From Terriglobia bacterium (lineage in GTDB: Bacteria; Acidobacteriota; Terriglobia; Acidiferrales; UBA7541), in NCBI GenBank assembly GCA_963695545.1, contig OY968796.1:192001-256000 (forward strand): 64,000 nucleotides of DNA, given 5' to 3'. Shown one piece after another: positions 1 through 64,000 of this stretch. A program made the position numbers and the translations under genes. The notes below the pieces were generated by a model, which searched no databases, was not told the DNA's origin, and saw only the letters and a program-made list of their open reading frames with translations. The stretch's first letter is position 1, and every line of letters begins with the position of its first letter.

Positions 1-718
1 GGAGCGCGTGCGGCGCGACTTCGTGGCCAACGTGTCGCACGAGTTCAAAACTCCGCTTACGGCGATTCAGGGATTCGCGGAGACGCTGCTGGGCGGCGCG
101 CTCGAAGACCAGACGAACAACCGGCGATTCCTGGAAATCATTCGCGCGCATGCGGCGCGCCTGGCGCGCCTGACCGACGACTTGCTGGAGCTTGCGCGGA
201 TCGAGGCGGGACGGATTGAGCTCGACCGTCGCGAAGTTTCGCTGGCGGAAATTATCGAGGCCTGCGCGGACACCACGCGCCCGCGCGTGGAGCATGGCAA
301 TCTGGAGCTTGAACTTCGCGTTCCCGCCGATTTACCGGACGTTTCCGGCGATCCGCGGCGCTTGCGCGAAATTCTGCAGAACTTGCTGGACAACGCCGCG
401 CAGTACACGCCGGGCGGAGGCCGAATCTGGATCGAAGCGCGCGTGAAAAACTCCGGCGACGATGGCGCGGCCGGCGCGGCCCCGAGCGTGATTGTTACAG
501 TCGGCGACACCGGGATCGGGATTCCGCACTCCGATCAGCAGCGCATCTTCGAGCGTTTCTATCGCGTGGACGCGGCGCGCTCGCGGGAAGCCGGCGGGAC
601 CGGACTCGGCCTTGCGATCACGAAACATTTGATCGAATTACACGGCGGGCGCATCTGGGTGGAAAGCGAAGTGGGACAGGGCTCCAAATTTAATTTCTCA
701 GTTCCCATTTCGGCGTAA
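1..718 (+). CDS. phoR: Sensor histidine kinase PhoR, C-terminal part (5' truncated by window)
   Basis: HisKA H-box DFVANVSHEFKTPL, N-box NLLDNA, G1 DTGIGI, F-box IFERFYRVD, G2 GGTGLGL; next to the pst operon. Confidence 0.85.
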   Translation, partial: ERVRRDFVANVSHEFKTPLTAIQGFAETLLGGALEDQTNNRRFLEIIRAHAARLARLTDDLLELARIEAGRIELDRREVSLAEIIEACADTTRPRVEHGNLELELRVPADLPDVSGDPRRLREILQNLLDNAAQYTPGGGRIWIEARVKNSGDDGAAGAAPSVIVTVGDTGIGIPHSDQQRIFERFYRVDAARSREAGGTGLGLAITKHLIELHGGRIWVESEVGQGSKFNFSVPISA

Positions 719-753
719 GCAGGCCCCGCCGCACGCCGCAGATCGTGACGAAT

Positions 754-798
754 TATTCATCGGCGCTTCATTCGCCGTTCAACTTCATTTTCTATAGT
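754..798 (+). promoter_or_regulatory. Putative Pho-box promoter (three 11-bp-period repeats plus -10)
   Basis: TTCAT 756, TTCAT 767, TTCAA 778 (11-bp period); -10 TATAGT 793-798 exactly 10 bp after the last repeat, the same geometry as the two Pho promoters at 3.7-3.86 kb. Confidence 0.55.
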
Positions 799-801
799 CG
801 C

Positions 802-964
802 GTCACCCGATGACCTGGTTGAATCGGTTCTCCGCTACCGCAACCATGAGGGTCTCGGGCTTTTGGCCCACCACGGGGCCGGTGTTACCCGGCACCGGCC
901 CCACCCCTCTCTTAGTTGAAGTGCATACGCGATACAGCCTTGCGGCCGCACTCCGCCGGGCGGC
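802..964. ncRNA. Candidate structured non-coding RNA, family and strand unresolved
   Basis: Complementary ends (GTCACCCGA / CCGGGCGGC); hairpins TGGTTG..CGGT/ACCG..CAACCA, GGGGCCGGTG/CACCGGCCCC and, on the minus strand, TGCGGCC-GCAA-GGCTGTA; no convincing ORF. Confidence 0.4.
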
Positions 965-1030
965 CGAGCCGACCGCTAGATCGGTACAATGCTTTTCTGG
1001 CGGGCTCACGCTGGAACCCGCTCCCGCTCG

Positions 1031-1510
1031 CTATTGAATCTGGCCGCGAATTTCCCCGCCGGGATGCGCGGTGGTGTGAACGTTGACGTAGGCGTTTCCG
1101 GCTTTTATGTCGGCGACCAGATCGGCGATGGTCTTACCTTGGAGTGGGCCGACGAGATCGGCGGCGGTGAGCGTCCCGGTGGCCAAGTCGCCGGTGAACT
1201 TTCCGGGCTTAACCTCGGCGTGCGGCTGAGAGGGATAGAGCCAGGTGGCCACAGGGCCGTTCTGGCCTGCGGCGGCGATGTGAATGTGGGCCATCGTAAT
1301 ATCCTCGGTGTCAACCACCGAAAGCGTGTAACTCAAGCTCATGCCATCGGCGCTCAAGGTGAAGGTGGCCATGCCATGAGCGGGCGTATCGATCGGCGGA
1401 TTCTGTTCTTTGCCGGAGAGCGTAGCCATGAACTTCGTCTGAGCACCGGCAAGGGGAGCAAAAAGAAGCACGAGAAAAACGGGAAGCGCAAGTCTGCGGA
1501 CAAGTTTCAT
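1031..1510 (-). CDS. Secreted CHRD-domain protein
   Basis: Signal peptide; ATLSGKEQNPP, MAHIH and GNAYVNVHTTAHPGGEIRGQI CHRD signatures; GGAGGT RBS before ATG 1510. Confidence 0.9.
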   Translation of the reverse strand: MKLVRRLALPVFLVLLFAPLAGAQTKFMATLSGKEQNPPIDTPAHGMATFTLSADGMSLSYTLSVVDTEDITMAHIHIAAAGQNGPVATWLYPSQPHAEVKPGKFTGDLATGTLTAADLVGPLQGKTIADLVADIKAGNAYVNVHTTAHPGGEIRGQIQ

Positions 1511-1631
1511 GTTGACCTCCACCTATTTTAGACTCCAATCGCTTCGGAAAAGATACGCGAACGGGACTAGATTCCGAGCTTTTCACGCATGGTAGTCCGC
1601 GGCGCTTGCGGGCGGTCGAGGAAACGCGCGG

Positions 1632-1672
1632 AAAGAAAAAGGCGGGGAGTCGAGGCTTCTCGATTCCCCACC
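1632..1672 (-). terminator. Intrinsic terminator downstream of the porin gene
   Basis: Minus strand GGTGGGGAATCGAG..CTCGACTCCCCGCC followed by TTTTTCTTT. Confidence 0.75.
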
Positions 1673-1704
1673 CTGAGGCGGAAAGCCGCTAGCTGTAAAT
1701 CGAT

Positions 1705-3639
1705 TTAAGGCAACGTGTAGCGCAAGTCCACGTAAACCATCGTGAAGTGCCCATTTTTCGCCGTGCCGGGATCGACAAACCACGGAGCGCGAGTGATGTA
1801 CGAGGCCTGGGTGATCAGCGAGACCGCGCCGTAATTGGGGTTCTTGAAAAAGGTTTGAATCCAGCCAAACGTTCCTTCCTGAATGGCCCGATTCTGGCCC
1901 TGAGCCGTCGAAGCCGTCTCGCCAGAGTCCAGGTACTCATACCCATAGCCGACGAGCTTCGTCGAGGTGGTGCTGGGATCCTGGAAGAAGGCCTTTCCGA
2001 AGTAGTCCCCGCCATAGTAGCCATAGAACATGGTCTTCGGAGTGGCTTGCCATTCGAAGCCGGTGATGGCGGAACCGGCCTTCACCGGAATCGGAAGAAA
2101 CGCAGAGCTGCTGGTCAACTGATTGACAACCAAGTCCGGCCCCGCGCCCTCAAGGTAACGGCCACCGCCGTCGCTCCAGAAAGTCGTGCCGATCCAGTGG
2201 AAGTTTTTCACCAGCTCGAGATTCAAGTTGGCTTCAAATCCGCCGCCCGTCGCGGAATCCGTCGTGCGGCTAGTGCCGCCGATGACTGAAGCAGGCGTCA
2301 CAAGCTTGAATTCGCTGAGCAAGCCAGCGAAATCGAAGTGCCACATGGTGTTGCCGACTTTCGGATCCGCGGCGACTTTGAATATGAAATCGGGCGCGAC
2401 GTTCGGAGTGGGCGGAGTCGCAAGCGTGCCGCCGCTGGTTTCGTCCACGGCCCCGACCTCGGCGGAGCCGAAAGCCGAAGGAGTCGTGGCCGCTGAGCCC
2501 ACGAGTTGGTCCGCGTTCTCGATCGAGATTCCCATCGCCCAAGTATCGTTGGGATGATAAACGAAGCGAACTTGAGGCTGCCGCGTCCAAGTCAAGCCCA
2601 CTTGGTAGTTCGTGTCCATGTCTTGCGAGTAGAAGATGTCGCTGGGGAACGGCGATATCCCCTTGCGGTTCGGCGTGAGCATCGACCAATCCTGCCCGGC
2701 GAGAAATTCAAACTTCCCGCGCCGGTAGTCGGCGAAGTAGACGCGCATGCGCAGCGAGTTCGAGTTGCTGGTTACGTTCGCGTTTGCGGCGGTGAGACCG
2801 AGGAAGTCCGCCTCGAGATATCCGGTGATGGTAGCTCCGTGAACCGGCGCGTCTACACGCAATCCGATTCGAGAGTTTTGCGCGCTGAAGCGGTCCTCGG
2901 TGAGCCCCGCGGCCGGCAAGCTGGTGTTGTACGGAATACCGGTGAAGCTGGTGCCGATGCCGTTGCCCGTGCCCACGGTACGAAAGACGTCCGTCAAATC
3001 GAGAAAACCGAGGGGCGTGAATGTAGCGTCGCCGATTTTGAAACCGAGCGGACTGAGTTGCGGCGCGGCCGTATCGGCCGCCAACGTTGCCGCCGGCTTC
3101 GATGTCGAAGTTGCGGCGGTGACGGCTGCGGCGGGTACTTCAGCCGGCAGCGTGATCGCTGCAGGCGACGGCGCGGCTGGTGCGGCGGCCGAAACCGCTT
3201 CAGCCGGCTGAGACGCGGGCGCTGACACCGGTTGTGCGGATGCAGCGCTGTTCGTCAATTGCGTTCTCATCGCCGCGAGTTCGTGGCGTTGCTCATCGAT
3301 CTGCGCGGCCTGCTGTTCCATCAACAACTTCATTTGCTCGATCTCGTTCTGAAGCTCGGCGCTACTTGGGGCCGGGCTTTCCACCGGCGAGGCCGGCGTG
3401 TTCGCCGCGCTCGCGGGCGCCGACGCTGGGGCCGGTGTTGGCACCGGAGATTTCGTGACGGCCCCGGATGTTGCTTTCGACGAACTGCCCGCCGCACTGC
3501 TCGAAGTTGCTGCCGACGAACTGCTCGATGGATCGCTCGCGGCGCCCGCTTTCGCTCCGCTGCCGGAGTTGCCCGCGGCCAATAACGCTGGGCACACCAT
3601 TAAACCCGATGTCAACACGAGAGCTGCAAATCGTCTCAT
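1705..3639 (-). CDS. Outer-membrane beta-barrel porin (DcaP-like) with long Ser/Ala/Pro-rich and coiled-coil N-terminus
   Basis: Signal peptide, low-complexity linker, coiled coil (ELQNEIEQMKLL..), then SAQNSRIG, GYLEADF, LRMRVYF, LAGQDWS motifs and C-terminal strand YVDLRYTLP. Confidence 0.7.
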   Translation of the reverse strand: MRRFAALVLTSGLMVCPALLAAGNSGSGAKAGAASDPSSSSSAATSSSAAGSSSKATSGAVTKSPVPTPAPASAPASAANTPASPVESPAPSSAELQNEIEQMKLLMEQQAAQIDEQRHELAAMRTQLTNSAASAQPVSAPASQPAEAVSAAAPAAPSPAAITLPAEVPAAAVTAATSTSKPAATLAADTAAPQLSPLGFKIGDATFTPLGFLDLTDVFRTVGTGNGIGTSFTGIPYNTSLPAAGLTEDRFSAQNSRIGLRVDAPVHGATITGYLEADFLGLTAANANVTSNSNSLRMRVYFADYRRGKFEFLAGQDWSMLTPNRKGISPFPSDIFYSQDMDTNYQVGLTWTRQPQVRFVYHPNDTWAMGISIENADQLVGSAATTPSAFGSAEVGAVDETSGGTLATPPTPNVAPDFIFKVAADPKVGNTMWHFDFAGLLSEFKLVTPASVIGGTSRTTDSATGGGFEANLNLELVKNFHWIGTTFWSDGGGRYLEGAGPDLVVNQLTSSSAFLPIPVKAGSAITGFEWQATPKTMFYGYYGGDYFGKAFFQDPSTTSTKLVGYGYEYLDSGETASTAQGQNRAIQEGTFGWIQTFFKNPNYGAVSLITQASYITRAPWFVDPGTAKNGHFTMVYVDLRYTLP

Positions 3640-3705
3640 TCCCCGTCCTCCTCACTCGCATGGCAGGTTGCCACGTGCGCCGGAGCTTACGGTTGTAGGG
3701 TCAAC

Positions 3706-3739
3706 ACTGTATGAGAGGGATGTGAATGATGCGTTACAG
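3706..3739 (-). promoter_or_regulatory. Pho-box promoter of the porin gene
   Basis: Minus strand CTGTAAC-gcat-CATTCAC, 10-bp spacer, then -10 TACAGT (3711-3706). Confidence 0.7.
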
Positions 3740-3803
3740 CATGCACAGGCCGCGCGAGCTTGCGGTAAGTGGCCTGTTTTCAGCGACAGGATATCCACAG
3801 GGC

Positions 3804-3859
3804 GTTTCACGCCGATTTCTTTCGACTGTCATACAGCCGTAACAATTGACGGCGAAGAT
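3804..3859 (+). promoter_or_regulatory. Pho-box array and promoter of pstS
   Basis: GTTTCAC 3804, ATTTCTT 3815, CTGTCAT 3826, CCGTAAC 3837 (11-bp period; CTGTCAT is the canonical PhoB half-site); weak -10 GAAGAT 10 bp later. Confidence 0.8.
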
Positions 3860-3885
3860 TGCCTACGAGGAGACACCCTACACAC

Positions 3886-4902
3886 ATGAAAAAAATATTG
3901 CTCGCACTCTCGCTGTGCGCCGGCATCGCGGGCCTGTTGGCCGCCGAGAACCCGATACAACTCAACGCCGCGGGCGCGACGTTCCCCAACCCAATTTACT
4001 CGAAGTGGTTCGACGAATATCACACCATGATGCCGAACGTGGAAATCAATTATCAGAGCATCGGCTCCGGCGGCGGAATACGCCAGTTGGAAGCGCATAC
4101 GGTAGACTTCGGCGCCTCGGACATGCCGATGAATGACCAGCAATTGCAGCAGGCCGGTTTCAAGATTCTGCACTTCCCCACAGTGCTGGGCGCGGCCGTA
4201 CCCAGCTACAACGTTCGCGGCGTGACTACCGACCTGAAGTTCACGCAGAAAGCGCTGGCTGGGATTTACCTGGGCACGATCTCCAAGTGGAACGATCCGG
4301 AAATCACCAAGGCTAACCCCGGCGTTTCACTCCCGGCCGACGACATCGTCGTGATTCACCGCTCCGATGGCAGCGGCACGTCGTTCATCTGGACCGACTT
4401 TCTTTCCAAGGCCAGCGACGACTGGAAAAACAAAGTGGGGAGCAATACTTCGGTGAATTGGCCGGTAGGCTTGGGCGGCAAGGGAAACGAAGGCGTTTCC
4501 GGACTCATCAAGCAGACGCCGGATTCGATCGGCTACATCGAACTGATCTACGCGGTGCAAAACAATATCTCTTACGGCGAAGTTCAAAATTCCAGCGGCG
4601 CGTTTGTCAAGGCGAGTCTGGACAGTGTGAGCGCAGCGGCCGCCGGGGCAGCCAAGACCATGCCCGACGATTTCCGCGTCTCGATTACCGACGCGCCCGG
4701 CAAGACCGCGTATCCCATCTCGAGCTTCACCTGGCTTCTAATTCCCGCGGACATTCAAGACGCGGGCAAACGCGACATCATCAAAGGCTTCCTCAAATGG
4801 ATGCTGACCGATGGGCAGAAGGACTGCGCCGGCCTGTCGTACGCGCCTCTGCCGGCTCCGGTGGTGGCCAAGGAGTTGAAGGCCATCTCGCTAATCCAGT
4901 AA
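3886..4902 (+). CDS. pstS: Phosphate ABC transporter substrate-binding protein
   Basis: AGATFPNPIY, YQSIGSGGG, DFGASD, RSDGSGTS motifs; signal peptide from ATG 3886. Confidence 0.97.
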   Translation: MKKILLALSLCAGIAGLLAAENPIQLNAAGATFPNPIYSKWFDEYHTMMPNVEINYQSIGSGGGIRQLEAHTVDFGASDMPMNDQQLQQAGFKILHFPTVLGAAVPSYNVRGVTTDLKFTQKALAGIYLGTISKWNDPEITKANPGVSLPADDIVVIHRSDGSGTSFIWTDFLSKASDDWKNKVGSNTSVNWPVGLGGKGNEGVSGLIKQTPDSIGYIELIYAVQNNISYGEVQNSSGAFVKASLDSVSAAAAGAAKTMPDDFRVSITDAPGKTAYPISSFTWLLIPADIQDAGKRDIIKGFLKWMLTDGQKDCAGLSYAPLPAPVVAKELKAISLIQ

Positions 4903-4926
4903 CATCCTGAGCATCCTGGCGAAACA

Positions 4927-5922
4927 ATGGCGACAGCTACCACCACGACACCGGTCGGACCCGCGGGCTCCAGTTGGAGTCCGCGGGCGCTGGTCGCTCG
5001 GTTGCGTGGCGGCGATGCGATCGCTCACACGTTGACGCTGGTGTTCGCCGCGATGGTTCTGCTGATCACGCTGCTGCTGGTGGAGCAGCTATGGGTGCAT
5101 TCGGCGGCTTCGCGCGCGCAATTCGGCTGGCACTTTCTTTGGACCAGCGTGTGGGATCCGGTCTTTGACAATTATGGCGCGCTGACTTTCCTGTACGGTA
5201 CGGTCCTGACCACGGTGTTGGCGCTGGTGATTGCCGTACCGCTGGGACTGGGCGCGGCGATCTTCCTTTCCGAGCTGGCGCCGCCGAAGGTCTCCGCGAG
5301 CCTCTCGTTCGTGGTCGATCTTTTAGCCGCGGTGCCGAGCGTGATTTACGGCTTGCTGGCCATTTTCACTCTGCTGCCGCTGCTCGCCTCAACGGTCGAG
5401 CCGTTCCTGAAAAGGACGCTGGGATTTCTTCCGCTGTTTCGAGGGCCGGCGTACGGCGTCGGGTTCCTTGCGGCGGGCTTGGTGCTCTCGATCATGATCG
5501 TGCCGTACATCGTTTCGGTGTCGCGCGAAGTGCTGATGTCGGTGCCGGGCGATCAGCGTGAAGCGGCGCTGGGCCTGGGCGCGACGCGCTGGGAAACCAC
5601 CTGGAAAGTTGTGGTGCCATACGCGAGAACCGGAATTATGGGTTCGGTTTTCCTTTCGATGGCGCGCGCGCTCGGAGAAACCATGGCGGTCACTATGGTC
5701 ATCGGCAATACCCCGAAAATTTCGGCGTCGCTTTTTTCTCCGGGCTACACCATCGCCGCGGTGATCGCCAACGAATTTACGGAGGCCACCGGCAAGCTCT
5801 ACCAGAGCGCTCTGATCGAACTCGGACTCGTCTTGTTCCTGCTCACGTTTATCCTGAACGGGCTTGCGCGCGTGATGATGGCGGCCACAGCCGGACGCGG
5901 AGCAGGCATGGGGCGCACATGA
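4927..5922 (+). CDS. pstC: Phosphate ABC transporter permease
   Basis: LAAVPSVIYGL, EAA loop REAALGLGATRWET, RALGETMAV. Confidence 0.96.
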   Translation: MATATTTTPVGPAGSSWSPRALVARLRGGDAIAHTLTLVFAAMVLLITLLLVEQLWVHSAASRAQFGWHFLWTSVWDPVFDNYGALTFLYGTVLTTVLALVIAVPLGLGAAIFLSELAPPKVSASLSFVVDLLAAVPSVIYGLLAIFTLLPLLASTVEPFLKRTLGFLPLFRGPAYGVGFLAAGLVLSIMIVPYIVSVSREVLMSVPGDQREAALGLGATRWETTWKVVVPYARTGIMGSVFLSMARALGETMAVTMVIGNTPKISASLFSPGYTIAAVIANEFTEATGKLYQSALIELGLVLFLLTFILNGLARVMMAATAGRGAGMGRT

Positions 5923-6767
5923 GCTTCCGAACCGTTTGGCGCAAGGGGTTGAGCGCGGTGATGATGAGCTTGACCGGCTTGTGCGCGCTGGTTACGGTGT
6001 CCGTGCTGGTGTTGATTCTCGGGTACCTCGCATGGAACGGCGCAACCGCGTTGCACTGGAGTTTCTTCACGAAACTACCGGTGCCGGTCGGCGAAACGGG
6101 CGGCGGGATCGCTAACGCGATTGCCGGCAGCGCGAAGCTGCTTCTGCTTGCGGCGATTGTGGGCATTCCGATCGGTTTGCTGGGTGCGGTGTATCTGGCG
6201 GAATATGCTTCGCCGATTCCGGCGTTCCTGGTGCGCTATTCAGCCGACCTCCTGAACGGCGTGCCCTCAATCGTGATCGGCATCTTCGCCTTCACCGTCG
6301 CGGTGATGCCGTTCCATGGTTTTTCAGCGTATGCGGGCGGCTTCGCGCTCGGCGTAATGATGATTCCCATCATCCTGCGCAGTTGCGAGGATTTCCTGCG
6401 CGCGGTGCCGGGTTCGCTGCGGGAAGGCGCGATGGCGGTTGGCGCGAGCAAATGGAGGACGATCTTGACCGTGGTCGTTCCGGCGGCTTCGGGCGGCATC
6501 ATGACCGCGATCTTGCTCTCGCTCTCGCGGGTTGCGGGCGAGACGGCGCCTCTTCTGTTCACAGCGTTCGGCAACAACTTCTGGAATCATGGCCTGAACG
6601 AACCGATTGCCTCTTTGCCGGTTGTGATTTATACCTACGCGATTTCGCCCTATGACGATTGGCATCGGCAGGCGTGGGCCGCGGGCCTGGTATTGCTCGG
6701 ACTTGTATTGGTCACGAACGTCGTGGCCCGTGGGCTGCTTGCGCGCCCGGCGGGACAACGGAGATAA
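5919..6767 (+). CDS. pstA: Phosphate ABC transporter permease
   Basis: [37 protein letters not shown] overlap with pstC. Confidence 0.96.
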
Positions 6768-6772
6768 TCGCG

Positions 6773-7606
6773 ATGGAATCCTCTTCGGCGGTGCAAATGG
6801 CCCTGGCAAAGGATAAGTCGGTCAGCTCGGTCACGCTCGGGCCGCATCCGGCGCTTGCGAACTCTCCGGTGCGGGTGAAGGTCGAGCTTCTGAACTTCTT
6901 CTACGGCAAGTCGCAATCGCTGTTTCACGTCAATCTCGAAATTGCCGCGAATCGTGTTACGGCGATGATTGGGCCTTCGGGTTGCGGCAAATCCACGCTG
7001 CTGCGCACGCTCAACCGCATGCACGAAACCATCAGCCACACGCGCTTGAACGGCAAGATTTTGCTCGACGGGAACGACATCATGTCGCAGGACGTCACGC
7101 GGCTGCGGCGCAAAGTCGGCATGGTTTTCCAGAAGCCCAATCCGTTTCCGAAATCGATCTTCGATAACGTGGCTTACGGGCTGCGCGTAAACGGCTACGC
7201 CGGTTCGCTGGCGGAACACGTCGAGCACAGTCTGCGCCGCGCGGCGCTTTGGGAAGAGGTGAAGGACCGCTTGCACAAATCGGCCTATTCGCTTTCGGGC
7301 GGGCAGCAGCAGCGGCTGTGCATCGCGCGCGCTCTCGCCGTGGATCCTGAGGTTCTACTTCTCGACGAGCCGTGTTCGGCGCTCGATCCGATCAGCACGG
7401 CGAAGATCGAGGACCTGCTCATCGAGCTGAAGCAGAACTGTACGATCGTGATCGTCACGCACAACATGCAGCAGGCTGCGCGCGTGAGCGATTTCACGGC
7501 GTTCATGCTCATGGGCGAGCTGATCGAATTCCAACCCACGCCACAGCTCTTCACCACGCCCACCGATCCACGCACCGAAGCCTACATAACCGGCCGGTTC
7601 GGGTGA
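6773..7606 (+). CDS. pstB: Phosphate ABC transporter ATPase
   Basis: Walker [38 protein letters not shown]-terminal YITGRFG. Confidence 0.97.
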
Positions 7607-7662
7607 GGCGGCGGGCCTGCACTCGAAGCCCGCGAGGATATTGAAGAAAGTTTGGAGCCAAG

Positions 7663-8328
7663 ATGCCGCGACATTTTGAACAAGAGCTTCAGGAACTGAA
7701 CGAGCGGGTGCTCTGGATGGCGAGCCTCGCCGAGCGCGCCGTGCACGATTCGATGCACGCGGTTCTCGATTCCGACCAGAGCCTGGCCAACGGAGTGCTC
7801 GAGCAGGAAAACGTCATTAACGAAATGCAGATTGAGATCGACGATCGCATCGTGCAACTCGTCGCGCAAGTGCAGCCGATGGCCACCGACCTGCGTTTCC
7901 TGCTGGCCATGGGCCGCATCAATTCCGATCTCGAGCGAATCGGAGACCAGTCGGTGAACATCGCGCAATCCGCTCTGCGCATCCTGCGCCACCCGCGCGT
8001 GAAACCCTACGTCGATTTGCCGCGCATGAGCGAGCTGGCCGAGGGCATGGTCCGCGACAGCATTCGCGCCCTGATCGATCGCAATATCGATCTGGCTCAG
8101 GCCGTGCTAACGCGCGACGACATGGTCGACTCACTGCGCGATCAGATTTTCCGCGAAATGCTCACCTACATGATGGAAAACTCCGCGGTGATCTTCCCCG
8201 CGTTCGAGCTGATCCTGATGGCCAAGAACCTCGAGCGCATCGGCGACCACGCCACCAACATCGCCGAAGACGTGATCTACATCGTGCAGGGCCGCGACGT
8301 CCGCCACAACGCCCTCGATCGCCGCTAG
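7663..8328 (+). CDS. phoU: Phosphate signalling protein PhoU
   Basis: Two repeats with DLERIGD / NLERIGDHATNIAE; C-terminal G-DVRH. Confidence 0.97.
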   Translation: MPRHFEQELQELNERVLWMASLAERAVHDSMHAVLDSDQSLANGVLEQENVINEMQIEIDDRIVQLVAQVQPMATDLRFLLAMGRINSDLERIGDQSVNIAQSALRILRHPRVKPYVDLPRMSELAEGMVRDSIRALIDRNIDLAQAVLTRDDMVDSLRDQIFREMLTYMMENSAVIFPAFELILMAKNLERIGDHATNIAEDVIYIVQGRDVRHNALDRR

Positions 8329-8359
8329 CGGGCCGCAGAGCGAATCAAAATCTCGCGCC

Positions 8360-8393
8360 AAAAAAATACCGGGGACGCAATTTGCATCCCCGG
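8360..8393 (-). terminator. Intrinsic terminator between convergent phoU and the DUF6600 gene
   Basis: Minus strand CCGGGGATGCAA-A-TTGCGTCCCCGG followed by TATTTTTTT. Confidence 0.75.
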
Positions 8394-8425
8394 CGACAAT
8401 ATCTCAATTTCAGCTGCGCTGAGAT

Positions 8426-10654
8426 TTAGCGGTGATGTCCTCCACCGCCGCCGTGGGAACCGCCGCCTCCGCCGCCTCGCGATCCTCCTCCGCCACCGCC
8501 GCGTGATCCACCGCCGCCGCTGGGCGCACTGTAACCGCGCCCTCCGCCACTCGGTGCGCTATAGCCTCCGCGGCTCGATCCACCGTAACTGCCGCGACCG
8601 TAGCTGCCGCCATAACTATTGTTGGGGCGGCTGACGATCGGTTGCCTCATGTTAAGCGGCGGACGGTAGCTGGGCGATGTGTTTGAGGGCCGCGAGTAGT
8701 TGCCGCGGGAATCGGTTCTGCTTTCGGGCCGCGATGACGGCGCGAACTGTTGGTAGCCGTTTCCGCGGCCCGCAGTGTCAGCCGTGCCGCGATTGCCGCC
8801 GCCAGGGTATCCGTTTCCTTCACTGGGGCGATACGATGGCGTCGAATTGTGGTTGCCGCGTTCGTCGTTTGAATTAGCCGAACCGCGTTGGCCTCCGGCC
8901 GAACCAGAATCGCCAAAACGATGCCATCCTTCGCCCCCGGTCGCGGCGCGGGAGTCGCCCGAACGCGAGTACGACGATTGGGCGTCGCCGCGCGCAGCTT
9001 CGTTGTTCGTTCCGTAGCGCGCGTTCTCCTGGATATTCTGGCGCTCCGTTGCGGAAGTCTGATCGAACGACCGAGAAACGGCCGCGGTTTGTCGCACGGA
9101 GTAAAAATGTTCATCGTTGGCGCGAGCCGAGATCGTGGATGGATTCGCCGCGCGGCCACTGGCGCTCAAGCTTCCGCGAGTTGGCGCCACAGGCATTCGC
9201 CCGGTCATCATGCTGCCCTGCCGAATCATGTCGCGAGAAGCCGGCGTGATGCCAACGCGGCCCGCACCGAAGCGGCCGGCCGGGACGGTTGAGAGGGCGC
9301 CCCGCAAGCGATCGTTCCCTGCGAAGCCAAGAGTTGAGAAACCCCCGGAGCGCAGCGGCGCAAAACCGCCTGAGCGGAAGCCCAGATGATTCACGTCCGC
9401 GTATCCGTAGCGCCCACCGAACCCTCCGTACCACGGGAAGAAGCGATCACCCGGGCCGATCGGGAGCCAGCCGTAGGAACCAAATCCGAAGCCGCCGCCG
9501 AAACCAAAGAACGACACGTACGCCGGCGCCCAAATCGGCCGATAGAATCGGCCCCAGCCGAAGCCTGCGCCCCAGCCGAAGCCTCCACCAAAACCCCAGC
9601 CGCCGAAGCCGCCGTAAACAGGACCGGGCCACCACGCCCAAGCGTTATCGCAGAGGAACCAACGCCCATAGTGATACGGCGCCCATCCCCACGGCTCATA
9701 GGAAACCCACGTCCATCCGTAGTAGGGCTCATAAACCCACTGACCATCCTGATAAGGCGCCCAGCCGGGGCCGACGCTCGGCTCCCAGACCTGGCCGTAA
9801 TCGGGTGAGTTAACCCAAGAGCCGTTGTTGTCGAGATCTTGCGTGCCAACATAATAAGGATCTGTGTTCTGCCAGCTCTGCGCGTCTTGAATCTGCCGAT
9901 CGCGTCCTTCGACCCAGGTGTCAAACGAATCCTTGTCGGGCGCGTCGGTCACCTTGTACTGCGCTGCGTCGCCGGCGCCCTCGATGGTAATGAGCTGGCC
10001 TTTCGAGACGTGCGTGCTGCCCTGAGGCGTGGAAACTTCAGCTTCGCCATTGCGCACGATCACCTGCGTCTCGGTGTCCGAGAGAACCAGGATGCGGAAG
10101 CTGCCCTCATTCTGGCTCGGGTGCACCGCGACGTTCGGCGTATCGATCTCAACATCGGATTCGCTGTGCTTGAAAACTGAAAAATTTACCAAGCCCTGCG
10201 CCACCTGGACTTGAATCTGTTGATTGCCGAGCGCGGTGATATTGGCTTGCGCGTGCTGATCGAGGCGAAGAACGTCGGCAAAATCGAGCTGCACTTCGGC
10301 CTGCGCATTCGCGCCGGTAGAAATTTTGTCGCCGGCTTCAAGCGGCTGATTGATCGTCGCGGCCGACCAATCGCCGGAGTCGCCGCGCTGCGTCGATGCG
10401 TCGCCGCGAATCAAACTGATCCGCGCTACGCCCGGCTGCGCCTGCGGCTGGTCTTGCGTTTGAGATTGATTCTGCGATTGGTCGGGCGCGCCGGCGGGCG
10501 GCGCCGGCGGCGCCGTCTGCTGCATCTGCGCCTGCGATTGATCCTGCGATTGGTCGGGCGCCTGGGAATCATCCGGCGCTTGCGCCAGGACACTTCCGGC
10601 GCCGAACAGCGCCAATGTCAAAATCGCGGTTACTCCAAGAAGTTTGGTCGTCAT
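8426..10654 (-). CDS. Secreted FecR-like / DUF6600-type protein with Gly/Arg/Ser-rich disordered tail
   Basis: Signal peptide; VARISLIRGD..GDKIST..AEVQL FecR-like region; Trp-rich GWAPY..GWTWVSYEPWGWAPYHYGRW; tail of SRGGGG repeats. Confidence 0.75.
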   Translation of the reverse strand: MTTKLLGVTAILTLALFGAGSVLAQAPDDSQAPDQSQDQSQAQMQQTAPPAPPAGAPDQSQNQSQTQDQPQAQPGVARISLIRGDASTQRGDSGDWSAATINQPLEAGDKISTGANAQAEVQLDFADVLRLDQHAQANITALGNQQIQVQVAQGLVNFSVFKHSESDVEIDTPNVAVHPSQNEGSFRILVLSDTETQVIVRNGEAEVSTPQGSTHVSKGQLITIEGAGDAAQYKVTDAPDKDSFDTWVEGRDRQIQDAQSWQNTDPYYVGTQDLDNNGSWVNSPDYGQVWEPSVGPGWAPYQDGQWVYEPYYGWTWVSYEPWGWAPYHYGRWFLCDNAWAWWPGPVYGGFGGWGFGGGFGWGAGFGWGRFYRPIWAPAYVSFFGFGGGFGFGSYGWLPIGPGDRFFPWYGGFGGRYGYADVNHLGFRSGGFAPLRSGGFSTLGFAGNDRLRGALSTVPAGRFGAGRVGITPASRDMIRQGSMMTGRMPVAPTRGSLSASGRAANPSTISARANDEHFYSVRQTAAVSRSFDQTSATERQNIQENARYGTNNEAARGDAQSSYSRSGDSRAATGGEGWHRFGDSGSAGGQRGSANSNDERGNHNSTPSYRPSEGNGYPGGGNRGTADTAGRGNGYQQFAPSSRPESRTDSRGNYSRPSNTSPSYRPPLNMRQPIVSRPNNSYGGSYGRGSYGGSSRGGYSAPSGGGRGYSAPSGGGGSRGGGGGGSRGGGGGGSHGGGGGHHR

Positions 10655-10705
10655 GATTGCCTTTGAGCCTCCCCCAAATACATAGAAACCATACGCAGTT
10701 TAGAT

Positions 10706-10721
10706 AGCAGGCGGCGTGCCA
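10706..10721 (-). promoter_or_regulatory. Sigma54 (-24/-12) promoter
   Basis: Minus strand TGGCACGCCGCCTGCT = TGGCAC..TGC with GG-N10-GC spacing, about 50 bp before ATG 10654. Confidence 0.8.
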
Positions 10722-10814
10722 GACTAGTCCAGGTCGGCGCACATCATAAGATTAGTGGATTCAGCGATTTGCAGGTAATTTCCGGCAGCCGTCGGCGCAT
10801 CTCCGCAGAGCCTC

Positions 10815-10850
10815 TGGCCGATTTCAATCAGAAGTGGTGGATTTCAGCCA
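10815..10850. promoter_or_regulatory. Candidate tandem upstream activator sites
   Basis: TGGCCGATTTCAATCA and TGGTGGATTTCAGCCA, 20-bp period, 95-130 bp upstream of the sigma54 site. Confidence 0.5.
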
Positions 10851-10890
10851 CCGGTGCGCGCCCTCGAGATACGGTCGAGCACTGTGCGAC

Positions 10891-12261
10891 TCACGATTCT
10901 TTTTCGGGGTCGTCGGCGATGCCCACTCGCGAAAGTCGATAACGCAGAGCGTTGCGGGAGAGGCCGAGCATCCGCGCGGCGCGGCTTTTGTTTCCGGCCG
11001 TGCGGCGCAGCGCTTCGCGAATTAATTCATCTTCCCACTGCTCGAGCGTGACGCCTTCCGGCAAGAGCGCGCCGGATTCGATAGCTGGCCGCGCCCGGCC
11101 GGAATCGAGTCGGATGTCCGCAACTTCGAGAATCGGTCCTTCGGCCATCGCGCAAGCGCGCTCGATCACGTTTTCAAGTTCGCGCACGTTGCCGGGCCAG
11201 TGAAATTCCATCAGGCGCTGCAATGCATCGGGGCGGATGCTGGTGACGGATTTGTCTCCGCCGCGCGAAAATCTTTCGATGAAGAGCTGCACAAGATCGG
11301 GAATGTCTTCGGTGTGTTCGCGTAACGGCGGGATGTCCACGGGCACAACATTCAAGCGGTAATACAAATCCTCGCGAAAAGTTCCCTCTTCAAGCGCGGC
11401 GCGAAGATCGCGATTCGTCGCGGCCACCAAACGAACATCGACCTTAAGCGTGCGCGTGCCGCCCAGCCGCTCAAATTCGCGTTCCTGCAGAACGCGCAGG
11501 AGTTTCACTTGCGTCGCGGGGGGAACGTCGCCAATCTCATCGAGAAACAGCGTGCCCTTGTCGGCGAGCTCGAACTTGCCGGGCTTTGTGCCCGCCGCGC
11601 CGGTGAACGCTCCCTTCTCGTATCCGAAAAGTTCGCTTTCGAGCAGATTCTCGGGGATCGCCGTGCTGTTGATTTTTATGAATGGGCCCGCGGCGCGGCG
11701 AGATTTTTCGTGAATCACGTGGGCGATCAAGTCCTTGCCCACGCCGCTTTCGCCGCCGAGCAGCACTGTTGAATTTGTCGGCGCGATGCGCTCGATCGTG
11801 GCCATCACCTCCTGCATTTTGGCGCTGCGCGTCACCACGTTCGGATGCGTGTACTTTTGGCCCAACGCTTCGCGCAACGTGCGGTTTTCTTCGCGCAGTC
11901 GGCGCACGTCCAGTTCCTTCTGGATGACCATTTTCATTTCCGCCAGCGAAAACGGTTTCAACACGTAGTCGCTCGCGCCGGCCTTCATGGCTTCCACCGC
12001 GGTTTCGACCGTGCCGTACGCCGTCATCACCACCACGGGCAGCGCGGCATTGGTGCGCTTCACCGCGTGCAAAAATTCGAGACCGTCCATGCCCGGCAGC
12101 TTCAGGTCGGTGACCACCAGATCGATCGCATCCTGCCGCACAAGCTTCAGACCTTGCTCCGCGTCGGCCGCGGCCAGCACACGGTGCCCCTCCTCGCTCA
12201 AATCGAGTTCGAGCAAGCGCCGCAGCTTCGGTTCGTCTTCGACAATCAGTATCGTTGACAT
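10891..12261 (-). CDS. Sigma54-dependent NtrC/AtoC-family response regulator
   Basis: Receiver (VEDE, TDLKLPGMDG), AAA+ with GESGVGKD, GAFTGA, LFLDEIG, WPGNVRELEN, Fis-type HTH. Confidence 0.95.
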   Translation of the reverse strand: MSTILIVEDEPKLRRLLELDLSEEGHRVLAAADAEQGLKLVRQDAIDLVVTDLKLPGMDGLEFLHAVKRTNAALPVVVMTAYGTVETAVEAMKAGASDYVLKPFSLAEMKMVIQKELDVRRLREENRTLREALGQKYTHPNVVTRSAKMQEVMATIERIAPTNSTVLLGGESGVGKDLIAHVIHEKSRRAAGPFIKINSTAIPENLLESELFGYEKGAFTGAAGTKPGKFELADKGTLFLDEIGDVPPATQVKLLRVLQEREFERLGGTRTLKVDVRLVAATNRDLRAALEEGTFREDLYYRLNVVPVDIPPLREHTEDIPDLVQLFIERFSRGGDKSVTSIRPDALQRLMEFHWPGNVRELENVIERACAMAEGPILEVADIRLDSGRARPAIESGALLPEGVTLEQWEDELIREALRRTAGNKSRAARMLGLSRNALRYRLSRVGIADDPEKES

Positions 12262-12266
12262 GTTTT

Positions 12267-13757
12267 TCAGACGTCCTGCGGCTCGGCGCTCGCCGCTCCC
12301 GGCGCCACTGGCAGAAACACGACCAAGCGCGCCCCGCGCGGACTCGATTCCAAATGTATCGTACCGCGATGCTCATCCACGATTTTCGAGACGATCGAAA
12401 GCCCCAGGCCCACGCCGGTCTTCTTCGTGGTTACGAACGGATTGAAAATCTGCTCGCACATTTCCGGCGCCACGCCCGGCCCGGTGTCCTCGATGCGCAC
12501 TTCGATGCCGGCGCGTCCGCCGGATTGCGCGGGCGCGAGCGAAACGCGCAGCGTGCCGCCTGCGTCGCCCATGGCTTCGTAGGCGTTCTGCACCAAATTC
12601 ACGAATGCGCGATCGGCCAAATTTTCGTCCAGCGGAATTTGCGGCAGGTCCGGCGCGAAGTTGCGTTCCACGCGCACCGCGCCGCCGCGCCAGGATTCGG
12701 CGACCGTTGCGAGCGCGCGCTCGACAAGCGCTGTGAGCGAAGCCGGATATCGCTCGGCGTGCAACGGCCGCGCGAAATCGAGAAAGCGCGAGACCAGCGC
12801 GCTGACGCGATTGACCTCGCTTGAAATGTATCCCGCCAATTCCCCGGCCAGTGGATTCGATGTGCCGATTCTCTGTTCAAGCATCTCCGCCGATCCTTTG
12901 ATCACGCTCAGCGGATTGCGAATTTCGTGCGCGAGTCCGGCGGAAAGTTGGCCGAGCGCCGCCAAACGCTCCGAGCGCCGCGCTTCGTCCTGCGCCAGCT
13001 CGAGGCGGCGATTGGTTTCGGCCAGACGCGCGGCGAGGCCGCGATAGAGCGCCGTCTGACGGCGGATCTCGATCGAAAAGCGATTCACCAAAACGGCCAC
13101 CAGGAAAAAGAACAAGATGCGGATGGCGAGCTCGCCCAGAGCGTCCAATCCAATCTGATATTCCTGCATGGCCGGAAGCAGGTAAGAGCAATAAGCCGCC
13201 GAAGCCAGCAGCGTCCACAGAAGCGTGCCGATCGTGTCGAAGTACATCGCCGCGGTCATCACCGGCAGAAAATAGATCGGGTAGTAGCTGCTGTTGATCG
13301 TGGCTTCCATACCCGTGTGATCGATCAAGAGCGTGGCCAGCGCGATCTTCAGCAGCACCGCGTAGTAGCGGCCTCTACGCGGCTCGAATCGTATCAAGCG
13401 TGCTTCGAGCAATTGCACCGCGGCGATCACCAGCAGAATAAGTTGCTTATGGATTTCGCGAATGGGCGGAAGAATCGCGAGGCCGGCGAGTATGGCCACC
13501 ACCAGCCAATCGATCCAGCCACGGCCGTCGCGCTCGACTCGATCAGAAGCCTCGTCGCCCGCGTCATCGGGAAATGTTTTGGGAATTGTGCTGGAAGCCG
13601 GTCCGGCAGCCCTGGCCAAAGGTCCGCTGGCGCCGGTGTCCGCGTCGCTTCGGCGAATCGCGGTCGCCGGCTCGAATTCGGCAGCCGGTCGCGCGCTACG
13701 TTCGGAACGTGCGTGGAAGAGCTCGGCCATCGCAGACATTATTACAACGAAAGCCAC
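12267..13757 (-). CDS. Membrane-bound sensor histidine kinase (start uncertain)
   Basis: Several TM segments; ERLAALGQLSAGLAHEIRNPL, NLVQNA, DTGPG, FNPFVTTK, GVGLGL. Confidence 0.92.
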   Translation of the reverse strand: MAFVVIMSAMAELFHARSERSARPAAEFEPATAIRRSDADTGASGPLARAAGPASSTIPKTFPDDAGDEASDRVERDGRGWIDWLVVAILAGLAILPPIREIHKQLILLVIAAVQLLEARLIRFEPRRGRYYAVLLKIALATLLIDHTGMEATINSSYYPIYFLPVMTAAMYFDTIGTLLWTLLASAAYCSYLLPAMQEYQIGLDALGELAIRILFFFLVAVLVNRFSIEIRRQTALYRGLAARLAETNRRLELAQDEARRSERLAALGQLSAGLAHEIRNPLSVIKGSAEMLEQRIGTSNPLAGELAGYISSEVNRVSALVSRFLDFARPLHAERYPASLTALVERALATVAESWRGGAVRVERNFAPDLPQIPLDENLADRAFVNLVQNAYEAMGDAGGTLRVSLAPAQSGGRAGIEVRIEDTGPGVAPEMCEQIFNPFVTTKKTGVGLGLSIVSKIVDEHRGTIHLESSPRGARLVVFLPVAPGAASAEPQDV

Positions 13758-13800
13758 CCTTAGCGGCGACTTTCGCTCACGAGCTCTTGCGCTCTACGCG

Positions 13801-15678
13801 TCAAGAATGCGGGGGCTTCGACGATGAGGGTTTCGAGCCCTGCCCACCGTTGGTTTGGCTCCCACTGGAGTGGTCGTTCTGATGCACTTCCTCGTGTTTC
13901 GTCTGCCAGCCCTGCTCCTTCTCGGTATCGCTTTGCTTTTCTTGCGGCGTGGGATCGCGTACCGGCGGCGCCGCACGAACGTTCGGCGTCCGCGATGGAG
14001 CCGGCGTTTGATTCTCATCGACGTGGCCGTTGCTCGGGCCTTCTGAATTTCGGGCCGGCGGCGGAGCTTCATTTCCGCCCGGCTGGCTTGGAGGCCGGTA
14101 GCCCGGCGCGCCACCCGGCGCACTGGCCGGCGCATTTCCGCCGCTCGGGCGCTCCTCCACTACCGGGCCGCGGCTTGCGTTCGCAGCGCTATTCCCGTGG
14201 AAACTCGCCGGAGCCGCCGGTGTGTGCACGACCACCGCTGATCGGCTCACGACCGTCGCGGGCGGGCGAGTCGTCGTGACGCGCCCTCCGCCGGCAACGC
14301 TCGCGCGCGTCGGTTCGGCCGCGGGGCCCGCGCGATTCACGGGCGCCGAAGCCAAATCGCTTTCCGGAACATTGACGACATTCCGCGAGACCATCGCGCC
14401 GCTGACAAACGTATCGTGCGAGACGACCGTCACTCCGCCCGCGACGTGCTGATTCGCATAGGTCACATCTCTCGCGTTGTTGTGATACACATCGAGCACC
14501 GTCGTGCGATCAACGACCGTGTTCGTCACGTTGACGCGCGTCATATACCCCGCGCTCACGTGATATGTGGGCATGAAAACCTCTCGCGGCCCCAACGGAA
14601 ACCACGCGATCCCTCCGCCTCCACCGATCGCGACCGAGAACGAAAATCCCGGCGCTCCGCCGACCCAGCCCACCAGCGCCGGGGCGTACACCGGGCGCAC
14701 GCCGACGACGTATGGGCCCGGGACCCATCCCCAGCGCCCGCCGAAAGTCGCCCACCGGCCATAGTGGTACGGCGCAAATCCCCACGGCTCACCGCCCACC
14801 CACGTCCAGCCCCACGGCGCGATCCAAACCCAGTGGCCGTCGCGGTACGGCGCCCAGCCCACGGCAACTCCAGTGGGAAACCAAACGGCGCCGTAATCAG
14901 CCTCCGGAGTCCAAGAGCCATAGGCGTCCAGATCTTCGGAGCCGGTCACGTCCGGCGAGACATACTGCGGAGCGGGTGTGCTCTCTGCGGCCGCGTCGCG
15001 TTGCGCCGACCACTGCTGGAAACTCGACTGCGGCAGCGAATCCGCATCCTCCAGACTGTAATCGAGCGTGTCCGTGCCGGTGAAAGTCGCCTGCTGATCC
15101 GCCGTGATGTTCCACGAACGCCCGCCTCCGGTGACTTGCCCCTCGCCACTTACGGCGGTAACCTCCGTAACGGACTTATCCGGGTCTACATCGACTTGAT
15201 ACGTGCCCGGCTGCAGCACCGTGAATGCCAGATTCGGCGCGTCGATTTCAAACGAATCGTTCGGAGCGAGTTCGCCGAGCCGGACGATCACGGACCCCGC
15301 CGACACCTGAAGCTGAATCAAGCTGTCGGACAAATTCAGAAACGATATTCCGGTGTTGTGATCCATGCGCACGGTGGTCGAACCGACCTGCATTTCGACC
15401 AGTCCATCCGTATCGGCCCAGAGCTGATCGCCCGTGGTGAGCGGACGGTTGGTCTCCGCCGCGACCCAATCGTTGTCGCCGCCGCCGGCCGGCTGGAATG
15501 ACACTGAGCCTTGAAGGAAGTCGAGGTCCGCGACTCGAGCCGGCGGATCGTCAGCCGTGGCGCCTGCGGCCGCGGGTGGCGCAGCTTGCGCCGCGGCCGG
15601 CGCGGGCCCGCGGAGCAAAAGGCCGGCGGCAGCCAACGCCAACGCGGCGAAAAGCAACTTGCGTGTGTCGATCTTCAT
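13801..15678 (-). CDS. Second secreted FecR-like / DUF6600-type protein
   Basis: Signal peptide; DPPARVA..GSVSFQPAG..NRPLTTGDQLW; GWAPYRDGHWVW..WGWTWV..PWGFAPYHYGRW; Pro-rich tail. Confidence 0.78.
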   Translation of the reverse strand: MKIDTRKLLFAALALAAAGLLLRGPAPAAAQAAPPAAAGATADDPPARVADLDFLQGSVSFQPAGGGDNDWVAAETNRPLTTGDQLWADTDGLVEMQVGSTTVRMDHNTGISFLNLSDSLIQLQVSAGSVIVRLGELAPNDSFEIDAPNLAFTVLQPGTYQVDVDPDKSVTEVTAVSGEGQVTGGGRSWNITADQQATFTGTDTLDYSLEDADSLPQSSFQQWSAQRDAAAESTPAPQYVSPDVTGSEDLDAYGSWTPEADYGAVWFPTGVAVGWAPYRDGHWVWIAPWGWTWVGGEPWGFAPYHYGRWATFGGRWGWVPGPYVVGVRPVYAPALVGWVGGAPGFSFSVAIGGGGGIAWFPLGPREVFMPTYHVSAGYMTRVNVTNTVVDRTTVLDVYHNNARDVTYANQHVAGGVTVVSHDTFVSGAMVSRNVVNVPESDLASAPVNRAGPAAEPTRASVAGGGRVTTTRPPATVVSRSAVVVHTPAAPASFHGNSAANASRGPVVEERPSGGNAPASAPGGAPGYRPPSQPGGNEAPPPARNSEGPSNGHVDENQTPAPSRTPNVRAAPPVRDPTPQEKQSDTEKEQGWQTKHEEVHQNDHSSGSQTNGGQGSKPSSSKPPHS

Positions 15679-15848
15679 ATCGTCCTGCCTCCAGCGAGCT
15701 CGAAGCTGTTTCTCGCACAGTAAAACACGGGCCTACGGATTTAGTTTCCTGCCGGACGCAAAGGGATGTAAGCCCGTCGCCCATTTCTGTGTGTTTGGAT
15801 GCGTTCGCTAACAGTTGCGGCTGGTCACTTCGCTGTCGTCGTGTCGTT

Positions 15849-17189
15849 TCAGTGATGCGCTGCGGCGCCGCCGACGTAGCTGACGCGCCAAATCGTGTTC
15901 GATCCGTCGTCACTCACTAGCAGCGAGCCATCTTTCATCACCGCTACGCCCACCGGCCGGCCCCACACGCCGCCCTGCGGCGTCACGAAGCCCGTCAGGA
16001 AATCCTCATATTCTCCGGTGGCTTTTCCCGTCGAATCCACCGGCACGCGAATCACTTCGTAACCCGTGCGCAGGTGCCGATTCCAGGAACCATGCTCGGC
16101 GTCGAAGATGTCGCCGTGATATTCCTTCGGAAATTGATCGCCTTCGTAGAACAGCATCTCGAGCGGAGCGCTGTGCGGTTGCAGCAAAACGTCGGGAACG
16201 ATGGCTTTGGCACGCAATTCCGGATGCTTGCCCGGAAAACGCGGATCGGGGTTTCCTCCCGTGTAATACCACGGCCAGCCGTAGAAGCCGCCATCCGCCA
16301 CATGCGTGATGTAATCGGGCGGGAGGTTATCTCCCAATTCGTCGCGCTCGTTTGTCGAGCACCAGAGTTCGCCCGTCTCCGGCTGGATGGCTTCGCCCAC
16401 GCAGTTCCGAATTCCCCACGCGTAAACGCGCTTGCTCGAACCATCGGGATTGAATTCGAGCACGTCGGCGCGGTCCGTCTCGCGCGGATCCGCATCCGTG
16501 TCGATGACGTTGGTGGCCGAGCCAACGGAGACGTACATCTTCTTTCCATCCGGGCTGAAGACCACATCGCGCGTCACATGCGCGCCGCCGTGCGGCAATT
16601 CAGGCACGATCGTTTCGGGCTTGCCCGTCGCCACCAGATCGCCATTGTGATAAGGGAAGCGCACCACCGAATCGGTGTCGCCGATGTAAACGTACTGGGG
16701 ATCGGGGCCCGGCGGATAAAATGCGATGCCGAACGGGCGATTCAGTCCCGTGGCAAACACCGAAACGTGCTCGGCTTTTCCTTCCGGCGTCACGCCTCGA
16801 AAAACCAGGATTCGGCCGGGCGGATTATCCGTGATCTTATCCGGGAAACTCTCAGCCAAAAATATATCGCCGTTCGGCGCCGTGCGCATCTCGCGTCCAT
16901 TGTCCAAGCCGCTAGCGTAAAGCTGCACTTTGAAACCGGGCAGCGCCTGAGGAATGGCGTTCGCCGGCCGCGGCACCAGCGCGGGACCATTCTGAATTGT
17001 AGTGGTTGCGTACGGCTGCGGGAGATCCGCCGGAGTGATCTTGCGAAAAACGCCGGGATGTTCGGCGGTAAAATCGTGAAATGCCGCCGCTCCGGTCACC
17101 ACCTCGTGCGGCTTCGCGTCCTGCGAATACGCGGCCAACCAGGAAACACACGCTAGACCCAGCGCGACAAATCCCAATAGCTTCGACAA
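15849..17189 (-). CDS. PQQ-dependent sugar / L-sorbosone dehydrogenase family protein
   Basis: GIRNCVG, NERDELGDNLPPDY, GGFYGWP, HGSWNR, WGRPVGV, DGSLLVSDDG; TTG start after GGAGG. Confidence 0.88.
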   Translation of the reverse strand: MSKLLGFVALGLACVSWLAAYSQDAKPHEVVTGAAAFHDFTAEHPGVFRKITPADLPQPYATTTIQNGPALVPRPANAIPQALPGFKVQLYASGLDNGREMRTAPNGDIFLAESFPDKITDNPPGRILVFRGVTPEGKAEHVSVFATGLNRPFGIAFYPPGPDPQYVYIGDTDSVVRFPYHNGDLVATGKPETIVPELPHGGAHVTRDVVFSPDGKKMYVSVGSATNVIDTDADPRETDRADVLEFNPDGSSKRVYAWGIRNCVGEAIQPETGELWCSTNERDELGDNLPPDYITHVADGGFYGWPWYYTGGNPDPRFPGKHPELRAKAIVPDVLLQPHSAPLEMLFYEGDQFPKEYHGDIFDAEHGSWNRHLRTGYEVIRVPVDSTGKATGEYEDFLTGFVTPQGGVWGRPVGVAVMKDGSLLVSDDGSNTIWRVSYVGGAAAHH

Positions 17190-17306
17190 AACGCCTCCTT
17201 GGCTCGCCTGCGTCGCATCGTTCCCTCTCGGAACGCCACATTCCACGGCACCCATGCTCGGCGCGCAGGCGCTTGGCCCACGCCATAATACCACCGTCGC
17301 CCGTGC

Positions 17307-17340
17307 AAAAAAAAAGACGGGCGGCTTGCGCCGCCCGTCT
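17307..17340 (-). terminator. Intrinsic terminator
   Basis: Minus strand AGACGGGCGGC-GCAA-GCCGCCCGTCT followed by a long T run. Confidence 0.9.
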
Positions 17341-17373
17341 CGCCGAATTGTAAGTCGGAAGGTCAGCGAATAT

Positions 17374-17709
17374 TTAGTACCCGTTCGCTGCGTTGTGCTT
17401 GTCGCGGTAGATTCCCCGCGAGATTCGGTTTTGCCGATGATTGATCGAAGCCTTCTCGCCCGGCGTTAAGTGACCGTCGTCGCCCCTGCGATCCGCCGCG
17501 ATCGTGCGATTCAAATTAGCTTCGCGGCTCTCGAGATGCGAGGTTTCTTTCGGCGTCAGCGAACCGTTCTTCACGCCGTTGGCGATGCGATCCTGCTGGT
17601 TCACCTTGCGTTGGTGAATTTCCCGGCCGGTGGTCGCGCCGGCGGACATAACGAACGTCAGGGCGGCCGTGGCCAAAGCCATTCTGGAAATTATGTTCGT
17701 GAGTTTCAT
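17374..17709 (-). CDS. Small secreted basic helical-repeat protein
   Basis: AGGAG RBS, signal peptide, two repeats NQQDRIANGVKNGSLTPKE / DDGHLTPGE..RQNRISRGIYRDKHN. Confidence 0.75.
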   Translation of the reverse strand: MKLTNIISRMALATAALTFVMSAGATTGREIHQRKVNQQDRIANGVKNGSLTPKETSHLESREANLNRTIAADRRGDDGHLTPGEKASINHRQNRISRGIYRDKHNAANGY

Positions 17710-17937
17710 GAGCGTTCTCCTTGTGACAATGATTTCGTATTTGCCTTCGGTCCCTGTTGTTCGTTTCTCGGGTACCTGGGCGTGAAACCCTGCGCGCCTG
17801 AAAAAGTTGCTCGAAGTCTGAATCAAATATGCACACACGTGCGCGCGCACGGCCGAGTACAGTCCAAAATGTCATTATTTATTCAGTGCGTCGGGGACGC
17901 CACAAATCGATCATTCATTCTCACGGGGTTTTCATCG

Positions 17938-18684
17938 CTAAGCCGTCGTGCCGGTGACGGCGGCCACCGCCGTGTGCGTTGCGAGAAACGCGAGCGTCAA
18001 AGGCCACGCCTCGGCCGCGGCCAAAGCGTTGTAGCTCGGTCGCGCGTCGCAAAAGAATCCGTGATCGGCGTCGGAAAATTCCACGTTGACGAAACTCTTT
18101 CCCGCCGCACGCAGCGCGTCGGTCACTGAGCGCACCACGTCGGGACCGAGATGCTTGTCGCGCCCGCCCCAATTCAACAGCACCGGCGCGCGCAGCTCGC
18201 TCACGCGATCGAGCAGCCCCGGACGCTGCGGGCTCGGCGCGATCCCGCCTCCGTAAAAAGAAATCGCGCACGCAACCGGCAACGTTAGCGCGGCGAGAAA
18301 TGCCACGAACCCTCCCATGCAAAATCCCACCGCCGCGATCGGCAACTTGCCGGCGCCGTTCGCCGCGAGCCAACCGTGCGCCGCGCGCAAGTCCGCTTCC
18401 ACCTGCGGATGCCGCAGTGCCTGCACGTGCGGCATTACCGAAGGAAAATCGTCGTAGCGCCCCTCGAACCCACTCGCCGTGCGATGAAATAATTCCGGCG
18501 CGATCGCCGCGTAGCCCTGCCGCGCGAATCGCTCGGTAACGTCCCGAATGTGCCCATTCACGCCAAACGCTTCCTGCCCGACAATCAAACCCGGATAATG
18601 GCCCACCGCAGGCCGCGCCACGTACGCGTGCATCGTCGTGCCGTCGTCAACGCTCAAATCCACGTACTCCGTGCGAATTTCCAT
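17938..18684 (-). CDS. Dienelactone hydrolase family protein
   Basis: QEAFGVN, nucleophile motif GFCMGG, ADHGFFCDAR. Confidence 0.92.
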   Translation of the reverse strand: MEIRTEYVDLSVDDGTTMHAYVARPAVGHYPGLIVGQEAFGVNGHIRDVTERFARQGYAAIAPELFHRTASGFEGRYDDFPSVMPHVQALRHPQVEADLRAAHGWLAANGAGKLPIAAVGFCMGGFVAFLAALTLPVACAISFYGGGIAPSPQRPGLLDRVSELRAPVLLNWGGRDKHLGPDVVRSVTDALRAAGKSFVNVEFSDADHGFFCDARPSYNALAAAEAWPLTLAFLATHTAVAAVTGTTA

Positions 18685-18763
18685 GAGTCCTTCTCCCGGT
18701 TACGACATCGAAATGATATCACCGGCGGGCTTTGCCGTCCCCGGCCGCCGCGGTTAAAAGGCT

Positions 18764-18791
18764 TTGAGAAATCTCGGCGGTATGGGATACT
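18764..18791 (+). promoter_or_regulatory. Putative sigma70 promoter of the Cys-leader / sat operon
   Basis: TTGAGA (18764-69), 16 bp, TGG-GATACT extended -10 (18783-91), 10 nt before the leader ATG. Confidence 0.5.
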
Positions 18792-18801
18792 GCCCTTGGA
18801 C

Positions 18802-18924
18802 ATGAAGGCCCAAATCCAGAAGACCACAATCTGCTGCTGCGACGCGACGTGCTGCTGTTGCGCGTGTTGTTGTGCAGTTTGTTGTTGTACGCCCGCGTCT
18901 TCTGGGTGGATCCTGACGAGCTAG
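18802..18924 (+). CDS. Cysteine-rich leader peptide (40 aa, 13 Cys)
   Basis: MKAQIQKTTICCCDATCCCCACCCAVCCCTPASSGWILTS*; lies directly before a terminator and the sulfate assimilation genes. Confidence 0.85.
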   Translation: MKAQIQKTTICCCDATCCCCACCCAVCCCTPASSGWILTS

Positions 18925-18950
18925 AACCACAACAGCTCAATCGCAGTCAG

Positions 18951-18995
18951 AGCCCACCGCCAGAAGACGACCTGGCAGGTGGGTTTTTTGTTTTT
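18951..18995 (+). terminator. Attenuator terminator in the sat leader
   Basis: AGCCCACC-GCCAG / CTGGC-A-GGTGGGTT hairpin then TTTTGTTTTT, about 35 nt before the sat ATG. Confidence 0.88.
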
Positions 18996-19028
18996 ACGAG
19001 CAAGTTTTTCGACCCAGGAGAGCCCTTG

Positions 19029-20231
19029 ATGACCGCTGCCACCGAGACATCGAACATCGCCGCGCATGGCGGCAAGCTGGTCAATCGCGTCATTGCGCCC
19101 GAAGCGCGCCAAGAAGCCCGCGCCCGCGCCGCATCGCTGCGCGCCGTGCCCATCGGCGCTCGCGAGGCAAGTGAACTCCTGCTGATGGCGACCGGCGCGT
19201 TCAGTCCGCTCGAAGGTTTTCAAACCAAAGCCGCCGCGCAATCCGTGGTCGATAAAATGTCGCTCCCCGACGGCACACTCTGGCCGCTGCCCATCCTCTT
19301 GCATCTCGCGCCTGCCGAAGCCAACGACGTGCGCGTCGGCGAACGCGTGGCGCTCACGCTCGATGGCGAACCGCTGGCCACGCTCGACGTCGAAGATCGC
19401 TTCACCGTGCCGCGCGAAGAATGGGCCCCGAAAATTTTCGGCACGAGCGATGCCGCGCACCCCGGTGTTGCGGCGCTGAACAACGCGGGCGAAATCGCGC
19501 TCGGCGGAAAAATCGAGTGGCTCGGCGAGCCAACCCTCCCCGGACTCCCCGTGCAATGGCGCACGCCCACGGAAACGCGCGCCGAAATCAGATCGCGCGG
19601 CTGGTCCACCGTGGCCGGATTCCAAACCCGCAATCCCGTGCATCGCGCGCACGAACACGTTCTGCGCATCGCGCTCGAAGTCACCGACGGCCTGCTGCTG
19701 CATCCGCTTGTCGGCGAAACGCGCGCCGAGGATATTCCCGCCGACATCCGCATGCGCTGCTATCAAGCGCTGCTCGACAATTACCTTCCGCAAAAATACG
19801 TGATGTTCACCGTGCTGCCAGCCTTCATGCGCTATGCCGGTCCGCGCGAAGCCATTTTTCACGCGCTGGTGCGCAAGAATTTCGGATGCACCCACTTTTT
19901 AGTCGGCCGCGATCACGCCGGCGTCGGCGGCTACTACGGCCCCTACGACGCGCACAAATTGGTGCGCTCGGTGGCTGGACGCGGCCTCGGTATCCAGCCG
20001 ATCTTTTTCGACGAAGTTTTTTATTGCAATCGCTGCGGCTCGATGGCCAGCCGCAAAACCTGCGCGCATCCCGACGACGCGCATCTCAGCCTGAGCGGCA
20101 CCGAAGTGCGCCGCCGCCTGCGCGAAGGTTTGCCTCTGCCCGTCGAGTTCACTCGTCCCGAAGTCGCGGCCGTGTTGTCGGAAGCATTCCGCGAAACCAC
20201 CGAAGCCGGCCAGGAGACACGACGTGGTTGA
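19029..20231 (+). CDS. sat: Sulfate adenylyltransferase (ATP sulfurylase)
   Basis: HGGKLVNR, FQTRNPVHRAHE, MRYAGPREA, VGRDHAG, LSGTEVR; AGGAG RBS. Confidence 0.96.
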   Translation: MTAATETSNIAAHGGKLVNRVIAPEARQEARARAASLRAVPIGAREASELLLMATGAFSPLEGFQTKAAAQSVVDKMSLPDGTLWPLPILLHLAPAEANDVRVGERVALTLDGEPLATLDVEDRFTVPREEWAPKIFGTSDAAHPGVAALNNAGEIALGGKIEWLGEPTLPGLPVQWRTPTETRAEIRSRGWSTVAGFQTRNPVHRAHEHVLRIALEVTDGLLLHPLVGETRAEDIPADIRMRCYQALLDNYLPQKYVMFTVLPAFMRYAGPREAIFHALVRKNFGCTHFLVGRDHAGVGGYYGPYDAHKLVRSVAGRGLGIQPIFFDEVFYCNRCGSMASRKTCAHPDDAHLSLSGTEVRRRLREGLPLPVEFTRPEVAAVLSEAFRETTEAGQETRRG

Positions 20232-20994
20232 AATTCTACTTGGTCTCGTCGGCGGGATTCTTGTCGGCGCAACCGGCTCGGGCTTCGGCACGGTGATTAC
20301 GCCCGTGCTCTTGCTGCTGGGCTACCGTCCGGGCGTGGCCATCGGAACCACGCTGGGCGTGCTCGTGGCCACGAAATTCGTCGGCACCGTCACCCATCAT
20401 CAAATGGGCCACTGGCCGCGCCAGCACGTCTGGCTCTTGCTGGCTGGCGGCGTGGGCGGCGCGCTCGTCGCCGGTTTCGCCGCGACTGCCTGGTTGCCCG
20501 CGATGCACGATGGAAATAAATTGCTCGAGCGTTTCGTCGGAGCCGCCCTGCTCGGTCTCGCTGCATTTATTTTTGGACAAGAACTATGGAGGCGATACGG
20601 CCAGGAGCCACTCCTGCCCGATGCGATTCCCAAGGACCGCGGCGGCCCCATGACTCTTTTCGCCGTCGGCATTGGCACGGGCGCGGCGGTCACACTCACC
20701 GCGGCAGGTTCCGGCAGCGTTCTCGTGCCTGCGCTCGCGCTGGTCACGAATTGGAGCACCGCACAATTGGCCGCGGCCAGTAACTTATTCGGCTGGGTTG
20801 TGGGTGCGATCGGAGTTCTTTTGTTTTCGCACGCCGGCGCGTTCGCCTGGCCGCTGTTCGCAAAGGTCTTGATCGGAACGCTGCCGGGAATTTACTTCGG
20901 TGCGCTGGCTTCGCGCCACATCAAGCGCGGCTGGTTGCTCCGCGGCGTGGCGTTGATCGCGGTGATTCTAGGAGTTCGACTGATTTTCCGTTAA
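20224..20994 (+). CDS. TauE/SafE (TSUP) family sulfur-anion transporter
   Basis: Multi-TM with two repeats VGATGSGFG / VTLTAAGSGS; overlaps the sat stop. Confidence 0.82.
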   Translation: MVEILLGLVGGILVGATGSGFGTVITPVLLLLGYRPGVAIGTTLGVLVATKFVGTVTHHQMGHWPRQHVWLLLAGGVGGALVAGFAATAWLPAMHDGNKLLERFVGAALLGLAAFIFGQELWRRYGQEPLLPDAIPKDRGGPMTLFAVGIGTGAAVTLTAAGSGSVLVPALALVTNWSTAQLAAASNLFGWVVGAIGVLLFSHAGAFAWPLFAKVLIGTLPGIYFGALASRHIKRGWLLRGVALIAVILGVRLIFR

Positions 20995-21034
20995 AATTTC
21001 AAAATCATTTTCTAACAAGGAGAAACGAAGCGAT

Positions 21035-21730
21035 ATGGATACGCTCCAGCAGGAAGCCGTAGCTCAGCAGCAAGCGGCCGAATCGTGGAATGCGGCCGAA
21101 CTCATCAAGTGGGGACTTGAGCGATTTGGCTCGACGCTCGGAATCGCCTCGAGCTTCGGCGCCGAAGACGTCGTCTTGGTCGAGCTCGCGGCGCGCGCCG
21201 GAATTCCCTATCGCGTCTTCACCCTGGACACCGATTTTCTTTTTCCCGAAACCTACACGCTGATCGAAGGCACGGAGAAGAAGTACGGCATCCACATCGA
21301 GCGCGCTCGTCCGCTGCTCACGCCCGATGAACAGGTCGCCAAGCACGGCGAAGCACTTTGGTCCCGCGAACCAAACCTGTGTTGCTCGATCCGCAAAGTC
21401 GAGCCGCTCAAGAAATCTCTCTCCGGCTTTCAGGCCTGGATCACCGGCATTCGCCGCGATCAAACCCCGCAGCGCGCCAACGCCAAGAAGGTCGATTGGG
21501 ACGCCGGCTTCGGCCTCGTGAAAATTAATCCGCTCGCCGATTGGACTTCCGATCAGGTTTGGGATTTCATTCGCGAGAACAAAATTCCCTACAACGCGCT
21601 CCACGACAATCATTACCCGAGCATCGGCTGCACCTATTGCACGCGCCAGGTTATGCCCGGCGAAGATCCGCGCGCGGGCCGCTGGGCCGGTTTCGCGAAG
21701 ACCGAGTGCGGTCTGCACGCGAAAGAATAG
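21035..21730 (+). CDS. cysH: APS/PAPS reductase (Fe-S type CysH)
   Basis: SSFGAED, LDTDFLFPET, CCSIRKVEPL, YPSIGCTYCT, C-terminal KTECGLH; CC plus CxxC indicates the 4Fe-4S APS-reductase type. Confidence 0.95.
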   Translation: MDTLQQEAVAQQQAAESWNAAELIKWGLERFGSTLGIASSFGAEDVVLVELAARAGIPYRVFTLDTDFLFPETYTLIEGTEKKYGIHIERARPLLTPDEQVAKHGEALWSREPNLCCSIRKVEPLKKSLSGFQAWITGIRRDQTPQRANAKKVDWDAGFGLVKINPLADWTSDQVWDFIRENKIPYNALHDNHYPSIGCTYCTRQVMPGEDPRAGRWAGFAKTECGLHAKE

Positions 21731-21835
21731 TTTTTACAACTCGAAGGTATTCTCAAGTCCGAGGCGCGCGCCGCAATTCTCTGCGACGCGCGCCTTGGGC
21801 TTTCTTTACGCTGCGCATTCGATAATAATTCGCGA

Positions 21836-22705
21836 ATGCCGCCTCGTGACCTGCCCCTCGCCGGCTTCAACGGCTTGACCGTGCTCGCGCTCGAAAGCCG
21901 CCGCGCGCCCGAAACTGCCAAACTCATCTCGGCTCACGGAGGCCGACCCATCGTCGCGCCCGCGCTGCGCGAAATTCCGCTCGCTTCAAATGTAAAAGCT
22001 CTGGAATTTGTCGACGCGCTGATCGATGGACAATTTGACATGACCATTCTTCTCACCGGCGTCGGTACGCGCGCGCTCGTCGGCATCGCCGAAAGCGCCG
22101 GCAAGCGCGAACCATTTCTTGCGGCGCTGCGCCGCGTCACGATTGTCGCGCGCGGTCCGAAACCCCTCGCGGTCCTGCGTGAACTAAATATTCCCGCGAG
22201 CGTCGCCGCGCCGGAACCGAACACTTGGCGCGAACTTCTGGCCGCGCTCGATGCAGCGGCCGCGCAATTTCCCGTTCGCGGTCGCCGCGTTGCCGTGCAG
22301 GAATACGGCGTATCGAATCCCGAGCTCCTCGCAGCGCTCGCCGAGCGCGGCGCCGAAGTCACGCCCGTACCCGTTTATCAATGGGCGCTGCCGGAAAATC
22401 TCGAGCCTCTTCGCGCCGCAATTTCCGCCATCGGCCGCGACGAAATCGATGTCGTGCTATTCACGACGAGCGTCCAGGTGGACCACATCTTTGAAGTCGC
22501 CGCCCAAATGAACGCGGTACACGCGCTCCGGCGCGGCCTCGCGCGCACTGTGATCGCGTCAATCGGACCAACCACGACCGAGGCGCTCCTCCGTCACGAT
22601 TTGACGCCAGATCTTGAGCCCTCGCACCCCAAACTCGGCGTCTTAGTCGCAGAGGCCGCGGACCAAAGCCCCGCCCTGCTCGCACCGAAACGCGATCTTC
22701 CATAG
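21836..22705 (+). CDS. hemD: Uroporphyrinogen-III synthase (HemD) family protein
   Basis: LESRRA, LTGVG, ARGPKP, VAVQEYG, VPVYQW, FTTSVQV, SIGPTT. Confidence 0.8.
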   Translation: MPPRDLPLAGFNGLTVLALESRRAPETAKLISAHGGRPIVAPALREIPLASNVKALEFVDALIDGQFDMTILLTGVGTRALVGIAESAGKREPFLAALRRVTIVARGPKPLAVLRELNIPASVAAPEPNTWRELLAALDAAAAQFPVRGRRVAVQEYGVSNPELLAALAERGAEVTPVPVYQWALPENLEPLRAAISAIGRDEIDVVLFTTSVQVDHIFEVAAQMNAVHALRRGLARTVIASIGPTTTEALLRHDLTPDLEPSHPKLGVLVAEAADQSPALLAPKRDLP

Positions 22706-22833
22706 CAATCCAGCCTTCATAAACGAATGATTAAAGGAGGGTTAATCCCCGCGGCAGTAGGCTTCAAAATTCCGGTTAGATGCAACGAAGACTTGAATTG
22801 GACACTTTTTCCACAGCCCGGCTAAAATTGTAC

Positions 22834-23655
22834 ATGGACACCACCGCAGTGACCCCCATTGAAGTACAAGGTGCAGTTCAACCCGAAATCCTAACCATAG
22901 ACTTCGATTTCTTACTCGAGATCACCAGCCGCATCGCCGCCGCCGATGCTGTCGACAAAGTGCTCGGGCGCGTGGTGGATTTTGTTTCCACGCTGGTGAA
23001 ATGCGATTCCTGTTTTATCTACATCCTGGAAGGCACTGACCTGGTGCTGCGTGCCTCGAAAAATCCGCATCCGGATATTATCGGCCGACTGCGTCTTTCG
23101 GTCGGCCAGGGCATCACCGGCTGGGTCGCCGAGCACAGAGAACCCGTGACCGTCGCGCGGCACGCCTCAAAAGATCCGCGCTTCAAAGTGTTCCACGAGC
23201 TGCCGGAAGATAGCTTTGAGGCGTTTCTCTCGGTTCCAGTGCTCTGCCGCGGACGTCTGGTCGGCGTCATAAACATCCAGCACAAACAGCCTCACCATCA
23301 CAGCAAGCGGCAGATCCAATTGATTTCTACGATCGGCTTTCTGGTCGGCGCGGAAATCGAAATGGCGCGCCTCGAAGGCGAAAATTCCGAATTGAACGAG
23401 CAGCTCGAGACGCGCAAAGTTGTCGAGCGCGCCAAGGGAATTCTCCAGCGCGAACTTCGCATCACCGAGGAAGAGGCTTATCTTTCGCTGCGCAAACAGA
23501 GCCGCCAGCGGCGCATGCCCATGAAGGAAATCGCCGCGGCCATCGTCTTGAGCGACGAAGTGCAGCGGGGCAGAAGTCCCGTGGCGAACGCTCGACCGGT
23601 TCGCGCCGAAAACGAGCCTGGCACGCGCCGCCCGAGCGGCGTACACCCGTCGTGA
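22834..23655 (+). CDS. GAF plus ANTAR RNA-binding regulator
   Basis: GAF (GQGITGWVAE, DPRFK, LSVPV..VGVINIQ) followed by ANTAR LETRKVVERAKGILQ..EEEAY..LRKQS..MKEIAAAI. Confidence 0.92.
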   Translation: MDTTAVTPIEVQGAVQPEILTIDFDFLLEITSRIAAADAVDKVLGRVVDFVSTLVKCDSCFIYILEGTDLVLRASKNPHPDIIGRLRLSVGQGITGWVAEHREPVTVARHASKDPRFKVFHELPEDSFEAFLSVPVLCRGRLVGVINIQHKQPHHHSKRQIQLISTIGFLVGAEIEMARLEGENSELNEQLETRKVVERAKGILQRELRITEEEAYLSLRKQSRQRRMPMKEIAAAIVLSDEVQRGRSPVANARPVRAENEPGTRRPSGVHPS

Positions 23656-23700
23656 AATTCTAAATTCGCGAACGGCTGGCTTGCGATTCTGAAAGGCCGC

Positions 23701-24654
23701 TTAGGACTCTGACAAACTGATGTTTCGCTCGGCGGCGCTTGCGTCGTAAGGATTCTCGGAAGTCTCTTCGGCGAAGTCCCCGGCCACTTCGCCCGAAAAC
23801 TGTTCGGCAAATTGCAGTTCGGCGCGGCTCTCGAACGCGGCAGCGGCCGCCAGCGCAATTTCCGGTGCCTCCGCGATTCCGGCCCTGGCCCCGGCCTTCT
23901 CCACAGAAGCCCAATCGCGCGCGGCCATCGCGCGGTCTGCTGCGACGGCGCCAATTACCAGCAGAGCCGGCGCGCCTAGCGTCGGCGCAAGCGCCACTTC
24001 TCCGAGCGTCATCCGCGCAACTTTCTGTTCGCGCCGCGACGCGCAAGAAATCACCGCGCACGGCGTATCCGGAGAAAGCCCGCCGTCGACAAGCTCCTCG
24101 ACGCGCCCGGCGACGTTCGGCCCCGGCATGTACACCGCCAGCGTCGTGTCCTCATCCGCCAGATGCGCCCATCCAGCGCCGGATTTCTCGCGCGTGTGAT
24201 GATTGCTCACCAGAATCAACTTCGATGCCAGGCGCCGGTCCGTCAGCGCGACTTGCGCCACCGCCGCCGCGCCCAGCGCCGCTGTCACGCCCGGCACGAT
24301 CTCAAATTCGATTCCCGCGTGCGCGAGCGCATCCATTTCTTCGCCCGCGCGGCCGAAAATCAGCGGATCCCCGCCCTTCAGGCGCACCACGGCCAACCCC
24401 TGGCGCGCATAATCCACCAGGCGCCGCTCGATTTCCGATTGAGTAATCGATTCCTTGCCGCAGCGCTTGCCTACGTTCTGCACCCGCGCCCCGGCCGGGG
24501 CCAGCGCCAGAATCTCGAGCGGCACAAGATCGTCGTGCAAAATCGCGTCCGCCACGCGCAACAGGCGCGCCGCCTTCAGCGTCAGCAATTCGGGATCGCC
24601 GGGTCCCGCGCCGATCAAATACACCTTGCCGGGAATCACATATCCGTGCCTCAA
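23701..24654 (-). CDS. cobA: Uroporphyrinogen-III C-methyltransferase (CysG C-terminal / CobA)
   Basis: VYLIGAGPGDPELLTLKA, VGKRCG, VRLKGGDPLIFGR, VPGVTA; acidic C-terminal extension. Confidence 0.93.
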   Translation of the reverse strand: MRHGYVIPGKVYLIGAGPGDPELLTLKAARLLRVADAILHDDLVPLEILALAPAGARVQNVGKRCGKESITQSEIERRLVDYARQGLAVVRLKGGDPLIFGRAGEEMDALAHAGIEFEIVPGVTAALGAAAVAQVALTDRRLASKLILVSNHHTREKSGAGWAHLADEDTTLAVYMPGPNVAGRVEELVDGGLSPDTPCAVISCASRREQKVARMTLGEVALAPTLGAPALLVIGAVAADRAMAARDWASVEKAGARAGIAEAPEIALAAAAAFESRAELQFAEQFSGEVAGDFAEETSENPYDASAAERNISLSES

Positions 24655-24944
24655 CTTCGCTCCTTGCGATGTGTAATACCCATGCTAACACCTGCGCCTA
24701 CTGCACTTACAGCAAAAAGCAGCGGCGCAAACTCAAACGCCCAGCTCTCCCGATTTCCCCGCGTCTAAAACCACGAGTGCTATCATCGCCGTGGGTGGAC
24801 CAAGCACACGAAACAGACTACAGGCTCCGCCGTGGGCGAGACGCACGGATCCATTATCATGGTGCATCGGAAACAAAAAGGAATCCTCGCGCGTATAAAT
24901 AGAGACGGGCGAAGAGTCTTTCTTGACGGCGTGTAGACGAATTC

Positions 24945-26183
24945 ATGAAATCGCGGATCAATCTGCGTGAGCCTATATCCGTGGCGCTTTCCGCGCTTTG
25001 GGAACACAAGCTGCGTTCGTTCCTGATGCTTTTGGGGATAATCCTTTCGGTCTCGACGTTAATCCTGGTGGTCTCTCTGATTTCCGGAGTGAATTTGTAC
25101 ATCGCCGAGCGCGTGGCCAATCTCGGTTCAAATGTTTTTCTCGTGGCGCGCAATCCGATCATCACCGACGTCACCGACCTTGTGAAAGCCAACCGTCGCG
25201 ACAAGAACATCACCTGGGAAGATTACGAGTACCTGCGCGACAACATGAAACTCCCACAGCGCGTGGGCGTCGAAGTGCGCCAGGACGGCCGCGTGCGCCG
25301 CGCCAATCAAACCATCGAGGATTGCAACGTACGCGGAGTGACCGCCACGATCGGAGAGATGGACGTCGAGGAACCCGCCGAGGGCCGCTACATCACCGAG
25401 GCCGACGAGTTGCACCACTCGAGCGTCGCGCTGATTGGGTCCGATGTGGCCGCGAAACTTTTTCCCAATGTCGACCCGCTGGGACGCGAAATTTCGGTCG
25501 ACGAATCGCCCTATCAGGTTGTTGGCGTGGCAAAATCGATCGGCACGGTCTTCGGGCAGTCACAAGACAACTACGTCTACATCCCGATCGAAACATTTCT
25601 TAAAGCCTACGACGTGTCCGATCGCAGCCTGACGATCAACATTCAAGCGCGCGCGCCCGATTGGATGGCGCGCACGGAAGACGAAGCGCGCATGCTCATG
25701 CGCGCCAGGCGTCACCAGTCGCCCGATGCGGACGATGCCTTCGGCATTCTCAGCTCCGGCTCGCTTCTCGATCTGTGGAATCAGCTCACCGGCGCGATTG
25801 CCGCGGCGATGGTCGGCATCGTGTCCGTGTTCCTGGTCATCGGCGGCGTGGTGATCATGAACGTAATGCTCGCGACGGTCACCGAACGCACGCGCGAGAT
25901 CGGCGTGCGCAAAGCCATCGGCGCGCGGCACCGAGACATCCTTTTGCAATTTCTGCTGGAAGCGGGCGTCATGTCCGGCATTGGCGGAACAATTGGCGTC
26001 ACGATTGCCTATAGTTTGGCAAGCTTGATCGGCGCCACGACCGCTGTGCCGATGCACGTACCGCTGGTTGCGGTGATCACCGCGCTCGGCGTATCGACGG
26101 GCGTCGGAGTATTTTTCGGAATTTATCCGGCGCGGCAGGCTGCGAAGTTGAGTCCGATCGAAGCCTTGCGCGCGGAAGTCTAG
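24945..26183 (+). CDS. MacB/FtsX-type ABC transporter permease
   Basis: HKLRSFLMLLGII, GGVVIMNVML..VTERTREIGVRKAIGA, FGIYPARQAAKLSPIEALR. Confidence 0.92.
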   Translation: MKSRINLREPISVALSALWEHKLRSFLMLLGIILSVSTLILVVSLISGVNLYIAERVANLGSNVFLVARNPIITDVTDLVKANRRDKNITWEDYEYLRDNMKLPQRVGVEVRQDGRVRRANQTIEDCNVRGVTATIGEMDVEEPAEGRYITEADELHHSSVALIGSDVAAKLFPNVDPLGREISVDESPYQVVGVAKSIGTVFGQSQDNYVYIPIETFLKAYDVSDRSLTINIQARAPDWMARTEDEARMLMRARRHQSPDADDAFGILSSGSLLDLWNQLTGAIAAAMVGIVSVFLVIGGVVIMNVMLATVTERTREIGVRKAIGARHRDILLQFLLEAGVMSGIGGTIGVTIAYSLASLIGATTAVPMHVPLVAVITALGVSTGVGVFFGIYPARQAAKLSPIEALRAEV

Positions 26184-26198
26184 GGCGAGGAAACCGCG

Positions 26199-27455
26199 AT
26201 GCCGTTCATGCTCGGCGAAAACGCGAAAATGGCGCTGACAACACTGCGCGAAAATAAAATGCGCTCGTTTCTTACCGTGCTGGGCGTGGTCATCGGAATC
26301 ACTTCGCTGATCGCCGTAGCGTCGATCTTGGTCGGGCTCTATCAGGATGTTGACGCCGTGCTGAATGATTACGGCCCGAACACCCTCTTTATCTTTCGAT
26401 TCGATCCCGGCATCCACATCGGCCCGCTCACGTTTGAAGAGCGCATGCGCAAGCCGCTTTCTCTTGACGATGCGCTCGCGATCCGAGAACTGTGTCCGGA
26501 CGTGAAAATGGTCACCGCCAGCGTAATGCCCGATGTCACCAATCAGAACCAACAACCTGTGAACGCGCTCTACAAAGACCGCGAAGTGGACGGCGTCGAT
26601 TACGAAGGCAACCTCGTCGAGACCGAGGACGTTTTCAATTCCCATCCCGAACGCGGCCGTTTCTACACCGAGGCCGAGGATCTGCACCGCTCCGACGTCG
26701 CCGACATCGGCTACGACGTCGCGCAGGGCCTTTTCGGCGCCGAGAATCCGCTCGATAAGCAAATCATCGTCGCCGGCGTACCCTACGTGGTGATCGGCGT
26801 TTTCGAGAAGCGCAAAGGACAATTTTTCAAAGATCCTCAGGCCGATAAGGAAATTGACGTCCCCTATCGCACTTACGAAAAGCATCACCCGAACGACCAC
26901 GAGAACTTCATCGGCGCCGAAGCCTATCCGGGCCGCATGGCCGAAGCCGAGGACGAAATTCGCGGCGTTCTGCGCCGCAGGCGAAACCTACCCTACGACA
27001 AACCCGACAACTTCGGCATCTCGAGCGCGCAAGAAATTGCCGATCAGTTCCGCCAAATCACCGGATCGGTGGCGCTGCTCACCGCCGTGATCAGTTCGAT
27101 CGGATTGCTGGTGGGCGGCGTGGGCGTAATGAACATCATGCTCATGTCCGTCACGCAGCGCACCCGCGAAATCGGCGTGCGCAAAGCCATCGGCGCGCGC
27201 AAACGAGACATCATCTGGCAATTCCTCACCGAAGCTATGGTGCTGACGGGCGCGGGCGGCGTGATCGGCGTGCTCTGCGGAGTCGGAATCAGCATGCTGA
27301 TAAATGCGCTCGCGCCCAACCTGCCCTCGAGCGTTCCTCTATGGGCCGTGATTTTGGCTACTGTCGTCTCGATGGGTGTCGGCTTGTTCTTTGGAATGTA
27401 TCCCGCGATCAAAGCCGCCAGACTCGACCCTGTCGTCGCCCTGCGCTACGAATAG
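26199..27455 (+). CDS. MacB/FtsX-type ABC transporter permease (paralog)
   Basis: NKMRSFLTVLGVVIG, VGGVGVMNIML..RTREIGVRKAIGA, YPAIKAARLDPVVALRYE. Confidence 0.92.
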   Translation: MPFMLGENAKMALTTLRENKMRSFLTVLGVVIGITSLIAVASILVGLYQDVDAVLNDYGPNTLFIFRFDPGIHIGPLTFEERMRKPLSLDDALAIRELCPDVKMVTASVMPDVTNQNQQPVNALYKDREVDGVDYEGNLVETEDVFNSHPERGRFYTEAEDLHRSDVADIGYDVAQGLFGAENPLDKQIIVAGVPYVVIGVFEKRKGQFFKDPQADKEIDVPYRTYEKHHPNDHENFIGAEAYPGRMAEAEDEIRGVLRRRRNLPYDKPDNFGISSAQEIADQFRQITGSVALLTAVISSIGLLVGGVGVMNIMLMSVTQRTREIGVRKAIGARKRDIIWQFLTEAMVLTGAGGVIGVLCGVGISMLINALAPNLPSSVPLWAVILATVVSMGVGLFFGMYPAIKAARLDPVVALRYE

Positions 27456-27481
27456 CGCAATTCCTTGCGCGATTCGAGCCG

Positions 27482-27510
27482 TTGCGCGGCCGCGCGAGCG
27501 GATGTACATT
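27482..27510 (+). promoter_or_regulatory. Sigma70-type promoter, copy 1
   Basis: TTGCGC-17 bp-TACATT; conserved again at 27952-27980. Confidence 0.6.
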
Positions 27511-27572
27511 CCTCGCGCCTTAGTGCTTGAAACTGGAAATTTAGATCGACAACTTTTAAGGGAGAAAACAAC

Positions 27573-27854
27573 ATGGTTCGGACAGGATCAATGTTTCGAG
27601 TTTTTTTCGTCGTGGCGCTTCTCTGCGTTGGAGTGGTGTACGCCCAAAATAAACCCGTCAACACGATCAACGCCAAGGTCAACCCAAATCTGGCCGCGGC
27701 TCAGGCGCACATCCTTCAGGCCTGGGATTTTGTCGGTGTAGCTCAGGTGCAGAACCACTACGACATGCAAGACCATGCCGTGAATGCCAAAGTCTATCTT
27801 GATAAGGCCGCGAGTGAAATTGACCTGGCAGCAAAACTCGCCGACGCAAAGTAG
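27573..27854 (+). CDS. Small secreted helical protein, paralog 1
   Basis: GGGAG RBS, signal peptide ending VYA/Q, PNLAAAQ..AW..AQ..N..DM..HA.NAK shared with the next gene. Confidence 0.8.
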   Translation: MVRTGSMFRVFFVVALLCVGVVYAQNKPVNTINAKVNPNLAAAQAHILQAWDFVGVAQVQNHYDMQDHAVNAKVYLDKAASEIDLAAKLADAK

Positions 27855-27951
27855 CTAATTGACACGCTCCAGGTTTGCTGAGCGCGCCTCGCCCCGCGCT
27901 GGCGCCGGCGTGTCTCCGGGCGAACACAGAGCCGTGCTCGTCTCTCCGCCA

Positions 27952-27980
27952 TTGCGAGGCCGCGCTGTCGGATGTACATT
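27952..27980 (+). promoter_or_regulatory. Sigma70-type promoter, copy 2
   Basis: TTGCGA-17 bp-TACATT. Confidence 0.6.
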
Positions 27981-28043
27981 GTCGGCCGCTCGAGAATTGA
28001 ACGCTGGCAAATCCTAGTGGCAACCTTGAAGGGGGAAAACGAC

Positions 28044-28334
28044 ATGGTTCGTACGGGCACAATGCTGCGAGTATTTTTCGTGTTGGCACTTTTCTGCGTC
28101 GGTGTCGCATATGCGCAATCCACCAAGCCCATCCAGGACGTCAACGCCAAGATCAGCCCGAATTTGGCCGCTGCTCAGCAATATATGATGGACGCCTGGA
28201 ACAAACTCAATTTGTCCCAGGCGATCAACAACGGCGACATGAATAACCACGCCGCAAATGCCAAAAACTTGCTGGTTCAGGCCAGCAGCGAAGTAAGTGC
28301 GGCTGCAAAAGCCGCCTACGCCAACACGAAATAA
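28044..28334 (+). CDS. Small secreted helical protein, paralog 2
   Basis: MVRTGTMLRVFFV.. clearly homologous to 27573-27854. Confidence 0.8.
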   Translation: MVRTGTMLRVFFVLALFCVGVAYAQSTKPIQDVNAKISPNLAAAQQYMMDAWNKLNLSQAINNGDMNNHAANAKNLLVQASSEVSAAAKAAYANTK

Positions 28335-28470
28335 CGAAACGGCGTGCGCAAAGAGCTCTGATTTGCGTCCCTCGCAGGGCGGCGCTTGAGGTGTCGGCTG
28401 GCGAACGTCCAGCCGGCGTGTCCTCGAGCGTCCGCCCCGACGGACTATGACGAAAGCGGCGATACGTTTG

Positions 28471-29235
28471 CTACGCGCCTCTCGCTCCGCTTCCTACGCT
28501 ATAGCCGGGCAGCGAATAGACGCTGCGGCCTTGGCTGTCCCAAGCGCCCAGGATTACGTGTCCGTGCGGGCTGTAATCGACCGTTCCCCAGCCCAGCGTG
28601 CTCAACTCCGTCATGCCGTAACGCCCATCCATCAGGAACGCGCGGTCGGCTAGGCGGAGCATGCCTCCTGACGCCACGCGAACAACTTTCACGGGACCCG
28701 TAGTTCGCAGATAGGTCGTGCCACGCAGATCGTGGCGCATGGGCCGCTGCGCCGTGAGCCAGGAAATCCCGTAGATCATGATTGCGGAAACGAGGCCAAT
28801 CCCGCTGAGCAGCAGCGCCAGGGTTCGGCCCTCGCCTGGGGCCACGTTGGCTGCGGCGAACACAATGCCTAGCACGACGAAAAACGCCAGGATCCCTCCA
28901 ACGACGTAAAGCAGAATTCGCCGCGTGCGGGCACTTTGTCGCGCGATCACTGCGGCCACCTCCGGCGTCAGCGGCAATTCCACGGTCGAAAATTGCGCCG
29001 CAAAGGCAACGGGCTGCCCCGCTGCCATCGCTGCGTCGGGATGTCCCACCGCCGCGGCCGGGTTTGCTTGCACGATTCCCCTTCCAGACGTGCGCAGCCT
29101 TGCGCCGATGGCGATCAAAAACGCCGCAATAAAAAACGGCAAGTATCCTATATGGCCGCCTCCGAACTCCGCGAGCGCGAACAGGATCAAGAAAAGTACG
29201 CCGAGAACCAGGATCACATTTCCCCAAATGCGCAT
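28471..29235 (-). CDS. Hypothetical membrane protein (about 4 TM)
   Basis: AAGGAG RBS; two hydrophobic hairpins and a soluble C-terminus. Confidence 0.7.
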   Translation of the reverse strand: MRIWGNVILVLGVLFLILFALAEFGGGHIGYLPFFIAAFLIAIGARLRTSGRGIVQANPAAAVGHPDAAMAAGQPVAFAAQFSTVELPLTPEVAAVIARQSARTRRILLYVVGGILAFFVVLGIVFAAANVAPGEGRTLALLLSGIGLVSAIMIYGISWLTAQRPMRHDLRGTTYLRTTGPVKVVRVASGGMLRLADRAFLMDGRYGMTELSTLGWGTVDYSPHGHVILGAWDSQGRSVYSLPGYSVGSGARGA

Positions 29236-29360
29236 GCACGCTCCTTGAGATTTGCACTCGCCTCAATTCCGCACAATCGTGTTGGCGGCGCCGAAGAGCA
29301 GCGATAGTAACTCAGTTTCCCACGCGGAGGTTGCGCACTCTCGTGTGTGCGGCGAGCGAA

Positions 29361-30562
29361 TCAGGTGATGCGGTCGAAAACGTAGCCGGCCTCGCCGAGC
29401 GCTCTAAGCAGAGCGGCCACGTGCTCGGCGCCGCGTGTTTCCATGGTGAGGTCGATGGCGGTGTCGCCGAAATTTACGCCGTAGTACGCGCGGTCATAGG
29501 ACGTGGCCACGATGTTCGTGCGGTGCTCGGACAGCACGCCTGTCAGGCGATGCAGCGCGCCGGGATAATCCGGCAGATGAATGCGCAGGCGAATCATGCG
29601 GCCGTCCTGAACCAAGCCGCGCTCGATAATGCGCGAGAGAATCGTGACATCGAGATTGCCGCCGGAAACGATGATCGCGACGCGTTTGCCGGAGAGTTTC
29701 GTTTTCCCATTCAGCAGCGCCGCGAGCGGCACCGCGCCGGCGCCTTCGGCGAGAATTTTTTCGCGCTCGAGCAACAGCAGAATGGCGCTGGCGATTTCTT
29801 CTTCCTCCACGGTCACGATATCGTCCACGTATTTTTGCACCAGAGGAAACGTCAGTTCGCCGGCGCGGCGCACCGCGATTCCGTCGGCCAGCGTGGAGGC
29901 CACGGGCAGCGTGACGAGCGAACCCTTCTCGACCGCGGCTTTCATCGACGGCAGCCTCGCGGTCTCGACGCCGATCACGCGGATATCGGGCCGCAAGTTC
30001 TTGAGCACGCAGGCCACGCCGCTGATCAAACCGCCGCCGCCGATCGCGGCGACGACCGCTTCGATATCGGGCTGCTGCTCGAGAAGCTCAAGGCCAATCG
30101 TGCCTTGCCCCGCGATCACATCGAGATCGTCGAAGGGATGGATGAGCACAAGATTTTGCTCGATCGAGCGGCGCAGCGCTTCGTCGAAGGCTTCGTCGTA
30201 ATTCGCGCCGTACAGCACAACTTCGGCGCCATAGCGGCGCGTGGCCATCACTTTGTTGAGCGGCGTGGCCAGCGGCATGCAGATTTGCGCGGGAATTCCG
30301 CGCCGCGTGGCGTGGTAGGAGACGGCTTGCGCGTGATTTCCCGCCGAAGCCGCGATCAATCCGCGGCGCCGTTCGTCTTCGGTGAGCGCGAGGATGCGAT
30401 TTAGAGCGCCGCGCTCTTTGTACGATCCGGTGCGTTGCAAATTCTCGAGCTTCAGAAAAACATCGTTGCCGGTCATCTCCGAAAATGTTTCCGAGAGCGC
30501 GCACGGCGTCACCAGAATCGAATCCCGGATTTGGCCGCGCGCCTTCTTGATGTTTTCAACCG

Positions 30563-30569
<7 letters not shown>
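29361..30569 (-). CDS. ilvA: Threonine ammonia-lyase with C-terminal ACT domain
   Basis: LKLENLQRTGSYKERGA (PLP Lys), ASAGNHAQ, IGGGGLISG, SGGNLD, LPDYPGAL. Confidence 0.93.
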
Positions 30570-31587
<1,018 letters not shown>

Positions 31588-31937
31588 TCATCCCTTTCTC
31601 ATTCAAAAGCCGGGGCCGCCCAAGCCGTGCGGACATGCAGGGCGCGCCGTTATCGGCGCACGAAAGGCGGTGGCGCGCCCTGAGGACCCCGCAATCTTTA
31701 TAAAATCCTTATAAACTTTCAGGCTGTTCCGTTTGCTGTCGCGAGCGTGCCCAAACCGGGAATTTTGCATCCGCCCAATTGAAATTTTCCGTTTCCCATC
31801 CCCAAGAGTCAAGGGTAGAGTCTGTCACCTTAATGCAGTCTAGCCAATCTGCAAACGAACACTAAACAAGATTCTGGGGGATTCAGGGTGGAGTGGGTGG
31901 CTTTAATAACATATAAACAGGAGGAGAGGACGAAACT

Positions 31938-33482
31938 ATGCGCAATAAGATTCTAGTGGTAACCGGGCTCTTGCTGATGGGGGCAGTGGCTGCATGGGGG
32001 CAGAGCACCACGCCGGACACAAGCACTCCCGCAACCACTCCAGCCACAACGCCGGCTCCGGCGCCGGCGGCTCAAGCGCCAGCCGCGACGCCAGCACCGA
32101 CGCCAGCGCCGGACGCCAGCGCACCGGCGGCACAAGCACCGGCCGCGGCGCCCGCAGCAGCGCCTGCGTCGCCTCCGACGTGGTCCGCAGGGCCGATCGA
32201 TTTCAGCGGTGAAATCGACGGCTACTACTCGTGGAACTCGAATCACCCGGGCGGCGTGACCGGGGATACCCAGGATACCTACAGCGAGTTCAACAACAAC
32301 AATCTTTACAACTTCAACTCGAAAGCCAACCAATTCGATCTGAACTTCGCAAAAATCGCGATGTCGCATTCGCCCGATCCGGTGGGCTTCGAGTTGGATT
32401 TCGGATTCGGCCGAGCCACTCAGACGTTCAATTCGGGGGAGGAACCTAACGGCTTTCAGTACGTCGAACAGGCCTATCTCGAATTGAAACCGGCCAAGGC
32501 CAAGGGCTTCGAACTCGACTTCGGAAAATTCGTAACCAGCGCGGGCGCCGAAGTCATCGAGTCCTATAACAACTGGAACTATTCGCGCTCCCTGCTGTTC
32601 ACTTGGGCGATTCCGTATTACCACATGGGCGTGCGCACCTCCTGGCCGATCGGAAAGAAGTGGACCGCCGGCGTGCAGGTGGTGAACGGCTGGAACAACG
32701 TCTCAACAACTCTGAACAGCGGTAAGACGCTCGGTTTCGTCGCCGCGCTGACGACATCGAAAGCGACTTGGTACGTGAACTACTACACGGGTCCGGCGAA
32801 CCCCGGCACCAATAGCGGTTGGCTGAACTTGATTGACACCACGCTGTTGCTGACGCCGACGAACGCCCATTGGTCCAAGCTCAACGCCTACATCAACTAC
32901 GACTACGACCGTCACGGATTCGGCCCGGCGGATGAGCCGGCGGTCTCCTGGTACGGTATCGCGCTCGCTACGCACTACCAAATCACCGGGAAGTGGGCCT
33001 TCTCCGACCGCTTTGAATGGTTCAATGATGCCAACGGCTTCGACATGTCCGGAGCCCTGCCTCAGCCTATCCTCGACGACGGCGGCGCCGAGGTGCCGCA
33101 ACAAGTCAAGGAAGTTACCGTCACGCTTGAATATAAAATGCTCGAAGGGCTGCTCTGGCGGCTTGAATACCGGCGTGACTGGTCCACCTACCCGATGTTC
33201 TTGCGGGGCACGTTTCCCGAGGACATCGATGATTGCAACTACGCGACGTACTACGGCTGCGCCGACTACGATTACGATGACGGAAGCATCGCCAGGGCGC
33301 CGGACACCGGCGCGGGTCTCACGAATCACGTGAACCCGAGTCTAATTCCGGGGCCGTCGACACCTGGCGGGGAGTTCCCCGAAGCGCTGCCGGCGACAGT
33401 CGGGGAAGGGCTGTACGGGTTCTCGAAGTCGCAGAACACCGTGACGATTGGGCTCATCGCGTTCTTCGGCCCCAAGCGGTAG
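31938..33482 (+). CDS. Outer-membrane beta-barrel porin (DUF1597/BBP2-like)
   Basis: Signal peptide, Pro/Ala linker, FSGEIDGYY, VEQAY, FGKFVTSAGAEVIES..NWNYSRSLLF, NGWNN, LEYRRD. Confidence 0.8.
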   Translation: MRNKILVVTGLLLMGAVAAWGQSTTPDTSTPATTPATTPAPAPAAQAPAATPAPTPAPDASAPAAQAPAAAPAAAPASPPTWSAGPIDFSGEIDGYYSWNSNHPGGVTGDTQDTYSEFNNNNLYNFNSKANQFDLNFAKIAMSHSPDPVGFELDFGFGRATQTFNSGEEPNGFQYVEQAYLELKPAKAKGFELDFGKFVTSAGAEVIESYNNWNYSRSLLFTWAIPYYHMGVRTSWPIGKKWTAGVQVVNGWNNVSTTLNSGKTLGFVAALTTSKATWYVNYYTGPANPGTNSGWLNLIDTTLLLTPTNAHWSKLNAYINYDYDRHGFGPADEPAVSWYGIALATHYQITGKWAFSDRFEWFNDANGFDMSGALPQPILDDGGAEVPQQVKEVTVTLEYKMLEGLLWRLEYRRDWSTYPMFLRGTFPEDIDDCNYATYYGCADYDYDDGSIARAPDTGAGLTNHVNPSLIPGPSTPGGEFPEALPATVGEGLYGFSKSQNTVTIGLIAFFGPKR

Positions 33483-34047
33483 CTCGCATTGGGAGGAAGC
33501 CGCGCAACGAAATAGACGTAGGCAGTCTCGATCAGAAGTGTTCTTAGGATAGGCCAAGGGCTCCCGGACGCCGTAGGCAGCGGCGGCCAGGAGCCCTGAG
33601 CCATTCCGGCTCGAGTGCTTCGGATGTTCGCTGGAGTGCATTGCCGGCGGACGTCCGAACTTTTCCTGTTTTCCAGCAGCGCTCCGCCAGGGTCGGTGGC
33701 CGGCGGTTGCCCGATGCGGGTGCTGCCCTGTATGATTTCGGGTTTCGACGGGCGAAAGGGCCGCTGGCAGAACGTGGCGCGGCTCTTCCGAATCGGCCGG
33801 GCCCGAACGGCGTGGATGACGATGCGCCGGGAGGTGCAACCGGAAGCACCTGATCGATCAAGGTGCGCGACACGAGATTCGCTTAGCCGTGCGGGAGGAT
33901 CGCCTCACGACTCCCCGCGGCGGCAGGTTGCGATGCGCGCGGCATCGCGGCGGCCCGATTTTATGCGACGGGTGCGGGCTCTACTTGCAGCCCGCCAGAA
34001 GAAAGGTTTCTGGCTGTTGAATCTCACTTCATTTTTAAGGAGCTCAA

Positions 34048-35457
34048 ATGAATGCCAAGGAATTGTTGGAATTTGTAGCCAAGAATGACATCAAGCAGGT
34101 GGATCTCCGCTTCATTGATCTCCCCGGCGTGCAGCAGCACGTCAGCTATCCGATCGCCGAGCTGGACAAGACTTCGCTCGAAGAAGGCTTCGGCTTCGAC
34201 GGATCAAGCATCCGCGGCTGGCAAGCGATCAACGAAAGCGACATGCTACTGATTGCGGATCCGGGCACCGCGTTCGTGGATCCGTTCTGCGACGTCAAAA
34301 CCATCGTTATCGTTTGCGACGCGATCGACCCGATCACCCGGCAGCCCTACGGACGCGACGCCCGTTGGGTGGCGCGCAAGGCCGAACTCTATTTGAAGAA
34401 CAGCCACGTTGGAGACACCGCGTACTTCGGCGCGGAATCCGAATTCTTCGTTTTTGACAGCGTGCGTTTCGACACCGACCACCAGCACAGCTTTTACTTC
34501 GTGGATTCCGAAGAGGGCCGCTGGAATTCCGGCAGAGAAGGCACCAACCTCGGTTACCGGCCGCGCTACAAGGAAGGCTACTTCCCCGTTCCGCCGACCG
34601 ATCAATTCCAGAACCTGCGCAGCGAAATGGTGCAAACCATGATGGCTTGCGGCCTGGACATCGAGTGTCATCACCACGAAGTCGCCACCGGCGGACAGTG
34701 CGAAATCGATCAGCGCTTCAACACGCTGGTGAAATCCGCCGACGGCATGACGCTCTACAAGTACATCATTCGCAACGTGGCCGCGAAATACGGCAAGACC
34801 GTCACCTTCATGCCCAAGCCGCTATTCGCCGATAATGGCAGCGGCATGCACACGCACCAGAGCATCTGGAAAGGCGGCACGCCGCTTTTCGCTGGCGATC
34901 GCTACGCCGGACTTTCCGAACTCGCGCTGCATTACATCGGCGGGCTGCTCAAGCACGCGCGCGCGCTTGCGGCGATCATCGCTCCGACGACGAATAGTTA
35001 TAAGCGCCTTGTGCCGGGCTACGAAGCGCCCGTCAACCTGGCCTATTCGCGCCGGAATCGCTCGGCCGCGTGCCGCATCCCGATGTACTCCAACAGCCCC
35101 AAGGCCAAGCGCGTTGAGTTCCGCCCGCCCGACCCATCCGCCAATCCGTACCTGGCCTTCGCGGCCATGCTGATGGCCGGCTTGGACGGCGTGCTCAACA
35201 AGCTGAACCCCGGCGAGCCGCTCGATAAGGATATTTACGATCTCTCGCCCGAGGAGATGAAGGCCGTGCCCTCGATGCCCGGATCGCTTGAAGAAGCGCT
35301 CGCGGCCCTCGAAGCCGACCACGAATTCCTTCTCAAGGGCGACGTCTTCTCCGAGGACTTGATCGAAACCTACATCGGCTACAAGCGCAAGAACGAAGCC
35401 GACGCCGTGCGCATGCGCCCGCATCCGTACGAATTCCACCTCTACTACGACATCTAA
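34048..35457 (+). CDS. glnA: Glutamine synthetase type I
   Basis: [48 protein letters not shown], adenylylation-site motif DKDIYDL. Confidence 0.98.
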
Positions 35458-35488
35458 ATTGTCGCGGTAGAAAACGAATCGAGAACCG

Positions 35489-35521
35489 AACGGGCCGGCG
35501 ATTCCCTCGCCGGCCCGTTTC
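35489..35521 (+). terminator. Hairpin terminator after glnA
   Basis: AACGGGCCGGCGA-ttccc-TCGCCGGCCCGTT-T. Confidence 0.7.
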
Positions 35522-35551
35522 GCGTCTGGTTGGTGGTTGAAGTCGCCCTAT

Positions 35552-35574
35552 GTAGCGGAGGCCTTCAGGCCTCC
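35552..35574 (+). repeat. GTAG-type REP element
   Basis: GTAG-C-GGAGGCC-TTCA-GGCCTCC; same GCC-TTCA-GGC core as the elements at 59492 and 59638. Confidence 0.6.
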
Positions 35575-35582
35575 ATCTTTTT

Positions 35583-36425
35583 TTAGTATTTCCGGAGATC
35601 GAACGGCGGAAGAGCGAGCAACGAGCGGCGCGCCGCAGCCCACAGCGCGGATGCAACGCTGACGAGATCACCGGCGCTCGTTGTTAGGTAGCGCACCACG
35701 CAACCACCGCTGCTGAGGAGGCTGGCACCCGCGCGAATCTGCGGCATCGTCGCGAGTGTCGCGTGTATCGCGTCGGCGACGATTTGCCAATTATCAAAAC
35801 CATCGCCGAGCATCACGAGCGAAGCCACGTAGCCGAATCCCTCGACGATGCCGAGATTCGTCGGGCTCAGGTGGCTCGCTCCCGGACTCTGCGGCGCATC
35901 GCCCTGCGAAACGCGCGGCGTCAGCTCGATCTTCGTGCGGCTTAGGTACAACGGCTTGCCACTGCAATACGCACGCGTTTCGGAATCGAATTCGCGAAAC
36001 GCCCAGGATTCGCCGTGCGCCAGGCGGCCCGCAGCGAACGCGTCGAATAAAATCGCGCGGCTGCCGCGCCCCATTTCCACCGACAAGCGCTGCTTGAATC
36101 GTGATTCGGCATGGGGAATCACATGATCCGGAAAATATTCGACCGTCGCGCCGGCGCCCACATCGATCCAAGTTTCTTGCACGCTCGGCTCGCCGAGCGC
36201 GCGATAAACGCGCGTCGCGGAAGGAGTGGAAAGGCAAACGTGTGTGCCGGCGTCGAGCACGATTCTTGAAAGCAATCGATCGCCGCCAAGGACTCCGCCG
36301 GTCGGATTGAGAAGCAGCAGATACGCCGAGCCGTCGGCCATCGGCGTCGCGGTCTGCGCCTGCAACGGCAGCGTGTAGCGCAATCGGCCGACCACGGTGC
36401 GATCGGCATCGCGCTTGAAGCGCAA
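35583..36425 (-). CDS. ureD: Urease accessory protein UreD (start uncertain)
   Basis: LLNPTGGVLGGD, STPSATRVY, EYFPDHVIP, GRLAHGE, C-terminal LRKY. Confidence 0.92.
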   Translation of the reverse strand: MRFKRDADRTVVGRLRYTLPLQAQTATPMADGSAYLLLLNPTGGVLGGDRLLSRIVLDAGTHVCLSTPSATRVYRALGEPSVQETWIDVGAGATVEYFPDHVIPHAESRFKQRLSVEMGRGSRAILFDAFAAGRLAHGESWAFREFDSETRAYCSGKPLYLSRTKIELTPRVSQGDAPQSPGASHLSPTNLGIVEGFGYVASLVMLGDGFDNWQIVADAIHATLATMPQIRAGASLLSSGGCVVRYLTTSAGDLVSVASALWAAARRSLLALPPFDLRKY

Positions 36426-36453
36426 ACTCAGGAATCCGTCGCGCCCTGTGCGC

Positions 36454-37065
36454 TCAAGACTCGAAGAGAAGTTCGCGCCGGACCCAGCCGACGACTGCGT
36501 CCACGCCCGTTCCGTCCTTGAGATTGGTGAAGACGTAAGGCCTCTCTCCGCGCACGCGCTTCGCGTCGCGATCCATCACTTCCAGGCTCGCGCCGACGTA
36601 AGGCGCAAGATCGATCTTATTAATGATCAGCAGACCCGACGTGGTAATGCCCGGCCCGCCTTTGCGCGGAATTTTGTCGCCTTCAGCCACGTCGATCACG
36701 TAGATCGTCGCGTCCACCAATTCCGGACTGAACGTCGCCGCCAAATTATCGCCGCCGCTTTCGATGAACAAAATTTGCAGGCCGGGAAATCGCTGGAACA
36801 TCAGCCTCGCCGCTTCAAGATTCACCGAGGCGTCCTCGCGAATCGCCGTGTGCGGGCAGCCGCCGGTTTCAACGCCCACGATGCGCTCCGGCGGCAGCAC
36901 GCCGCGGCGCGTCAGGAATTCCGCGTCTTCGCGCGTGTAAATGTCGTTCGTGATCACGGCGAGATCGTATTGCGGCTGCAAGCGCCGGCACAGCGATTCC
37001 ACCAGCGCGGTTTTTCCCGATCCCACGGGACCGCCAATGCCGATGCGCACGGGAACTTGAGTCAT
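36454..37065 (-). CDS. ureG: Urease accessory GTPase UreG
   Basis: [35 protein letters not shown]. Confidence 0.97.
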
Positions 37066-37751
37066 GAGCGGAATAGCCTCGCGGAAAGTTGTGCGTGCTG
37101 CATCGCTGCAATTTCGATCGCCGGCACGAAACTCCAGATTTCGTCGGCCGCGCCGCGCTCCGCTTCGGCGGCGAGCCGCGCAATCACCGGCCGGAGATTC
37201 CACAGAATGCGCTGCCCCGCGAGTTGCCCGAGCGGCATCAAGCGCAGCGCAGCTCCCACAAGCTGCGCGCTCACCGCATACAGCAGCGCCGACGCCGTTG
37301 AGCGCGCGTCCCAGCCCTGAGCGTTCGCAATCAAGCCGAACGCCACCGCGTGGTGCCCCGGCGTGCGACCGCTCGTAACCGCTGCGAAAAATTCAGCGAT
37401 GATCGCGCTTTCGCTCACCGCCGCCGCGATGCGCAGCGTTTGGCGGCCCATTTGGCGGCTTGCGTCGCGCAATTCCGCCGCGCATTTCATGGCTTCGAGC
37501 GCCCCATCGAGTTCAACGCACGCGGCCAAATCTCCCGCGGCCGCGGCCCGCGACGCCGAAATCGCGGCGACGGCGTCGGTCGGCCCCGCGGAATTTTCAA
37601 GATACGCGCGCACGAACGATTCGACGCCCGCCGCATCGTTCACTGTGCCCGATTGCACGTACGTCTCAAGACCAAGCGAATGCGCGTAGCCTCCGGCGGG
37701 AAACAAACCGTCGGAAAATTGCAGCAGGCTCAGCAGCGCGTCAGTGTCCAT
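37062..37751 (-). CDS. ureF: Urease accessory protein UreF
   Basis: [28 protein letters not shown]-terminal RLFRS. Confidence 0.95.
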
Positions 37752-38313
37752 GCGGATACTCGTGGCTGTGCTCGTGCGAATGATCGCTCGTGTGTGCGTG
37801 ATCGTGCTTGTGATCGTGCGCGTCGTCGTGCGCGTGATCGTGGCTCTGCCCGTGAGAATGATCGCTCGGATGATCGTGGCTTTGGGCTTTGCCGATCGGC
37901 TGGAAGACGGCCGTGCGGCGTTCCCAGCGCGCGCCGATGCGATCGAGCAGTTGCACCATCGCCGTGTCGTCGGGCACAAGCAGCGCATCGCCATCCATCG
38001 CCAGCGGAAAATGGCGATTGCCGACTTCAAACGCAATTCGTACCGCGGCGCGCGCATCAGCCGGCAGAATCGCAAGCACCGATTCCGGCGCTGCCTCGAT
38101 GGCCAGATACCAATCGGGCCCGACCCAGGCGATCGAGCCCGGCTCAAGTGTTGTGCCCGTCGGCAGCGCCAGCGCAATTTCGCGCCCTCCGGTTGTCGTG
38201 AAGCGGCCGCGCACCCATCGCCGTTGTTCGGACGTGAGGACCAGCGAATCGCGCTGCTTGCCCCCGATGTCGGGCGGTGCGGCGGCCGGCGCGAGTTGTT
38301 CGATGATCAGCAC
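37741..38313 (-). CDS. ureE: Urease accessory nickel chaperone UreE with His-rich tail
   Basis: AFEVGNRHFP; C-terminal HDH/HSH repeats; GTG after GGGAG. Confidence 0.92.
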   Translation of the reverse strand: MLIIEQLAPAAAPPDIGGKQRDSLVLTSEQRRWVRGRFTTTGGREIALALPTGTTLEPGSIAWVGPDWYLAIEAAPESVLAILPADARAAVRIAFEVGNRHFPLAMDGDALLVPDDTAMVQLLDRIGARWERRTAVFQPIGKAQSHDHPSDHSHGQSHDHAHDDAHDHKHDHAHTSDHSHEHSHEYPHGH

Positions 38314-38327
38314 GAATTTCTCCCGCA

Positions 38328-40046
38328 CTAAAAAAGAAAATATCGCTGCGCCATCGGAAGAATGCGCGCCGGCTCGCACGTCAGCAGTTCCCCATTGGCG
38401 CGCACCTGATACGTTTCCGGATCCACTTCGATGCGCGGCAAAAAATCGTTGCGAATCATGTCGCGCTTACTGAGTCCCCGGCAGTGGCTCACTGCGGATA
38501 TTTTCTTTTTCAATCCCAATTGCGTGGGAACTCCTGCTTCGAGCGCCGCCTTTGAGACAAACGTAAACGACGTCGAATGCAACGCGCCGCCGAAACTGCC
38601 GAACATCGGTTGGTAAAGCACCGGCTGCGGCGTGGGAATCGAAGCGTTCGCGTCGCCCATCGCAGCCCAGGCGATGAACCCGCCCTTCAAGATCATTTCA
38701 GGCTTCACACCGAAAAACGCCGGCTTCCACAACACGAGGTCCGCGAATTTCCCGGTCTCGATCGAACCGACCTCGTGTGAAATCCCGTGCGTGATCGCGG
38801 GATTGATCGTGTACTTCGCGACGTAGCGCCGCACACGCAAATTGTCGCTCCCGGATTTTTCTCCCGGCAACGGACCGCGCTGCTTTTTCATTTTGTCCGC
38901 GGTCTGCCACGTGCGGATCACAACTTCCCCGATGCGCCCCATCGCCTGCGAATCCGACGACATCATGCTGATCGCGCCCAGATCGTGCAGCACGTCTTCG
39001 GCCGCGATGGTTTCCGCGCGAATGCGCGATTCGGCAAACGCCACGTCCTCCGGAATCGCCGGACTCAAATGGTGGCAAACCATCAGCATGTCCAGATGTT
39101 CGTCGAGCGTGTTGATCGTGAACGGCATGGTGGGATTCGTCGACGAAGGCAGGCAATTCGGTTCGCCACACACGGTAATAATGTCCGGCGCGTGCCCGCC
39201 GCCCGCGCCTTCGGTGTGATACGTATGAATCGTGCGCCCGCGAAACGCGCGAATCGATTCCTGCACGAAGCCGGCTTCATTCAGCGTGTCGGTGTGAATC
39301 GCCACTTGCACGTCGAATTCTTCGGCCACACCCAGCGCGCAATCGATCGCCGCCGGCGTCGTGCCCCAGTCTTCATGCAGCTTCAGGCCAATCGCGCCGG
39401 CTGCGATCTGCTCGCGCAGCGGCTCTGCCGACGACGCATTGCCCTTGCCGAGAAATCCGAGATTGATCGGAAATCCCTCCGCCGATTCGAGCATGCGATG
39501 CATATTCCACGGACCGGGCGTGCACGTAGTTGCATCGGTGCCCGTGGCCGGTCCCGTGCCGCCGCCGAGCAACGTGGTCACGCCGGCCGAAAGCGCCGTG
39601 GTGACAAGTTGCGGACAAATAAAATGAATGTGCGAATCGATTCCGCCCGCTGTGACGATCTTCCCTTCTCCGGCGATCACTTCCGTGCTCGCGCCGACAA
39701 TCATGCCGGGCGAAACGCCATCCATCAGATCGGGATTCCCCGCCTTGCCGATGCCCACGATTCGTCCGCCGCGAATGCCGATATCCGCCTTCACGATTCC
39801 GCTGTGATCCACGATCACCGCGTTCGTAATCACGAGATCAAGCGCGCCGCCTGCAGCCGTCGCCGAAGTCGATTGCCCCATGCCGTCGCGCAGCACTTTC
39901 CCGCCGCCGAATTTCGCTTCATCGCCCGGCGTCGTCAGATCCCGCTCGATTTCGATGAAAAGATCCGTGTCGGCCAGACGCACACGGTCGCCCGCTGTGG
40001 GACCGTAAAGATCCGCGTACTGTCGCCGAGGAATTTTCAAGCTCAC
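38328..40046 (-). CDS. ureC: Urease alpha subunit
   Basis: [51 protein letters not shown]. Confidence 0.99.
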
Positions 40047-40051
40047 GCCGG

Positions 40052-40417
40052 CTACGCTCCCTGAAATCCTTGTTCGCGCGCGCGCTTCAAGGCCGCTTCG
40101 CGCCGCGATTCATCCGTCGGACCTTCCGTCAGTCCGTTGCATCCGTGCACAATTCCCGCGCCGCCGATGGCCACCAGCGTAACGCGCTTCGCGTCTCCCG
40201 GCTCAAACCGCACCGCCGTGCCCGCCGGAATATTCAGCCGCATCCCGAACGCCAGCTTGCGATCGAAGCGCAGCGCCTTATTGGCCTCGAAAAAATGGTA
40301 ATGCGAGCCGACTTGTATGGGTCGATCGCCCGTGTTGGCAACCTCAAGTTCCAAGGTTCGCCGCCCCGCGTTGGCGTCGATCGTGCCCTCACCCAAAATG
40401 TATTCGCCCGGAATCAT
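40052..40417 (-). CDS. ureB: Urease beta subunit
   Basis: [32 protein letters not shown]. Confidence 0.98.
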
Positions 40418-40486
40418 CGCTAACGCCTCGATCTAGCTCTAACCGATTGCTCAATAAGCACTTACGCGATCATTCCCGTTTTGGAA

Positions 40487-40789
40487 CTAGCGGATCGGGT
40501 GGTGCACCGTCACCAGCTTCGTCCCATCCGGGAATGTCCCCTCGACCTGTATTTCCGGCAGCATCTCCGGCACGCCCTCCATCACCTCGGCGCGCGTCAA
40601 TATCGTCGCGCCAAAATCCATTAACTCCGAGACCGAGCGCCCGTCGCGAATCGCTTCCAGAAGTTCGGCAGTGATCAGCGCCACAGCCTCTGGATAATTC
40701 AGCAGAAGTTTCCGCGCGCGCCGCTTCCGAGCAAGCTCCGCCGCAGTAAATATCAGAAGCTTGTCGATCTCGCGCGGAGTGAGGTGCAT
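40487..40789 (-). CDS. ureA: Urease gamma subunit
   Basis: [31 protein letters not shown]. Confidence 0.98.
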
Positions 40790-41142
40790 CACAGAAGATT
40801 AGCAAACGCAGGAAGGCCCGACAACGTCCGCGGCGCCAGCCAACTGTCGCGCGGAAGTGTGGAAACGAGATTCCCTCCTGTTCGCTTGCGCGCGAAAGCA
40901 CCGTTGTCGCGCGCGCTCCTAATCGGTGATAACCACAGTGCGTACGTGCGCCGCCGGTGGTAATCTATATCGTGATACCAGTCTACGCGCCATCGTAGAC
41001 GTACGTGGTTCATCGCGTCACGGACCCGCAATTGATCGTTCCAGAATTCCATTAGGACCGGGTTTTCCGACCCACCCGCCCCATCGAATTCAGAGCGTTC
41101 CATTTCCGCGTGCCGCGCTTGCTCGATAGGGAGATTCAAATC

Positions 41143-42192
41143 ATGCAGATCGCTGGCACCGCAACCGCGTTCCCCGATCAGTACTACTCTCAAGCAACTC
41201 TCGCCGCCGCGCTCCAGGAGCGCTGGGCGCCCCAATTCCCTCATCCCGAAGTGATCGAGCGCATGCTCAGTCGCGTCGGCGTCGACGGCCGTTACCTCGC
41301 GCTGCCGATGGAAAAATATTACAAGCTCAACGCCTTCGGCGTCACCAACGACGCCTGGATCGAAGTCGCCTGCGATCTCGGCGAGAAAGCCCTGTGCCGC
41401 GCACTTACGCGCGCCGGCGTCGAACCCGATGAACTCGACGCTATCTATTTCGTTTCCGTCACCGGAATCGCCAGTCCTTCCATCGACGCGCGCCTGGTGA
41501 ATCGCATGCATCTGCCCGCGCACATCAAACGCGTGCCGATCTTCGGACTCGGCTGCGTCGCCGGCGCCGCGGGAATTTCGCGCGCCGCCGATTATGTGCG
41601 CGGTTTTCCCGACCACGCCGCCGCGCTGGTTTCCGTGGAATTGTGCTCGCTCACCTGGCAGCGCCAGGACACCACGCTCGCGAATATTATTTCCACCGGC
41701 CTGTTCGGCGACGGCGCCGCCGCCGCCGTTCTCACCGGCAGCGAACGCCGCGCCGAAGGCCCTAAAATTCTCGCCACGCGCTCATCCTTCTATACCGACA
41801 CCGAAGACGTGATGGGCTGGAAAGTTTCCGAGAATGGTTTTCAAATTGTTCTCTCGCCCGCCGTCCCCGAAGTCGTTCACCAGCATCTCGCGCAGGACGT
41901 CGACGCGTTCCTCTCCGAGCACGGCCTCACGCGCGCCGATATCGGAAGCTGGATCATGCACACCGGCGGCCCCAAAATCCTGAAAGCCACCACCGAAGCG
42001 CTCGGTTTGCCCGAAGAAGCTCTTGAAGCTTCCTGGGCGTGCCTCAAGAAAGTCGGAAACCTTTCCTCAGCATCCGTTCTTCTGGTTTTGGATGAATTTA
42101 TGTACCGCCGCCGCCCCGAGCCCGGAACGTACAGCATTCTCGCCGCGATGGGGCCCGGCTTCTGCGCCGAACTCGTGCTTCTGCAGTGGTAA
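41143..42192 (+). CDS. Type III polyketide synthase (chalcone-synthase-like)
   Basis: Catalytic triad GLGCVAG / HTGG / GNLSS, plus LFGDGAAA and AMGPGF. Confidence 0.93.
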   Translation: MQIAGTATAFPDQYYSQATLAAALQERWAPQFPHPEVIERMLSRVGVDGRYLALPMEKYYKLNAFGVTNDAWIEVACDLGEKALCRALTRAGVEPDELDAIYFVSVTGIASPSIDARLVNRMHLPAHIKRVPIFGLGCVAGAAGISRAADYVRGFPDHAAALVSVELCSLTWQRQDTTLANIISTGLFGDGAAAAVLTGSERRAEGPKILATRSSFYTDTEDVMGWKVSENGFQIVLSPAVPEVVHQHLAQDVDAFLSEHGLTRADIGSWIMHTGGPKILKATTEALGLPEEALEASWACLKKVGNLSSASVLLVLDEFMYRRRPEPGTYSILAAMGPGFCAELVLLQW

Positions 42193-42239
42193 AGCAATAG
42201 CAGTAGATCCGCGCCGCGTGTGCCGCGTGCGCGAAATCG

Positions 42240-43013
42240 TTAAAGGCGCTCCACCGACATTCCGCCATCCACCATAATCACAGCGCCAGTGGAATAAGCG
42301 AAATCTCCACGCGCTAACGCCGCCACAGCCTTGCCAACATCGTCGGGCGTGCCCCAACGCGCTTCGATGGCCATGCCTTCGCGGAACAATTTGTCGTATT
42401 TTTCCGTCGTGCCCGCCGTCATGTCCGTGCGAATCACGCCCGGCCGCACTTCGTACACGGGGATGTGAAATTCCCCCAGCCGCGCAGCCCACAATCGGGT
42501 GGCCATGGACACGCCCGCTTTCGATATGCAGTAATCGCCGCGATTCGTGCTGGCCACCGTGGCCGAAACCGAAGTGATATTGATGATCGCGCCGCGATAA
42601 TCTTTCTGCGCGCGCCCCTGCTCGATCATCCAGCGTGCCGCGGCCTGCGTTAAAAAATAAGGACCACGCAAATTCGCCCGCAGCACGCCGTCGAAACTTT
42701 CCTCGGTCGCTTCCAAAATGTCGGCACGCGCCGCCGGCGCGCGCCCCGCGTTGTTCACCAGCAAATCGAGCCGCTCAAAATCTTCTCGCACTTCCGCCAG
42801 CAACCGAACGCGCGCATCAGCGTCCCCAACGTCGGCCTGCACGTACAGCACTCGCGCCCCCGCGCCGCGAAGTTTCGCCACGGGTTCGCTCACAGCCGCG
42901 GAATCGCGCAAGCCGCACAGCGCAAGATCGAAGCCTTCGCGCGCGAGGCACTGCGCAATGCCGAAACCGATTCCCCGGCTCCCGCCGGTCACAAGCGCCA
43001 CGCGCTTCGTCAC
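42240..43013 (-). CDS. SDR oxidoreductase
   Basis: TGGSRGIG, NNAG, YCISK, VDGG. Confidence 0.92.
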   Translation of the reverse strand: MTKRVALVTGGSRGIGFGIAQCLAREGFDLALCGLRDSAAVSEPVAKLRGAGARVLYVQADVGDADARVRLLAEVREDFERLDLLVNNAGRAPAARADILEATEESFDGVLRANLRGPYFLTQAAARWMIEQGRAQKDYRGAIINITSVSATVASTNRGDYCISKAGVSMATRLWAARLGEFHIPVYEVRPGVIRTDMTAGTTEKYDKLFREGMAIEARWGTPDDVGKAVAALARGDFAYSTGAVIMVDGGMSVERL

Positions 43014-44191
43014 CGTCCAAGCTCCGGAACATCAATCCACGCGCGCTCAGCCGACGATTTCAATCCCAGCTCCGCCAACTGCACGCCCTTCGCGCCCTCC
43101 AGCAGCGTCCAGTCGAACGGTTCTCCCGCCACCACGTGCCGCAAAAATAATTCCCACTCTGCCTTGAACGCATTGTCGTAGGATTTTTCGCCCGCAAAAG
43201 TTTGCCAGTTGTCGACATATCGAATCGTGCTCGGTACATCCGGATTCCACACCGGCCGCGGCGTTTCACCGTACGACTGCGTCCAGCAATCGCGCAATCC
43301 GGCCACGGCCGTGCCCTTCGTGCCGTCCACTTGCAGCGTGAGCAAATCGTCGCGCCGCACGCGCACGCACCACGAAGAATTGATGTGCGCCACCGCGCCG
43401 CCTTCAATCTCGAACGTCGCGTAAGCCGAATCTTCCGCCGTGCATTCATACGGCTTCCCGTTTTCATCCCAGCGCTGCGGAATGTGCGTTGCGCCGCGGC
43501 ACGACACCGCCTTCACGCTTCCGAACAAATGATCCAGCACGTAACGCCAATGGCAGAGCATGTCCATGATGATGCCGCCGCCATCTTCCTTGCGATAATT
43601 CCACGAAGGCCGTTGCGCCGGAACCGTATCGCCTTCAAAAACCCAGTAACCGAATTCCCCGCGCACCGAAATGATCCGCCCGAAAAATCCCTGATCGCGC
43701 AGCGCCGCCAGTTTCAGCATGCCCGGCACCCACAATTTGTCCTGCACCACCCCGTGTTTCACTCCCGCCTTTTCCGCAAGCTCGTAAAGCTCGTAGGCCT
43801 CGGCCAGCGAATTCGCCGTGGGCTTCTCGCAGTAAATATGTTTGCCCGCCGCAATCGCCTGGCGCACGGCTGCCGCACGCCGGTCCGTCGTCTGCGCGTC
43901 GAAGTAAATCGAATTGCCCGGATCGGCAAGCGCCTCGCCAAGATTCGTCGTCCACCGCGCGCCGCCCGCTGCCGCAGCGAGCTGTTCGAGCTTTGCCGCG
44001 TTGCGCCCCACCAGCACCGGCACGGGCATGATCGTTTCGCCCGAAGCCAATTTCACGCCGCCCTGTTCGCGAATCGCCAGGATCGAGCGGTGCAAATGCT
44101 GATTCGTGCCCATGCGCCCGGTGACGCCATTCATGATCACGCCGACCGTGTGCACCTTGCGCGCCGCGTCACTGTCCGATGAAGACGTCAC
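43010..44191 (-). CDS. Gfo/Idh/MocA family oxidoreductase
   Basis: MNGVTGRMG, KHIYCEKP, GGGIIMDMLCHW; GTGA overlap with the upstream cupin. Confidence 0.9.
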   Translation of the reverse strand: MTSSSDSDAARKVHTVGVIMNGVTGRMGTNQHLHRSILAIREQGGVKLASGETIMPVPVLVGRNAAKLEQLAAAAGGARWTTNLGEALADPGNSIYFDAQTTDRRAAAVRQAIAAGKHIYCEKPTANSLAEAYELYELAEKAGVKHGVVQDKLWVPGMLKLAALRDQGFFGRIISVRGEFGYWVFEGDTVPAQRPSWNYRKEDGGGIIMDMLCHWRYVLDHLFGSVKAVSCRGATHIPQRWDENGKPYECTAEDSAYATFEIEGGAVAHINSSWCVRVRRDDLLTLQVDGTKGTAVAGLRDCWTQSYGETPRPVWNPDVPSTIRYVDNWQTFAGEKSYDNAFKAEWELFLRHVVAGEPFDWTLLEGAKGVQLAELGLKSSAERAWIDVPELGR

Positions 44192-44637
44192 GCCTCGGGC
44201 CCTTCGGTGTATTGCGGCCACGCTCCCGCCGGCAGCGGCGGCGCTTCTGCTCCCGCTTTCGGCAGCGTGCCCGAAAGTTCCTGCCGCCAATGCGCCACGT
44301 CTCCCGCCGGCCCGTAGCAATAAATCATGCGCAGCGGCTCTTCGCCCGTGTTCGTGAGCTGATGAAACACGCCCGATGGAATGAACACCGCCTGACCCGC
44401 ATGCACGATCTGCCGTTCCGCGCCCAAACACATTTCGCCCGCGCCCGCGACGATGAAATAAATTTCCTCTTGCTCCTGGTTGTGCCACGGCACTTGCCCG
44501 CCGCGCGGATCGAGCGTCACGTTCCCCATGCAAAATTCTGGAATCTTAATCGGCGATGCTCCGCCCACCAAATTCTGCGTGCGACGACGCGCCGGATACC
44601 GGCGCCCTTCGATCTTTTCAAGATCGGCGACAATCAT
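44188..44637 (-). CDS. Cupin domain protein
   Basis: PWHNQEQEEIYFIVAG and FIPSGVFHQLTN cupin motifs. Confidence 0.88.
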   Translation of the reverse strand: MIVADLEKIEGRRYPARRRTQNLVGGASPIKIPEFCMGNVTLDPRGGQVPWHNQEQEEIYFIVAGAGEMCLGAERQIVHAGQAVFIPSGVFHQLTNTGEEPLRMIYCYGPAGDVAHWRQELSGTLPKAGAEAPPLPAGAWPQYTEGPEA

Positions 44638-45989
44638 CCTCGTTCTCCCAAAATATTCCCCCAGAAGACCAAATACTTTTCTTTCGCGGCCACACGCTGG
44701 ACATACAGCGCCGCCTCGCGCGCGTGATAATCGCCCCACATGCTCGATTCGCCGCACGGCACCTTGCGTTTCGGCGGCACGTAATCCCATCCGTTCGGGC
44801 GATGATACACCGAGTGCAGAATCAGCCCTTCGTGCTTCGGATCAACCGAAAGATACGGCTCGTCCAGCAGCGTATCGAGCACCGTGAGTCCCGCCTGCCA
44901 ATAGCGCCGGCCCGCCGCGCCCAGCGCGTGCCCCAGCCGCAGCAACCCCTGCGCCGCAATCGTCGCAGCCGAACTATCGACCGGCTCAAACGCGTTGAAT
45001 GGATCGGCGCGCTTCGATCTCCAATCGCCCAAGCTGCGCAAACCAGGCGCTCCCGTGTCCCAATAAGGAATCCCATCCGCGGCCGTGGCCTTCTCGATGT
45101 AATAATCGCAGGTCGCACGCGCCGCCACAGTGAGCAGCGGAAGAATTTTCTTGCGCCCCATCGCGCGCAAAAACTCGATCTGCTCGGCGAACCCGCACAT
45201 CGCCCACGCAAGCCCGCGCGTCCACGTACTGAACGCCGAATATCCCTGCTGCGAATTCGGGCAGCGAAACGTACCCGTGCGCGCATCAAAAATCGCCTCA
45301 TGCGCCACGCGCCCGCGCACATCGTAAATATCGCGCCCGCGCCCGTAATAAACGCAATAATTCGCCGTCGCCTCGGCGTGCTGTTCCAACCGCTCGAGCA
45401 ATGAACTTTTCTTGCCGTTCTCCTCCGTCAGCGCTTGCCCCAATCCATGCGCCACTCCCAGCGAGCGCAATGAGCGAATCGTGTCGACGAAAAGCGAATG
45501 CGCGCCGTTGAACGAATAAATGTACCCGCCGCCCTTCGCCAAATTCGTCCAGCGCCGCGCCTGCACCGCGCCGCTCGCCTGAAGCGCCAACGCGTAAAAT
45601 TCCCGCTCCCATTTGTTTTCCGGAATGCGTCCTTCACCCATCAGCCGATAAAGAGTGCCGTATGTGCTGATGTTGTTGAACCCATGGTCATGCCCGCCGA
45701 AATTCGTGACGTGCGGCGCCATGAATTTCAAAGTTTGCGCGCGCCCCAATTCCAGAAATTCCCGTTCGCCCGTGGCATCGAACTGCAGTAGCGCCGAGCC
45801 AAACTGAAATCCTTGCGTCCAATCCGTCCAGCCGCGCCGCGTGTATTTCCCGCGCACAGTGAAAACGGGCGCGCCTTTCGCGGGATTGAATGTGCGCTCG
45901 ATCCGGCGCACTTTTTCTCCCGAGCGCTCCCAGAATCGCCGCAGCTTCGCGGTGAAATCTTCGGTCCGAATTTTGAAATCCACCTTCAT
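44634..45989 (-). CDS. Glycoside hydrolase, GH88 (unsaturated glucuronyl hydrolase)-like
   Basis: WTQGF, HDHGF, FVDT, QQGYS..STWTRGLAW, DSSAATIAA, SMWGDY. Confidence 0.75.
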   Translation of the reverse strand: MKVDFKIRTEDFTAKLRRFWERSGEKVRRIERTFNPAKGAPVFTVRGKYTRRGWTDWTQGFQFGSALLQFDATGEREFLELGRAQTLKFMAPHVTNFGGHDHGFNNISTYGTLYRLMGEGRIPENKWEREFYALALQASGAVQARRWTNLAKGGGYIYSFNGAHSLFVDTIRSLRSLGVAHGLGQALTEENGKKSSLLERLEQHAEATANYCVYYGRGRDIYDVRGRVAHEAIFDARTGTFRCPNSQQGYSAFSTWTRGLAWAMCGFAEQIEFLRAMGRKKILPLLTVAARATCDYYIEKATAADGIPYWDTGAPGLRSLGDWRSKRADPFNAFEPVDSSAATIAAQGLLRLGHALGAAGRRYWQAGLTVLDTLLDEPYLSVDPKHEGLILHSVYHRPNGWDYVPPKRKVPCGESSMWGDYHAREAALYVQRVAAKEKYLVFWGNILGERG

Positions 45990-46103
45990 CGCGCTAAAAT
46001 CGCTCCCGCCGCGTGAGTGGCCAACGCCCGGAAATTGTACCGGAATTGCTTGAGATATGCCGAAGCCCGGCAAAATCGGAACCAACATGGAAGCGAGTCC
46101 CGA

Positions 46104-47153
46104 ATGAAAGCACTGTTCCTCGACGCACCAGGTGAATGGGCGGTCCGCGATATTCCCGCTCCGCAGATGGGAACCGGCGAAGTGTTGCTGCGCGTCCGCT
46201 ACGTCGGACTCTGCGGCACTGACCTCAGCACATTCCGCGGCAAAAACGCCCTCGTGCAATTTCCGCGAATTCCCGGCCACGAAATCTCCGCCACCATCGA
46301 GCGTGCCGGTGCCGAAGTCCCCGCGAATCTGCGCCCCGGGACAAACGTCACACTGCTCCCTTACAAGAGCTGCGGCTATTGCCCCTCCTGCCGCGCGGGA
46401 CGATTCAATACCTGCCGCGTGAACCAAACTCTTGGCGTGCAGCGCGACGGTGCGATGGCCGAATGGATCGTCGTGCCGTGGGAAAAAGTCCGCACGTCGG
46501 ATAAGCTTTCGCTCCGCGAATTGTGCCTGGTCGAGCCGCTCACCATTGGAGCGCACGCCGTGTCCCGCGGCCGCGTCACCGCGAAAGATACCGTTCTCGT
46601 GATCGGCAGCGGCACCGTGGGCCTCGGCGCGATCGCCGCCGCCGCGCACCGCGGCGCAACAGTCATCGCACTCGATATGGATGAAGGCAAGCTCGCCGTC
46701 GCCAAGCGCGCCGGCGCCGCGCACATCATCCGCGCCTCACAAGACGAAGGCGCCGCCGGCTCATCCGTCCGCGAACAACTTCTCGCGCTCACTTCCGGCG
46801 ATGGACCGAACGTAGTGATCGAAGCCGTGGGCACGCCCGAGACTTTCCGTCTCGCCGTCGATGTGGCCGCCTTCGCCGGCCGCGTCGTCTACATCGGTTT
46901 CGCCAAGGAACCCGTCAGCTACGAAACGCGATGGTTCATCCTCAAGGAGCTCGACATTCTCGGCTCGCGCAACGCCACGCCCGAGGATTTCGAGGCGGTC
47001 ATCGCCATGCTCGAACGCCGCGAATTTCCCGTGGATGAAGCGGTTGGTTCCGTCGTGCCTCTCGAAGAAGCCGGCGAAGCCCTGCGCGCCTGGTCCGAAA
47101 ATCCATTCAGCTTCCGCAAAATCCAGGTCGAGGTCAGCTCCGCAGCGCCCTGA
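46104..47153 (+). CDS. Zn-dependent dehydrogenase (sugar-acid dehydrogenase-like)
   Basis: GLCGTD, PGHE, CGYCPSC..C structural Zn, GSGTVG, ILGSRNA. Confidence 0.88.
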   Translation: MKALFLDAPGEWAVRDIPAPQMGTGEVLLRVRYVGLCGTDLSTFRGKNALVQFPRIPGHEISATIERAGAEVPANLRPGTNVTLLPYKSCGYCPSCRAGRFNTCRVNQTLGVQRDGAMAEWIVVPWEKVRTSDKLSLRELCLVEPLTIGAHAVSRGRVTAKDTVLVIGSGTVGLGAIAAAAHRGATVIALDMDEGKLAVAKRAGAAHIIRASQDEGAAGSSVREQLLALTSGDGPNVVIEAVGTPETFRLAVDVAAFAGRVVYIGFAKEPVSYETRWFILKELDILGSRNATPEDFEAVIAMLERREFPVDEAVGSVVPLEEAGEALRAWSENPFSFRKIQVEVSSAAP

Positions 47154-47192
47154 TCGCGTGCGGATCCAACCTGTAAATCTATAGTGAATTGC

Positions 47193-47579
47193 CTATCGGG
47201 AGAGTTTTTCGATCGTTTGCTGCAGCTTGCGGTGCGGCTTGTGAATGTCGTCGTACACCGCGATGGAAGCTACCACCAACACCCACACGGGGAAAATCGC
47301 CATCCCGGGAATTGCCTCGGTAATCAAGCCCGGCAGAATCGCCCAGCGCTTGCCCAGAATCAGAAACAGCAGTCCCGCCGTCGTCAGATCGATAATCCAC
47401 TGAACCGGGGGAACAAATTCGGTCCAGAACGAAATCAGATCGGAAATCGCCGCGACGCCAAACGCCAGTGCCCAGCGCTTCCAGCCCATGCGCTTGGCGC
47501 CAGTCATTTCGCGCTCGACAATCACCGCAGGCGTTTCGCCGGCGGAAACCGCCAAGTCGTGATTGGGCTCTTGGCTCAT
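47193..47579 (-). CDS. Small hypothetical membrane protein
   Basis: Hydrophobic C-terminal half (ISDLI..IDL..EAIPG..FPVW); start uncertain. Confidence 0.6.
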   Translation of the reverse strand: MSQEPNHDLAVSAGETPAVIVEREMTGAKRMGWKRWALAFGVAAISDLISFWTEFVPPVQWIIDLTTAGLLFLILGKRWAILPGLITEAIPGMAIFPVWVLVVASIAVYDDIHKPHRKLQQTIEKLSR

Positions 47580-47700
47580 CGCTAACATATATGGTGCCAC
47601 CTTCCCCGCGCGCCCGCAAGCTCTCGGCGTGCCGGAGCGTATTCGGACGTGCTAGGATTGCACCACTCGCAGCTCCTGCGAAGCCACTTGGGGGGATTCG

Positions 47701-49311
47701 ATGAGAAAGGCGCTTGGATACGGTCTCATCGCGATTGGTGTTTTGATTATCCTCGCGCTGATTCTTCCGTTTTTCATCAGTGTCAACAATTTTCGCCCCA
47801 CGATCGAGCAGAGGCTTTCGACCGCTCTCGGACGCCAAGTGCAGGTTGGAAATCTCAGTCTCTGGGCCTTCTCCGGCGTGGTTTCCGCCAAAGATCTCTC
47901 CATCTCGGACGACCCCGCGTTCGGCACCTCTCCGTTCCTGACGGCCAAGTCGCTCGATGTCGGCGTCGAAATGATGCCGCTGATTTTTTCGCGCACGCTG
48001 CACATCACCAGCCTGACGATCCAATCGCCGCAGGTGACTCTGTTGCACAATCCCGCGGGCCGTTGGAATTTTTCTTCGCTGGCCGCAGGTTCCGCGTCCG
48101 CGCCGTCCGCGCCGTCGAGCGGCGCGGCCTCCACGCTGGTCGTCGAAAAACTCGATCTCGATGATGGCCAACTCACCGTTGGCTCCACAACTTCCTCGAA
48201 GCGCAGCGTCTATAGCAACGTCGACCTCGAAATCACGAATCTTTCTCCGTCGTCGCAGTTCCCGATCAAGCTCACCGCGACGCTCCCGGGCGGCGGAAAA
48301 CTTATTGTCGACGGCCAAGCCGGCCCTCTCGACGCAACCGATGCCGCGCTCACGCCCGTCAACGCCAAGCTTGAAATCGACAGCCTCGATCTCGTCAAGA
48401 CCGGCTTCCTCGATCCGAACGCGGGCGTCAGCGGCATCGCCGATCTGAACTGCACAATTCAATCCACTGCCGGCCAAGCCGAGCTGCAAGGCACCGTCGA
48501 CCTCTCGAAGCTGCAAGTCGTGAAGGGCGGCTCTCCCGCCACCACGCCCGTCGACGTCAGTTTCGATTCCACTTTCGACATGCAGCACAGCACTGGCGTC
48601 ATCAAACAAGGCAGCGTCACCATCGGCAAAGCCGTCACTCATCTTTCCGGCACATTCGATCTCAGCGGCGATACTCCCGCCATCAGCGTGAAGCTCACGG
48701 GGCAGGATATGCCCGTGCCTGATCTCGAATCTGTGCTTCCGGCCGTCGGAGTAGTGCTTCCCAGCGGCGCCTCGCTCGAATCCGGCACGCTCACGACAAA
48801 TCTCAGCGCCTCGGGCCCCACCACCGCGCTCGTCACCACCGGCAACGTCGCTCTCGCAAACGCCAAGCTCGGCGGATTCAATCTCGGCTCGCAGTTGGCC
48901 GCGCTTTCCGCCTTCTCCGCTGTGAGCAAAGCTACCAGCACGACCATCGAGAAGTTAACGTCCAACTTGCGCGTCACCGTCGACGGCACCGCGCTCGATC
49001 ACCTCGACATGGTCGTCGACGGCATTGGTGAGATGACCGGCGGCGGAACGGTTTCCGCGACGCGCGCTCTCGATTTTCAGATGGTCGCGTCGCTCAGTGT
49101 CGGCGGATCAATTGGCAATGCGCTTAGCGGCTTGACCGGCAACAAGAACATGAAGCTCGGGATTCCATTCCACATCGGTGGAACAACATCCAGTCCGACC
49201 TTCGCGCCGGGCGGAAGTTCCGCGTCCGCATCTTCCGGCGGCGGCTCGGCCGGCGCCAACGCCGCGGCCAGCGCGCTCGGCGGCCTCTTCAAGAAGAAAA
49301 AAAGCCAATAG
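47701..49311 (+). CDS. AsmA family protein
   Basis: N-terminal anchor, LPFFISVNNFRPTIE..LGRQV, NPAGRWNF, beta-rich body, IPFHIGGT..PTF. Confidence 0.85.
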   Translation: MRKALGYGLIAIGVLIILALILPFFISVNNFRPTIEQRLSTALGRQVQVGNLSLWAFSGVVSAKDLSISDDPAFGTSPFLTAKSLDVGVEMMPLIFSRTLHITSLTIQSPQVTLLHNPAGRWNFSSLAAGSASAPSAPSSGAASTLVVEKLDLDDGQLTVGSTTSSKRSVYSNVDLEITNLSPSSQFPIKLTATLPGGGKLIVDGQAGPLDATDAALTPVNAKLEIDSLDLVKTGFLDPNAGVSGIADLNCTIQSTAGQAELQGTVDLSKLQVVKGGSPATTPVDVSFDSTFDMQHSTGVIKQGSVTIGKAVTHLSGTFDLSGDTPAISVKLTGQDMPVPDLESVLPAVGVVLPSGASLESGTLTTNLSASGPTTALVTTGNVALANAKLGGFNLGSQLAALSAFSAVSKATSTTIEKLTSNLRVTVDGTALDHLDMVVDGIGEMTGGGTVSATRALDFQMVASLSVGGSIGNALSGLTGNKNMKLGIPFHIGGTTSSPTFAPGGSSASASSGGGSAGANAAASALGGLFKKKKSQ

Positions 49312-49318
49312 TTCGCCG

Positions 49319-50080
49319 TCAATACAGAATCACAGCGACGCGATATCCGCCGAAGCCGTCGCTGCGGTCGCTCGCGCACGCGCCCACGGCCGCTTGGTGG
49401 TAACGCCCGCTCGCGATCGTGCGATTCAGCGCGTCAGGAAAATCATCGAGCGAAGCCGTGTCGAATCGCGTGAAATAAAATGCGCGTGTGCCGCCGCTCG
49501 GCTCGCGGCCTGATGCGCACGCGCGGCGCGCTTCTTCGTGGTCGCTTATCAATTCGAGGCCGCGCGATTTCACGAGCTGCTCCAATCGTGCTTCCTGCTG
49601 CTCGATCGTCAGCGCCGTCACGGCGTGCGAAAAATCCTCCACGGCGTACAATTCCCCGCCGCGCTCGACGACCGCGATACCGATCGTGTTCATTTCCGGA
49701 TCGAGAATATTTTCGCGATGCGGCGGCGAATTCATCCAACCGGTGTGCAGATCAGTCTCGGTCGGCGCGAGCGCAACATTTTCAGCCAGCGCGATGAAGT
49801 TGGCTCCCGCGTTCTTGGCGCGCGCTTCAAGTCCCGGCTCGCCCGGAAATTGGTGCGAGAGCGCGCCGCGTTGCGCCATCTGTTCGGCGTGTTGTCGCGC
49901 GGAAACGGCGAGCGCATCGTCCCAGGCAAGTTCCGGCACGTTGCGCGCCGTGCGCTCGCGATTGGTCGCGTCGAACAAAAACCTCTCCGCGCCCGAGGCA
50001 GGCGGTCCGGCCCAGACCTTCGCCTGCATCGAAAGCGCCAACGCCAGCGCGATCATCACCGCATAGCGTCCGCGTATCAT
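49319..50080 (-). CDS. CAP/SCP-domain secreted protein
   Basis: NRER, LAWDDAL..ARQHA..LSH, ENVA, WMNSPPHRENIL. Confidence 0.88.
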   Translation of the reverse strand: MIRGRYAVMIALALALSMQAKVWAGPPASGAERFLFDATNRERTARNVPELAWDDALAVSARQHAEQMAQRGALSHQFPGEPGLEARAKNAGANFIALAENVALAPTETDLHTGWMNSPPHRENILDPEMNTIGIAVVERGGELYAVEDFSHAVTALTIEQQEARLEQLVKSRGLELISDHEEARRACASGREPSGGTRAFYFTRFDTASLDDFPDALNRTIASGRYHQAAVGACASDRSDGFGGYRVAVILY

Positions 50081-50185
50081 GCCAGTCCTCGCATCCTTTA
50101 TGTATGAACCCCGTTCGTGCGATTTACACTCGCGGCGGTGCGGGCGGTGTCCATTTAATGCATAGCCCGTAGTACACTCCGCGGC

Positions 50186-51736
50186 ATGGCCAAGCCCATC
50201 TCAAGCGCGCCGAGCCGGCGCGAGGCGTTGCTGCTCGGCGCCAAACTCGCGGCGGGCGCAGCCGTGCTCGGACCCGCGAACCTGCTCGGTTCGCGCGTGC
50301 TCGCGGCGCAAGGCAGCGGTGCGCGGCCAACGCAAACCGGTCGCGCGACGGCCGCACCGAAGGCCGGCGCCGCGGCGGCGGCGCGCGTGTTCGACGTGCG
50401 CGACTATGGCGCGGTCGGCGATGGCACGACGCTCGACACTGCGGCGATACAGCGGGCGATCGATGCGGCCGCGGCCGCAGCAGCGGAATCGGCTGCGGCG
50501 ACGACGACGGCGACAGCGAGTGGCGCGGCGGCGAGCGCGCGCGTGTTGCTGCGCGGCGGGAAGCGCTACCTCGTTGGAACGCTCGTGCTGCGCAGCGGGA
50601 TCGACTTCCATCTCGCGGACGACGCGGAGTTGCGCGTCAGCACGCAGCAAGCGGATTACACCGCGGCCGCGGTGCTGACGGCGCAAGATGCGAAAGGGTT
50701 GCGCGTTTCGGGAACGGGGAAGATTAATGGGCGCGGCCTGGAATTCATGAGCGGCTACGACAAAGTGCACGAATGGTGGTTGCCGAAAGGATGGCGGCCG
50801 AGACTTTTTCAGCTCGTCGGCTGCGGCGATCTGGTGGTGCGCGACATCACGGTGGCTGGGGCGCCATCGTGGAGCGTGCACCTGATTGGGTGCGACGGCG
50901 TGCTTGTCGACAACGTCAAAATACGGAACGAGCTACAAATTCCGAATTGCGACGGCATCGATCCCGATCATTGCCGCAACGTCGAGATTCGCAATTGCGA
51001 TATCGTCTGCGGCGACGACGCGATCGCGATCAAGACCAGCAAGCAATATATTTCCTACGGCGCGTCGTCCAACATTCACGTCCACGATTGCAAAATGACC
51101 ACGCAGGACGCGGGCGTGAAAATCGGCACCGAAACGTTTTCGGACATTTCGGGCGTGCGCATCGAGCGCTGCCAGATCGTGCAATCGAGCCGCGGGCTCG
51201 GCATTCAGTTGCGCGATTCCGCGAACGTCAGCGACATCGAATTCAGCGACATCCAATTCATGTCGCGCTACTTCTCCGACCCCTGGTGGGGGCGCGGCGA
51301 AGGCATTTCGCTGACGGCCATCCCTCGCACGCCGCAATCAACCATCGGCACGTTGTGCGGCGTGCGAATCCACAACATCACAGGGCGCGCCGAAAACAGC
51401 GTGCGCGTGGAAGGCAGCGCCGCAAGCCGCATTCAGGGCATCACGCTCCAAAACGTGGCGATCACGCTCGATCGCTGGACGAAATACCCGGGCGGCATGT
51501 TCGACAACCGACCGACTTCCGCGGAGCCCGATATCGAAAAGCACTCGACGCCGGGATACGGCATTCGCCACGCCGATCAGGTGCGCGTGAAGCAGTGCAG
51601 CGTGGCGTGGGGCACGCATCTGCCGGATTATTTCTCCCACGCGCTCGAAGCCGAGGACGCGCACGGCCTTGAACTTTCCGGCTTCTCGGGCCGCGCGGCG
51701 CATCCCGAACGCGACTCCGATATCTCGATCATCTAG
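50186..51736 (+). CDS. GH28 polygalacturonase-like beta-helix hydrolase, Tat-exported
   Basis: SRREALL Tat motif; FDVRDYGAVGDG..DTAAIQRAID; PNCDGID, GDDAIAIK, KIGTE. Confidence 0.85.
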   Translation: MAKPISSAPSRREALLLGAKLAAGAAVLGPANLLGSRVLAAQGSGARPTQTGRATAAPKAGAAAAARVFDVRDYGAVGDGTTLDTAAIQRAIDAAAAAAAESAAATTTATASGAAASARVLLRGGKRYLVGTLVLRSGIDFHLADDAELRVSTQQADYTAAAVLTAQDAKGLRVSGTGKINGRGLEFMSGYDKVHEWWLPKGWRPRLFQLVGCGDLVVRDITVAGAPSWSVHLIGCDGVLVDNVKIRNELQIPNCDGIDPDHCRNVEIRNCDIVCGDDAIAIKTSKQYISYGASSNIHVHDCKMTTQDAGVKIGTETFSDISGVRIERCQIVQSSRGLGIQLRDSANVSDIEFSDIQFMSRYFSDPWWGRGEGISLTAIPRTPQSTIGTLCGVRIHNITGRAENSVRVEGSAASRIQGITLQNVAITLDRWTKYPGGMFDNRPTSAEPDIEKHSTPGYGIRHADQVRVKQCSVAWGTHLPDYFSHALEAEDAHGLELSGFSGRAAHPERDSDISII

Positions 51737-51758
51737 TTCCAATCCCAATCGCCCTCCC

Positions 51759-51886
51759 CCGATTGAAGCAATGCGCTCCGCGCAGTCCGGCCGATTTAAG
51801 CAATGCGCTCCGCGCAGTCCGGCCGATTTAAGCAATGCGCTCCGCGCAGTCCGGCCGATTTAAGCAATGCGCTCCGCGCAGCCCGG
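51759..51886. repeat. Tandem repeat, 4 x 32 bp
   Basis: Unit CCGATTTAAGCAATGCGCTCCGCGCAGTCCGG, no spacers, between convergent genes. Confidence 0.95.
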
Positions 51887-51899
51887 CTCGCCGCGCCCG

Positions 51900-53102
51900 T
51901 CAGTGCGGCAAGAGGCCCACTGGCGGGGCGGGCGGCACCTCAAGGAAGCGCACGGCGAAGGGATACGGCACGGAAACAGGGGGCTGGTTCTCGGTCAGCT
52001 TGCCGGTGACGGGATCGATGGCGAAGACCACGACATTTTCACTGTCGTGGTTGGCGACGATCAGCCAGTGGCCGGTTGGATCGAAATCGAAATTGCGCGG
52101 GAATTTTCCTTCGGTGGAAACTTGCTCGACGGGGGTGAGCTGGCCGGTCACCGCGTCGATGGAAAAAACCGCGAGCGTGTTCGCGCCGCGATTGGAAGCG
52201 TAAAGAAAATTACCGCTGGGATCTACGCGGACCTCGGCGGCGGTGCTGGGGCTCAGGTAACCTTCGGGCAGAGTGGAGACGCGTTGCCGCTCGGTGAGCA
52301 CGCCGCGCGTGGAATCCCAGGAAAAAACCGTGACCGTGCTGGCCATCTCGCTCAAGAGGTAGGCGAATTTTCCATTGGGCGAAAACACCATGTGCCGCGG
52401 GCCGGAAGCCGCCGGCGCTTGGGCGAATGGCGGATCGTTGGGCGTGAGCGTGCCGGCGAACGCATCGAAGCGATAGATGTGCACTTGATCGAGACCAAGA
52501 TCGGGCACCAAAACGAATTGGTTTGTTGGGTCCGCGCGAATCGAATGCGGATGCGGTTGCGGCTGGCGCACGGGATCGGCGCCGTGGCCGGTGTAGGCGA
52601 TGTTCGCGGTGCGCGCGCCGATGCTGCCGTCAGGCGCGATGGCGAACGCCGAGACGGTCGCACCGGTGTAGTTGGCGACGAACAGCGTGTGGCCCGTGGC
52701 GTCGAGGCTGACGTATGCCGGATTCGCGCTGCCGCTCGGCACGGTGTTGAGCAGCGTGAGATGCGCGGTGGTTGGATCGACGGCATACGCGCTAACGCCG
52801 CCGGTCGGCTGGCCGGCCAGAGTGTTTTCCGAAACCGTGGCGTAAAGATGGCTGCCGGTGGAATCGAGAATAAAATATCCCGGCGCGTCGGCCTGCATCA
52901 GAAATTGCGGAAAGCTGAGAAGTCCCGTTTGCGAATCGAATCGCGCGATGGAAAAGCCGCGGCCCGGCATGTCCACATGCGTGCCGAAGAAGACCCAGGA
53001 ATCTTGCGCGCGCGCGACACCGCACGCCGCGCACGCAAGCAACAATGTGAGAGCCAAGCGCGACGCGAAGCCCTTGGTCGTCTTGGTTACCGTTCTTCTC
53101 AT
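51900..53102 (-). CDS. Lactonase family (6-phosphogluconolactonase-like) beta-propeller, secreted
   Basis: LFVANY, RQPQPHPH, VPDLGLD, SGPRH, LYASNRG, FPRNF. Confidence 0.9.
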   Translation of the reverse strand: MRRTVTKTTKGFASRLALTLLLACAACGVARAQDSWVFFGTHVDMPGRGFSIARFDSQTGLLSFPQFLMQADAPGYFILDSTGSHLYATVSENTLAGQPTGGVSAYAVDPTTAHLTLLNTVPSGSANPAYVSLDATGHTLFVANYTGATVSAFAIAPDGSIGARTANIAYTGHGADPVRQPQPHPHSIRADPTNQFVLVPDLGLDQVHIYRFDAFAGTLTPNDPPFAQAPAASGPRHMVFSPNGKFAYLLSEMASTVTVFSWDSTRGVLTERQRVSTLPEGYLSPSTAAEVRVDPSGNFLYASNRGANTLAVFSIDAVTGQLTPVEQVSTEGKFPRNFDFDPTGHWLIVANHDSENVVVFAIDPVTGKLTENQPPVSVPYPFAVRFLEVPPAPPVGLLPH

Positions 53103-53399
53103 GGTCGTCGGCACGTTAGCCTCCTCGGAACTGGCGGCAACGTAGAGGAGGCGGTTTGGAATGTCAAGCCGCAGCGCGGGCGGCGCGAGCGTGGGATATA
53201 AATAGTCGTTATGGATATCGGCGCGGGCATGGCACCCCCCTCCCCCCCTGGGTGTTTTTCGGAAGTATTGTTTCTAAAGGACTTTAAGCAAGATGATTCA
53301 CTTGACAAAAGTACGGCGGGTGCGCGTATGATCGGGACGCTACCGAAGCCGTTTCGACCGTTACCTCTTAAACCTAGACGGCTTCTAAAAGAGTCTAAC

Positions 53400-54155
53400 G
53401 TGACTATAGCCCTAGGTTTCCGCACAAATGACGGTGTCGTGATCGCCGCTGACAGTCAAGAAACAATCTCAGGATACATTAAGGGAAATAAAGGCAAGGT
53501 CCGATTAACTCTCTACTCAAACGGGAACGCCCTTGTTTTTACAGGTTCAGGAACAAGCGATTACATCAGTACGGCGATTGATAAAGCTGGCGAGGACTTG
53601 CACAAGATTGATAATTTCACCGACATCCGATACGAGTTAGAAGAAAGACTTCTGGCTTTCTTCAATAAACATATTGCACCGTGGGCGTATTTTCCAGAAA
53701 GCGAGCGTCCAAGCGTGGAATTGCTCATCGGCGTGTCTTGCCGAAAGGGAGGTCACGGTCTTTTCCACTACTCCGGTACAGCGTTCCATTCGGTAGGGGA
53801 AAAAGCCATCGGCTCCGGAGTGCTTCTGGCCAATGGGCTGATCTCTCAACTGTTTTCTGTGGCCGATTCAGTTACCCAAGCTACGAAGCTGGCAGTATAC
53901 ATTCTGTCGAAATCGAAAAAACAAGTCGATGGATGCGGTGGATTCACGAGCTTAATGGCCCTCAAGGGTAAGGGTGATTGGCTACTTACGGAAACGAAAG
54001 ACGTGGAACAGATGGAAAAAGAATGCGAGGAATTAGAAGGTAGGTCGATTAAGTCCCTAAGAAATGAAATCGTCAACAGGCCATTCGAGATGCTTTGGCA
54101 CAGTGAATTCATGGCAAGGAAAAAGGCATTGAAGTCAAAAACGGAGCCGAAATAA
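53400..54155 (+). CDS. Ntn-hydrolase / proteasome beta-subunit-like protein (IS cargo)
   Basis: GTG start gives (M)TIALGFRTNDGVVIAADSQET..K, later AIGSG and GCGG, a proteasome/HslV-like motif layout with N-terminal Thr. Confidence 0.65.
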   Translation: MTIALGFRTNDGVVIAADSQETISGYIKGNKGKVRLTLYSNGNALVFTGSGTSDYISTAIDKAGEDLHKIDNFTDIRYELEERLLAFFNKHIAPWAYFPESERPSVELLIGVSCRKGGHGLFHYSGTAFHSVGEKAIGSGVLLANGLISQLFSVADSVTQATKLAVYILSKSKKQVDGCGGFTSLMALKGKGDWLLTETKDVEQMEKECEELEGRSIKSLRNEIVNRPFEMLWHSEFMARKKALKSKTEPK

Positions 54156-54172
54156 AAAGCACGACTTTGAAT

Positions 54173-54514
54173 TCATTCGTTGAGTTCAGCAATGGCGACG
54201 CGGGTGCCATTTTCTAGGTGCACGATCAGCATTGCGGCAAAGTCAATCTGTGCTCGCTGGGGCGAAAAGAATTGATGATATTCGTCAAACCGCGCATCTG
54301 AAAACTCGAATGAAGCATGATGAAGATTGATCGAAAGAAGGAAATCCTTAGGATTTATGGATTCTATGCAGAAATGCGATTCGGCCAAAGACGCGTGCGA
54401 CACGCGCCCCACAAACCAAAAAGTCAAAAGGCCCGTCGAGGCTACGTATAGCGTTGCCGACTCGCTCTTCCACTTGTTTAGCTGTGATAGCGCCTCTTCT
54501 GGAGATGAACGCAT
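54173..54514 (-). CDS. Hypothetical protein (IS cargo)
   Basis: 113-aa ORF with AAGGA RBS, protein-like composition, downstream of the transposase. Confidence 0.6.
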   Translation of the reverse strand: MRSSPEEALSQLNKWKSESATLYVASTGLLTFWFVGRVSHASLAESHFCIESINPKDFLLSINLHHASFEFSDARFDEYHQFFSPQRAQIDFAAMLIVHLENGTRVAIAELNE

Positions 54515-54627
54515 GTTCTTAGTCCTTGCTATGCGATGTGGTTTAGACGAAGCCTGCTACTGGGCTTTTCGTTTTCACTGGAAAATTAAGAGGCCGCTAG
54601 CGGTTTTGAAGATCATGGGTTTTCCTA

Positions 54628-55506
54628 TCATGCGGTCAACCGCTCAAAGGTCAAAGTCGGCGCGGTGACCATGTGTCGCAGCGTATCTAGGAACAGATCG
54701 GAATTCTTTCGGCGATTGAATCGGAATGTCATTTCGTTTAGATAGGACGCGAGATGCTTTGCGCTGACGTTGTGCCAAGTGCCCATGATGCCGCGCTTCA
54801 AAAGCGAGAACGCGGATTCAACGGTATTGGTGTGAACCACGCCGCGAACGTATTCTTTGCTGTGATTGATGGTCTTGTGGGCCGCACCTTGCTTCCCCTT
54901 GAGTGCCCACGGGTAGATCGGCGATTCGTCCGTCATAATCACTTCCACGTCTTCGCTGAGGTTCTCGCCAATGATTTGGCGCACGGTTTTGGAATTGGCA
55001 TCGCTCGCATGGATGAATCGCAGTTCGCCGTTGCGCTTGCGGATTCCGAAAACGACTTCCTTCTCGCGGCGCGGCTGCCAGCGGCGAGCTTTTCCGCCAA
55101 CATAGGTTTCGTCAATTTCGACTGTGCCATCCATCATCGGTTTATCGGCTTCGACCATCGCTGCGCGGATTCTGTGGCAGAGATACCATGCTGTTTTGTA
55201 GCCGCCGATTCCGAGCGTCCGTTGAATCTGGCAAGCGGACATTCCCTTCTTTGCTTCACAAAGAAGGAACGTAGCCGCGAACCACTTTTCCAACGGCAAA
55301 TGAGAGTCATTGAAGATCGTGCCAGCGGTGACGGAGAATTGGTAGTCGCAGTCTTTGCAGTAGAACAATTGCTTTTCGGTCGCCAGTTCTACCACGTCGC
55401 CTTTGCAACGCAGGCAGCGCGGCCCTTCCGGCCAGCGGAGACGAGCCAGCAATTCGCGGCACTTGGCTTCAGTCGAGAACATCGTGTGTACGTCAATTAG
55501 GTTCAC
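54628..55506 (-). CDS. IS1595-family DDE transposase
   Basis: Zn ribbon CLRC..CKDC, FSVTAGTIF, YKTAW, EIDETYVGG, MTDE, HTNTVES, YLNEMTFRFNRR; GTG start after GGAGG. Confidence 0.96.
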   Translation of the reverse strand: MNLIDVHTMFSTEAKCRELLARLRWPEGPRCLRCKGDVVELATEKQLFYCKDCDYQFSVTAGTIFNDSHLPLEKWFAATFLLCEAKKGMSACQIQRTLGIGGYKTAWYLCHRIRAAMVEADKPMMDGTVEIDETYVGGKARRWQPRREKEVVFGIRKRNGELRFIHASDANSKTVRQIIGENLSEDVEVIMTDESPIYPWALKGKQGAAHKTINHSKEYVRGVVHTNTVESAFSLLKRGIMGTWHNVSAKHLASYLNEMTFRFNRRKNSDLFLDTLRHMVTAPTLTFERLTA

Positions 55507-55866
55507 AGGGAGCCTCCAGTGGAGAAGGACGCTAGAAACAAGCTGTTGAAGCAAGTGCCTACTCGCAAGCTGTTGGCGAGCGTGAAGAAAGACATCCGGC
55601 GCACTATTCGGGCCGCTACCGCCAAGTCGAAGCCGAAGTAGGAGTCGCTTTCCATGAGAGAAGTGTCCCATGAAGCCTAACTTTTGTCAAGTGAATAATC
55701 CTGCTTTAAGTCCTTTGCGCCAGAACTGGTGATTCTAATGGGGTTAAAATGGCGTTTTTCAGAAGTGTTGGTTCTAAAAGGGTTGGGGGGCGCGAATTGC
55801 AAAAATGGCTGGATTTTCCGCCTTCGCGAACGCTTCGGCGCGACAGGGAGCGGGCACGGTTGGAGC

Positions 55867-55925
55867 GTTCCGCCTTCGCCAAGGCTACGTCGGACAGTTC
55901 CGCCTTCGCCAAGGATACGTCGGAC
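55867..55925. repeat. Tandem pair of 30-bp REP-like palindromes
   Basis: GTTCCGCCTTCGCCAAGG(C/A)TACGTCGGAC twice. Confidence 0.8.
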
Positions 55926-56091
55926 TTCGGGCTTAGGCGGGCGGGTTGCCGATCGTTTCAGCGGCGAGGATGTGCGTTTGCAGATCACAGGCGATGTTAG
56001 CACGGTGGTAATCTACGTGTCAATGTTATTCATCGGCTATTCGAATAGAAGCCTGTGGAAATTATTTCGAATGGCGGGTGAGCGATAAAGC

Positions 56092-56169
56092 GAATCTGAA
56101 AGACGAACGGCCCCACCCTTTGCGTTCCGCAAACGATGGGCACACTCAGGTCAAAGGCGTGGCCACGCG
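56092..56169. repeat. About 78-bp REP-like direct repeat, copy 1
   Basis: GAATCTG..CCCCACCCTTTGCGTT.CGCAAA..ATGGGC..CTCAGGTCAA.GGCG.GGCCAC; second copy at 57371-57449. Confidence 0.8.
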
Positions 56170-56177
56170 TCCACGGG

Positions 56178-57161
56178 TTAGGGGACGTCGAAAACCGCGC
56201 CCGAGGCCCTAAAGCATGAATTCTTGAACCTAGCTCCAACCATACTGGTAGCTGCCTCCATAAAACCGGGTGGCGGCGTCATTTCGATGAGTTTGGGATT
56301 AGCGTAGCGAACGTGGATCACAAGATTCCCGTATTCGTCCACGATGTCTAAGGTGCTTTTGTCATTCTCCTTCATCTCCAGATAATTATTGCGATTTATT
56401 ACGAAGCCGTCGTCATTCAATCGCACGATTATTCTCCCGTCCGCGCTTCGTAAATCCATGATTATTGCGAGGGAACCATCTGCCCCGCGATTTACGGAAA
56501 GGATGCTTCCCCTGCTTTGTGAGAGAAATATTGGATGAGGAAATTTTTGAACAACGTACGCATTCGTATCGATCATCAAAATTACTGCATCATCAGGAAT
56601 CGGCACGTTGCCACACAAGCCAGCTGGAGTAGGATCCGATGCCGGAAACAATTTGCCGCTCAAACCTTCGGCGAGCTGTTCTTGGCGCGTAAGAAGTGCA
56701 TCCTCCTTTTTCAATGAGATCGAAAATCCTTGCTGTTCTTGTTTTTCAGCACTGAGAAATTCTCGCCGTTCCGCCTGCTGGGCGTCGTCAAACTTCTGCA
56801 TCTCACCTTGAAAGTCTTGCTGCTCTTGGTTCATCCCGCTCTGGCCTTGGCTCAAGATTTGTTGAAGGGCGCATTGCTCTTGGTTAACCAATTTGGCCTG
56901 ATTGTCATCGTTGCTCTTGATTGCCTTCATTTCCACAAAGAAAAATCCGAATGCTGCTGCAATCCATATGGACTTCAGGTAAGGTGCCGATTTTCCGGCT
57001 GTTTTGTCGACCCGTCCCCAAGCCAACGGCATCAGAATAGCGACAAGACCGAGGACGAGGCCGGCCATTCCCAATGTCGGAACGTGGAAGAAATACCAAT
57101 AAACTCCGAGCGGAAGGAGAACAGCGACCGACCAAGGCCAGAGCCTGAGAATTTTCGCCAT
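56178..57161 (-). CDS. Hypothetical membrane protein (3 TM, Gln-rich coiled coil, beta-rich C-terminal domain)
   Basis: 327-aa ORF, GAGGGG RBS, lower GC. Confidence 0.75.
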   Translation of the reverse strand: MAKILRLWPWSVAVLLPLGVYWYFFHVPTLGMAGLVLGLVAILMPLAWGRVDKTAGKSAPYLKSIWIAAAFGFFFVEMKAIKSNDDNQAKLVNQEQCALQQILSQGQSGMNQEQQDFQGEMQKFDDAQQAERREFLSAEKQEQQGFSISLKKEDALLTRQEQLAEGLSGKLFPASDPTPAGLCGNVPIPDDAVILMIDTNAYVVQKFPHPIFLSQSRGSILSVNRGADGSLAIIMDLRSADGRIIVRLNDDGFVINRNNYLEMKENDKSTLDIVDEYGNLVIHVRYANPKLIEMTPPPGFMEAATSMVGARFKNSCFRASGAVFDVP

Positions 57162-57370
57162 GATGGCCCCTCGCACGTTAAGGCTTAAGACCTTAGCCGG
57201 AAACGGTGTCGCTTTAGTTTATCCTCTGTCGACACGATAATCCTACGTAAGTTCGTCGTGACTGCGGGGGAAGGCCCCATGCGTGAATTTGACGAGTGGC
57301 GCACCGCTGGGAGCCGAGACTGCAAAAGCAGATTCCTCACCGCCGAACGCCGGCGACAGGGTTCGGAGAT

Positions 57371-57449
57371 GAATCTGGAAGACGGACAGCCCCACCCTTT
57401 GCGTTTCGCAAAGAATGGGCCACCCTCAGGTCAAGGGCGGGGCCACCCG
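57371..57449. repeat. About 79-bp REP-like direct repeat, copy 2
   Basis: Aligns end to end with 56092-56169. Confidence 0.8.
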
Positions 57450-57628
57450 CGAAAGGCGGGAGGAGGCAAGTTTGCCGGGCCGGGCCGCGCTGCTTCCGCT
57501 GCGGACGGGATAGAGAACTCGTGGCCAGGGCAGCGGCGGAATCTGTCTACGGCGGAGGCAATAACATATTAAAGTCAGTACACTAGGGCTGGTGTGTTGA
57601 ATCTTGTCAACAAAGGGGAAGTATATGA

Positions 57629-58603
57629 TTGACAGGGGCTTTCGAGAAATTCGCACGAGCAACTCGGTTCAAGAATCCTGGTAAGGACTACTGCGCCTTG
57701 CTGGCCACGCTAACCTATTCTGCGTATTTGGACGAGAGTTTCGATATGAGAGGCGAGGGGTTCTTCTCCGTTGGCGGACTTATCGGAGACGGCAACAGTC
57801 TGTTCGAGCTAGATCGACAATGGGCACTTCTTCTCAAGCGTCCCAATATCGACATCGAGTATTTCAAGGCTTCCGAGTGTGAGCTAGGCACAGGCCAGTT
57901 TAAAAAGTTCGTTAAAGTTGAGCGTCACCCCACTCGCGAAGAAGCAAAGACGCTAAACGCAATCAGCATGGAATTTATCGACCTAATTCTGCGATACAAG
58001 ATAATCGGTCACGGGATCAGCGTTCTCCAAAAAGACTTCTACGAAGTCATAAAAGAGCCGGTGGCAAAAGATGTTTTTGGTGGAAGCCCTTACCGGATCG
58101 GCTACGACCTTGCCATGATTCAGTGTGCTTGGATTATGAAACACTTAGAACGATTACTGAAAGAAGAAGAGAAAATTCGACCGTGGAACCATGTTTCAAA
58201 GCCCGACGTTTGCTTTTTCTGCGATGAACACGAGGAGCACAGCATCCTTGGCAGAGAGGCATACCTCAATCTAAGGAAGACTAACGAGGAAGCCGCTCAA
58301 TACATGGCTACGTGGGACTACGGAGAGGATAAGGTATATCCGGTCCTGCAGGCCGCAGACGCGATTGTGTATGAAGTAAGAAGGGCTAACCGTTTAGATG
58401 TGAGCCGTGACGGGGAAATTAGGCCACAATTCAAACGGCTCGCCGACGCCAAGAGAATGGCCCTCATTCAAATTGCAAACAAGGAAAATCTTCTGAATAT
58501 CCTCACCACCCAAAAGCCCGGAGAACCGTTGAAGTTGTCTGAAATCATGGAAAGAGTGTTCGAGGCGAATATCAAATTCGATTTTTATGAGCCGCCAAAA
58601 TGA
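57629..58603 (+). CDS. DUF3800-family protein (start uncertain)
   Basis: N-terminal AYLDES..FSVGG and C-terminal LQAADAIVY motifs; lower GC. Confidence 0.75.
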   Translation: MTGAFEKFARATRFKNPGKDYCALLATLTYSAYLDESFDMRGEGFFSVGGLIGDGNSLFELDRQWALLLKRPNIDIEYFKASECELGTGQFKKFVKVERHPTREEAKTLNAISMEFIDLILRYKIIGHGISVLQKDFYEVIKEPVAKDVFGGSPYRIGYDLAMIQCAWIMKHLERLLKEEEKIRPWNHVSKPDVCFFCDEHEEHSILGREAYLNLRKTNEEAAQYMATWDYGEDKVYPVLQAADAIVYEVRRANRLDVSRDGEIRPQFKRLADAKRMALIQIANKENLLNILTTQKPGEPLKLSEIMERVFEANIKFDFYEPPK

Positions 58604-58844
58604 AAAATGACAAATCAAAGGAATATCAGAATTTTGGGCCCGCAATGGATGAAGTACTTAAAGTGTCCCCCACGCGGAGATTGCTGCGCCATGACGTCCT
58701 CGTGGGACGTCGTTAGGGACGGTGGTGATGTATGCGGCGACGGGTGCGATCGTCCTCGACCAGGAGTACTGAGTATTGCCTGCCAGAATGTCGCTGTGGT
58801 CTTCGACCTCCGCGACGGCCTTCGGCAGAGCGGTGGGGTTCGCG

Positions 58845-59822
58845 CGTTGGATGCGTACCCAGGGTTTCCTCGCTCTGGGCTAAGGTGTGTCGCACGTACG
58901 GGGCATCAAAAGGGGCAGTGGCGAGTGACGAGTGGCGAGTGGCGAGAGAGCGCGGGCCCCTCGACTGCGCTCGGGACTGCGCGAAGCGCGGCGGAAGGCG
59001 GCGATTGAGGTTGGATGGGAAAGTCAAAGGCCCCACACGCAAAATCGGCGTATGGGGCACACGGGAAAACGGCAAGGCGAAGAGGAAAAAACGGGCGGGA
59101 GGCAAAACCGACTGCGGGAAAAAGGCAAGGCGAGGAGGGAGCGAAGAATGCCTTGCGGCGACAGAGGAAACCTACAGAGGGCTCCCTCGTCGCGGACTCC
59201 TCGGGATGAGGGGCGATGGGACGTGCCCCTCAGATGCGCTCGGGATGACCATTGATGACCATTATGGGAGGGGCTGAAAGGCGACGGAGAGATCCCTCGT
59301 CGCTACGCTCGCTTGGGATGACCCGATCGGAGAGAGGGCGACGGGCGTTAGGGGCGAGTGAGGAGGGAAAGAGAGAAGAGTGCCTTGCGGCGACGGAGAG
59401 GTCCCTCGTCGCTACGCTCGCTCGGGATGACGAGTGTGGGAGAAAGGGCGATGGGGCGTTAGCGGCGATTACGGCCCGAAAGCGCGAAGATGCCAGCCTG
59501 AAGGCTGGCGCTACACAAGCACAGCATGCCTTGCGGCGACGGAGAGGTCCCTCGTCGCTGCGCTCGCTCGGGATGACCAATGTGGGAGAAAGGGCGATGG
59601 GGCGTTAGCGGCGATTACGGCCCGAAAGCGCGAAGATGCCAGCCTGAAGGCTGGCGCTACGCAAGCACAGAATGCCTTGCGGCGACGGAGAGGTCCCTCG
59701 GCTGCGCTCGGGATGACCAGGTTTTTTTGGGGCGAGCAGCGCCTTGCGGCGACGGAGAGGTTCGAGAGGCGGTGGCGAGTGGCGAGTGACGAGAGGCGTG
59801 TGGCGAGAGAGGATGGGGCGTT
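58845..59822. repeat. Mosaic cluster of REP-like palindromes and heptamer repeats
   Basis: Several TCCCTCG..CGGGATGAC hairpins, TGCCTTGCGGCGACGGAGAG modules, GTGGCGA heptamers, GTAG-type REPs; includes a 146-bp unit starting at 59381, 59527 and 59673. Confidence 0.85.
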
Positions 59823-60015
59823 GAAAACTGAAACGGTCGGATATAAGGTATCGGCCGCACGGGAATTCAAAACGGAGATTCCGGCTGAGTTGCTCTGCTC
59901 GTGGGGGCGCCGTAGATAGAGCGATTTATCTGGCGTCCCGGTGATCTCGTCTACAATTCTTAGAGACAGGACAGCGGTGCGGGGCGAGCATAGTTCTATA
60001 AATGAAAGGAAGGTC

Positions 60016-60738
60016 ATGGAGAAGCAAGCAGGCGATCACGTCAACGGGAAGCCAAGTGAGACCGACGGAGCGGCCGCTAAGCCCACCTGGGCGCGCTCGG
60101 GCGAGTTTGTCACCGAGATGTTCGAGTACGACGGCGGACGGCAGGTGACGGTATACGTCCCGGCGGACCGGCCCGAAGCAATCGTCTTCGCGGGCGACGG
60201 TCAGCGAATCTCGAAGTGGTGCCGGTTGCTCGGGAAGGCCGACGTACCGTCCACAATGATCGTCGGCGTACATGGGCTGAGCGATGAGATGCTGCGGCTG
60301 CATGAGTACTCACCGGGATTTGAGCCGGAGCGGTTCGCGGCACATGAGAAGTTTTTCGTCGAAGACGTTCGGCGATGGACGGAGGCGCGGTTTGGCGTGG
60401 CGCTGCCCACTGAACGTACCGCAGTGTTCGGCGTCTCGGCGGGTGGAGAGCTGGCGCTCGCTCTTGGGCTTCGGAATCCACGTGTATACGGCGCGATCTT
60501 CTGCGCCTCGCCCGGCGGCGGTTACAAGCCGCCTGAGGTTATGCCGAGTCCGCTTCCGCGCACATACCTTGTCGCCGGAACAGAGGAGCCGTTCTTCCTC
60601 GGGAACGCAAGGAAGTGGGCGGACGCGCTGCGCGATGCGGGCGCGGACGTCGTGATGAATGAGCGAGCCGGATCGCACGGCGGCCCATTCTGGCGAGAAG
60701 AGTTCCCGCTGATGGTGGCGTGGGCATTCGGACGATGA
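60016..60738 (+). CDS. Alpha/beta-hydrolase (putative esterase)
   Basis: VTVYVP, GDG, nucleophile elbow GVSAGG, AGTEE, GSHGG..W; AAGGAAGG RBS. Confidence 0.82.
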   Translation: MEKQAGDHVNGKPSETDGAAAKPTWARSGEFVTEMFEYDGGRQVTVYVPADRPEAIVFAGDGQRISKWCRLLGKADVPSTMIVGVHGLSDEMLRLHEYSPGFEPERFAAHEKFFVEDVRRWTEARFGVALPTERTAVFGVSAGGELALALGLRNPRVYGAIFCASPGGGYKPPEVMPSPLPRTYLVAGTEEPFFLGNARKWADALRDAGADVVMNERAGSHGGPFWREEFPLMVAWAFGR

Positions 60739-61033
60739 CCCATCATAAGTACGGCATGGGGATCAGCATGAGTTAGAGATGCCGGATGTCCGATGTAAAC
60801 AGATTAATCCCGCTTCAAATATTTAGGACGTCTAGGCACGGCTTACCCGGCACGGTGGGCGGGCGTCGTTAAGGGAGTGGCGTGTGGCTAGTGGCGAGTG
60901 GCGGGAGAGGATGGGGCGCTAGCGGCGATTGCGGTTGGAGAGAGCGAAGAGTGCGTTGCGGCTACGGAGAGGCTCCTTCGCCGCGGTCCTTGCTTCGCCG
61001 GAGCTGCGGCGCCGGGCGGGCTCGATGACAACG

Positions 61034-61231
61034 TTAGGACGAAGGCTCGTGGTCCTCTGGACGCGGGCGCGCGCTTGGAGCGGCGGTGAGCGCGCGATAC
61101 TCGGCCGAGAGCGTGCGAATCTCTGCCAGAAGAACTGCGTAGTGCGGATTTTTTGCGCTGGTGTGCTCCAGCTGCGTCCACAATTCCTGAATGCGCTGCA
61201 ACTTCTGGCTTGCGACGTTCCCAATGTCCAT
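61034..61231 (-). CDS. Possible small helical protein (65 aa)
   Basis: Amphipathic two-helix pattern KLQRIQELW..YAVLLAEIRTLSAEY; sits between repeat modules. Confidence 0.4.
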   Translation of the reverse strand: MDIGNVASQKLQRIQELWTQLEHTSAKNPHYAVLLAEIRTLSAEYRALTAAPSARPRPEDHEPSS

Positions 61232-61342
61232 GCGCCGAGTCCTGAATCGGGATGATTGCCTGAGGCCGATTGGATGTGATTTGAGCGGCGAAAGATACGG
61301 CGGCGTTGCGAATTGGGCGCTAGCGGCGATTGAGGACGGAAA

Positions 61343-61453
61343 GAGCGAAGAGTGCCATGCGGCGACAGAGGAAACCTACAGAGGGCTCCCTCGTCGCGGA
61401 CCCCTCGGGATGAGGGGCGATGGGACGTGCCCCTCAGCTTCGGCCGGGATGAC
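61343..61453. repeat. 111-bp dispersed direct repeat of 59139-59249
   Basis: GAGCGAAGA.TGCC.TGCGGCGACAGAGGAAACCTACAGAGGGCTCCCTCGTCGCGGAC..GGGATGAC, near-identical copies. Confidence 0.9.
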
Positions 61454-61471
61454 AACATTGGGACAAAGGCG

Positions 61472-62692
61472 CTACTGAAGATAACGGAGGAAGAGAGTGA
61501 GATAGCGTTTGAGATTTTGGGTGATGAGGAAATTTTCTTTTACGTGTTCGTGGCCCTGCGCGCCGAGGCGCTCGGCGATTTCGGGATGCGAAAGAAGATA
61601 GCGAATCTGATAGGCGCAGCCTTCGACGGAATGGCAGAGCATTCCCGTGTGTTTGTGAATCACCTGGGTGGGAATGCCGCCAACGGCTGAAGCGACCACG
61701 GGTTTTTTCTTCCAGAGAGCTTCGGCGACGGTGAGGCCGAAGCCTTCGCGCAGACTTTTCTGGATGACAATCGTGGAGGCGCGCTGAAAGGCGTTGATTT
61801 CGAGCGGGCTCCAGGGCGGCAGTTCGAGGACGTGGACGTCGGGATCGTCGCCGGCTTCGGCGCGGACTTCGGCGAGGACCTGCGCGCCTTCGGGATCGTC
61901 GGAGGCGCTGCCGCCGACGAGAACCAACTGGCAATCGTAATAGCGCTTCACGATGCGATAGGCCTTGATGACGCCGACGGGATCTTTGGCGCGATCGAAG
62001 CGCGAAACCTGCGTGAGGATGCGGCGCGTGGGATCGACCTGGAACCGCTCGAGGACGCTTTGAACAAATTCGGGCTCGAGATCGCGATTTTTTTCGGCCA
62101 GCGGATCGATCGAGGGATAAAACAAATATTGCGGAGTCGGAAGCTGGCGCGAGAATTCGGGCGAAGAAAAAATGGCGCCATCGTAGCGCGAAACGAATTG
62201 TTCGAGGAATTGCCACACGGCGGGATTGGGGCGCGAAAGATCGATGTGGCAGCGCCAGGTCCAATGGCCGGCATTCGGGGCGCGCGCTTCGATCAGCGCG
62301 GCGGGCTGCGGATCGTGGATCACGGTGAATTCGGAGTCTCGATCGAGCAGCGAGCGATTGCGGCGATTGCATTCGAGGAAAGTTTCGAGATCTTCGGCGG
62401 TGGGCTCGCGCGTATCGCCTTGCAGCGCGTTGTGGAAGAGCTTGGTGACGTCGAAGAATTTGGCGTCGCCTTCGAGCACGGTCCAGGCGATCTGCAGGCC
62501 GAGTTCATCAATGAGCGGCACCAGGCGATTCAGGATTTCGGCCACGCCGCCGCCGACGGCGGTGGAATTGACCATTTGGACGCGGCGCCCCTGCAACGGC
62601 CGCGCGAGGGCGCGCAGTTCGTCGATCTCGAGGACGCCGAGCAGCGGCACGTACTGATCGAGCGGAATCGAGTTGAGAGTTTGCACCTGCAT
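61472..62692 (-). CDS. treT: GT4 glycosyltransferase, trehalose synthase TreT-like
   Basis: VNSTAVGGGVAEIL, HNALQG, IHDPQP, WRCHID, QVSRFD..KDP, QKSLREGFGLTVAEA. Confidence 0.85.
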   Translation of the reverse strand: MQVQTLNSIPLDQYVPLLGVLEIDELRALARPLQGRRVQMVNSTAVGGGVAEILNRLVPLIDELGLQIAWTVLEGDAKFFDVTKLFHNALQGDTREPTAEDLETFLECNRRNRSLLDRDSEFTVIHDPQPAALIEARAPNAGHWTWRCHIDLSRPNPAVWQFLEQFVSRYDGAIFSSPEFSRQLPTPQYLFYPSIDPLAEKNRDLEPEFVQSVLERFQVDPTRRILTQVSRFDRAKDPVGVIKAYRIVKRYYDCQLVLVGGSASDDPEGAQVLAEVRAEAGDDPDVHVLELPPWSPLEINAFQRASTIVIQKSLREGFGLTVAEALWKKKPVVASAVGGIPTQVIHKHTGMLCHSVEGCAYQIRYLLSHPEIAERLGAQGHEHVKENFLITQNLKRYLTLFLRYLQ

Positions 62693-63393
62693 CAGGATTG
62701 CCTCAATTCGCGGTCGATCAATCGCAGCATGACGTCGCGCGCGCTGTCGAGCGTGTTGGTGTAAATGTCGATGCGATCGATGTGATAGGCGAGCTTCTCA
62801 AGACCGAGCGAGCCGCGCAGCCACAGCGAGAAATCGTTAGTGCGCAGGCCGAGACGCAGCCGCGAAGCGATGAAGTGAAAATAAAACGATGAGTGGCTCA
62901 ATTTCGCCAGGCCCTGCTTGAATTCATCGAGCGTGCGCGCGGAAACGCCGAGCGGCATGGTGACGTCCGCGTTTTCACAGAAGTAGAAACTTTCGAGCGC
63001 GGGCTGCTGCGCGATTTGCGGATAGGCCTTGCAATAATCGGTGACGTAGCGCACCAGATCGGCGCGCAACTCGGCGATCGAAACGTAATCGCGCACATCG
63101 AGCGCGGCCATCTGCTCGGCCAATTCGCCGCGGTTGGTGGCCGAAAGAACCCATTGCGCGAAATCGTTGGAAAAACCCTCGGTGAGAAAATGATGGATGC
63201 CCAGCGTTTGGAAGCAGTGATAGAAGATCGAAGCGTCACTGCATTTCTCGAGATCGGCGGAGAGATCGTTGAGGTCGCGCGCGACCTGATTGCCGATACC
63301 CACCAGCGATGCGACGGTGATGAATTCAAAGGGCTGGCGGTCCGCGCCGCCGGCGCCGTTGCCGCTATTTGAGTTGCTGCCGTTGTTGCTCAC
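62692..63393 (-). CDS. DUF5752-like protein (TreT-associated, two internal repeats)
   Basis: Repeats SIFYH..NDFAQW and SFYFHF..NDFSLW; coupled to the treT-like gene. Confidence 0.7.
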   Translation of the reverse strand: MSNNGSNSNSGNGAGGADRQPFEFITVASLVGIGNQVARDLNDLSADLEKCSDASIFYHCFQTLGIHHFLTEGFSNDFAQWVLSATNRGELAEQMAALDVRDYVSIAELRADLVRYVTDYCKAYPQIAQQPALESFYFCENADVTMPLGVSARTLDEFKQGLAKLSHSSFYFHFIASRLRLGLRTNDFSLWLRGSLGLEKLAYHIDRIDIYTNTLDSARDVMLRLIDRELRQS

Positions 63394-64000
63394 CGAAGCT
63401 CCTCGTCGATTTTCGCAAGCGCGGTTGTGACCTCCGCCGGGCTGCGCAATTTGTAGTGCGCGCGAGTGGGCCGGCGCGTGCGGCCGACGCGCACGGTGAT
63501 GCCGCGGCGCAACGCGGTGAACGCGGATTCATCGGAGATATTGTCGCCAAAAAAAACGGGCAGCGTGCCGCGAGGGGAACCGTGATTCGACTCACTGCGC
63601 ACGGCGTGGCCTTTATCGCGGAATTTTCGCGGCAAAAGCTCCGAATCTTCCCAGTTTTCTAGGACGCGCAGGCGGCCGCGGCTGGATTTGGCGATGGTGT
63701 GCAGCGCGGCATTGAGCAGGCGGCGCGCGGACGGAGCGGCGCGTTCATAATGAATGGCGAGGAGAAAACGCTTGTCTTCAAGCCACGCCGAGGTCGCTCC
63801 TGTGAAGTAGGTGCTCAGCAGCGGCCGCAATGCGCGCTTGGCTTCGGCGAGGGCCGCGCGGTCAGCACGCGAGATTTTGGTACGCGCGCCATTTTCCCAG
63901 CCGTACGCGCCGAGATATTGAACGCGCGGCAAGCCGATGTACTGGACGAGATCGGCCCGGCGACGCCCGCTGATGATCGAGAGGCGCACGCGCGGATTGC
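63390..64000 (-). CDS. otsB: Trehalose-6-phosphate phosphatase (5' truncated by window)
   Basis: IISGRR, WLEDK..IHY, DKGHAV, FFGDNISDESAF, VRVG HAD motifs. Confidence 0.8.
   Translation of the reverse strand, partial: NPRVRLSIISGRRRADLVQYIGLPRVQYLGAYGWENGARTKISRADRAALAEAKRALRPLLSTYFTGATSAWLEDKRFLLAIHYERAAPSARRLLNAALHTIAKSSRGRLRVLENWEDSELLPRKFRDKGHAVRSESNHGSPRGTLPVFFGDNISDESAFTALRRGITVRVGRTRRPTRAHYKLRSPAEVTTALAKIDEELR

Follow-up and report, generated by a model that had tools for sequence, protein, structure and literature searches.

A putative cysteine-sensing attenuator in front of sat-tauE-cysH in a member of the Acidobacteriota, and related leaders before other amino-acid operons

In the window (i.e., the whole stretch of 64,000 nt of DNA analysed here), the genes sat, tauE and cysH follow a short reading frame with runs of cysteine codons and a U-tailed hairpin, which raises the question whether this region makes transcription of the three genes dependent on the supply of cysteine. 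Judged from sequence comparison and folding, the leader is very probably a classical ribosome-mediated transcription attenuator that senses charged tRNA-Cys. The first-pass annotation had read the region by the logic of the trp and his attenuators, with Cys-tRNA as the signal, and this reading is supported by the conservation of the leader, by covariation of the helices 2:3 and 3:4, by a constant distance from the last Cys codon, and by a match between leader codons and downstream pathway.

Classical leader-peptide transcription attenuators are represented in E. coli by trpL, hisL, thrL, leuL, pheL, and ilvL; to our knowledge, textbooks do not name cysteine among the amino acids to which terminator-type leader attenuators respond. 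The mechanism as such is textbook, and what is new is the combination of amino acid and output, for sulfate assimilation and for the Acidobacteriota. The locus constitutes a complete, covarying, and directly testable Cys example on sulfate assimilation, and its host phylum is abundant in soil, with a gene regulation that is barely described.

Organization of the leader region

The features of the locus are the following (coordinates, strand, description):

18764..18791, +, sigma-70-type promoter-like site of putative function, with -35 TTGAGA and extended -10 TGnGATACT
18802-18924, +, leader ORF of 40 codons, 13 of them Cys, without Shine-Dalgarno sequence
18816..18824, +, segment 1, pairs with segment 2; candidate anti-antiterminator or pause helix
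18832..18888, +, putative sensor, four Cys runs, the final two all UGU
18896..18909, +, segment 2, 5' arm of the antiterminator; begins 7 nt past the last Cys codon and covaries with segment 3
18913..18950, +, inner helices (18913-22 pairs with 18934-38 and 18946-50), able to form in either state
18954..18969, +, segment 3, 3' arm of the antiterminator and at the same time 5' arm and loop of the terminator
18952..18995, +, predicted intrinsic terminator: 12-bp hairpin 18952-18984 with one bulge, U tract 18984-18995
19029..20231, +, sat, sulfate adenylyltransferase (PF01747, PF14306, and NF003166 above cut-off)
20224..20994, +, TauE/SafE family membrane protein (PF01925)
21035..21730, +, cysH, (P)APS reductase (PF01507, NF002537, TIGR00434)

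The 40-codon frame and its cysteine codons, arranged in runs of 3+4+3+3 at 18832-18888, were recovered as previously annotated, and the frame translates into MKAQIQKTTICCCDATCCCCACCCAVCCCTPASSGWILTS. Neither a candidate in the protein collection nor a Pfam or NCBIfam match was found for this peptide. Paired Cys triplets situated 1-4 codons apart occur three times in the 4.16-Mb genome, two of these occurrences being in this leader, which is also the only such Cys leader found in the genome. Another candidate, C1:1889626, was rejected, as it lies inside a protease gene, in another frame, and before that gene's own terminator. The fold of the leader has a z-score of -3.2, with 1 of 200 shuffles equally good.

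Concerning the codons used, UGU makes up 73 of the 78 codons of the last Cys run in 26 leaders and 110 of 144 last-run Cys codons in the family-wide set; for comparison, it accounts for 791 of 4026 Cys codons in long ORFs of the window's genome and for 20 of 142 in the adjacent sat genes. Since the single tRNA-Cys of the window's genome carries the anticodon GCA, UGU is decoded by wobble, and slower reading of UGU in the last Cys run may sharpen a stall of the ribosome.

The sole promoter-like site in 18300-19300 (shuffles: 0.2) ends at 18791 and is separated from the leader ATG by 10 nt. The -10 element, earlier described as plausible and about 10 nt before the ATG, is present as an extended -10, and it is found at exactly this distance in 8 of the 10 closest leaders. 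The spacing together with the absent Shine-Dalgarno sequence suggests a 5' leader of only about 2-4 nt, i.e., a nearly leaderless start; a genome-wide scan for a leaderless-promoter peak in the window's genome was flat. A 209-nt contig of depth 5 from a public RNA-library run is identical to 18810-19017 and gives a weak hint that the leader is transcribed, DNA possibly contributing and the run belonging to a single study; the contig extends 22 nt beyond the U tract, so that it shows no stop there, and contigs in any case do not reveal RNA ends. The same run contains 0.09 of the words and gave one contig, with nothing on sat, tauE, or cysH; as the run is small and was found by means of this stretch, this does not bear on their expression.

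Between U tract and sat ATG 33 nt are situated, with a Shine-Dalgarno-like AGGAG at 19016-19020; the closest named relative of the encoded Sat is from Candidatus Acidiferrales (87% identity). As had been anticipated for gene callers, which would miss the leader or extend sat over it, a mechanical ORF caller stretches sat upstream to 18849. The leader type also flags small ORFs that are missed by gene callers or merged into sat.

Exclusive helices and their relation to the ribosome

The 9-mer at 18816 is repeated at 18960, and its complement is found at 18897, so that, as previously proposed, one 9-mer and its complement define mutually exclusive pairings, with segments 1, 2, and 3 at the positions given above. 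Folding of 18890-18975 yields an antiterminator of 10+4 bp with a 2-nt bulge plus two inner helices. Of the former description, the 14-bp helix 2:3 with its bulge and the existence of the inner helices are retained, whereas the inner helices form in both states and therefore drop out as a part of the switch. Folding of 18951-18997 reproduces the U-tailed terminator that had been placed at 18951-95, as a 12-bp hairpin (-22.4 kcal/mol) followed by U6-G-U5; a simple terminator scan with loop and bulge rules did not list it, whereas folding finds the hairpin. Pairing of the UGU runs with an ACAAC stretch after the stop codon, seen in folds of the window, was discarded, as this stretch is not conserved.

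The core of helix 2:3 is paired in 92.7% of cells in 10 close leaders, with 7 double-change cells (exchanges of C-G to U-A and of G-C to U-A or U-G) and 0 of 500 shuffles as high, and in 89.2% in 16 leaders, with 9 double-change cells and 4 of 500 shuffles as high; the terminator helix 3:4 is paired in 89.5% in the 16 leaders, with 5 double-change cells and a covariation score above 500 of 500 shuffles, all these counts stemming from related sequences and a few events, so that the shuffle control overstates them. Helix 1:2 is paired in 95.5% of cells in 10 close relatives, with one-sided changes only and no double change. The covariation that the annotation had put forward for checking in all three helices is found for 2:3 and 3:4; 1:2 is conserved without compensatory change. 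In the 16 leaders of the window's type, the distance from the start to the CCAG core of segment 1 is 14 nt in 12, and that from the last Cys codon to the core of segment 2 is 13 nt in 13. Here segment 1 is anchored to the start and segment 2 to the last Cys codon, while the intervening tract stretches freely.

The antiterminator and terminator states of 18893-18992 have computed energies of -31.9 and -31.8 kcal/mol, respectively, with a refolding barrier of around 20 kcal/mol; equal energies and a high barrier are as expected for a kinetic switch that would be set by the helix formed first. When a ribosome footprint was placed on the RNA with segment 4 hidden, 2:3 pairing amounted to 0.85-0.94 with the A site on Cys codons up to the last one or two, and to 0.00 with the ribosome on codons 31-38. 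Over 24 leaders, the mean for 2:3 was 0.79-0.87 before the last Cys, 0.61 at the last Cys, and at most 0.03 from four codons after it. With segment 4 likewise hidden, 2:3 reached 0.94 at equilibrium without a ribosome and 0.77-0.94 when the ribosome stood on the stop codon. Because 2:3 wins in both of these situations, termination would need either timing or kinetic capture of segment 2 by segment 1. Helix 1:2 is weak (-11.5 kcal/mol), loses to 2:3 while segment 4 is hidden, and is about even with it at full length; furthermore, a ribosome on Cys runs 2-4 leaves segment 1 uncovered, unlike in the textbook trp picture. Folding under footprints thus agrees with the earlier proposal in that a stall permits 2:3 and coverage of segment 2 prevents it, whereas the role of 1:2 is less clear than had been described.

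For start, translation, stalling, termination, and response to cysteine, we infer the following course. Transcription would start a few bases before the leader AUG. With scarce Cys-tRNA, the ribosome would linger on the Cys runs and leave segment 2 free ahead of it, and segment 2 would pair with segment 3 as the latter leaves RNA polymerase; the helix would block the terminator kinetically, such that sat-tauE-cysH is transcribed. With plentiful Cys, the ribosome would run across segment 2 (codons 30-38) during synthesis of segments 3 and 4, the terminator would form, and transcription would stop near 18990. As segment 2 emerges behind the ribosome, it is probably recaptured by segment 1, with the GUGG toehold still covered.

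Distribution of the leader and codon content of a shared cassette

The gene sat is present in 27 of the 61 genomes searched. A conserved Cys-rich ORF upstream of sat in relatives, which the annotation had put forward for checking, is indeed present: such an ORF with the same terminator directly precedes sat in all five same-genus genomes that possess sat, and among 80 named genome loci it heads the sat operon in 6 of the 8 belonging to Acidobacteriota. The other 72 named sat loci (mostly Bacillota and Chloroflexota) contained no convincing leader, two weak hits far from sat being counted as chance. The leader stands at the head of a longer operon, sulfite reductase-sat(-tauE-cysH), in four loci. 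Across 27 leaders, the number of Cys codons varies between 4 and 16, and the best duplex with the 5' arm of the terminator starts 3-10 nt past the last Cys run in 23 and elsewhere in 4. The distance from terminator to sat match ranges from 38 to 159 nt among leaders directly before sat.

A pattern blind to genes (three Cys codons 80-110 nt before the 3' arm of a terminator) was found in 47 of 401 genomes of the phylum, compared with 7 for the reversed control. A structure filter equally blind to the downstream gene was passed by 21 of 51 distinct loci (the window's own excluded), 15 of which precede sat, cysH/cysD, a sulfite/nitrite reductase, or a cysK-like gene, one a 1-Cys peroxiredoxin, one a DUF4202 gene, and four genes without Pfam match; among the 30 loci that failed, three precede sulfur enzymes. 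L009 and L027 possess a Cys ORF and a terminator and show no clear antiterminator.

A second type of Cys leader before sat (L006, L032, L049, L066, L129, L132, L144, L159, and L173) is distinguished by its terminator sequence and mostly has a single Cys run; L132 shows a mismatch in the terminator arm, and the other eight were aligned and stand outside the pair counts given above. In L027 (G012:C28), the Cys leader is intact and is followed by an in-frame fusion of sat codons 1-63 with the latter half of cysH, which reflects either a deletion or an assembly artefact.

A search with the leader DNA yielded matches in 92 of 201 genomes of the family, mostly with the terminator alone and without a Cys codon in the match. 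From these 135 matches, 5 already counted were excluded and 25 (mostly the weakest) were not included, and 4 of the resulting 105 were dropped as no U tract was located, such that 101 loci remained. At each locus, the 14 codons before segment 2 were read in the frame set by the segment-2 core, not by composition, and the downstream genes were classified by Pfam.

At sulfur-type loci, at least three Cys codons are found in 58 of 64 cases and at least three Thr codons in none; five of the six misses have a Cys-rich ORF in another frame. The genes behind these 64 leaders are sat (5), PAPS reductase/CysD (13), sulfite/nitrite reductase (13), rhodanese (19), siroheme synthase (7), TauE (4), and solute-binding proteins (3, one of them confirmed as sulfate-binding). 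At aspartate-family loci (aspartate kinase 21, asd 1, ArgE/DapE family 1), 21 of 23 leaders have at least three Thr codons and 21 of 23 are without Cys. The two loci before acetolactate synthase have 6 and 8 Ile/Val/Leu codons and no Cys, and the two Lys-richest leaders, L247 and L317, precede operons with dapA and dapD. Nine of the remaining 12 loci are Cys-rich. Several types occur within one genome, e.g., Cys, Thr, and Ilv in G023 and Cys, Thr, and Lys in G465.

Leaders with Thr/Ile/Met codons and the window's antiterminator/terminator sequence are situated before aspartate kinase or asd, and those with Ile/Val codons before acetolactate synthase (L245, L253-L261, L268-L272, L294, L296, L303, L318, L322, L324, L326, and L335, then L252 and L254, Ile/Val loci included). 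L247 (G465:C7 near 140321) and L317 (G027:C4 near 130800) are candidate lysine attenuators, with ArgE/DapE-family, dapB-like, dapA, and dapD genes in the operons (L351, L352); the leader of L247 holds Cys and Lys codons together.

A tree built on the cassette (102 rows, 104 columns; 6 of the 101 loci omitted for uncertain anchoring, 7 sat-type leaders added) places 18 Thr and 2 Ilv forms in one well-supported group (100/98) and 4 Thr forms elsewhere; the cassette offers too few positions for a root or an order of events. As the Thr and Ilv forms cluster, independent switches of specificity would be few, about 3-5. We lean towards the view that the family possesses one portable antiterminator/terminator cassette that was copied before several operons and re-specified by the codons upstream of it: Cys for a multi-locus sulfur 'ribulon' (sat, cysD/H, sulfite reductase, sulfate-binding protein, rhodanese, siroheme synthase), Thr/Ile/Met for aspartate kinase, Ile/Val for acetolactate synthase, and Lys for the dap operon, with L247 resembling a sensor caught in conversion. 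The window's leader would then constitute the Cys form, almost leaderless and tuned by wobble UGU. Such a shared cassette would offer natural swap experiments on the change of specificity as well as a compact part for amino-acid sensors.

Further Cys-rich leaders with terminators (L206, L210, L211, L213) are situated before a gene of the 1-Cys peroxiredoxin type (AhpC/TSA). Proteins of this type are induced by sulfate starvation in Pseudomonas. Other Cys leaders (L201, L202, L203, L225) precede an ATP-grasp-like gene without Pfam match at 1e-5; in L225, a sequence resembling luciferase-like monooxygenases (by eye) follows, possibly forming an organosulfur-utilisation operon. Cys leaders are also found before a DUF4202 gene (L235) and, in L265, L336, L348, L320, and L289, before a TonB-receptor-like gene, putative porins (Porin_5), an NMT1-like binding protein, and an unassigned porin-like gene; the genes behind these six leaders are candidates for sulfur uptake.

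Alternative readings, related systems, and neighbouring loci

The peptide could instead be the product of a stand-alone, metallothionein-like mini-gene with a constitutive terminator, sat being reached by leakage or from another promoter. Such a gene would fit the 13 Cys among 40 residues and the strong predicted terminator directly past the stop codon; however, the Cys tract varies between 4 and 16 codons with indels, the rest of the peptide is poorly kept and without match to Pfam or NCBIfam families, and what is kept are the nucleotides of segment 2, for which TCT, a rare Ser codon in this genome (6.5%), is used. Covariation of 2:3, the 33 nt to the sat ATG with no second promoter-like site found, and the Cys-free leaders that the same cassette bears before Thr and Ilv genes speak against it as well, and we regard it as barely conceivable. 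Somewhat less improbable, and still very unlikely, is translational attenuation in the mycobacterial style, in which a stall frees the Shine-Dalgarno sequence of sat and the hairpin serves processing or stability. The sole poly-Cys leader tested so far acts in this way according to the available text of that study (10.1101/834739), whereas the present leaders keep a U tract after the hairpin, the terminator-sat distance varies as described above, and no helix with the start region of sat is conserved in the alignments.

The hairpin might also be a terminator run by a protein antiterminator or by a small-molecule riboswitch, the Cys ORF being secondary. A GAF-ANTAR gene (22780-23655) is situated 3.8 kb downstream on the same strand, and an ANTAR-domain gene is likewise found in the closest relative, L028. 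ANTAR-target motifs consist of two tandem hairpins with six-base loops that overlap a terminator, and no tandem hexaloop hairpins are present in the leader (by the G1/G4 loop rule); moreover, neither ANTAR nor hemD was found in the available flanks of L111-L114, which keep the leader. Concerning a riboswitch, 18500-19200 has no Rfam match at E up to 10, and eight related loci have none at gathering score. Both variants leave the matching of codons and pathways unexplained, and their probability is very small. Equally improbable is an attenuator for general translation stress or for a sulfur-dependent state of tRNA, with slow UGU wobble as a generic brake: the strong UGU bias in the last run and the Met codons beside Cys runs in several leaders would agree with it, whereas codon identity tracking the downstream pathway on the same cassette points to amino-acid specificity. 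Attenuation by a ribosome that senses Cys-tRNA remains the preferred reading.

With classical attenuators the leader shares a short ORF in which codons for the pathway's amino acid occur in runs, alternative helices 2:3 and 3:4 with a candidate helix 1:2, the antiterminator being exclusive and covarying, a predicted U-tailed terminator before the first gene, a ribosome geometry as computed above, and a codon match that holds over 89 classified loci. It differs from them in that Cys is sensed, the start seems almost leaderless, the regulatory codons come after segment 1, segment 2 is part of the ORF, and no Rfam family matches. Cys-specific T-boxes and S-box riboswitches of Firmicutes work without a leader ORF, by direct binding of tRNA or SAM; premature termination of sulfur amino-acid genes is common to them and to the present locus, which, by contrast, possesses a leader ORF and lacks an Rfam match.

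A similar system in the available text of Brewer et al. 2021 (PMC8632094) is uORFC-8-2, a predicted Cys-codon uORF with U-tailed terminator before cysS, in Rhodobacterales only, for which ribosome-mediated attenuation was proposed. In that text, uORFC-8-2 has two tandem Cys codons near codon 14-15, mostly UGC, and no antiterminator is described, whereas the present type has 4-16 Cys codons (13 in the window), a UGU-rich last run, a covarying antiterminator, and sulfate uptake and reduction genes downstream, and belongs to Acidobacteriota; by description, the two are set apart. No cysS was found among the 101 + 50 downstream proteins scanned.

For mycobacteria, the accessible part of Canestrari et al. 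(10.1101/834739) describes leaderless poly-Cys short ORFs, a 'Cys ribulon', and translational control, the mechanism at other loci being left open there, and PMC13236596, in the portion available, likewise ascribes the Cys case in mycobacteria to translational control. Cys leader peptides of Actinobacteria have no conserved terminator hairpins according to the text consulted of Seliverstov et al. 2005 (PMC1262725). As in these groups (within the same portions of the sources), a poly-Cys short ORF at the 5' end is the first ORF of sulfur operons and several occur per genome; in the mycobacterial case tested a Shine-Dalgarno sequence is hidden, whereas the output here is a predicted intrinsic terminator. 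In the Corynebacterium ilvBNC operon, a three-hairpin attenuator is described (PMC11857589, in part). Almost no attenuators predicted in Acidobacteria had a function in the accessible text of PMC2965389, and the main texts of PMC11109978 and PMC4833913 mention no cysteine leader. In the openly accessible main texts searched, neither a terminator-type Cys attenuator on sulfate assimilation or in Acidobacteriota nor a shared cassette was found. The first-pass annotation knew of no Cys attenuator with intrinsic terminator on sat in this lineage, which agrees with the texts searched; the combination of a Cys leader with a terminator as such is already predicted, for cysS of Rhodobacterales, in the cited part of PMC8632094.

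Downstream of cysH (window 21836-24654), HemD-like and GAF-ANTAR genes follow, with cysG/cobA converging on them, and they may belong to siroheme or nitrogen regulation; the HemD-like/GAF-ANTAR neighbourhood is kept in L028. Apart from the sat operon, the window's genome contains a sulfite/nitrite-reductase-like gene (G000:C1:3169230-3171482, about 750 aa, with a C-terminal extension). A search for a Cys leader with terminator was negative at this sulfite-reductase-like gene and at the two cysK-like genes elsewhere in the genome; L334, a Cys leader of the same-genus genome G005, precedes a sulfite/nitrite-reductase-like gene.

Automatic scans for leaders of other amino acids in the window's genome were insensitive and missed both of the leaders that were found by inspection, so that their negative outcome does not argue for absence. 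One of these, Thr/Ile-rich and followed by a terminator, is situated before asd-aspartate kinase (G000:C1:164957-165055, -); the other, Leu/Val-rich and also with a terminator, lies before an ilvD-like gene upstream of ilvB (about C1:422200-422400, +). Their terminator sequences differ from that of the Cys leader. Given these leaders in the same genome, the organism appears to use ribosome-coupled attenuation more widely.
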